Below are positions 1-26,450 of a DNA stretch of 26,450 bases, piece after piece. A program made the position numbers and the translations under genes. This DNA comes from a virus (Duplodnaviria > Heunggongvirae > Uroviricota > Caudoviricetes), in the IMG/VR virus record IMGVR_UViG_3300035188_001315; one strand, given 5' to 3'. Within the stretch, counting starts at the first letter, position 1. Every line of letters starts with the position of its first letter. Under the pieces are notes generated by a model. The model saw only the letters and a list, made by a program, of their open reading frames with translations. It searched no databases and was not told the origin of the DNA.

Positions 1-110
1 ATGAAGAGGAACAAGAGGAACCTGTAGGAGATGAAGAGGAACAAGAGGAACCTGTAGGAGATGAAGAGGAACAAGAGGAACCTGTAGGAGATGAAGAGGA
101 ACAAGAGGAA
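1..110 (+). repeat. 30-bp tandem repeat, 3.67 copies visible
   Basis: atgaagaggaacaagaggaacctgtaggag repeated exactly. Confidence 0.97.
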
Positions 111-137
111 GTATTTAGCCGCACCATTATGGTATGA
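3..137 (+). CDS. 3' end of an acidic repeat protein (DEEEQEEPVG repeats), truncated by window start
   Basis: Frame 3 reads EEEQEEPVGD x3 then EEEQEEVFSRTIMV-TGA(135-137). Confidence 0.7.
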   Translation, partial: EEEQEEPVGDEEEQEEPVGDEEEQEEPVGDEEEQEEVFSRTIMV

Positions 138-180
138 GATGCCCGGCTAGTTTTTGCTCCTCTTCTTTGCTCAACAATTT

Positions 181-264
181 AACCGAGGCGTCAAAAAAAC
201 CGAGTATCCGAAAAACATCGGCGTCAAAAAAACCGAGGCAAAAAAAATCCCAGTGGCAAAAAAA
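181..264. repeat. Intergenic A-tract/iteron-like repeats
   Basis: GGCGTCAAAAAAACCGAG at 187-204 and 220-237; GGCAAAAAAA at 237-246 and 255-264. Confidence 0.8.
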
Positions 265-345
265 CCTTGGGACTTTTTAAAATTATAGTATAATATTAAC
301 TATTTCGTTTTTTTAACATTGGTTTTTTAACACCTTCAAAAAAAT

Positions 346-774
346 TTAAAGCGATTTTAAAAATGCATAGGCCTCATGATATTTTTTCAATCTATCAAAA
401 TCTTTTTCAGTCAATCCTTTCATTCTGTTAATATCACTGTTGTGTCTCAAATCTGCCATCTTAATTGCTCTAGCAGTTTCCGAAACAGATAATTTTCTGA
501 CGTACTCCATGTAATCACCATGTTTAGAGTGAGTTAACAAAGTGATAATTGAAATCACTTCAGGTGAAAACCCTTCATATTTTACATCTTCAAAAGTCCA
601 TTCGGTATCTTCTACTAAATCATGCAATACTGCCGCAATCATAGCTTCTTCACCTAAATCGGAAACTGCCTCCATTACATGTAAACAGTGTAAAATATAA
701 GGGTTACCTCCTTTGTCAGTTTTATCAATAAATGCTTTTGATGCTATTGCGATTGCTTTGCCTAATAGTTTCAT
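346..774 (-). CDS. HD-domain phosphohydrolase, RelA/SpoT-hydrolase (small alarmone hydrolase/Mesh1)-like
   Basis: PYILH, AAVLHDLVEDT and IKMADLRHN motifs; start at 774 fits the RBS AAAGGTAGGT better than 792. Confidence 0.85.
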   Translation of the reverse strand: MKLLGKAIAIASKAFIDKTDKGGNPYILHCLHVMEAVSDLGEEAMIAAVLHDLVEDTEWTFEDVKYEGFSPEVISIITLLTHSKHGDYMEYVRKLSVSETARAIKMADLRHNSDINRMKGLTEKDFDRLKKYHEAYAFLKSL

Positions 775-822
775 TTTGGACCTACCTTTCAATTAGTGAG
801 TGGTTTTCTAAATCGATGAGCT

Positions 823-851
823 ATTGTAGCAAAGTCAATCTACAATGTCAA
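823..851 (-). promoter_or_regulatory. sigma70 promoter
   Basis: TTGACA-17-TACAAT with extended TG. Confidence 0.85.
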
Positions 852-1087
852 TCTTTTTTTTCTGTTTTTTTATTAATAGTGCGTAATGCTTTATTTTCTA
901 ATTGTAGTGACTTTGAGTAGGTGAAGAGTTTTTCCACCTGGGTTTCTAATGAATGAATGACATCTAACATTTCCACATACAGTTCCGCTAACTCATAATG
1001 GGAAAGGGTTTCCATAATATGCTTTACATCAATTAGGGCAGTGTCAACTAAGGTTTTTCCTTCTTTTAATTTATTTAAATTGTCCAT
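848..1087 (-). CDS. hypothetical coiled-coil protein
   Basis: 79-aa ORF, heptad-like pattern. Confidence 0.7.
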   Translation of the reverse strand: MDNLNKLKEGKTLVDTALIDVKHIMETLSHYELAELYVEMLDVIHSLETQVEKLFTYSKSLQLENKALRTINKKTEKKD

Positions 1088-1112
1088 TATTAATCCTGAT
1101 TTTGATTGATAG

Positions 1113-1140
1113 AAAAAGCCCCCATTTTAAAGGGGGCTTT
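1113..1140 (-). terminator. intrinsic terminator
   Basis: AAAGCCCCC-TTTAAAAT-GGGGGCTTTTT after the ATPase gene. Confidence 0.85.
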
Positions 1141-1147
1141 GCTTGGG

Positions 1148-2077
1148 TTAAATTGATACTAATAAATATTTTACAGCTGGTTGCCATTCGGTGGTGTTTT
1201 CTAAACCATACGAACTCAATACTTTGGTTGCTTTCATTAAGGTTCTCAAATTGAATTCTCTTGCTTCGTCTGAGTGCTTAGCCATAAATTCCAATGCCGC
1301 TTCTTTAACATCCATTGAATAGTCTGGAAGAATTTTGTGTAAAATTGCTTGCATACGTTCAATTTTATCTTGGATGGTCATGCTCAAATCAATCGTAATG
1401 GAACGTGAACGAATCGCTTGGTCTAACTTATCCGAACCAATGTTTGAAATAAAAATAACTTGACCAGTGAATTCAAAAGATGCTGGGTATTCATCTTCAA
1501 TAAATCCTTTTGATAACCAGCTAATTGTTCTCACCGCATAGGAATCTAATGCACCTTTTAAAAGATTGACAGCAATAGGATCTTTTAACACTGAGTCACA
1601 GTCATCAAAAACAATCACTTTACCATTGTTCTCATAGAGAGTTGCATAAACTGCTTTGGGTGTTGCGAAACCCTTAACCACCACAAAATCGATTTCTTCT
1701 TTTTTGTTTCTGGCTTTCAACGCATCAAACACAGTGTGACTTTTACCTAAACCACCTTCACCGGTTACAATTGCAGATGGTAAAATGCCATCAATTACCA
1801 TTGTGGTAAACTTTGATAAAAATTCGAATCTTTGATTAATAGGGAATTCGGATTGCAAAGGTTTAAAAGGATTCATTGTTCTTGTTACTGAATTGCTCAC
1901 GTACTCACCGTCCAACAACTCAATACCATTTTCGGTTACTTGGTAACTAAAACCTTTTTTAGAGAAAATGCCATCAGCGTTAACAGTACGAGAATAAACT
2001 GCCTTACCGGTGCCAACGGTGAAATTAACGGTGTGGCTGTCTGATGAAACTAAGGTAAGAACTTGTGCATTTGACAT
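1148..2077 (-). CDS. AAA+ family ATPase
   Basis: Walker A GEGGLGKS, Walker B VIVFDDCD, Arg-finger-like AIRSRS; own promoter and RBS. Confidence 0.88.
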   Translation of the reverse strand: MSNAQVLTLVSSDSHTVNFTVGTGKAVYSRTVNADGIFSKKGFSYQVTENGIELLDGEYVSNSVTRTMNPFKPLQSEFPINQRFEFLSKFTTMVIDGILPSAIVTGEGGLGKSHTVFDALKARNKKEEIDFVVVKGFATPKAVYATLYENNGKVIVFDDCDSVLKDPIAVNLLKGALDSYAVRTISWLSKGFIEDEYPASFEFTGQVIFISNIGSDKLDQAIRSRSITIDLSMTIQDKIERMQAILHKILPDYSMDVKEAALEFMAKHSDEAREFNLRTLMKATKVLSSYGLENTTEWQPAVKYLLVSI

Positions 2078-2124
2078 TTTGGAACCCCTTTTAAATAGTG
2101 ATTAGTTTTCTAAATTGGTGAGTT

Positions 2125-2153
2125 ATTATAGCATAACTCACCAATGGTGTCAA
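2125..2153 (-). promoter_or_regulatory. sigma70 promoter inside a 13-bp inverted repeat
   Basis: TTGACA-17-TATAAT; IR 2114-2126/2133-2145. Confidence 0.88.
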
Positions 2154-2166
2154 CAGTTTTTTTGAT

Positions 2167-2355
2167 TTATTTTTTATTTTTTAATGCTGCGAGTGCGATA
2201 TTCATCGGACATTTTACTGAATTTTCTTTACATTCTACTAATGGACAGGTAAAACATAATTTTTCAACATCGGTTAAGGTGTAGTCGAATGGTGATTTTT
2301 CAGCATCGAAATTTTCAAAAAATGCTGGTTCGACGTATAAAGTAGTTGATGACAT
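2167..2355 (-). CDS. small Cys4 protein (Cx2Cx4Cx6CP)
   Basis: 62-aa ORF with RBS AAGGAAGGT and own promoter. Confidence 0.8.
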   Translation of the reverse strand: MSSTTLYVEPAFFENFDAEKSPFDYTLTDVEKLCFTCPLVECKENSVKCPMNIALAALKNKK

Positions 2356-2405
2356 AGTGTACCTTCCTTTTGATTAAATTGAGTGGATTTCTAAATTGAT
2401 AAGCT

Positions 2406-2434
2406 ATTGTATCATTGTTTAATTGCTGTGTCAA
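2406..2434 (-). promoter_or_regulatory. sigma70 promoter
   Basis: TTGACA-17-TACAAT, extended TG. Confidence 0.85.
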
Positions 2435-2470
2435 CAATTATTTTGCCAACACAGCAAAATAATTTTAAAT

Positions 2471-2662
2471 TTAGTAACTGAGGTTAAATGGATTGGTGTT
2501 GACTACTTTTATTTTTTCACCGAATTTAATTTTACGGTAGGTGTAGAATTTTGTTCTTTTAATGTCGACACGTACTTTTCTATTAATGCGTTCCATCGAT
2601 TTTCTAAAGGGATTGATGCCAAAAACCAATGCTTCGTTTGATTCTGCGTTAATGATTTTCAT
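2471..2662 (-). CDS. small basic hypothetical protein
   Basis: 63-aa ORF, RBS AAGGAAGGT. Confidence 0.8.
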   Translation of the reverse strand: MKIINAESNEALVFGINPFRKSMERINRKVRVDIKRTKFYTYRKIKFGEKIKVVNTNPFNLSY

Positions 2663-2709
2663 TGTGTACCTTCCTTTTAATTAAGATTGATTTATTGAAT
2701 TGATGTGCT

Positions 2710-2738
2710 ATTGTAACCGAATTTTTTGTATTTGTCAA
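2710..2738 (-). promoter_or_regulatory. sigma70 promoter
   Basis: TTGACA-17-TACAAT. Confidence 0.85.
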
Positions 2739-2744
2739 CTCTTT

Positions 2745-3044
2745 TTATGCTAAAAATTGTGTAGGTTTCGGTAATCTAATATTGGCACCTGTGAATTTTT
2801 TTAATTTGTTAAATCCAAAATCAACAGAACCATCATACCCCTCTTCAAAATAGGTAACAGAACCATCATAGACATTAACAATGGACTTGGTGTAAGTTAC
2901 TTCTTGTTTCCATTCTACCCAACGACACCAGACCATACCATACCCATTATAATCGTACTGGCGAAAAAACCAAACACCATCTTCTCTTTGAGCTAGTTGA
3001 ACATCTCTACCATAAGTGTCACTGCCAGTATAGATTGTTGCCAT
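2745..3044 (-). CDS. aromatic-rich hypothetical phage protein
   Basis: 99-aa ORF, RBS AAGGAAGGT. Confidence 0.85.
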   Translation of the reverse strand: MATIYTGSDTYGRDVQLAQREDGVWFFRQYDYNGYGMVWCRWVEWKQEVTYTKSIVNVYDGSVTYFEEGYDGSVDFGFNKLKKFTGANIRLPKPTQFLA

Positions 3045-3091
3045 TGTGTACCTTCCTTTTAATTAAGAGTGATTTATTGAATTGATGAGCT

Positions 3092-3120
3092 ATTCTAACA
3101 TAACTCATTAATGATGTCAA
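3092..3120 (-). promoter_or_regulatory. sigma70 promoter
   Basis: TTGACA-17-TAGAAT, extended TG. Confidence 0.85.
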
Positions 3121-3127
3121 CATTTAA

Positions 3128-3316
3128 TTATTCACTAAACATTGCTGGAGAAATTACAGTATCGTGCAATTGATAGGCATCATAAAAATCACCGTAAACC
3201 GACTCAGCAATATCCATTGCCTTATCAATGGTAGATGCGTCGATACGAACAGGTTGTTGATCTGGTTTGATTTGAACTGCAAATTTTTTCAATTTCATTT
3301 TGAACCCCATTAGCAA
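3128..3316 (-). CDS. hypothetical protein (start may be a downstream Met, e.g. 3298)
   Basis: ORF behind its own promoter. Confidence 0.7.
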   Translation of the reverse strand: MLMGFKMKLKKFAVQIKPDQQPVRIDASTIDKAMDIAESVYGDFYDAYQLHDTVISPAMFSE

Positions 3317-3346
3317 TAAAAAGAATGTTTATTTAATTGATGTGCT

Positions 3347-3375
3347 ATTGTATCAAATCTATTTTTAAATGTCAA
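3347..3375 (-). promoter_or_regulatory. sigma70 promoter
   Basis: TTGACA-17-TACAAT, extended TG. Confidence 0.85.
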
Positions 3376-3388
3376 GCGTTTTTAAAAA

Positions 3389-3646
3389 TTATTTTTCATT
3401 TAATTTACATTTTTTAGTTGATCCCTGATAAAACATAGGGGCTAATGTTTGTGGGTTTTCTTTAGTGCCCGTGAAATAATACACCTGACCGTTTAAACAC
3501 GTTTGTGACAGATTGGTTAGCTCACTATAATTTGGCTGTGGTGCACTTTCTGAATTTACCAGTGTAAGCAATAATAATCCAGATAAACAAAAAATGAAAA
3601 TTGAAATTAGAGGTGTTTTTAAATGTGGTTGCATAAGTGTCTCCAT
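3389..3646 (-). CDS. membrane-anchored/exported two-Cys protein
   Basis: Hydrophobic N-terminus, then CLNGQVYY...KKC. Confidence 0.75.
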   Translation of the reverse strand: METLMQPHLKTPLISIFIFCLSGLLLLTLVNSESAPQPNYSELTNLSQTCLNGQVYYFTGTKENPQTLAPMFYQGSTKKCKLNEK

Positions 3647-3656
3647 TGTAAAAAGA

Positions 3657-4226
3657 TTAATTAGAGAAATATTTTAAAATGTTTTCAGGTAATGGACTAA
3701 AAGGATCTAAGTCATGAGCATAAAATCTGCCAATGCCAGTTACATGTGCATAATAAGAAACTCTGTTATCCATACCAATGCCTAAATCTAAATGAAATCC
3801 TTTAGCAGAATAATTTTTTCTTAGGTTATGTGATGTAATTTTAAAAACCACTTCACCATCAGCATTCAAAGAAATGGTCAATTTACCATTTATTTTTGTT
3901 GGTAATCGATCAAAGAAAAATTTAGTTGATTGCAATTGACATTCAGTTGGTATTGAAGCACCATCAACTTTTTTTAAAAATTTTTCGAATTCATTTAAAG
4001 GTCTTTCTTTTTGATACCGTTGTTCAAATTCCTCATTAGTTTCTAATCTTGATCGAATAACTCTTAACTCAGCACTATCCCATTCATGGAAAAATTCCAC
4101 TTCTACCATAGGAAACCCAGCGGCTAATGCTTCCTTTTCAATAGCGTCTAGTCGACTAATAAAATCAGTGACTGAGCATCGATCGAATTCTACCACAATT
4201 ACTTCAGAAATATGTTTACGTTCCAT
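3657..4226 (-). CDS. hypothetical protein
   Basis: 189-aa ORF with RBS GAGGAGG; RLETNEEFEQR motif of the kind common in phage hypotheticals. Confidence 0.85.
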   Translation of the reverse strand: MERKHISEVIVVEFDRCSVTDFISRLDAIEKEALAAGFPMVEVEFFHEWDSAELRVIRSRLETNEEFEQRYQKERPLNEFEKFLKKVDGASIPTECQLQSTKFFFDRLPTKINGKLTISLNADGEVVFKITSHNLRKNYSAKGFHLDLGIGMDNRVSYYAHVTGIGRFYAHDLDPFSPLPENILKYFSN

Positions 4227-4240
4227 AAGTACCTCCTCTT

Positions 4241-4426
4241 TTAATATAATTCAACATCGTTTCGTATTGTGTTATCAACATAGAAACATTTAGTAGTGGG
4301 GTAATGTAATTTAAATAATGATTGATAAGATATTCGAGATTGTTCACATTGTGTCTGACTAGTGTTTTCAATCTGAAGCTGTTGTACATTACCATTTACT
4401 ATCAATGTCACCAATAAAACCCACAT
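4241..4426 (-). CDS. small exported two-Cys protein
   Basis: MWVLLVTLIV...C...C pattern; RBS AAGGAGG. Confidence 0.8.
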   Translation of the reverse strand: MWVLLVTLIVNGNVQQLQIENTSQTQCEQSRISYQSLFKLHYPTTKCFYVDNTIRNDVELY

Positions 4427-4461
4427 TTTTACCTCCTTGACTATTATTGAAACTGAGTTTT

Positions 4462-4490
4462 ATTCTAACATAAATCAGTATAACTGTCAA
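4462..4490 (-). promoter_or_regulatory. sigma70 promoter; -35 box contains the upstream gene's TGA stop
   Basis: TTGACA-17-TAGAAT, extended TG. Confidence 0.8.
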
Positions 4491-4813
4491 CTGCCTACAT
4501 CAATTTTTTTAAACACATTCGTATAAAATAAAATCATGTTAGGAATAGTATTAATATCGAATGACACTGAGACTATGCTCAAATCGGGATCATATTTACA
4601 ATCGACTGTAAGTGATGCATTATTTGGTGTATAATCTACACTCATATCATATAATATTTCACAGGTGTTAGCATCGAGAACATACCATTTTTGTGTATTC
4701 AAATTGCCCACGGAGTTTTGAATGTCAATACCATCAACAATAATAAAACTGTCATTTTCGATAGCAGTTAATCTGTCTTCTAATTTTTCTCTGATAAGTT
4801 CAATTAATTTCAT
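4487..4813 (-). CDS. hypothetical protein
   Basis: 108-aa ORF, RBS GGAG. Confidence 0.8.
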   Translation of the reverse strand: MKLIELIREKLEDRLTAIENDSFIIVDGIDIQNSVGNLNTQKWYVLDANTCEILYDMSVDYTPNNASLTVDCKYDPDLSIVSVSFDINTIPNMILFYTNVFKKIDVGS

Positions 4814-4857
4814 GTTAGTTTGCTCCAGTTAATTAAAAAACTGTTTAAGACAGTTTG

Positions 4858-5004
4858 CTATTTTCTATCACCACTCAATCTAAACGGACATTCTGCTGAA
4901 TCACATGATGGCAACACACACCGGGCACAAACCAAATTTTCTTCATAGTTATGTTCAAACATTTCTTCGATAGTTTCATAACAAAAATCTTCTTGTAAAT
5001 CCAT
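4858..5004 (-). CDS. 48-aa acidic Cys4 protein (not in ORF track)
   Basis: MDLQEDFCYETIEEMFEHNYEENLVCARCVLPSCDSAECPFRLSGDRK; RBS AGGGG, promoter directly upstream. Confidence 0.75.
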   Translation of the reverse strand: MDLQEDFCYETIEEMFEHNYEENLVCARCVLPSCDSAECPFRLSGDRK

Positions 5005-5033
5005 TATAACCCCCTTTTTTTAATTGATGTGGT

Positions 5034-5062
5034 ATTATAGCAAAATGAAGGGGTATTGTCAA
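5034..5062 (-). promoter_or_regulatory. sigma70 promoter
   Basis: TTGACA-17-TATAAT, extended TG. Confidence 0.88.
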
Positions 5063-5087
5063 GAGTTTTTTTGATTTATTTTTGTGC

Positions 5088-5119
5088 AAAAAAAAGAGAT
5101 GGTACACCATCTCTTTTTT
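5088..5119. terminator. bidirectional intrinsic terminator
   Basis: AGAGATGG-TACA-CCATCTCT flanked by A and T runs. Confidence 0.85.
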
Positions 5120-5133
5120 AATATAACTGGGTT

Positions 5134-5643
5134 TTAATCAACCAAACTACGATCGCTGTTCGGATAGGTAGTTTTTTTCAATTTTGCTGGATCACCATAC
5201 ATGCCGCCAGGACCGTATTCGTCTTCTTCAGGTGATGTGACTTTACCCGAGATTTTTTCTTTTGGAGCTAAACTAACCACTAAATCTTTTCCAAATCGAT
5301 CCTTAAATTCTTTACCTGCTGCAATACACCAATCAGTATATTTTGATTTTGAAATACTATCTACAAATAATTTAAAATAGTCATATGGATGATCCCACCA
5401 GGTAGTATCTTCATCACTATTTCTTTTTGATAATCTAACAACATCTATTTTTTTAACATCAAGATACATCTCTGCTTTATTGACATTTATTCCCAGACAA
5501 CGAGATTGAATAAATGATTCCACTTGTTTTTGATCAAATCCTGCAATTGCTTTTGAAAGTTGTGCTTGTGATAAAACCACTTTGTATTGTGTCTTAGCAG
5601 CATCAACTGCTTTAGCTTCAACCAATAATTCTCTAACTAACAT
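5134..5643 (-). CDS. hypothetical protein, candidate late head-packaged protein
   Basis: 169-aa ORF, RBS GGAG, N-terminus MLVRELLVEAK. Confidence 0.8.
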   Translation of the reverse strand: MLVRELLVEAKAVDAAKTQYKVVLSQAQLSKAIAGFDQKQVESFIQSRCLGINVNKAEMYLDVKKIDVVRLSKRNSDEDTTWWDHPYDYFKLFVDSISKSKYTDWCIAAGKEFKDRFGKDLVVSLAPKEKISGKVTSPEEDEYGPGGMYGDPAKLKKTTYPNSDRSLVD

Positions 5644-5701
5644 AAATGTTCTCCGTTTTGTTATTTTTTAAATTCAATTATATTTATTCGGTGTGGTCAA
5701 T

Positions 5702-5729
5702 AAAAAAGGGATTTTAAATTCCCTTTTTT
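5702..5729. terminator. intrinsic terminator
   Basis: AAAAAAGGGA-TTTTAAAT-TCCCTTTTTT. Confidence 0.8.
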
Positions 5730-5741
5730 AAATTTAGTTTC

Positions 5742-6032
5742 TTAAAACACTCTAACCGTTAAACCTTTATAGAATGTTGTTAAACGACCGTAAGGTTGTT
5801 GTGCAGGTTTAAAAGATTCACTCTTGACCACAAATTGTAAATCGGGGTATTTTTTTGAAATCTTTTTAGAAATCTTTTTAACGTGTTTTGGTTTCACATC
5901 AAAAATTCCAGCAAATTTATATCTACGTTCAAACGTTTTACGTTTATCGTTAAATACTCTACGTGGTTCTTTACCAGTAACTTTAACCACGATTTCTTTT
6001 AAATCCAATGTAAGTTGTAATGATGTAGTCAT
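5742..6032 (-). CDS. basic hypothetical protein
   Basis: 96-aa Lys/Arg-rich ORF, RBS GGAG. Confidence 0.8.
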   Translation of the reverse strand: MTTSLQLTLDLKEIVVKVTGKEPRRVFNDKRKTFERRYKFAGIFDVKPKHVKKISKKISKKYPDLQFVVKSESFKPAQQPYGRLTTFYKGLTVRVF

Positions 6033-6084
6033 GTTGGATCTCCAAATAATTAACAGTTGATGATTAATTTCTTACTATGGGTTT

Positions 6085-6113
6085 ATTATAATAGATTATA
6101 GGTCAATTGTCAA
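6085..6113 (-). promoter_or_regulatory. sigma70 promoter
   Basis: TTGACA-17-TATAAT; leader CCATAGTAAGAAA shared with the tRNA-operon promoters. Confidence 0.85.
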
Positions 6114-6149
6114 GATATTTTGAAGAAAAAAAATGGGTTACTTTTTATT

Positions 6150-6410
6150 ATTCTGTGAGTATCCCACAACACAGTTTGCCCTGCTATTTGCTATCGTACT
6201 TTCAGATAGTCCCAAGTCTCCAATTCACAGGTGTCGGGCCATTACCGGTGTTAGCTAACCTAACCTTTTTGATAGTCATTTAACACTATCAAAAAAGTAA
6301 TCTACGGTTGACAATCTAAATATTTACCAAGGGGCATAATCGATATAGCCTCTAGCATCCTCGGAAGGATCAACTCTAACTGTGTTCAAGATTACTTTTG
6401 TGATAGTGTC
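6150..6410 (-). ncRNA. putative structured ncRNA, unknown family
   Basis: No ORF, GC-enriched; 20-bp IR 6284-6303/6389-6408; 11-bp hairpin 6266-6276/6285-6295; 9-bp long-range helix 6168-6176/6378-6386. Confidence 0.55.
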
Positions 6411-6467
6411 ATGTCCCCCTGTTATTTGTACTAGTTGTCAATATGGTTAAACTGAAAAACTACCATG

Positions 6468-6746
6468 TTAAAACTCATAATATTCGTCTATGATTTCACC
6501 TGAAACAGTTTCTGCAATACCCCGATAAAAACTCATAGCTGTTTCACCTAATTTAACAGTATGACCAGCTTGTAATTCAAACCGATAAATTTCCTGTGGA
6601 TCACCACCATAACTAACTTCTATTCGTAACCCGTCAACTCCAGGATCAGTGTAACCAACATATTTAAATGAATACTTGTAATAACTTTCAAAGGACACCA
6701 CAACATCAGCATACTTTTCGATAAATTCTTCTTCACTTAATTCCAT
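6468..6746 (-). CDS. acidic hypothetical protein
   Basis: 92-aa ORF, RBS GGAG; YYKYSF and GG-x4-IYRF pattern. Confidence 0.85.
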   Translation of the reverse strand: MELSEEEFIEKYADVVVSFESYYKYSFKYVGYTDPGVDGLRIEVSYGGDPQEIYRFELQAGHTVKLGETAMSFYRGIAETVSGEIIDEYYEF

Positions 6747-6862
6747 ATCATCTCCATGAGTTTGTGATACTATTTGATTAATATGCTTGTCTATTCCAAG
6801 CAGTCACTAATCGGGTAAGATTAGAATTCTCTAGGTCTACTAAAAACAGAATACCTGTTAAT

Positions 6863-7058
6863 TTGATAGTTACTGGTACTGATCTCCAGTTTACGTTCTT
6901 GCGTCTTTATACTCGACGAATAGTGCGTGGTTTCCAACCGTTGTGGCTCACGGCACGTCCACGTTAAACCTTTTCCAATACGTTATCCGATAGCATAACT
7001 CCACTGGCTACCGTGTCGTTTAAAGATATGTGTATCAGCCTACACAATCAACTATCAA
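6863..7058 (-). ncRNA. putative ncRNA module 3 of repeated family
   Basis: Terminal stem TTGATAGTT/AACTATCAA; 5' hairpin TGTGT-AGGCTGAT-ACACA; 3' GTAAACTGGAGATCAGT. Confidence 0.65.
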
Positions 7059-7238
7059 TAGATACACTTATTTGAATTCCTTATACTGTAGTACAATTTC
7101 CTCGACCTAAGTACATCTATTCATAGTGTTTGTCTTTCCAAGCCACGCATTATTTTTTGTGCATTAAGGCTGTCCGCATAACTACATTTGCCACTTTTGG
7201 ATGGTAGTGCTTCCATTTTACAGTAACCTCAACCCTAA

Positions 7239-7481
7239 TCAGTTGGGTTGTAATTTTGTGTGTTTTTGATATAATGTGACGACTTCATTATGTGCTTCTT
7301 GAAACGCATCACCATGTGTATCAACCATTGTCATTTTTTCTGGTGCATGAACTGCATTATACATAGCTTGAGTTATTCCTCGAATTCTACCCAGAATTTC
7401 ATTTTTAAATTCAAAGTTTAAATCGCTACTGTTAAACATATTAAAAATGTCATCAGATATATATCTTGTTTCTATTTTCAT
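7239..7481 (-). CDS. hypothetical protein
   Basis: 80-aa ORF between ncRNA modules. Confidence 0.7.
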   Translation of the reverse strand: MKIETRYISDDIFNMFNSSDLNFEFKNEILGRIRGITQAMYNAVHAPEKMTMVDTHGDAFQEAHNEVVTLYQKHTKLQPN

Positions 7482-7509
7482 ATTATAATCTCATTGGTGT
7501 TTAAAATTG

Positions 7510-7622
7510 TTGATAGTTGCTGACACTGATCTCCAGTTTACTGCGTCTTGACACTTAACTGTTGGTCCACCCTCCCAGCACATCCCACACTGTACGTATC
7601 AACCCACGCATCTAACTATCAA
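7510..7622 (-). ncRNA. putative ncRNA module 2 of repeated family
   Basis: Terminal stem TTGATAGTT/AACTATCAA; hairpin TGCGT-GGGTTGAT-ACGTA; 3' GTAAACTGGAGATCAGT. Confidence 0.65.
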
Positions 7623-7692
7623 TGATAATACCAGGCTTCGGAACTCAAACCCGCATGATTTAAAAGATGTGCTTCACCTAGTATTATCATTG

Positions 7693-7820
7693 ATAGTGCT
7701 TATCTTTACAAGATGTCAGACACTGTCTAACACTGATCGCCGCTATTACCTACGTTGTGAGCCTTTGTGCAATTCATCTCACTGTTTCCACGATGCGTAT
7801 CATCTTACGCATCTAACTAT
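7693..7820 (-). ncRNA. putative ncRNA module 1 of repeated family
   Basis: ATAGT/ACTAT ends; hairpin GATGCGT-AAGATGAT-ACGCATC; 3' GGCGATCAGT. Confidence 0.6.
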
Positions 7821-7831
7821 TAAGTCATAAC

Positions 7832-7887
7832 AACCGACTAGGTTCGTTTACAGTTTCACGACAAACCGACCTAGTTCGTTTACAGTT
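7832..7887. repeat. 24-nt direct repeat, two copies 32 nt apart
   Basis: Minus strand AACTGTAAACGAAC-(TAG/CTA)-GTCGGTT at 7864-7887 and 7832-7855. Confidence 0.9.
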
Positions 7888-7982
7888 GTTATGCTTCATA
7901 GTGCTTGTCTTTCCAAGCTGCCATTCAAAATGATATTTTGAAATATAGGAAGAATACTTAACTTCTTCTCTATGGTATTACT

Positions 7983-8011
7983 ATTATACAACTAAAAATT
8001 AACATTTACAA
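7983..8011 (-). promoter_or_regulatory. sigma70 promoter heading the ncRNA array
   Basis: TTGTAA-17-TATAAT. Confidence 0.7.
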
Positions 8012-8052
8012 ATTAATTCTTTTTAAGTTAACCAGGTTATTCAATATTGATC

Positions 8053-8394
8053 CTACCACCAATATCGACGTTTTGGTTTTTTTATAATTTCAACCTCAAA
8101 ATCATCATCTCTCAAACATTGTCGAATTTGATTTTTTGCATCTCGACGATAAGGTCTCTGCGAATATAAATTATGAAACCATCCAGGACCTTTAACTATC
8201 CAAGCACCACGTTTTTTATCTGACCGTATTCGAGCTATTCGTTTTTTATATTCATCACTGGATTTATCGATTAAAACACGATACTCATTAAACCGAAAAT
8301 CTAAGTTTGGAACCCACGTATACAAAATATTTCTACTTCTTAATATATGCTGGGCTTTTTTAAATCTATAAGTTCTGCTCATTATTTTCTCCAT
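8053..8394 (-). CDS. basic hypothetical protein (MSRTYR...PGWF...RRD...RYWW type)
   Basis: 113-aa Arg/Lys-rich ORF. Confidence 0.8.
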   Translation of the reverse strand: MEKIMSRTYRFKKAQHILRSRNILYTWVPNLDFRFNEYRVLIDKSSDEYKKRIARIRSDKKRGAWIVKGPGWFHNLYSQRPYRRDAKNQIRQCLRDDDFEVEIIKKPKRRYWW

Positions 8395-8456
8395 TAGATA
8401 AATTATCTAATGAAAAAATACCTTTTTATTTTTCATATCAACCTCTAAATATTTTT

Positions 8457-8534
8457 TGGAGGAACTGGTCGGATTCGAACCGACGGCTTTAAGATTTTGC
8501 AGATCCTTCTATTGGGCCTCTCTAGCACAGTTCC
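8457..8534 (-). tRNA. tRNA-Cys(GCA)
   Basis: Cloverleaf, loop CTGCAAA, U73, encoded CCA. Confidence 0.92.
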
Positions 8535-8550
8535 AAACAATTTTTAATGT

Positions 8551-8625
8551 TGGTATCCCTGGAAGGAATCGAACCTCCATCATAACGTTCGTAGCGTTGT
8601 ATTCTATCCGTTAAACTACAGGGAC
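8551..8625 (-). tRNA. tRNA-Arg(ACG)
   Basis: Cloverleaf, loop CTACGAA, CCA. Confidence 0.9.
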
Positions 8626-8627
8626 TT

Positions 8628-8864
8628 CTATTTTAAATCAAACCTATAATTTTGTCTGCTGTATGAAGCATGGTAATTGACACCATTGATCCAGTAAGGA
8701 TCAGTTACTAAACCATCATTGTGCACTCGGTTCGATAATGTTTGTATATCGTAAGTTTTGTTATCGACAATAGTTTGATTTGCCCATGAAGTATCATATT
8801 CTAAATCTACTACATATTTTTGATAAATTGACATTGATGCCTGAATTGCGGAAATATTATGCAT
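8628..8864 (-). CDS. hypothetical protein
   Basis: 78-aa ORF, RBS AGAGGTG; ends just before tRNA-Arg. Confidence 0.7.
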   Translation of the reverse strand: MHNISAIQASMSIYQKYVVDLEYDTSWANQTIVDNKTYDIQTLSNRVHNDGLVTDPYWINGVNYHASYSRQNYRFDLK

Positions 8865-8889
8865 AAAATCACCTCTTTACTTTTTTATT

Positions 8890-9255
8890 CTAATCCCTAG
8901 TGTTGTTAATCTCATTGTTTACCACCTGATAAACATTAACAGTTTTACCAATTTTAATTGCGCACTTGGTTGCATCTAAGGTTTCTCGAGATTTTTTATC
9001 CCAAAATGCAACAACAATATCGGCATTATCTATAATAGTTCTGTTTCTGATAGGTCCTGCAGCTTTACCAAACTTTTTCCAATCCGGTTTAAATATAGTA
9101 ACCGGAATAGCATTTAATTTTGTGAATTTCTCAGCAATACTATCAACACCTCGGGCACCACCTGAAATAACTTCTTTAATCTGATATTTCTTTAGGACAT
9201 CAAAAATCAAATCCTGATCAGTTATTTCTCTTGAACCAATCACTGCAACTTTCAT
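8890..9255 (-). CDS. YspA-related SLOG family protein (DUF2493-like)
   Basis: VAVIGSR, VISGGARGVD and GKAAGPIRN...VVAFWD motifs; RBS GGAGG. Confidence 0.85.
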   Translation of the reverse strand: MKVAVIGSREITDQDLIFDVLKKYQIKEVISGGARGVDSIAEKFTKLNAIPVTIFKPDWKKFGKAAGPIRNRTIIDNADIVVAFWDKKSRETLDATKCAIKIGKTVNVYQVVNNEINNTRD

Positions 9256-9388
9256 ATCTTTCCTCCATATAATGTGGTTTTAATTTTATTTATTATTCAC
9301 TGAAGGTAAGTATATAATTAGAGTGTTGTTCACAACGTAAAAAACCTTGCCAGTGAACAAAAAGTCTCACATGCAAGGCCGTGTTATT

Positions 9389-9475
9389 TGGTGCCTTGGG
9401 CCGGAGTCGAACCGGCACGTTCTTTCGAACGAGGGATTTTAAGTCCCTTGCGTCTACCAATTTCGCCACCAAGGC
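9389..9475 (-). tRNA. tRNA-Leu(TAA)
   Basis: Cloverleaf with long variable arm, loop CTTAAAA, CCA. Confidence 0.95.
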
Positions 9476-9487
9476 AAATTATTTAAT

Positions 9488-9664
9488 TTACCATCTATTA
9501 TTAGTATTTGGCGGTCCAGATTCATTTATCAAAACTACAAATGATACCAACAACACAAAACCAAATACTAAAAAAGCGGGGAGAAATACTTCCCACCATG
9601 AAAAATTTATTATATCAAATATTTTTAATATAACCAACACACATTGAAATGATGATATAATCAT
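9488..9664 (-). CDS. 58-aa two-TM membrane protein (not in ORF track)
   Basis: MIISSFQCVLVILKIFDIINFSWWEVFLPAFLVFGF...; LKx4IxFSWWxVFxP motif; RBS AAGGG. Confidence 0.75.
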   Translation of the reverse strand: MIISSFQCVLVILKIFDIINFSWWEVFLPAFLVFGFVLLVSFVVLINESGPPNTNNRW

Positions 9665-9709
9665 ATTTTTTCCCTTTCAAACATGAAATTCAACTTCGGT
9701 TTATTTATG

Positions 9710-9785
9710 TGGCAGGCCAGGTAGGACTCGAACCTACAACCATCGGTTTTGGAGACCGACATTCTACCAATTGAACTACTGACCT
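9710..9785 (-). tRNA. tRNA-Trp(CCA)
   Basis: Cloverleaf, loop CTCCAAA, CCA. Confidence 0.93.
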
Positions 9786-9807
9786 ATTATACTGTAATAC
9801 ACTAATT

Positions 9808-9884
9808 TGGTGCCCCAAGTAGGACTTGAACCTACAACCTACCGATGGTGAGTCGTGTGCTCTAACCAATTGAGCTACCAAGGT
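9808..9884 (-). pseudogene. degenerate tRNA, anticodon CAC
   Basis: Intact D and T arms and CCA; acceptor has A-C plus four G-U pairs; anticodon stem has two mismatches; loop CTCACCA. Confidence 0.7.
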
Positions 9885-9899
9885 GTTACTACTACTTAA

Positions 9900-9976
9900 T
9901 GGCGAAGAGGACGGGGCTCGAACCCGCGACCATTTGCGTGACAGGCAAATATTCTAACCAACTGAACTACCTCTCC
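9900..9976 (-). tRNA. tRNA-Asp(GTC)
   Basis: Cloverleaf, loop CTGTCAC, G73, CCA. Confidence 0.95.
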
Positions 9977-9983
9977 AATTATT

Positions 9984-10059
9984 TGGTGACTCCTATGTGA
10001 TTCGAACACATGCAACACAGATTAAAAATCTGTTGCTCTACCAGCTGAGCTAAGGAATC
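9984..10059 (-). tRNA. tRNA-Lys(TTT) copy B
   Basis: Cloverleaf, loop TTTTTAA, CCA. Confidence 0.92.
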
Positions 10060-10868
10060 GTTTTTCTTAAATCTTCTAATTTTAAAACATCAAGATGATG
10101 AATAATATCTTTATCAATAATCAAAAGCACATGTGGAAATTGATTCCATTTTGCTTTATCTCTTTCTGTCTTGTAACCTTTAACTTCCAGATAAAGATTA
10201 TGTTCTTCTAAAAAGAAATCAGGGAAATAGTTTTTATTCTTACCTTCCCACACATAAGGAAATGGCCCATCTTCATGAATCCATTTTAATCCTTGAGAAT
10301 CCAACCATTGTGCTGTCTTTAATTCCCAACTACCTTTAAGCTTAACACCATTATATTCACCGTGTTTTACTCTACCACAAACATTATTCTTTGTGTAGGA
10401 TTCAGGATTTTTCTCAACAGCTTTCAGCATAGATTCAGAAAGTTTCTTTTTACTTTCTTTAGACCAAACTTGTTTTTTGCTGTTTTCAGAAATCTTCTTG
10501 CGAGTTTCTTCAGAAATCTCTGGATCTGGTAGACCTAATTCTCTAGCTTTAAGATATTGATTTGATGCTCTACCACTTTCTTTCAACTTACGCATTGCAT
10601 CATAGTAAGCATCTGTTTTTGGTTTTAATTGTATTGTTTGTCTATTTGGATTATGCTTGCATAATCTCTCATGTTGGATAAATGAATTTTTGTTCTTCCA
10701 TTCCTTACCACAAAAAGTACATTTCAAATCTTCAGGAACAACCCAGTTCCGCTGAAAAACTTTACCATTTTGAATTGCTAAACAAATCTTTGAGTTTTTG
10801 TGTCTATCAATGTTGTTTGAAGTAATATCAGAACCACACAATTCACATTTAACCGTTCTTCTTTTCAT
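10050..10868 (-). CDS. free-standing homing endonuclease (Zn fingers + NUMOD3-like + PD-(D/E)xK)
   Basis: CELCG and CTFCG..HERLC Zn fingers; SEETRKKISE repeats; YFPDFFL...YLEVKGY nuclease motif. Confidence 0.85.
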   Translation of the reverse strand: MKRRTVKCELCGSDITSNNIDRHKNSKICLAIQNGKVFQRNWVVPEDLKCTFCGKEWKNKNSFIQHERLCKHNPNRQTIQLKPKTDAYYDAMRKLKESGRASNQYLKARELGLPDPEISEETRKKISENSKKQVWSKESKKKLSESMLKAVEKNPESYTKNNVCGRVKHGEYNGVKLKGSWELKTAQWLDSQGLKWIHEDGPFPYVWEGKNKNYFPDFFLEEHNLYLEVKGYKTERDKAKWNQFPHVLLIIDKDIIHHLDVLKLEDLRKTIP

Positions 10869-10921
10869 TTTAAATACCCACTCTTTTAGAGTAATTATAC
10901 AATAAATTGATGGAATTCAAA

Positions 10922-10933
10922 TGTTTAAAGAGC
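10922..10933 (-). promoter_or_regulatory. boxA-like antitermination element
   Basis: GCTCTTTAAACA just 3' of a tRNA. Confidence 0.55.
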
Positions 10934-10943
10934 TTTTAGTAAC

Positions 10944-11020
10944 TGGTCCCCCGTGTCCGATTCGAACGGACGATCAACAAATTATGAGTTTGCTGGCATA
11001 GACCGCTTGCCCAACGGGGG
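10944..11020 (-). tRNA. tRNA(CAT), Ile2 or elongator Met
   Basis: Loop CTCATAA, C4-G69, A73, CCA; no initiator G-C triplet. Confidence 0.88.
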
Positions 11021-11071
11021 TTTTAACCGTTTCTTGATAATATTTTAACTATCAAGCCTATTAACTATTTG

Positions 11072-11144
11072 TATCAATGGTAGGATTTGCACCTACGACA
11101 TAACGAATATGAATCGTTTGCTCTACCAACTGAGCTACATTGAT
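11072..11144 (-). tRNA. tRNA-Met(CAT), atypical
   Basis: Perfect stems, loop TTCATAT, T loop TGCAAAT, no encoded CCA. Confidence 0.75.
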
Positions 11145-11150
11145 ATTATT

Positions 11151-11234
11151 TGGTGCTCTTGGGGAGATTTGAACTCCCAAGGATTTCTCCAGTGGTTTCT
11201 AAGACCACCGTGTATGCCGTTCCACCACAAGAGC
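11151..11234 (-). tRNA. tRNA-Leu(TAG)
   Basis: Cloverleaf, long variable arm, loop CTTAGAA, CCA. Confidence 0.93.
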
Positions 11235-11253
11235 ATATACTTCTTTACATATT

Positions 11254-11330
11254 TGGCGTCGCTACGGGGAATCGAACCCAACGATTACAAGGATGAAAAC
11301 CTTGTGTCCTAACCACTAGACGATAGCGAC
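11254..11330 (-). tRNA. tRNA-Glu(TTC)
   Basis: Loop TTTTCAT, CCA; irregular T stem. Confidence 0.85.
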
Positions 11331-11345
11331 AAATTCTTATTTAAT

Positions 11346-11374
11346 TGGAGCGTCTAACTACATCATTCTAACGC
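11346..11374 (-). pseudogene. tRNA-Gly-type acceptor minihelix remnant
   Basis: GCGTTAG-AATGATGTAG-TTAGACGC-T-CCA. Confidence 0.45.
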
Positions 11375-11435
11375 TACTTTATTATTTTTATTTTCTTAAA
11401 ATTATACAATTTTTTTGTAAAATAACTTAAAAAAA

Positions 11436-11443
11436 TATAAATA
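11436..11443 (+). promoter_or_regulatory. T4-type late promoter motif
   Basis: TATAAATA upstream of the only complete plus-strand gene. Confidence 0.55.
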
Positions 11444-11559
11444 ATAAAGTGAAAGGTAATTAAAATAACTACCAATTATTTTAAAACAGTTAGAGAATTA
11501 ACCGATGTCCCTTTCAACAAATCTAATTATACAATAAAAAAAATCATAAGGAGAATATT

Positions 11560-12402
11560 ATGAAAACAATCTCAAGAATTTGCTCATGTACTATTTGTAA
11601 AAAACAATTTTCAATTAAAGGTTTTCACTCTCATTACATTTCAGCTCATACCATCAAAGGTAACTTAATGAGAAAGAAATGTGGTGCTTTAGGTTTAGAA
11701 AAAGCAATAAAAACTAGTAATTTAAAAAAAGAGCAAAGAATACAACTTTATCTTAAAAATCCTAAATTATGTAAATGTTGTAACAACCCATTACCTTACG
11801 AAAAAACCAAAAATAAGTTTTGTTCATCTACCTGTTCCGCATCTTTCACAAATAAGGAAAGATTTGAAAATGGTTACAGAGTTTCTGCCGCTCATAAAGA
11901 AAAAATTCGTAAAACTTGGGATACAAAACAGTCCAACAAACCAGAATTTACAAAAATTTCTACTTGCATAATTTGTAATAAATTCCATCCAAAAAGTGGA
12001 AAAACATGTTCTAAAAATTGTCAAGATGTTTTATTCAAACAATCATTTACTAAAACTATGGAATCTGGTTACAACCCACAACAAAATAGAAATAGAAGCA
12101 TTCCATCTCATCTTGAAAAATCATTTAAAAATTGGTGTAAAAACAATTTCCCAAACGTACTCTTTTCTCAAAACAAAGCATTCAACTGTAATGGAAAAAT
12201 GTACTATGGTGATTTTTATTTTGATTCTTTAAAAATACTAATTGAATTAGATGGAACTCAACACAAAGAAACAGTTGAATACGACAAACTACGTGATGAC
12301 AACATTTTAAAATACTACAATGTCTACACAATTAGGATTTCTCATAAGGAATTTATCAAAAAATCAAAAGTTGAATTTATCAACAATATTCTTAGTCTTT
12401 AA
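11560..12402 (+). CDS. free-standing homing endonuclease (Zn fingers + DUF559/Vsr-like nuclease), antisense to the tRNA operon
   Basis: CTICK..HYISAH, CKCC..CSSTC and CIIC..CSKNC; YYGDFYF...LIELDGTQH...YDKLRD; RBS AAGGAG. Confidence 0.87.
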   Translation: MKTISRICSCTICKKQFSIKGFHSHYISAHTIKGNLMRKKCGALGLEKAIKTSNLKKEQRIQLYLKNPKLCKCCNNPLPYEKTKNKFCSSTCSASFTNKERFENGYRVSAAHKEKIRKTWDTKQSNKPEFTKISTCIICNKFHPKSGKTCSKNCQDVLFKQSFTKTMESGYNPQQNRNRSIPSHLEKSFKNWCKNNFPNVLFSQNKAFNCNGKMYYGDFYFDSLKILIELDGTQHKETVEYDKLRDDNILKYYNVYTIRISHKEFIKKSKVEFINNILSL

Positions 12403-12416
12403 TCATAGTAGAAGTG

Positions 12417-12488
12417 AGAATCACACGGGATTTGAACCCGTAACAATTGTTTGGAAGACAATTATGTTACCATTAACACCAGTGATTC
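12417..12488 (-). tRNA. tRNA with Gly(TCC) anticodon, 17-bp extended acceptor stem, no CCA
   Basis: Loop CTTCCAA, normal D and T arms; perfect IR 12408-12424/12482-12498. Confidence 0.75.
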
Positions 12489-12511
12489 TCACTTCTACCA
12501 CATTTTTTATT

Positions 12512-12587
12512 TGGCTGGCTAGGTAGGGCTCGAACCTACGACAGAGTGATTAACAGTCACTTGATCTACCAACTGATCTACTAGCCA
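12512..12587 (-). tRNA. tRNA-Asn(GTT)
   Basis: Cloverleaf, loop CTGTTAA, G73, CCA. Confidence 0.95.
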
Positions 12588-12588
12588 T

Positions 12589-12699
12589 TTATTTAATACG
12601 ACTTTGTTTATTAATATGTGTTTGCTCAATTTCACGTAGCTGAGCTTGTTTTGCATTAGCAGAATGTCTGCCAGATATGTAATAGTCTGTAGTTTTCAT
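12589..12699 (-). pseudogene. 36-aa ORF, possible homing-endonuclease N-terminal remnant
   Basis: MKTTDYYISGRHSANAKQAQLREIEQTHINKQSRIK; no RBS. Confidence 0.35.
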
Positions 12700-12708
12700 A
12701 TCAATGTT

Positions 12709-12785
12709 TGGTCTCCCATGACAAATTCGAATTGCCAACCTATCCACCCCAAACGGATCGCTCTACCAGGCTGAGCTAATGGGAG
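12709..12785 (-). tRNA. tRNA-Pro(TGG)
   Basis: Cloverleaf, loop TTTGGGG, CCA. Confidence 0.9.
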
Positions 12786-12811
12786 TAGTTAATTTGTTAA
12801 CTAATGTGTGT

Positions 12812-12839
12812 ATTATACATTAAATTTTGTATAAGTCAA
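12812..12839 (-). promoter_or_regulatory. internal sigma70 promoter
   Basis: TTGACT-16-TATAAT. Confidence 0.7.
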
Positions 12840-12863
12840 ACACTAATTAAATCATTTTTTATA

Positions 12864-12951
12864 TGGCGAAGAATATAAGATTCGAACTTATGATACATTT
12901 CCATATGCTCCCTTAGCAGGGGAGTGCTTTCAACCCCTCAGCCAATTCTTC
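12864..12951 (-). tRNA. tRNA-Ser(GCT)
   Basis: Long variable arm, loop CTGCTAA, G73, CCA. Confidence 0.93.
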
Positions 12952-12960
12952 TATTTAATA

Positions 12961-13035
12961 TGGAGCCTCTTCCCAGAATCGAACTGAGATCTAAAGATTA
13001 CAAGTCAATTGTAATAACCATTATACTAAAGAGGC
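12961..13035 (-). tRNA. tRNA-Thr(TGT)
   Basis: Loop CTTGTAA, CCA; two U-U mismatches in the anticodon stem. Confidence 0.85.
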
Positions 13036-13063
13036 AATAACTATTATTTAAACACTTGATATT

Positions 13064-13138
13064 TGGTGACTCCTGATGGATTCGAACCATCTTCATCTCA
13101 TTAAAAGTGAGAGGTTTTTCCAATTAAGCTAAGGAATC
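13064..13138 (-). tRNA. tRNA-Lys(TTT) copy A
   Basis: Cloverleaf, loop CTTTTAA, CCA. Confidence 0.92.
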
Positions 13139-13155
13139 ATATTTTCATAATTATT

Positions 13156-13241
13156 TGGTGGTTAGGGTTGGATTCGAACCAACGAAGCACAGAGGCGGCG
13201 GATTTACAGTCCGCTGGAATTAACCACTCTCCCACCTAACC
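13156..13241 (-). tRNA. tRNA-Tyr(GTA)
   Basis: Long variable arm, loop CTGTAAA, CCA. Confidence 0.95.
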
Positions 13242-13249
13242 AGGTTATT

Positions 13250-13394
13250 TGGTTTGTAATTCTCTACAGGATTTGAACCTGTGTTGTCTAAGAATGTCTT
13301 ACTATACCCATATTGAAAATGAAAATTTTCAGTAGGAATTGAACCTACAGTAACTATTATTCCTTTGTTCTACCAATTGAACTAAGAGAATTAC
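13250..13394 (-). ncRNA. 145-nt tRNA-like RNA with two T arms and no anticodon loop
   Basis: Acceptor GTAATTCTCT/AGAGAATTAC, D arm GTTC-AATTGGTA-GAAC, T arms GTAGG-TTCAATT-CCTAC and ACAGG-TTCAAAT-CCTGT, ends AAACCA. Confidence 0.7.
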
Positions 13395-13411
13395 AATGTT
13401 TTCAATCTAAA

Positions 13412-13423
13412 TTTTTAAAGAAC
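13412..13423 (-). promoter_or_regulatory. boxA-like element
   Basis: GTTCTTTAAAAA downstream of the proximal tRNA promoter. Confidence 0.55.
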
Positions 13424-13444
13424 TTCCTTTCTTACTGTGGATAT

Positions 13445-13473
13445 ATTATACCAAACTATCTACATATTGTCCA
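13445..13473 (-). promoter_or_regulatory. tRNA-operon promoter P2
   Basis: TGGACA-17-TATAAT, extended TG; part of the 58-bp duplication. Confidence 0.85.
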
Positions 13474-13508
13474 GAGTTTTTAAAAATTGTTTAAATATTT
13501 TTTTTAAG

Positions 13509-13520
13509 TTGTTAAAGAGC
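13509..13520 (-). promoter_or_regulatory. boxA element
   Basis: GCTCTTTAACAA, matches the rrn boxA consensus. Confidence 0.7.
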
Positions 13521-13549
13521 TTCGTTTCTTAATTTCTTACTATGGATAT

Positions 13550-13578
13550 ATTATACCAAACTATCTTCATATTGTCCA
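13550..13578 (-). promoter_or_regulatory. tRNA-operon promoter P1
   Basis: TGGACA-17-TATAAT, extended TG; 13533-13590 duplicates 13428-13485 with 2 mismatches. Confidence 0.85.
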
Positions 13579-13603
13579 GAGTTTTTAAAACTTTTTTCAA
13601 TTA

Positions 13604-13828
13604 CTAAAAATCAATTGAATAATAATCTACTTCATACAAAACACAAAAACCAATTTCTTCCAATTCAACTAAAGCGTCTGTAGAAATATACGGAGCATTA
13701 ATGTAAACTGTAGCCTCGTCATTTTCAATAGTAATTTGCATTTCAGGAATAACATCATCCTGTGAATGTGATGTCAGCACACTAAAAATATAATTCAAAT
13801 TGGTTGCTTGTTTACTAGAAAGTCGCAT
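13604..13828 (-). CDS. small acidic hypothetical protein
   Basis: 74-aa ORF, RBS GGAG, own promoter. Confidence 0.75.
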   Translation of the reverse strand: MRLSSKQATNLNYIFSVLTSHSQDDVIPEMQITIENDEATVYINAPYISTDALVELEEIGFCVLYEVDYYSIDF

Positions 13829-13874
13829 TTTAAAACTCCAGTATATGTAAAGTAAATGTTTTAAATTATAGTTT

Positions 13875-13904
13875 ATTATAACACAGTGAAACTAAACTTG
13901 TCAA
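13875..13904 (-). promoter_or_regulatory. sigma70 promoter
   Basis: TTGACA-18-TATAAT, extended TG. Confidence 0.8.
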
Positions 13905-13920
13905 GAGGTTTTTAATTTTG

Positions 13921-14121
13921 TTACATTTCTGTTTCATATTTAACCAACAACCGATCAGCACGAATGTCAAGCATTTCTATAATATCCCATTCGGTGACCT
14001 GATATTTTTCTGACAATTCCTGCAACTTAAATGGGCTTTTGGTTACAAACGATGGATCCCAAATTGCTTCTTCTGCCCAGCGAATATATGCTTTAGTAGC
14101 AAAACCTTTATTTGAAATCAT
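13921..14121 (-). CDS. hypothetical protein
   Basis: 66-aa ORF, RBS AGAGGA, own promoter. Confidence 0.75.
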   Translation of the reverse strand: MISNKGFATKAYIRWAEEAIWDPSFVTKSPFKLQELSEKYQVTEWDIIEMLDIRADRLLVKYETEM

Positions 14122-14153
14122 TGTAAGTATATCCTCTTTTTTAATGTTAGGTT

Positions 14154-14182
14154 ATTATACCAATTAAATGAGTATGTGTCAA
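14154..14182 (-). promoter_or_regulatory. sigma70 promoter
   Basis: TTGACA-17-TATAAT, extended TG. Confidence 0.85.
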
Positions 14183-14259
14183 GAACTTTTAAAAATATTA
14201 AAAAAAATATTTTTAAAAGTTCTTAGAGAAGAGTGTTTCTTCTCTAAGAAAATAAATAG

Positions 14260-14478
14260 TTACTTAGTTACTTCTACTACTGTGGGTACACTTACTGGTG
14301 TACAATACCATGACAACAGTTTAACTCTTGCACCTGTATTTACTTTGCTTTTATCACCAAAATCATCATTGAACAATTTCGATGCTGCCACGCAACTTGA
14401 CTTATCTGCATATTGATTACTAATGATACCAATATCTCCAGTGCCCGAAATCAAAATAATATTTAAAATAAATCCCAT
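14260..14478 (-). CDS. small exported two-Cys protein
   Basis: Hydrophobic N-terminus, YADKSSCVAA...WYCTP; RBS GAGGA. Confidence 0.75.
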   Translation of the reverse strand: MGFILNIILISGTGDIGIISNQYADKSSCVAASKLFNDDFGDKSKVNTGARVKLLSWYCTPVSVPTVVEVTK

Positions 14479-14504
14479 TTGCTAATCCTCTTCAATATGT
14501 TAAT

Positions 14505-14768
14505 TTAAACTACGGTATCAACAACCAACCAATCAGTGGCATTTAAGTCTTCAATAGAAGGTGCCCAACCTAAAGATACATTGTGACTATTGGAATGACA
14601 TACTACATCATTTATTGACACGTTATCAGTACCCATACCATAATGTTTATAGAAAGTTGGTTTTAACAATTCACCCATTACTAAAAAAATACATTCATCC
14701 TCATTCCAAGAATCTCTTGTTAAAACTGAACCTCTAACTAATTCATGTGCCATTTCAGTTGATTTCAT
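14505..14768 (-). CDS. DUF2829/Tad2-like protein
   Basis: GSVLTRDSWN...IFLV and GWAPSIEDLNATDWLVV match the family termini. Confidence 0.8.
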   Translation of the reverse strand: MKSTEMAHELVRGSVLTRDSWNEDECIFLVMGELLKPTFYKHYGMGTDNVSINDVVCHSNSHNVSLGWAPSIEDLNATDWLVVDTVV

Positions 14769-14802
14769 ATTTATAGTCTCCTATTTAAAAATTAGAAAAT
14801 GG

Positions 14803-15222
14803 TTACTTAACCATTTTTTTCCAGAGTCCAGAAATAAAAATTTTCTGAGCATCTACTAATGTAATTTTACCGGCACACAAATCTCGGTGTGTTCTCGTTT
14901 CAAGGACATCTTTTTTTCTAGCATTTGGCCAGTCTTCCAACCATAAATTATTTAATGAAGTTGGATGGCCACCTACTGCCAATGGTACATAGTGATCCAA
15001 TTCATAAGCAGTAGGGTCAACACCTGTTGGTCTTGCCAATTTATATTTTAAACGGTTTGTATATGAAACAGGAGGTCTAACTTTACTGCTATAACCTGGA
15101 ACACATACTGTAGTAGCTAAATTATTCTGTGTTACCTTAGTGTCGATTGCACCCACTGGGGGTTCATAAGCATAACTAAGTGTACTGACTAACATCGTTG
15201 ATAAAAATAATATAAATTTCAT
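14803..15222 (-). CDS. signal-peptide-bearing HNH-like protein
   Basis: MKFILFLSTMLVSTLSYA signal; YELDHYVPLAVGGHPTSLNNLW; two Cys. Confidence 0.75.
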   Translation of the reverse strand: MKFILFLSTMLVSTLSYAYEPPVGAIDTKVTQNNLATTVCVPGYSSKVRPPVSYTNRLKYKLARPTGVDPTAYELDHYVPLAVGGHPTSLNNLWLEDWPNARKKDVLETRTHRDLCAGKITLVDAQKIFISGLWKKMVK

Positions 15223-15254
15223 TGACTTCTCAAACAGTAGATAAAAAAATTAAT

Positions 15255-15286
15255 TGATAAAACGACTCAATTGAGTCGTTTTATCA
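15255..15286. terminator. perfect 32-bp palindrome, probable terminator
   Basis: TGATAAAACGACTCAA/TTGAGTCGTTTTATCA followed by a U-run on the minus strand. Confidence 0.7.
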
Positions 15287-15370
15287 TACCCAACAAATAC
15301 TTCCAATGTTTTAAATTAGTATCATCTAAAAGTATTCGATCTTACAAAATTACAATCATTTAGCTTGTAG

Positions 15371-15784
15371 TTATGCTGCACATGGTGCAAACATTTCAGA
15401 TTCTTCTACTTCATCATCGCGGTCGTTAATGTGCATGAACTTTTGCATCGTTAACAAATCAATTAATTCTTGGGTAACACGTCGACCTGTAACTTTCGTA
15501 AATTGTTCAAGAATTGCCGGGCCATAATCTTTGGTAAGACCACGATTGTTGATTTTCGCAAATTGTTCAAACATTGCGGGATCAATAGAGTCATCCATAA
15601 CAGGACGCCCGTTAATTTTCGCAAATTGTTCACGCATTGTAGGATCAGCAATAAAATCTTTGGTAAGACCACGATTGTTGATTTTCGCAAATTTTTCAAA
15701 CATTGCAGGATCAATAGAGTCATCAGTAGTTACATATCCAGAATTTTCAACAGTTGACATTAAATAATCTAATGGGTTTTTCAT
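15371..15784 (-). CDS. repeat protein (DPxMxEQFAKINxR, four units)
   Basis: 137 aa; 70-bp direct repeat 15526-15595/15655-15724; RBS GAGGA. Confidence 0.8.
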   Translation of the reverse strand: MKNPLDYLMSTVENSGYVTTDDSIDPAMFEKFAKINNRGLTKDFIADPTMREQFAKINGRPVMDDSIDPAMFEQFAKINNRGLTKDYGPAILEQFTKVTGRRVTQELIDLLTMQKFMHINDRDDEVEESEMFAPCAA

Positions 15785-15826
15785 TTTTAAATCCTCAAAG
15801 TGGGGTTAATTAAAATTAATAAAACT

Positions 15827-16273
15827 TTACAACATACTACTAAACGCACAAGCATTTAATGATTTAAAATACTTGTAAGGGGCATCTTCCTGATAGTTGA
15901 TAAAATCATCCAAATTCGGGGTGTACAATTCTGCTTGAAGAATATGCTCAATGACTACATCCGAAATACGTTCTACCGACCCAACTAAATTAACGGTAGT
16001 TTGTTTTCCTAAATTGCACTCAGCATAATGTTTTGCTAAATCCTGCTTGGTTTGCTCGGATTGATTTGGTAGGAACTTTTGAATAAAAAGATTTGCACCT
16101 GAGGTGTTATTCAAATTGCGATGTTGGTGAAAACTATAGTAAATAACTCCAGCTGCCCGCAATAACTCACCTTCTAATGTTAGGCATTGTCCATCATTTG
16201 AAATTAATTTATCAGCCAATTCAATTGATTCCTGTTGATATTTACCATTACCAAACCAATACAATTTTAACAT
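15827..16273 (-). CDS. conserved-type hypothetical protein (YWxGxGKYQ...GELLRA...IYY)
   Basis: 148-aa ORF, RBS GGAGG. Confidence 0.8.
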   Translation of the reverse strand: MLKLYWFGNGKYQQESIELADKLISNDGQCLTLEGELLRAAGVIYYSFHQHRNLNNTSGANLFIQKFLPNQSEQTKQDLAKHYAECNLGKQTTVNLVGSVERISDVVIEHILQAELYTPNLDDFINYQEDAPYKYFKSLNACAFSSML

Positions 16274-16313
16274 TTTACCTCCGGTTAAACTTTAAAATTA
16301 TTCACTTTATTAT

Positions 16314-16342
16314 ATTATACTAAAATTTTAGATTGTTTTCAA
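16314..16342 (-). promoter_or_regulatory. sigma70 promoter
   Basis: TTGAAA-17-TATAAT. Confidence 0.7.
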
Positions 16343-16521
16343 TTATCTAAAAAATATTCCCAGGCTTCAAATATTTCTGGTAACGCATTTTCTTCAAAAA
16401 ATTCATCACCTTGTAACACAACAAATTTTTCAACATCACGGTAAAGTTTGCTATCAGCAATAATTGATAAATTGGAATACAGTACATCGTTTACAAATTT
16501 TGTTTTGTTTGTGGTTTCCAT
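16339..16521 (-). CDS. small protein, paralog of 16886-17077
   Basis: Shares MExxNKTxFV...FVxxQGDEFF...LPxI..xW. Confidence 0.8.
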   Translation of the reverse strand: METTNKTKFVNDVLYSNLSIIADSKLYRDVEKFVVLQGDEFFEENALPEIFEAWEYFLDN

Positions 16522-16528
16522 ATTACAC

Positions 16529-16699
16529 CTATTTAATTAGTTTAGTATCAGTTTCTTTCACTTCATCAAAAACCCAATTATAGGTAACTTCCTGCAAACC
16601 TTCTTCTAACTGAAAATTGATCGAATCGGGAATCCATGTATTGGGGTGTGATGATTCGTCACACAATTCAACAGTAAAACTAACTTTATATGTTTTCAC
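16529..16699 (-). CDS. 56-aa acidic protein, GTG start (not in ORF track)
   Basis: VKTYKVSFTVELCDESSHPNTWIPDSINFQLEEG...; RBS GGAG. Confidence 0.7.
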   Translation of the reverse strand: MKTYKVSFTVELCDESSHPNTWIPDSINFQLEEGLQEVTYNWVFDEVKETDTKLIK

Positions 16700-16837
16700 T
16701 TAGTGTTCTCCAAAATTAATGTCCCAGACACGATTTGATAAATCCATAACACTATTTTCAGTTATACCCAAACATACCGTATCAACCAAAACGCATCTCC
16801 CCAGTTAATTCAAACATCCAAATTTTCACTATGAGAT

Positions 16838-16866
16838 ATTATAGCATATCTGGTTTTAGTTGTCAA
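16838..16866 (-). promoter_or_regulatory. sigma70 promoter
   Basis: TTGACA-17-TATAAT, extended TG. Confidence 0.88.
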
Positions 16867-16885
16867 GAGTTTTCAAAACATTTTT

Positions 16886-17077
16886 TTAGTTGTTTTGAAA
16901 CTTGTGCCATACATCAATAATCACTGGAAGATCGGTAAGCATAAAAAATTCATCACCTTGCACTTTAACAAACCGATTGATATCCTGATTAAAAATATCA
17001 AACCCAACACTATTTCTATCAAGGGAATGAGTATCCATCACGGTTGATACGAATATCGTTTTATTTAAAATTTCCAT
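16886..17077 (-). CDS. small protein, paralog of 16339-16521
   Basis: See paralog. Confidence 0.8.
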   Translation of the reverse strand: MEILNKTIFVSTVMDTHSLDRNSVGFDIFNQDINRFVKVQGDEFFMLTDLPVIIDVWHKFQNN

Positions 17078-17094
17078 AAAATAATACCTATAAT

Positions 17095-17442
17095 CTAATA
17101 ATTAATAACGGGTATATCACGTGTTCTGTGATATGCTGCCTGTAACAATCTACTATTCAAATCATCAAAACAAACAAATTCAGTAACTAAAAAATTTCTA
17201 GGAGTCAACCAGACATCGATTTCAGGAAGAGCAGTATCAGCCACATAAATTCCCGAACGATATATAATTGAAACAATATCAACATACCCTCGATAATTCT
17301 CGGTTTCAACATACACTTTAAGTTTAAATGGTGACTTTGCTAGTTTATATTCAATTATATGATGTTCAGTAATTTTAATTAACACATTAAACGTCACTAA
17401 TGCATCAATGATCTCAGTAATTGCCTTCATGTAAAACCCCAC
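17095..17442 (-). CDS. hypothetical protein
   Basis: 115-aa ORF. Confidence 0.7.
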   Translation of the reverse strand: MGFYMKAITEIIDALVTFNVLIKITEHHIIEYKLAKSPFKLKVYVETENYRGYVDIVSIIYRSGIYVADTALPEIDVWLTPRNFLVTEFVCFDDLNSRLLQAAYHRTRDIPVINY

Positions 17443-17501
17443 AGATAGTTGATAGAGTGGTAGGTAACATCAGTAATTTGTTACATACCAACTCCTGAAG
17501 A

Positions 17502-18251
17502 TTATTTTTCTTCTTCTACTATATAACCACGAACGGAAAACATACAATCGTTTGATTCGAGCAACTCACTCAGATATTCATCCGTTTGTTGAAAATCGAA
17601 GTTTACTTCTAATTCATTTAATATCAGTTCATCAACTAAAACAATTGCCTCAAATAAAACATCTCTGAATTGCGTGATGATCGAGTCGTCATCCTCATCG
17701 GAACATCCACGAACTAAAGAAATATCATCACAGGTGTAAGAGTTGGGCAACGTTTTCAATTTAAGAATAATTTTTTGTAATTCGGGATCAGGATAATTCT
17801 CTAATAAATCGTCAACATTTTTAGGTCGTTTAAATTTTCCACCAATTATAGCATAAATGTAGGTTGAGTAATCAAGGGAATATTCAATAACGGTGTCATA
17901 AAATCCTAAATCCGAACATAAATCAATTAATGAATCCAATACAAAATCATCCGTAAAATACCAATGTTTTCGAAAGTCATCTAAAGCTCTGCGTTTTGCT
18001 GATTCTGCCAACTCACTAAATTTATACAGTTGAACAACCTTCGCCGAGGTTTTAGATGTAACAATATTATCAGATTCTACACCCAATACACTCAACTGTA
18101 ATGTATCAGTTAAATAATCGATAGCAGTTTGCATATAATCGTTTATCAAGGGATAATAAGGAATAGTATGCTCACCAATTTTTATAAACTGTTTTCCTTG
18201 GTCGGATTCCAAAGAAACCTTATAAATGTTTAAATCTAACATAATTATCAT
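17502..18251 (-). CDS. acidic hypothetical protein with a LYxFxELxxxAKxRA...D+xLxExLExNDxxF domain
   Basis: 249-aa ORF; motif recognised by eye as a widespread phage/MGE family. Confidence 0.8.
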   Translation of the reverse strand: MIIMLDLNIYKVSLESDQGKQFIKIGEHTIPYYPLINDYMQTAIDYLTDTLQLSVLGVESDNIVTSKTSAKVVQLYKFSELAESAKRRALDDFRKHWYFTDDFVLDSLIDLCSDLGFYDTVIEYSLDYSTYIYAIIGGKFKRPKNVDDLLENYPDPELQKIILKLKTLPNSYTCDDISLVRGCSDEDDDSIITQFRDVLFEAIVLVDELILNELEVNFDFQQTDEYLSELLESNDCMFSVRGYIVEEEK

Positions 18252-18283
18252 CTCGACTAAATTTCAAAACAATGGTTAACTTC

Positions 18284-18314
18284 ATACTACAGTGTAGTTT
18301 AACGTTCGTGTCAA
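18284..18314 (-). promoter_or_regulatory. possible sigma70 promoter
   Basis: TTGACA with TAGTAT at 19-bp spacing. Confidence 0.45.
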
Positions 18315-18320
18315 GTGAAT

Positions 18321-18932
18321 CTAAAGCAGTTGACGAGTAGTTTCCATGATAGTAAAATCATATTTAAATTTTGTCGCTTCATTTATCATAAAGGCAATGT
18401 TGTGTGCATTTGATGTACTACATATCGCTTCATCGAGAACACTTTTTTCATCAGAAAAATAACTCACACAATAGATAATACTGCCTGACTTATCGATCAT
18501 ACATGAAACCAAAAATTGCAAATACACGTTACCACCAATTAATCGTTTATACCATCTATTTTTACTTGAACCAATAACAACAATATTTGTAAATAAAGTT
18601 GAGTCTGGATTAGCAACGTTAAACGAACAATTGAATGATTTTACTTCCACATGAGTGTTTAACGCGTTCTCAAGATAAGAATTCCTTGTGGTTTTTTCTC
18701 TATCAACCTCATGGTTAATGTATTCGATCAATTCATCAGCATCATGAAAATACAAATAATTAGTGTCAAAGCAATCCAACGAATCACCAACAATGGCAAA
18801 GCCAAACTCTTTTAAGGGTTGAATAGTTTTAACACTATTCGACCAAAAAATACTGATTTCTATAGAAGCATCATGTAATTCAAATTGACATAATTTACAT
18901 TCATCTAACAATCTAGCATACAATTCATTCAT
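18321..18932 (-). CDS. hypothetical protein
   Basis: 203-aa ORF. Confidence 0.8.
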   Translation of the reverse strand: MNELYARLLDECKLCQFELHDASIEISIFWSNSVKTIQPLKEFGFAIVGDSLDCFDTNYLYFHDADELIEYINHEVDREKTTRNSYLENALNTHVEVKSFNCSFNVANPDSTLFTNIVVIGSSKNRWYKRLIGGNVYLQFLVSCMIDKSGSIIYCVSYFSDEKSVLDEAICSTSNAHNIAFMINEATKFKYDFTIMETTRQLL

Positions 18933-19000
18933 ACTAATTCACTCGCATATAATAGAAAAATGTGGGAACATATCCCCCATAAAAAAGCTCGTTTAAAATA

Positions 19001-21097
19001 TTATACTAAACTTGATTCCATTTGTTTAATATACTGTGCGATAATTTCACGATCATAATAATATCCTAACAAGCCAATCATTGGATACATGGATTCAATT
19101 TCATTCGAAACTTGACTAAAATCTACAATTCGACTAAACAAATTGTATTTGCGAATAAATCTACATACATTACCATTATACTTATTATCAATCCCAGCCA
19201 AAATACTCACAACAACATTTTTGAGTGGACTCGAATCAGTGAGTAAAGGTAACACAGTTTCACATAAATTAATGTTGTTCGCAAACTTGGTAATAACAGC
19301 ACCATCAGAAAAAACATTTCGAACTATATCATATTTACCACTTGTAATCTCAGTGGCAATATGATCAAACAAATTTACAAGGTTGTGCGTTCCTTTTCTG
19401 TTTGCTGGACGAAGACCATAAATTGAGTCTGATGATGCAATAAAACCTAATTCAACACAGGCAGAAACCAACCCTTTAAAATCCGACTCAGTAGTATTAT
19501 CTGGGGTTTTAACATCGTATCGTTCCAAATCAACATAATACCCAGTTAAACTGCTAATGGAAGGTACAACCATAGAAACCCACCGAGATGATTTTTTATA
19601 ATCATAGTTATTAGGTGTAAATTTATCAACACTTACTACATTTTTCGATTTAGTAGATGCAGTGCGTTTAACTTTTGGCAAATCAGAAGCCACAACGACA
19701 TCAGATACCTTTAGACCCAACAATCTAGCTAATTTACTTGTGGGTAAATCGGTTTTAATAACAGTTAATCTAACACCACTTTTATGATTTTGTGCAGCAT
19801 ATTGCTTTGCTCTTGCATCTACCGAGGTATCAGTAGTTTTAACGTGTAACCAAATTGTAGTTTTCAAATCAGTTACCTGGACGTGCCACACTCTTTCATC
19901 ACCGTGTGGATCGACTAGATACGCATAGTAATTATTTTTCTTAAATACACAGCCATAGGCCGTTCTACTAAAACAGGAAATACCGATAATTTTATCCTGT
20001 TTGATTTCAATTGTAGAATTTGAAATGTCTTTTCCTCGCCATGTACCACCACCATTATTTTTAATTGCATCCAATAATGCGTTATGGTGTGCGTATGGAC
20101 GACTTAACGCAGTCATAATATCCATAAACAATAATCTGGCTTCGTATTCCGAATCTGCTTTTTCAATCGCGACATTAATCATTTGTGGTAATGTTGCAAC
20201 AATTTTTTCTGCTGCTTTTATGATATTTGCACATGTTCGACTATCATAGGTTAACGATTCTCTCGATGGTGCAATATTCACTTCACCAATAGCAACCTCA
20301 ATCAATACAGCCTTTTCTAAAATAGCTTTCACTTCATCGGACGCATCAGTATAAGCAGTCCCCATATCACGCAAGGCAATAGGATACTGAATTTGACCCT
20401 GTAGAATTCTTGGGTGACCATTACCACGAATCAACTTCCAGTTTTCCCCCTCATACAAATATTCTTCATCAGGATGCCATGCAAAGTCAGACGAACCACG
20501 AATGATAGGTTTCACTTTAAAATATTTTAACTGACTATTAACTTCACTTTTAAAAGTATAAAAATCACGTTCTTTAATCGCCACTTCAATTTCTAATCCA
20601 TTTTCATCATCACATGGAAAATGAGCAAACTTAGCAATACTTGGAATGCGAGCATCACTTAAAAAAGCTGAATAAATGGTTTTGACACCATTATAATACG
20701 ATGTAATCGTGAAATTATCTGAGACTGCAAATGGACTTTTAGAACCCAATCCTAAACAACCGATCACATCATTCGATTCAGTTTTAGTCGATTCAAAAAA
20801 AGTAGTGTAAATTGATGAAATCTCTTTTTCAGACAAACCGGGTCCAAAATCTCGAATTTTGAAAGAAGGTTCGAGTGAATTAGGAATAGTAATTTCAAAA
20901 GGTCTTGTAGGTGTTCCTACCATTACATGTGCATCATACGCATTAGTAGACAATTCCCTAATTACTGCACCGATTCTATTAGAATAGAGGGATGATGACA
21001 AAATTGTGAAGGCCTGTGCGGACGCCTTAATTGTAAAAGTTTCAATAGATTCTGCACCACCTACCAACACATCATCACGGTCTTCAAAAATTTTCAT
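19001..21097 (-). CDS. rIIA: RIIA lysis-inhibition/membrane-integrity protein (GHKL/Hsp90-like N-terminus)
   Basis: FTIKASAQAFTILSSSLYSNRIGAVIRELSTNAYDAH, IRDFGPGLS and STKTESNDVIGCLGLGSKSPF closely follow T4 RIIA. Confidence 0.92.
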   Translation of the reverse strand: MKIFEDRDDVLVGGAESIETFTIKASAQAFTILSSSLYSNRIGAVIRELSTNAYDAHVMVGTPTRPFEITIPNSLEPSFKIRDFGPGLSEKEISSIYTTFFESTKTESNDVIGCLGLGSKSPFAVSDNFTITSYYNGVKTIYSAFLSDARIPSIAKFAHFPCDDENGLEIEVAIKERDFYTFKSEVNSQLKYFKVKPIIRGSSDFAWHPDEEYLYEGENWKLIRGNGHPRILQGQIQYPIALRDMGTAYTDASDEVKAILEKAVLIEVAIGEVNIAPSRESLTYDSRTCANIIKAAEKIVATLPQMINVAIEKADSEYEARLLFMDIMTALSRPYAHHNALLDAIKNNGGGTWRGKDISNSTIEIKQDKIIGISCFSRTAYGCVFKKNNYYAYLVDPHGDERVWHVQVTDLKTTIWLHVKTTDTSVDARAKQYAAQNHKSGVRLTVIKTDLPTSKLARLLGLKVSDVVVASDLPKVKRTASTKSKNVVSVDKFTPNNYDYKKSSRWVSMVVPSISSLTGYYVDLERYDVKTPDNTTESDFKGLVSACVELGFIASSDSIYGLRPANRKGTHNLVNLFDHIATEITSGKYDIVRNVFSDGAVITKFANNINLCETVLPLLTDSSPLKNVVVSILAGIDNKYNGNVCRFIRKYNLFSRIVDFSQVSNEIESMYPMIGLLGYYYDREIIAQYIKQMESSLV

Positions 21098-21135
21098 AAT
21101 TCTACCTTTGGTTTGTTAATTTTTCAGTATGTATT

Positions 21136-21164
21136 ATTATAGCATACCCAAACAATAATGTCAA
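21136..21164 (-). promoter_or_regulatory. sigma70 promoter of rIIA
   Basis: TTGACA-17-TATAAT, extended TG. Confidence 0.88.
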
Positions 21165-21183
21165 GAGTTTTTTAAATTAAATT

Positions 21184-21211
21184 AGGTGGAAGGAAATATT
21201 TCCTTCCACCT
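21184..21211. terminator. perfect 28-bp palindrome, probable terminator
   Basis: AGGTGGAAGGAAAT/ATTTCCTTCCACCT right after the stop at 21220. Confidence 0.7.
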
Positions 21212-21219
21212 CAAATAAG

Positions 21220-21900
21220 TTACACTGCAAACCCTGTGGCTCTTGCCAACGCTTTAGTTTTATTAGTGCCTTTTAATTTCAAACCAACAACACTACCTTG
21301 CGAATCTTCAAACCGGCGATCATGCTTATCACCATCAATAACATTTACATTATAATATTTCAATGGAATTTCACGTTTATCGTCAAACACTACAGCAACA
21401 TTAACGCCTTTCAATAACATTTTTTGAACGGTGGTATCTTTTGTTTTTTCAGTTCTTGAAAAGGTCATATGAACATTTTCAATGTTCGCAGTTTTCTTAA
21501 CCATATCAGGACGTTTAGTATATTCATAAAACTGAATATCGGGATATTTCTTATAAACGTCGATCCAATCTAGATCACTGGTACCATTCAATCTTAACGC
21601 CAATCGTTTACCTTGCTTCTTGGCTAAAATAACCATATTATCAATTTCACGATAAAAGTTTTTCATGAATAATTCATTTTCAAACAAATACATTTTAGTG
21701 CGATTAATGCGGGCATTAGTTTGTGTCGACATAACCATCATACCACTGTTAGTCAAACAGGAAGCTCTGCAACTTTCGGTAGATGCTTTGCAGATTGTTT
21801 TGTAATCAACAGAAGGTTCTAAATAAAGAATTGAATTTAACCAGTGCTCATTTTGTGATTTTTCTAATTTAGCAGAAGATTTAGTAAATAACTTTTTCAT
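21220..21900 (-). CDS. gene-product-88-like (radical-SAM-like) protein
   Basis: Cx6Cx3C (CKASTESCRASC), LRLNGTSDL, FYEYTK, HMTFS, NVAVVF, VIDGDKHDRRF, VVGLKLKG. Confidence 0.8.
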   Translation of the reverse strand: MKKLFTKSSAKLEKSQNEHWLNSILYLEPSVDYKTICKASTESCRASCLTNSGMMVMSTQTNARINRTKMYLFENELFMKNFYREIDNMVILAKKQGKRLALRLNGTSDLDWIDVYKKYPDIQFYEYTKRPDMVKKTANIENVHMTFSRTEKTKDTTVQKMLLKGVNVAVVFDDKREIPLKYYNVNVIDGDKHDRRFEDSQGSVVGLKLKGTNKTKALARATGFAV

Positions 21901-21953
21901 ATCATTTCACCTTTTGAATTAGATTTAAGATTGATTTCCTAAACTATGGGTAT

Positions 21954-21982
21954 ATTATATCAACTCTTGAGATATTTGTCAA
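21954..21982 (-). promoter_or_regulatory. sigma70 promoter
   Basis: TTGACA-17-TATAAT, extended TG. Confidence 0.88.
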
Positions 21983-21999
21983 GAGTTTTTCAAAAAGAA

Positions 22000-22221
22000 T
22001 TAAAAATATTTTTTACCTGTTTTCAAATATTCTACCACGGTATCCACATCGGGAAACAATTCCTCAAATCCGGTTGCACAATCAACAAGATGAAAACCGC
22101 CACCTGGTGCAGCAGTAATTTTTCGAGTTTTTTCTACCAATGTCACGTTATTTGCGTTTACCTCTACTAAAATTGAACCTAGTCCGATTGCACTTAGCAT
22201 TTTATCATATAACTCGTTCAT
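22000..22221 (-). CDS. hypothetical protein
   Basis: 73-aa ORF, RBS AAGGT. Confidence 0.75.
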   Translation of the reverse strand: MNELYDKMLSAIGLGSILVEVNANNVTLVEKTRKITAAPGGGFHLVDCATGFEELFPDVDTVVEYLKTGKKYF

Positions 22222-22243
22222 TTTATTACCTTTGTTTATTTTT

Positions 22244-22681
22244 TTACCAGTTAATTTCTTGTAGTACCAAAATACTATCTTTGTTCACTGGAATGCAAAC
22301 CTCATCATTGTCTAGAAGAATTGCAGCACCTGAAGGTAACAAGCATCTAACCTCGTGTAATTCATCAGTAAAATGATCAATGAAAAACACCATCTTACCA
22401 CTTCGCAATGGATACTCGTCAAAGTCTTCGTTTAATTCTTTTTCAAAAGCTGTACGATGTAACTGTTCAAAAAGTGTTAATTCCTCTTTTTGATTTTTAA
22501 TTATATTCTTCAATAACAATGCCTTACTAAAAACATCCTGTTTAAATGAATCGACGGCATCTACAATATCATGATGCTGTGATGATACCACACCAAACTC
22601 TTGATTAATAACATAATTTAAAGTGTCGAGTAAAGCAGAAACTTCATTTTCGTTAAATGTCACAGTAGTCATATTTTTCAC
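22244..22681 (-). CDS. hypothetical protein
   Basis: 145-aa ORF. Confidence 0.8.
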   Translation of the reverse strand: MKNMTTVTFNENEVSALLDTLNYVINQEFGVVSSQHHDIVDAVDSFKQDVFSKALLLKNIIKNQKEELTLFEQLHRTAFEKELNEDFDEYPLRSGKMVFFIDHFTDELHEVRCLLPSGAAILLDNDEVCIPVNKDSILVLQEINW

Positions 22682-22696
22682 CAGTTGTAGTGGATA

Positions 22697-23110
22697 TTAT
22701 TTGTTATTTGTTTGTAAATCAATATGTTCGTCGCAGACATAATCAGTTTCATTATCGTATACCGTTTTAACAGCAACATATCTGTCACCTGGTAAACCCA
22801 TACGAGTATCTACGGTACGAGTATTAATCGCAAAAATCACCTGGATATTTTTAAATTGTAATTTATAAGTACGTTTGGTATGTGTAGTATGGGCATAGAT
22901 TGTTTCCATGAAATACTTAATCATACCAGCAACTACGTTCTTATAATCATATAATCTGCGTTCACACATTCTTGACATGAAATGATCAGAAAAATACAAT
23001 TCCTTGCGAATTTTACTATCCTTATCATAACCTTTCAAACACTCAGTAAAATATTGATCCATTTTACTGCGTTCATTTCTTTTTCGCAGATATTCAACAT
23101 CAATAACCAT
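22697..23110 (-). CDS. hypothetical protein, candidate BECR-fold RNase
   Basis: FSDHFMSRMCER N-terminal and VAVKTVY C-terminal motifs. Confidence 0.55.
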   Translation of the reverse strand: MVIDVEYLRKRNERSKMDQYFTECLKGYDKDSKIRKELYFSDHFMSRMCERRLYDYKNVVAGMIKYFMETIYAHTTHTKRTYKLQFKNIQVIFAINTRTVDTRMGLPGDRYVAVKTVYDNETDYVCDEHIDLQTNNK

Positions 23111-23367
23111 TAACCTTCGCCCTGATCAAAATTGAATCTTTTTTTAGATTTAACTAAACGTGTAATTGTATCAAATCCTTTAAACACCTCCAACCATTGT
23201 TCCTTCGAATTCTTATTTTTAATATTCATCTCGATAGTATCCAGAACCTGATCGACAAAAATTGAATCATTCTGATTTTTAAGAAATCGTTCAAATGTTC
23301 GATGAATAAGATCATGTTGTGAACTGTCGTTCAAATTAATTGTTTTCATAAAATAACCATTATTCAA
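23110..23367 (-). CDS. hypothetical protein
   Basis: 85-aa ORF, stop overlaps next start. Confidence 0.75.
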   Translation of the reverse strand: MNNGYFMKTINLNDSSQHDLIHRTFERFLKNQNDSIFVDQVLDTIEMNIKNKNSKEQWLEVFKGFDTITRLVKSKKRFNFDQGEG

Positions 23368-23398
23368 TTACCTATTATATTTTTCAATTGTTTGTTAT

Positions 23399-23428
23399 AT
23401 TATAGCATCAATTGACAGAAGATGTCAA
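23399..23428 (-). promoter_or_regulatory. sigma70 promoter
   Basis: TTGACA-18-TATAAT, extended TG. Confidence 0.8.
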
Positions 23429-23594
23429 CAGTTTTTTAAAAAATTCATCAAAAAAACCTTTAGAAATAACATTATTCGGAAAGAACCCAGATGCACGAAA
23501 AAACTCCTTATTCTATAAGTATTGTAAGAGACTATCGAAACGATGAATCACACAATTGGGGATCGTTACCGGAATCGAGTAAATTACAGTCATT

Positions 23595-23621
23595 AAAAAG
23601 GGAGTCCATTGGACTCCCTTT
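23595..23621 (-). terminator. intrinsic terminator
   Basis: AAAGGGAGTCC-AAT-GGACTCCCTTTTT. Confidence 0.85.
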
Positions 23622-23624
23622 ACT

Positions 23625-23771
23625 TTAGTTCTGTTCAATCAACCACTGAATGTAATCTTGTGATGTCTGAATCATTTGGTTATCATCAACGAGTGATTCA
23701 TCCAAATATTCACCATAAAGGTTATCAAAATCTATCCTGGGAACAAAAATCGAACCATCAACATCAATCAT
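23625..23771 (-). CDS. 48-aa acidic ORF (not in track)
   Basis: MIDVDGSIFVPRIDFDNLYGEYLDESLVDDNQMIQTSQDYIQWLIEQN; overlaps a 31-aa upstream ORF starting at 23859. Confidence 0.5.
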   Translation of the reverse strand: MIDVDGSIFVPRIDFDNLYGEYLDESLVDDNQMIQTSQDYIQWLIEQN

Positions 23772-23869
23772 GTTTTTCAACCAGATTCAAAAAATTAATT
23801 AATTTCCTACTATAACAACGAGTTCCCACACCAAAAACTACTGGCAAAATAATATTCATCTATTTACCT

Positions 23870-24607
23870 TTATGCGTATTCAAGCATGGCATTCAGTCTT
23901 TTAACTGCATTACCCTTCATATAAAGAGATTTTAATTTATGTTTCGTTGTACCCAACTCTTTCATTGCATCTTTAAGAGGGGTACCATTACCAACTAAAT
24001 CATATACTTGTTTGATAATTGGATTCATCTTTTCCAAATCGGAATCTATTTCCAATTGACGCAACTCATCAGTAGCACGTTGATCGGGCATTGCTTCCAA
24101 AATATTAAATTCATCATCACCAATAGTATCAAATTGACTTTGGTTTTTTACGGTAACACCAAACACCTGTGAGGAGGTAAAATAAACATAGGAATTAAAT
24201 AACTCTCTTGTAAACGGTTTTACTCCATCGAGACCATGAATCACATTAAATTCGGGACTCAATGTCACTTTTTTAAGCGTTAATGTTTTCATCGATTCAC
24301 CACGGTTATGTAAATTCATCTTGGTTTTCCGATTTGTTCTGAAAACAGGATTATAGTTTTCTAACGCCTTAAACATCGTCCAGTTAATCATATTAGTAGC
24401 GTGGGTATTAAATTTAGTCTGACTTGGATCCCATTCTCTCCAGGCTTTCATGATGGCAATATCCGCCTCCACCATCATATCCTCATAATCAAATTCGGGA
24501 GTTGTAAATTGTTTGAAACCATTGATAATTTTGAATTTACTACCAGCAACTTTATCATATGCTTCAGTGAAGGTCATGTTATTATGAATTTCTTGTGCCA
24601 TTTTCAT
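23870..24607 (-). CDS. phage sigma70-family RNA polymerase sigma factor
   Basis: Region 2-like YEDMMVEADIAIMKAWREWDPSQTKFNTHATNMI; C-terminal HTH-like LKDAMKELGTTKHKLKSL. Confidence 0.75.
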   Translation of the reverse strand: MKMAQEIHNNMTFTEAYDKVAGSKFKIINGFKQFTTPEFDYEDMMVEADIAIMKAWREWDPSQTKFNTHATNMINWTMFKALENYNPVFRTNRKTKMNLHNRGESMKTLTLKKVTLSPEFNVIHGLDGVKPFTRELFNSYVYFTSSQVFGVTVKNQSQFDTIGDDEFNILEAMPDQRATDELRQLEIDSDLEKMNPIIKQVYDLVGNGTPLKDAMKELGTTKHKLKSLYMKGNAVKRLNAMLEYA

Positions 24608-24619
24608 TACTCCGGTAAA

Positions 24620-24847
24620 TTAAATAATTTCAGATTTATTAATTGTTGCGAATGTTCTACCTTTTTTAGCAAATTGAGAGGAAGGTTTAGAAAATAACAA
24701 TTCTTCCGTGGTACCTTCCTTAATATAACCAATACATCTAGCATTTTCCATAATATAGGTGTGTTGGGGAACTCGATAATCTGTCTTCCAATTTGATGTA
24801 GTTTCTTTAATGTATGTTATTGCCATCTTACTTCCCCTCTTTTTCAA
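24620..24847 (-). CDS. hypothetical protein (probable start 24826)
   Basis: RBS GAGGGG precedes MAITYIKETT. Confidence 0.8.
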   Translation of the reverse strand: MKKRGSKMAITYIKETTSNWKTDYRVPQHTYIMENARCIGYIKEGTTEELLFSKPSSQFAKKGRTFATINKSEII

Positions 24848-24856
24848 TTATACATT

Positions 24857-24885
24857 ATTATAGCATAAAACCATTAATTTGTCAA
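24857..24885 (-). promoter_or_regulatory. sigma70 promoter
   Basis: TTGACA-17-TATAAT, extended TG. Confidence 0.88.
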
Positions 24886-24906
24886 GAGTTTTCTTAAAAA
24901 TGTCAA

Positions 24907-25281
24907 CTAGTCAAATTTAAAAGGTATTTGCTTAAATAATGTTAGTTCAGATGCAAACGATTTTTCGGGCAGTTCAATCATAATATCTGCGTCATCAGTT
25001 TGAACATACCATGTACCCGTATTATCTTTGGAAATCATATATACCTCAAAAATAAATCCATTTTCATCAGTATATGATAACATATAATCAAAATTTGATA
25101 CAACCCATTGTTCCTTATTTTCATCATAACCATCAACATCGAAGGCTTCGGCATACTCGGAAGTTAACCGTTCAATAACTTTGGTGGAATTCGTCAATAA
25201 CGTATTGATAATAGTATGCATGTTTGTCATAATAATTTCATCCTGATAAATAGTTTTATTTTTTAGTGAATTCACGAACAA
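24907..25281 (-). CDS. acidic hypothetical protein (start uncertain)
   Basis: ORF overlaps the upstream gene by 26 nt; a downstream Met is more likely. Confidence 0.75.
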   Translation of the reverse strand: MFVNSLKNKTIYQDEIIMTNMHTIINTLLTNSTKVIERLTSEYAEAFDVDGYDENKEQWVVSNFDYMLSYTDENGFIFEVYMISKDNTGTWYVQTDDADIMIELPEKSFASELTLFKQIPFKFD

Positions 25282-25507
25282 TTCGAGAAAATTCGTCGGG
25301 TTGGAGAATAATAGATGAAACTCTATTATTTTTTGTAAAAAGCTGTGTAGTTGAATAAATCAACGTTTGTTGACCATCAAGAATTATCAAATACTCGTGA
25401 TTAAGATAATCAACACCTGTGTACACCGTGCGATATACATTAGTGGTATGTTCTGCTGAAAAACAGTTAAATGAGAACAACATCAAAATTATTAAGATTT
25501 TTTTCAT
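25256..25507 (-). CDS. exported hypothetical protein
   Basis: Signal peptide MKKILIILMLFSFNCFSA. Confidence 0.8.
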   Translation of the reverse strand: MKKILIILMLFSFNCFSAEHTTNVYRTVYTGVDYLNHEYLIILDGQQTLIYSTTQLFTKNNRVSSIILQPDEFSRIVREFTKK

Positions 25508-25564
25508 ATTTTTTCACCAATTTATTTCATACATTTATTGCATACATTTATTTATCCAACACTG

Positions 25565-26194
25565 TCAATATGGTAGATTGATAAGTTTAGTTGAGGTATC
25601 CCATGAAGGACCATCTGTCCTTACACAAATATTTTCAGCATCATTTGATGAAAAAACAATTTTCATTTGTGGAAAAACTCGAAGCAATAAAGAAATAAGT
25701 TTTTCCACTAATAATACATGTAACGATGTTTCTGGTAGATGTAAAAAATAATAGGTGGCATTAGGATTTTTCAAGCCAGTGACAATCATAATAAACAATC
25801 TTGCGTAACCAGAACCTGATAATATCAACACTCTTTTAAGAATATCTACATTATCGATAAATTCATCCAGGATGTTTAACTTTGTATTATAAGGTTTTTT
25901 ACATTTGTCCATCCACAGCGTAACATCCTGATCAAAATCATATGAAAAGGTACACAGTATAATACATGCAAATGCAATTTCATCTACAGTACAAGTTTTG
26001 AGATATTCATCAATGTAATAAAAATCTTCATCGATATTATAGGTGATGTAATCATACTTTTTATCTTCACACCACTGCATCATAACAGTTAAAACGTGCT
26101 TCAATACATCAGTATTTCTACCCGCAATTCCAGTAAATGAACCATTATCCCATTTCAATTCACCCATCGGATAAACATTTAATATAACTGACAT
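25565..26194 (-). CDS. degenerate ABC-ATPase (AAA_21-like) homolog
   Basis: LSGSGYARLF...YYFLHLPETSLH...VFPQMKIVFSSND mirrors LSxG..hhhhDEPExSLH..FP..QhhhxTHS; RBS AAGGAG. Confidence 0.6.
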   Translation of the reverse strand: MSVILNVYPMGELKWDNGSFTGIAGRNTDVLKHVLTVMMQWCEDKKYDYITYNIDEDFYYIDEYLKTCTVDEIAFACIILCTFSYDFDQDVTLWMDKCKKPYNTKLNILDEFIDNVDILKRVLILSGSGYARLFIMIVTGLKNPNATYYFLHLPETSLHVLLVEKLISLLLRVFPQMKIVFSSNDAENICVRTDGPSWDTSTKLINLPY

Positions 26195-26214
26195 AGGATA
26201 CTCCTTTCGATCAA

Positions 26215-26445
26215 TTAAAAAACCAACCTTCTAACATGTTCAGGTAAATAAATGGTATCAAATGTTTTTTGGTACAAGGTAGTACGTAAAAACTTTGGAA
26301 AATCCTTATGCTTTGCAATCAGAATAATGTTGGTGTCATCCAATTGCAACGATACAGTTTCTATGAAATTTTCTAAAGTTACCGGTCCTCGAATTCTACA
26401 CAGTACGTAAAATTTATACAATGGCAAATCAACATCATACAACAT
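26215..26445 (-). CDS. hypothetical protein, may extend beyond the window
   Basis: 76-aa ORF at the edge. Confidence 0.6.
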   Translation of the reverse strand: MLYDVDLPLYKFYVLCRIRGPVTLENFIETVSLQLDDTNIILIAKHKDFPKFLRTTLYQKTFDTIYLPEHVRRLVF

Positions 26446-26450
26446 ATCAA

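What the first reader, a model, noticed from the sequence alone, without database searches (positions are those of the whole stretch)
6781..7922. Array of related pseudoknot ncRNA modules with conserved flanking hairpins (candidate new RNA system)
Seen (minus strand), three times in series: (i) hairpin CTTG-(G/T)AAAGA-(C/T)AA(G/A)-CACTAT at 7898-7918, 7693-7712 and 7123-7143, with variants at 6781-6801, 6920-6939 and 7204-7223; (ii) a spacer closed by a 9-16-bp inverted repeat of different sequence each time (7826-7834/7885-7893, 7620-7635/7677-7692, 7057-7070/7108-7121); (iii) a core that starts ATAGTT, has a hairpin with an 8-nt loop ending TGAT, a variable middle, and GG(A/C)GATCAGT near the end. 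Cores 2 and 3 share GTAAACTGGAGATCAGT exactly. The hairpin stems differ in sequence yet keep pairing (GATGCGT/ACGCATC, TGCGT/ACGTA, TGTGT/ACACA). Loop TGAT is complementary to the distal ATCA, a potential pseudoknot. ATAGT can pair with either the upstream or the downstream ACTAT. The array has its own promoter (7983-8011) and lies next to the tRNA operon. Established: T4 has stable non-tRNA RNAs of unknown function in its tRNA cluster, and GOLLD/ROOL RNAs and theta ribozymes occur near phage tRNAs; I could match none of these. Inference: a processed family of phage RNAs (ribozyme, protein sponge, or guide scaffold with variable cargo).
Basis: partly seen in the sequence, partly recalled or inferred. 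Interest (0 to 1): 0.9.

Follow-up and report, generated by a model that had tools for sequence, protein, structure and literature searches.

The report
Phage array of scaffolded small RNAs
The stretch is a real tandem array of folded non-coding RNA modules in a freshwater phage; their conserved core belongs to a very widespread but uncurated phage and prophage small-RNA family, whose only studied member is sRNA-17 of E. coli K1.

Summary
On the minus strand, three modules (plus one decayed copy) follow a sigma-70-type promoter. Each module has a hairpin H (CUUG-GAAAGA-CAAG, then CACUAU), a 17-21-bp "pedestal" helix with a variable tip, and a core.

The core is a frame. A closing helix P1 is followed by AAU and hairpin a (loop RRGYUGAU). 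A variable insert follows, then hairpin b (loop AGAUCAGYR) stacked directly on P1. The two loops are complementary.

The system is not entirely new.
- H occurs in 98 IMG/VR contigs.
- The frame also occurs in cultured Xanthomonas and Stenotrophomonas phages beside their tRNA genes, and in E. coli prophages.
- In E. coli it is the published 193-nt sRNA-17, which I confirmed from the paper's primers.
- The Rfam family STnc100/PasD has the same frame plan but does not score.
- Nothing in Rfam matches the window.

Most likely reading: a polycistronic early transcript is processed into stable scaffolded small RNAs, and the variable inserts and pedestal tips carry the specificity. Function is unproven.

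Rivals are a cis-acting leader (antitermination or stability) and tRNA mimicry.

This scan had already met the E. coli member on other DNA.

The parts
7983..8011 (-). Sigma-70-type promoter-like site, TTGTAA-17-TATAAT, heading the array
   Evidence: 10 of 12 consensus positions. The scan as a whole is not above its shuffles (17 found, 13.6 expected), so this is a consensus match only.
7898..7917 (-). H1: hairpin CUUG-GAAAGA-CAAG followed by CACUAU
   Evidence: Exact pattern match. The same 20-mer occurs in 98 IMG/VR contigs, nearly always after GACAG.
7816..7902 (-). Pedestal helix 1 (arms 7885-7902 and 7816-7834) with cargo 1, which holds an internal 24-nt direct repeat
   Evidence: (D7, I9).
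7711..7824 (-). Frame (core) 1. Hairpin a is at 7792-7813 with loop AAGAUGAU. GGCGAUCAGUG at 7731-7741 is single-stranded, with no hairpin b. Hairpin GUUAGAC-AGU-GUCUGAC is at 7715-7731. Divergent copy.
   Evidence: R1 scores 45.3 bits, but this sequence was in the model's seed.
7693..7712 (-). H2: CUUG-UAAAGA-UAAG followed by CACUAU
7615..7697 (-). Pedestal helix 2 (21 nt per arm, 95% complementary) with cargo 2, which holds a T-arm-like hairpin CGGGUUUGAGUUCCG
   Evidence: I3. The cargo is 83% identical over 59 nt to an unannotated stretch of Xanthomonas phage Kintu. It is also shared with L070 (cluster 10).
7504..7624 (-). Frame (core) 2. P1 is 7614-7622 with 7510-7518, hairpin a is 7593-7610, hairpin b is 7520-7536, and the insert is about 56 nt.
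   Evidence: R1 scores 83.1 bits, as a seed member. Pair counts; coordinates.
7239..7481 (-). 80-aa ORF directly behind module 2 (context; no family found)
7150..7223 (-). Decayed fourth module: degenerate H (7204-7223), ACUAC/GUAGU stem and a remnant of the frame start (7159-7185)
   Evidence: Reading. No model hit.
7123..7142 (-). H3: CUUG-GAAAGA-CAAA followed by CACUAU
7051..7127 (-). Pedestal helix 3 (20 nt per arm, 85% complementary, with G-U pairs) with cargo 3
   Evidence: I4.
6857..7060 (-). Frame (core) 3. P1 is 7050-7058 with 6863-6871, hairpin a is 7029-7046 (loop AGGCUGAU), hairpin b is 6872-6890 (ACUGG-AGAUCAGUA-CCAGU). The 138-nt insert holds a nested H-like hairpin plus CACUAU at 6920-6939.
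   Evidence: R1 scores 78.3 bits, as a seed member..
6781..6800 (-). H4 variant CUUG-GAAUAGA-CAAG followed by CAUAU, 35 nt before the 92-aa ORF 6468-6746

Best explanation
The stretch is a tandem array of non-coding RNA modules. It is transcribed on the minus strand from a host-type early promoter, as part of a polycistronic RNA that also carries two small ORFs.

Each module has two RNA-presenting devices:
- **Pedestal.** A long helix whose base is always ACUAU(C/G)AA paired with UUGAUAGU. It is preceded by hairpin H and carries a variable tip.
- **Frame.** P1, then AAU, then hairpin a, a variable insert, and hairpin b stacked directly on the 3' strand of P1. The loops of a and b pair with each other (GYUGAU with AUCAGY).

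The frame is a member of a very large phage and prophage small-RNA family, whose one studied member is the 193-nt sRNA-17 of an E. coli K1 prophage. The Hfq-bound prophage sRNAs STnc100/PasD share its plan.

**Proposed mechanism (inferred, not shown):**
1. The pedestal forms first during transcription and holds the 5' strand of P1.
2. A double-strand-specific nuclease, RNase III by the size of the helix, cuts the pedestal and frees the tip RNA.
3. UUGAUAGUU then pairs with the downstream AACUAUCAA and closes the frame.
4. The closed, loop-locked frames are stable small RNAs. Their variable inserts act in trans, either by base pairing or by imitating parts of tRNA.

**Shown:** the structures, their conservation and covariation, the family membership, and that the E. 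coli member is a discrete expressed RNA.
**Inferred:** the processing order, the nuclease, and the trans action.
For: **RNA on the minus strand**
- In 58 unique pedestals from related phages, G-U pairs outnumber A-C mismatches 88 to 19.
- Pedestals keep 16-26 paired positions while positions 9-16 take 21 different sequences.

**Frame structure**
- In 20 sequences, 96% of cells are paired and 12 of 24 pairs show changes on both sides. None of 500 shuffles reaches this, and slid controls give 25-50% paired.
- P1 is 6-29 bp and has dozens of unrelated but complementary sequences.

**Spread**
- H occurs in 98 viral contigs.
- The model gives 96 hits.
- Cultured phages Kintu, SOVA965, S72 and CUB19 carry the frame beside their tRNA genes.

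**Known member**
- Model R1, whose seed alignment (window, freshwater contigs, Kintu) holds no enterobacterial sequence, scores the E. coli O157 and mEp460 copies at 68.9 and 68.4 bits.
- The sRNA-17 primers in PMC7719688 are the start of that frame and its terminator. RACE gave 193 nt and a Northern blot was positive.
- In E. coli the frame starts about 5 nt after a promoter and is followed by a terminator.

**Same plan in STnc100**, a family described as Hfq-dependent, with variable seed regions.

**Modularity**
- The same pedestal cargo is joined to different cores in different contigs.
- Inserts range from 12 to 166 nt. They include T-arm-like hairpins, an aragorn-called tRNA and a hammerhead-like motif.

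**Competing pairings**
- The minimum-energy fold forms H, the pedestals and hairpin a, and leaves P1 open. This is what a processing-dependent closure predicts.
Against:
- No terminator-like site lies on the minus strand in 5600-8700. The window's modules therefore differ from sRNA-17 and STnc100, which end at terminators.
- The loop-loop pairing shows no compensatory change, only G-C to G-U. The conserved loops could instead bind a protein or a target.
- A 6-bp contact between two 4-5-bp hairpins on one junction may be strained, so it could form between molecules instead.
- No antisense target was found in the window (2 11-mer matches, about 2 expected).
- The trans effects reported for sRNA-17 are modest. 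The strongest changes, in the downstream genes yfdP and yfdR, may be polar effects of removing its terminator.
- Module 1 lacks hairpin b.
Confidence: 0.45

Rival explanations
1. Cis-acting leader elements. The frames, with H or a boxA-like element in front, act on the transcribing polymerase or on the transcript that carries them. They would give processive antitermination or protection from Rho (in the manner of HK022 put or lambda nut), or they would stabilise and punctuate the polycistronic RNA in front of the small ORFs and the untranslated tRNA genes.
For: - In the E. coli O157 prophage the frame starts about 5 nt after the early-left promoter, where putL or nutL would lie. A terminator follows it, no N-like gene is present, and 530 nt of non-coding RNA precede the first early gene.
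- Terminator-like sites within 90 nt downstream occur in 36 of 167 unique frames, against 7 of 167 control stretches.
- A boxA-like UGCUCUUU lies at a fixed distance before P1 in 18 of 167 frames, against 7 of 797 control windows.
- H resembles a boxB-type hairpin. This is my own comparison and was not tested.
- In the window the modules sit between a promoter and ORFs with no terminator.
Against: - In the lysogen, sRNA-17 ends at its terminator as a discrete 193-nt RNA. Removing the locus raises the downstream genes, the opposite of what loss of an antiterminator predicts.
- R1 finds nothing in the HK022 immunity region.
- Three modules in series, and inserts of up to 166 nt, are not expected of a polymerase-binding element.
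- Only 8 of 167 frames have a promoter-like site within 120 nt upstream.
- The boxA-like motif is confined to one sub-lineage that shares the same P1.
Confidence: 0.2
2. tRNA mimicry. Frames and pedestal tips imitate tRNA or its parts. They would act as decoys or competitors for tRNA-binding host factors (anticodon nucleases of defence systems, processing or modification enzymes), supplementing the phage's own tRNA set.
For: - The frame has cloverleaf topology. P1 is most often 7-9 bp. Then come a 3-nt linker, a 4-bp arm with an 8-nt loop, a variable middle, and a 5-bp arm directly continuous with the 3' strand of P1, with an arm-to-arm loop contact.
- Some pedestal tips score as tRNA: Rfam tRNA at 35.5 and 32.4 bits in L044, and aragorn calls with odd anticodon loops.
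- T-arm-like GGUUCGAnUCC hairpins occur in inserts and flanks.
- The arrays lie beside tRNA genes in the window and in Kintu, CUB19, S72 and SOVA965.
Against: - Neither aragorn nor the Rfam tRNA model reports the window's frames or cargos.
- P1 length is not fixed (6-29 bp), and no consistent CCA follows it.
- Most related loci have no tRNA gene nearby.
- Minimal frames with a 12-nt insert have no anticodon-arm equivalent.
Confidence: 0.15
3. Self-assembling RNA. The complementary loops a and b pair between molecules, or between successive modules, to build dimers or rings, as in phi29 pRNA or the ROOL and GOLLD cages. The inserts and tips would be displayed on the outside.
For: - A conserved 4-6-nt complementarity between two loops sits on short hairpins that share one junction. 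Fully paired loop-loop helices are normally coaxial, which favours pairing in trans. This is an inference from known kissing complexes.
- The modules are tandem copies.
- They lie near phage tRNA genes, as ROOL and GOLLD do.
Against:
- No Rfam match to ROOL, GOLLD or pRNA.
- The frames are small (70-200 nt).
- sRNA-17 was reported as an ordinary sRNA.
Confidence: 0.07
4. A DNA-level element (recombination site, packaging or replication signal, or phage promoter), or a self-cleaving ribozyme.
For: - A 20-25-nt block (GACAG plus H plus CACTAT) is nearly invariant across otherwise different contigs, and modules are reshuffled at ACTATCAA/TTGATAGT.
- One related frame carries a hammerhead-like insert (28.2 bits, below the cut-off).
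Against: - The strand-specific excess of G-U (88 to 19) and the compensatory changes argue for RNA.
- The spacing of TTGGAA and CACTAT (7 nt) does not fit a sigma-70 promoter.
- No ribozyme family matches the window at E up to 10.
- The junctions hold few conserved unpaired nucleotides.
Confidence: 0.05

Closest known systems
sRNA-17 of E. coli K1 RS218 (Sun et al. 2020, Front Microbiol 11:574833, PMC7719688), in an mEp460-type prophage
   Same: Same frame: P1, AAU, hairpin a with loop AGGCUGAU, a variable insert, and hairpin b with loop AGAUCAGCA abutting P1. It scores 68.9 bits with a model built from the window, freshwater contigs and Kintu. Phage-borne and made from an early promoter.
   Different: - sRNA-17 is a single gene with its own promoter and terminator (193 nt). 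It has no H hairpin and no pedestal in front of the frame, and P1 is GUUGUGGUG/CACCACAAC.
- The window has three frames in tandem, without terminators. Each sits behind H and a pedestal whose 3' strand doubles as the 5' strand of P1.
- The paper described neither the fold nor the family.
STnc100 (Rfam RF02076) and PasD, prophage sRNAs of enterobacteria found bound to Hfq
   Same: Same plan and junction letters: an 8-bp P1 ending GGUG, AAU, a 5-bp hairpin, variable hairpins, a CCGGG...CCCGG hairpin directly followed by CACCA..., and a conserved scaffold with variable regions.
   Different: - The Rfam model does not score the window or the sRNA-17 locus.
- R1 gives STnc100 copies only 11-18 bits.
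- The loops differ (UGUGCGG and AGGCA), and I saw no obvious complementarity between them.
- STnc100 ends at a terminator.
RNase III processing helices of polycistronic phage and rRNA transcripts (T7 early sites, rRNA flanking stems)
   Same: Helices of 16-26 paired positions that enclose a functional RNA and separate units of one long transcript.
   Different: Here the base of every helix has a fixed sequence, it is preceded by a conserved hairpin H, and its 3' strand can pair with a second partner instead. Cleavage was not tested.
HK022 putL/putR antiterminator RNAs
   Same: About 70 nt, two stem-loops, lying directly after an early promoter, with no protein partner. The E. coli member sits exactly where putL would.
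   Different: No sequence or model similarity. put has no closing helix and no variable insert. The sRNA-17 deletion data point away from antitermination.
tRNA and tRNA-like stable RNAs of phages (T4 species 1 and 2 RNAs, bacterial YrlA)
   Same: Cloverleaf-like order of helices, neighbourhood of tRNA genes, and T-arm-like hairpins in cargos.
   Different: - R1 does not match T4 rnaC or rnaD.
- I did not look for the GNCGAA motif of YrlA or for a Ro60 gene. Rfam gave no Y-RNA hit.
- A Watson-Crick loop contact replaces the elbow.

Membership tests
sRNA-17-type frame RNA (no Rfam accession; defined here from alignments A1 and A2) | Closing helix P1 whose two strands covary | tested here: met
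   UUGAUAGUU pairs with AACUAUCAA in modules 2 and 3. Across the family P1 takes many unrelated complementary sequences. In the window's own sub-family both strands are invariant, so support comes from relatives.
sRNA-17-type frame RNA | AAU-type linker, then a 4-5-bp hairpin a with an 8-nt loop RRGYUGAU | tested here: met
   All three modules have it (loops AAGAUGAU, GGGUUGAU, AGGCUGAU). The stems covary, and 100% of cells are paired in helix 2.
sRNA-17-type frame RNA | 5-bp hairpin b with a loop holding (A/U)UCAG(C/U), directly abutting the 3' strand of P1 | tested here: met
   Met in modules 2 (CUGG/UCAG) and 3 (ACUGG/CCAGU). Not met in module 1, where GAUCAGU is not in a hairpin.
sRNA-17-type frame RNA | Significant covariance-model score linking it to independent members | tested here: met
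   R1 (seed: window, freshwater contigs, Kintu) scores E. coli sRNA-17 at 68.9 bits, SOVA965 at 67.1, and gives 96 hits in other loci. The window's own scores are by construction.
sRNA-17-type frame RNA | Discrete transcript ending at an intrinsic terminator | tested here: not met
   No terminator-like site lies on the minus strand in 5600-8700. Transcript ends could not be examined.
STnc100 (RF02076) | Rfam model score at or above the gathering score (47 bits) | tested here: not met
   No match in the window at gathering score, nor at E up to 10 in 6500-8300. The same model finds 21 matches (E at most 0.001; 12 over the cut-off) in an E. coli O157 chromosome.
STnc100 (RF02076) | Frame plan: P1, AAU, hairpin, variable hairpins, CCGG-type hairpin abutting P1 | tested here: met
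   Compared with the Rfam consensus printed.
STnc100 (RF02076) | Hfq binding and base-pairing seeds | not testable with these tools
   Known for PasD and STnc100 from RIL-seq, as cited. No data for the window.
tRNA (RF00005) | Detected by aragorn or by the Rfam tRNA model | tested here: not met
   Neither reports anything in 6781-7922. Some cargos of related loci do score (35.5 and 32.4 bits).
HK022 put RNA | Similarity to putL or putR, and antitermination activity | tested here: not met
   R1 finds nothing in HK022 22000-31000 at E up to 1. Activity is not testable here.
GOLLD, ROOL, theta/HDV-like and other ribozymes (Rfam) | Rfam model match | tested here: not met
   Only chance-level matches (mir-283 and snoRNA models, E above 1) in 6500-8300.

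The most novel reading that the evidence does not exclude
The window shows one end of a modular RNA cassette system of phages. Frames and pedestals would be standard holders, joined at a fixed 8-nt joint (ACUAUCAA/UUGAUAGU) that serves both as a recombination point in DNA and as a switchable helix in RNA. Phages would exchange diverse payloads through it, including tRNA mimics, ribozymes and seeds. The loop-locked or self-assembling frames would deliver these payloads as decoys against host tRNA-targeting or RNA-targeting defences.
Probability: 0.12. Interest if true: 0.85.

Novelty: new variant of a known kind. Interest (0 to 1): 0.6.

Why it matters
One RNA fold links three things that had not been connected:
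- a jumbo phage of lake methanotrophs,
- cultured Xanthomonas and Stenotrophomonas phages,
- prophages found in many E. coli genomes.

In all of these it is unannotated and absent from Rfam. Its one studied member was treated as an isolated E. coli sRNA.

Recognising the shared frame would give genome annotation a new, large RNA family. It also suggests that STnc100, PasD and sRNA-17 are variants of one scaffold. Cultured systems exist (Kintu, CUB19, SOVA965, mEp460 lysogens) in which to ask what the scaffold does.

The window adds an unusual arrangement: tandem modules in which a processing helix competes with the scaffold's own closing helix.

Tried and rejected
- **Rfam.** The whole window at gathering score and 6500-8300 at E up to 10 gave nothing relevant. 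The same held for related loci.
- **Megablast against cultured phages.** No match.
- **Exact 17-mer GTAAACTGGAGATCAGT in viral contigs.** Two hits, both inside a coding region, so chance.
- **Genome collection scan for H.** Four hits. Only the Methylococcaceae MAG contig carries a real module.
- **Conserved neighbouring protein.** None is shared by the loci. Neighbours vary: primase-helicase, terminase, HNH endonuclease, repressor, lysis genes.
- **T4 species 1 and 2 RNAs.** No model match.
- **HK022 put region.** No model match.
- **E. coli K-12 CPS-53.** No copy.
- **YrlA/Y RNA idea.** Dropped after reading PMC4201824; I ran no motif or Ro60 search.
- **Literature search for the conserved strings.** No paper holds them.
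- **Antisense targets of inserts and cargos within the window.** At chance level.
- **H as a promoter.** The hexamer spacing does not fit.
- **Promoter statistics around frames.** Not informative (8 of 167 against 3 in controls).
- **Strand statistics of neighbouring ORFs.** Unreliable, because my ORF calling was crude in GC-rich loci.
- **The look-up of sequencing runs.** Closed.
- **Type B core.** The second core type seen in relatives (ACGCGCAUAGCGCACC...GAAAUAGGAGAC) was only described, not modelled.
Full report
**What is in the window**

Everything described here is on the minus strand.

- A sigma-70-type site (TTGTAA-17-TATAAT, 8011-7983) is followed by three modules, at 7917-7711, 7712-7504 and 7142-6857.
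- The remnant of a fourth module lies at about 7223-7150.
- A lone H-type hairpin lies at 6800-6781, in front of the 92-aa ORF.
- An 80-aa ORF (7481-7239) lies between modules 2 and 3. Neither ORF has a family.
- No terminator-like site lies on this strand between 8700 and 5600. The modules and ORFs are therefore probably one transcript.
- Eighteen to nineteen tRNA genes follow upstream on the same strand, at 8457-13391.

**Checking the observation**

- The 20-nt H pattern matches three times, against none in shuffles.
- The inverted repeats are real and longer than reported, because they continue from ACUAU/AUAGU (I3 and I4).
- The hairpin with the 8-nt loop ending UGAU covaries among the three copies.
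- In modules 2 and 3 the distal GAUCAGU sits in the loop of a second hairpin.
- The array folds much better than shuffles (z = -5.1).

**The pedestal and H**

H plus CACUAU is present in 98 IMG/VR contigs and is almost always preceded by GACAG. In these contigs it is followed by a helix that starts ACUAU(C/G)AA, ends UUGAUAGU, and encloses very different sequences.

- Among 58 unique examples, G-U pairs outnumber A-C mismatches 88 to 19 on the H strand.
- The helices keep 16-26 paired positions, while positions 9-16 take 21 different sequences.
- About twenty cargo classes of 62-185 nt exist.
- Some cargos are tRNA-like: Rfam tRNA at 35.5 and 32.4 bits, and aragorn calls with an 8-nt anticodon loop or a reduced D arm.
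- Cargo 2 of the window is 83% identical over 59 nt to an unannotated stretch of Xanthomonas phage Kintu.
- H-like hairpins with other stems (CCUCG/CGAGG, CCUG/CAGG, CCG/CGG) and the loop GAAAGA or GAACAGA stand before cores in a few GC-rich contigs. H is therefore an RNA hairpin, not only a DNA word.

**The frame**

I aligned 20 cores (A1). The alignment gives this order:
1. P1
2. AAU
3. hairpin a, with a 4-bp stem and loop AGGCUGAU
4. an insert
5. hairpin b, with a 5-bp stem and loop AGAUCAGCA
6. the 3' strand of P1, with no spacer

Pair counts on A1 give 96% paired cells and 12 of 24 pairs with changes on both sides. No shuffle reaches this, and slid controls give 25-50%. The loop-loop helix is 94% paired but shows only G-C to G-U changes, so it is consistent with pairing but unproven.

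Among these, P1 ranges from 6 to 29 bp with many unrelated complementary sequences, and inserts range from 12 to 166 nt.

Model R1 finds:
- the frame in Kintu (80.5 bits), SOVA965 (67.1), S72 (38.1) and CUB19 (26.1), always in the non-coding stretch just before the tRNA genes;
- 96 hits in further loci.

**The known member**

A frequent variant of the frame is present in E. coli prophages. Of 5426 complete genomes, 105 hold at least 80% of a 261-nt query and 1777 hold some part of it. It is unannotated everywhere. It also occurs in Stx2c phages, mEp460 and others.

In an O157:H7 prophage the order along the strand is:
1. the repressor gene
2. a terminator
3. a promoter flanked by operator-like repeats
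4. the frame, about 5 nt after the expected start
5. a terminator
6. a further long hairpin
7. the early-left genes

Earlier notes of this scan named this RNA as sRNA-17 of E. coli K1. I checked this against the paper.
- Its 'full length' primers are the first 33 nt of the frame and the reverse complement of the terminator.
- RACE gave 193 nt and a Northern blot was positive.
- The authors found no Rfam homologue.

The same notes pointed to STnc100.
- The Rfam model does not score the sRNA-17 locus or the window.
- The STnc100 consensus nevertheless has the same plan and the same junction letters...UGGUG AAU hairpin ... CCGGG-AGGCA-CCCGG CACCA....
- R1 gives STnc100 copies weak scores of 11-18 bits.

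I therefore treat STnc100/PasD as relatives by architecture, not as the same family.

**How it most likely works**

In the window's sub-family, UUGAUAGU can pair in two ways. It can pair upstream, as the 3' strand of the pedestal, or downstream, as the 5' strand of P1. The upstream pairing is supported by the covarying extension of the helix. The downstream pairing is supported by the family-wide covariation of P1, and by the conserved AACUAUCAA even where no further pedestal follows (modules 2 and 3).

The pedestal is much the stronger helix and is transcribed first. The minimum-energy fold leaves P1 open.

The simplest reconciliation is ordered maturation:
1. A double-strand nuclease cuts the two-turn pedestal. 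RNase III is the obvious candidate from helix length.
2. This releases the tip RNA.
3. P1 closes, giving a compact frame RNA.

By analogy with sRNA-17 and STnc100/PasD, such RNAs would act in trans through their variable parts. I put this at 0.45, because nothing about transcripts, nucleases or targets could be tested here.

**Rivals**

- **Cis-acting leader (0.2).** This fits the position of the E. coli member after the early-left promoter, the enrichment of terminators just downstream (36 of 167 against 7 of 167) and a boxA-like motif in one sub-lineage (18 of 167 against 7 of 797). However, loss of the sRNA-17 locus raises the downstream genes rather than lowering them. Tandem copies and large inserts also do not fit.
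- **tRNA mimicry (0.15).** This fits the cloverleaf-like order of helices, the tRNA-like cargos and the neighbourhood. However, the window's own RNAs are not recognised as tRNA, and P1 length is not fixed.
- **Self-assembly through the loops (0.07).** This is geometrically attractive but untested.
- **DNA-level or ribozyme readings (0.05).** The strand-specific G-U excess and the lack of any ribozyme match argue against these.

**Novelty and context**

Other notes of this scan say the window comes from a large uncultured freshwater phage of methanotrophs. That agrees with the only genuine genome hit, a Methylococcaceae MAG contig.

The frame family is partly known: one member has been published and one related family is in Rfam. 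Earlier agents of this scan had already met the E. coli member on other DNA.

What is new here:
- the link to environmental and Xanthomonas-group phages;
- a definition of the frame backed by covariation;
- the tandem arrangement of H, pedestal and frame, with competing helices.

Noticed in passing
L237:3630-3850 (minus strand): A frame of the same family carries a hammerhead-like motif in its variable insert (CUGAUGA...GAAAC; Rfam Hammerhead_HH9 at 28.2 bits, E 5e-5, below the cut-off) and is followed by a terminator.
   Followed up: partly
L322:3255-3345: In the E. coli O157 prophage, a 15-bp-stem hairpin follows the sRNA-17 terminator. Its tip contains GGGCUCAUAACCC, the anticodon arm of initiator tRNA. 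Earlier notes of this scan describe it. It resembles the window's pedestals.
   Followed up: no
L003-L100, for example L058:5451-5560 in the H-plus orientation: A second core type ('type B') follows the pedestal in many contigs. It starts ACGCGCAUAGCGCACC, holds GAAAUAGGAGACUUGGGA and a UGAAAGUAC-loop hairpin, and is closed by UGAUAGUA/UACUAUUG. Part of it also occurs as the insert of some type A frames.
   Followed up: partly
window 13250-13394 (minus strand): The Rfam tRNA model gives a weak extra hit at 13324-13391 (35 bits) that aragorn does not call. A first-reader note on this window describes a 'twin-elbow' tRNA-like RNA here, at the head of the tRNA genes.
   Followed up: no
window 10050-10868 (minus) and 11560-12402 (plus): Endonuclease-type ORFs lie among the tRNA genes: a PHROG endonuclease family, and a DUF559-domain ORF on the opposite strand. 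They are probably homing endonucleases.
   Followed up: no
window 8890-9255 (minus strand): A YspA/SLOG-family (DprA-like) 121-aa ORF lies between tRNA genes.
   Followed up: no
L130:500-620 and L128: Directly after the frame, two T-arm-like hairpins (GCGGGUUCGAUUCCCGC and GCGGUUCGAUUCCGU) follow one another, without aragorn calling a tRNA.
   Followed up: no
L023, L054, L068 and L088 (3' flanks of the frames): The 3' strand of P1 (AACUAUCA) runs straight on as the 5' strand of the next pedestal, with no H between. A chain of modules could therefore switch between 'all pedestals closed' and 'all frames closed'.
   Followed up: partly

Follow-up and report, generated by a model that had tools for sequence, protein, structure and literature searches.

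On the minus strand of the window analysed here, a stretch of 26,450 nucleotides from a virus of the Caudoviricetes (IMG/VR record IMGVR_UViG_3300035188_001315), an array of tRNA genes is headed by two copies of one promoter, each followed by a sequence resembling boxA of bacterial rRNA (rrn) operons. This arrangement raises the question whether the phage borrows the rRNA-transcription machinery of its host for its own untranslated RNAs, and how much of an rrn control region it shares. As far as can be judged from the sequence, such borrowing probably takes place.

The phage, its host and the duplicated promoter

The window derives from a lake phage whose large genome is rich in AT (32% GC), with rIIA and numerous small early genes encoded on the minus strand. 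The sequence of the window was also found on a metagenomic contig of 227,833 bp. Walking along this contig, a pmoC gene was located about 3.6 kb past the end of the window, whose best bacterial matches (92-93% identity) were Methylococcales genomes or proteobacterial bins. Since the contig carries a pmoC of the Methylococcales type, the host is probably a gammaproteobacterial methanotroph, an assignment made from pmoC alone and following the reasoning of Chen et al. for pmoC-phages (PMC7674155). Rho and NusB are encoded in 5 of the 5 Methylococcales-type genomes that were reached through pmoC. An assembly artefact as the source of the promoter and boxA region was ruled out, the region being identical in 9 other assemblies. 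The search for cultured close relatives of the phage returned only matches at the tRNA level or protein matches below 40%, and no diverged orthologous loci were obtained via IMG/VR, relatives of rIIA, or clusters and homologues of the flanking genes; in the rIIA relatives examined, no tRNA array adjoined rIIA. For boxA at the orthologous position only identical copies of the locus were found, and analogous sites occur in other phages.

The initial annotation had described a 58-bp promoter duplication with an offset of 105 bp. This description is correct, since two sigma70 cores are located at 13590-13533 and 13485-13428 of the minus strand and differ by 2 mismatches. Promoter unit 1 (13533..13590) comprises an A-tract, the -35 hexamer TGGACA (13578-13573), a 17-bp spacer, the TGn-extended -10 hexamer TATAAT (13555-13550) and the leader motif CATAGTAAGAAA; based on the usual sigma70 spacing, transcription from this promoter (P1) would start near 13543. 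Promoter unit 2 (13428..13485) shows the same -35 (13473-13468), spacer length and extended -10 (13450-13445), and the start of P2 would lie near 13438. Both promoters have an AT-rich discriminator (ATATCC) and an A-tract-CTC flank that is common to the other early promoters of the phage; by these features P1 and P2 classify as ordinary phage early promoters.

The -35 of both copies reads TGGACA, and that of the other early promoters TTGACA; it may be speculated that the duplication makes up for the weaker -35. A leader motif (C/T)A(C/T)AGTAAGAAA was observed after the -10 of P1 (13533-13544), of P2 (13428-13439) and of a promoter without boxA at 6113 (6066-6077), and it is found upstream of boxA in 33 metagenomic loci as well.

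A second tRNA/tmRNA cluster is located on the same contig, about 9-11 kb beyond the end of the window. It is headed by a 56-bp promoter duplication with the copies 73 bp apart (L383:7875-8003), which belongs to a different class (TTGATA ... TTGTATAAT), and no boxA was found behind this duplicated promoter. Tandem promoter duplication is thus a habit of the tRNA clusters of this phage that is separable from boxA, and it probably serves dosage. Between the two clusters, three copies of tRNA-Asn and two of tRNA-Tyr share 96-99% identity (window 12498-12596 and 13154-13242; L383 8051-8150, 9728-9822 and 10300-10388), which suggests that tRNA genes were recently copied or converted between the clusters, whose promoters belong to different classes. 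Rfam matches to group I introns were obtained at L383:8909-9103, inside the tRNA gene region of the second cluster, and at L383:15555-15775, where the called pmoC reading frame ends. The -10 motif TTGTATAAT recurs on the minus strand of the window at 11533, 11408, 10901 and 7990 and at about 10 positions of L383; a clear TTGACA is missing from most of these sites. The motif possibly marks a second class of promoters, which might for instance serve the sigma-like protein encoded at 23870-24607.

The boxA sites and the transcript behind them

Scored against the consensus GYTCTTTAANA (PMC5725501), perfect boxA matches follow both promoters on the minus strand, as had been proposed, namely boxA1, GCTCTTTAACA, at 13510..13520 and boxA2, GTTCTTTAAAA, at 13413..13423. 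In terms of the distance to the promoters, GCTCTTTAACAA at 13520-13509 lies 29 nt past the -10 of P1 and GTTCTTTAAAAA at 13423-13412 lies 21 nt past the -10 of P2. Together with its flanks (AGCTCTTTAACAA), boxA1 is identical to the boxA of Methylococcales rrn leaders and spacers, which reads (A/C)GCTCTTTAA(C/A)AA in the named genomes of this order. The two sites are the only matches to the consensus in the window, for which shuffled sequences give an expectation of 0.34, and also the only perfect matches within the 45.6 kb of contiguous phage sequence that were scanned out of the 228-kb genome. For a stretch of 46 nt downstream of a promoter, the chance of a match at this base composition amounts to about 2e-4, with boxA1 and boxA2 counted as one event. 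About 20 strong promoters are found on the minus strand of the window, and only P1 and P2 are followed by boxA; the other approximately 18 show at least 2 mismatches to it, and most of them run into protein genes.

A comparison of boxA1 with boxA2 showed differences at the degenerate positions 2 and 10 only, while an 8-nt indel and substitutions distinguish their flanks. By plain arithmetic ignoring transition bias, 3 of the 495 possible double substitutions would hit degenerate positions alone. Both sites are located in untranslated RNA, as no ORF of at least 50 aa was found between 13543 and the first tRNAs. Altogether, it is very probable that the motifs close to the two promoters represent true boxA sites; they match the likely host and are specific in position to the tRNA/ncRNA array. 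Near boxA1 and boxA2 no stable boxB hairpin was found (fold z-scores of -0.1 to 1.3), and a search for boxC (TGTGTGG) after the two sites gave no match.

A further boxA had been claimed inside the array. The sequence in question, GCTCTTTAAACA, is present on the minus strand at 10922..10933, 10 nt past tRNA-Met, but it deviates from the consensus at position 11. Matches with one mismatch occur 17 times in the 45.6 kb, and the candidate was rejected as being at chance level; it is probably not a spacer boxA.

Behind boxA2, an AU-rich linker of 16 nt (13397..13412) leads to the 5' strand of the 12-bp closing helix of the first RNA, a tRNA-like molecule of about 143 nt (13254..13396, minus strand; fold z -4.1) that contains a weak Rfam tRNA match at 13324-13391. 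The tRNA array on the same strand comprises 18 genes called by ARAGORN (8457..13241), 16 of them upstream of the hairpin at 9345. An endonuclease-like gene on the opposite strand (11560..12402, plus strand; weak match to DUF559) introduces 843 nt of untranslated antisense RNA into the array transcript. The first long translated stretch is a sense endonuclease gene inside the array (10050..10868, minus strand), which is reached 2.7 kb past P1. The first 2.7 kb are almost free of sense-strand translation, and it is here that protection of the transcript would matter most.

According to the initial annotation, the array would form a single stable-RNA operon of 5-7 kb. The tRNA array does span 5.1 kb and the ncRNA modules reach 7.4 kb, but several features speak against one uninterrupted unit. 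There are internal promoters, such as a sigma70-like promoter with an 11/12 match before tRNA-Pro (12812..12839, minus strand) that has no boxA, the -10 sites at 11533, 11408, 10901 and 7990 add to these, and sense ORFs account for about 2.6 kb within the 7.4 kb. In addition, two terminator-like hairpins followed by U6 were found on the minus strand near 9575 (9570..9597; -9.4 kcal/mol, z -2.3) and 9345 (9339..9378; -15.3 kcal/mol, z -3.6). The latter, about 4.2 kb downstream of P1, is a candidate terminator of the P1/P2 unit.

Untranslated RNA is in general exposed to termination by Rho, and this threat is assumed for the array transcript. In the 250-nt windows of the sense strand, the ratio of C to G was at most 1 everywhere except at 13295-13045; therefore, rut sites with the C-rich composition searched for are not evident. 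Unlike classical rut sites, the transcript contains more G than C almost throughout. A leader-trailer helix spanning the array was no better than in shuffled sequences, and an Rfam scan of the window returned tRNAs only, with no rRNA genes as cargo. Repeated structured non-coding modules without Rfam match were observed at 6150-7990 of the window, and segments related to them adjoin tRNAs in the pmoC-phage loci L468 and L502.

Promoter-boxA units in other phages and in other boxA systems

In IMG/VR, a consensus promoter combined with a sense boxA was found in 105 distinct cases among the matches listed, and 67 of these have a tRNA on the same strand no more than 1 kb downstream, compared to 0 of 63 in the control with antisense boxA. 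The promoter-boxA design recurs in many phages with strict sense-strand polarity. Nonetheless, boxA is dispensable for most phage tRNA arrays: in unselected viral tRNA arrays (partial loci of mixed hosts), a sense boxA was found in 5 of 92 and an antisense boxA in 1. The tRNA regions of T5, Aeromonas phage 65 and PA5oct contain no boxA, and the tRNA cluster in the complete genome of a 372-kb pmoC phage is likewise without a sense copy. Promoter-boxA-tRNA units are present in two other pmoC phages, and tandem promoter-boxA pairs, 102-365 bp apart, occur in further phage tRNA regions. No published description of promoter-boxA units at phage tRNA arrays was found in a search of largely open-access literature. 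In another pmoC phage, 24 nt around a boxA (L499:18950) are identical to the context of boxA in the Methylococcales 16S-23S spacer, and tRNA-Gln follows 15 nt on; a direct capture from the rrn spacer of a host is a possible origin of this site.

The distance between boxA and the tRNA was 12-19 nt in 37 of 46 phage loci, with a mode of 16, the sample comprising loci of partly related phages in which a tRNA starts within 60 nt of boxA. Gaps between neighbouring tRNAs peak at 6 nt, and 48 of 682 fall within 12-19 nt. The spacing holds for seven isoacceptor types (Gln, Glu, Ile, two Leu, Lys and Thr) with unrelated linkers. Since the phages are partly related, a minority of loci shows 4-7 nt, and loci that start with an element other than a tRNA show no peak of long-range helices at 16 nt, this spacing rule is regarded as a lead.

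Units of promoter and boxA also occur in front of other cargo. In the early leader of T7, promoters A1-A3 are followed by one boxA, GCTCTTTAACA, at 813, and Proteus phage Stubb has four promoters, each with a boxA behind it and one pair at a distance of 87 bp (both phages verified in the sequence). Both lytic phages thus resemble the present locus in having tandem promoters for the host polymerase and a perfect rrn-type boxA, but in these phages the unit leads into early protein genes. A boxA has been described in the leaders of CRISPR arrays (Stringer et al. 2020, as cited in PMC7862264), and in Legionella the CRISPR boxA raised the precursor RNA about 10-fold (PMC7862264). The 11-mer of boxA2 is identical to that of the Legionella CRISPR boxA. 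In both cases a bare boxA precedes a long non-coding polycistronic RNA outside the rrn operons, whereas the CRISPR arrays are host defence loci and the array described here belongs to a lytic phage. In suhB and further genes with a boxA in the 5' UTR, the site represses translation and favours termination by Rho (PMC5725501). While these sites share the consensus GYTCTTTAANA and the factors, no start codon follows boxA1 or boxA2.

Proposed function and alternative explanations

For the rrn operons of E. coli it is established that binding of NusB-NusE to boxA converts the polymerase to an rRNA-type elongation complex. We infer a similar course of events for the phage array. Early in infection, the sigma70 RNA polymerase of the host would start at the two tandem phage early promoters, whose duplication would raise the output. 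Each nascent RNA would expose a host-type boxA about 15-25 nt from its 5' end, to which NusB-NusE of the host would bind and, with NusA, NusG, SuhB and S4, form the elongation complex. This complex would then transcribe the first 2.7-4.2 kb, comprising the tRNA-like RNA, up to 16 tRNAs and the 843 nt antisense to the endonuclease gene. Taking the evidence together, it is likely that boxA1 and boxA2 are functional host-type sites which load the rRNA elongation complex onto the early tRNA transcript.

Two benefits, which do not exclude each other, are likely to arise from such loading. One would be resistance to Rho and faster elongation. The other would concern folding, in that the first RNA, beginning 16 nt past boxA2, would have its 5' strand retained close to the exit channel until the 3' partner appears. 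[quoted passage not shown] With 16 nt between boxA and the tRNA, the phages come near the 17-18 nt between boxA and boxC in the host, which hints at a role in folding. A simpler reading of this spacing would be that processing enzymes need room beyond the footprint of NusB-NusE. That a group of large freshwater phages uses the fixed spacing of about 16 nt as a co-transcriptional folding clamp on tRNAs and tRNA-like RNAs is therefore put forward tentatively, as a possibility with the larger part of the probability against it. If it holds, phage tRNA arrays would be natural non-rRNA clients of the proposed chaperone function of the complex.

The known clients of the boxA-dependent Nus complex are rRNA, lambdoid phages, CRISPR arrays and a few mRNA leaders. 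Should the proposed function apply, the tRNA/ncRNA operons of phages would be added as a class of clients, and NusB or SuhB of the host would be a dependency of some lytic phages. The combination of promoter and boxA would furthermore provide a cheap marker for unannotated stable RNAs of phages and a rough clue to the host. Whether the rrn complex has a role in folding or only blocks Rho and accelerates elongation has been left open (PMC10250234), and the 16-nt spacing offers a small substrate for this question. New here are the match to the host through pmoC, the 16-nt spacing and two controls, an internal one given by the duplicated promoter without boxA and one for polarity.

Nus factors can be titrated by boxA RNA in excess, and the abundant early leader RNA, with true NusB-NusE sites, could act mainly as a decoy that takes up these factors and lowers the rRNA synthesis of the host, with the array merely supplying a strong promoter. 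The two strong promoters and the two boxA copies in each P1 transcript would fit this explanation. The same is true for the redundancy of boxA1 in elongation, because transcripts from P1 also pass boxA2, and for the promoter-boxA units ahead of protein genes in T7 and Stubb, the latter with four. However, any strong promoter would serve for a decoy, whereas boxA is confined here to the promoters of the array, and the fixed 16-nt distance between boxA and the first tRNA in other phages is not expected for it. A decoy is considered unlikely.

The initial annotation had gone further than the loading of the elongation complex and proposed a full mimicry of an rrn operon, with P1/P2 regulation, leader and spacer boxA and one transcript of 5-7 kb that Rho would otherwise stop. 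In the rrn leaders of Methylococcales, two or three promoters follow one another at distances of 85-140 bp; their spacers measure 16 bp, and their discriminators are GC-rich (GGGCGG or TGTCCA). After the last promoter, an upstream hairpin, one boxA (29-33 nt past the last -10) and, 17-18 nt on, boxC follow. In E. coli, likewise, one set of boxB, boxA and boxC is located just past P2 (PMC10250234). The phage leader shares with them the exact and promoter-proximal boxA (21-29 nt past the -10), the untranslated stable RNA downstream and the tandem promoters about 100 bp apart (105 bp compared to 85-140 bp). A helix strand also follows boxA after 16-18 nt, the 12-bp helix of the first RNA starting 16 nt past boxA2, and the extent of the array and its modules would suit a long operon.

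In contrast to the host, the phage has a boxA after each promoter and not after the last one only, a 17-bp spacer, an AT-rich discriminator and the flanks of its early promoters. It lacks the upstream hairpin, boxB, boxC, a convincing spacer boxA and a helix spanning the array, and its cargo is tRNA and ncRNA, not rRNA. The internal promoters and the two hairpins do not fit either, and the duplicated promoter of the second cluster manages without boxA. The claimed mimicry of rrn P1/P2 is not supported by these features, and we consider a full mimicry to be quite unlikely. For the rrn complex, boxA is both necessary and sufficient (PMC10250234). In function the phage leader would resemble that of an rrn operon, but it represents a boxA module of minimal extent added to a promoter of the phage and does not copy the rrn control region.

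Another explanation would be a functionless by-product of the AT-rich genome, in which one chance match was copied together with the promoter. At 32% GC, and with two boxA copies that are not independent, this deserves attention, all the more as the cluster without boxA is duplicated as well. It is made improbable by the low chance expectation per promoter, by the consensus being kept in both copies while their flanks differ, and by the strict polarity in other phages, for which the counts of 67 of 105 among the matches listed and 0 of 63 were given above.

Finally, reading of the site by an N-like or NusG-like factor of the phage, as at lambda nut, rather than by the host rrn complex alone, is highly improbable, for although lambdoid phages use boxA with protein N (PMC10250234) and boxA has the leader motif (C/T)A(C/T)AGTAAGAAA upstream of it both in this phage and in the metagenomic loci, no boxB hairpin folds near either site and the same motif follows the boxA-less promoter at 6113. 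The lambda nut sites resemble the phage leader insofar as a phage RNA recruits NusB-NusE of the host through boxA, which would also be the case here. They differ in needing N and a boxB hairpin and in having a degenerate boxA, compared to the perfect rrn-type boxA without boxB in the present phage.

Perfect boxA sites behind host-type promoters with protein genes downstream were observed in the terminal repeat of Stubb (L172:4811-5776) and in Proteus phage Privateer (L129). These cultured phages represent a tractable model for the function of boxA in phages.
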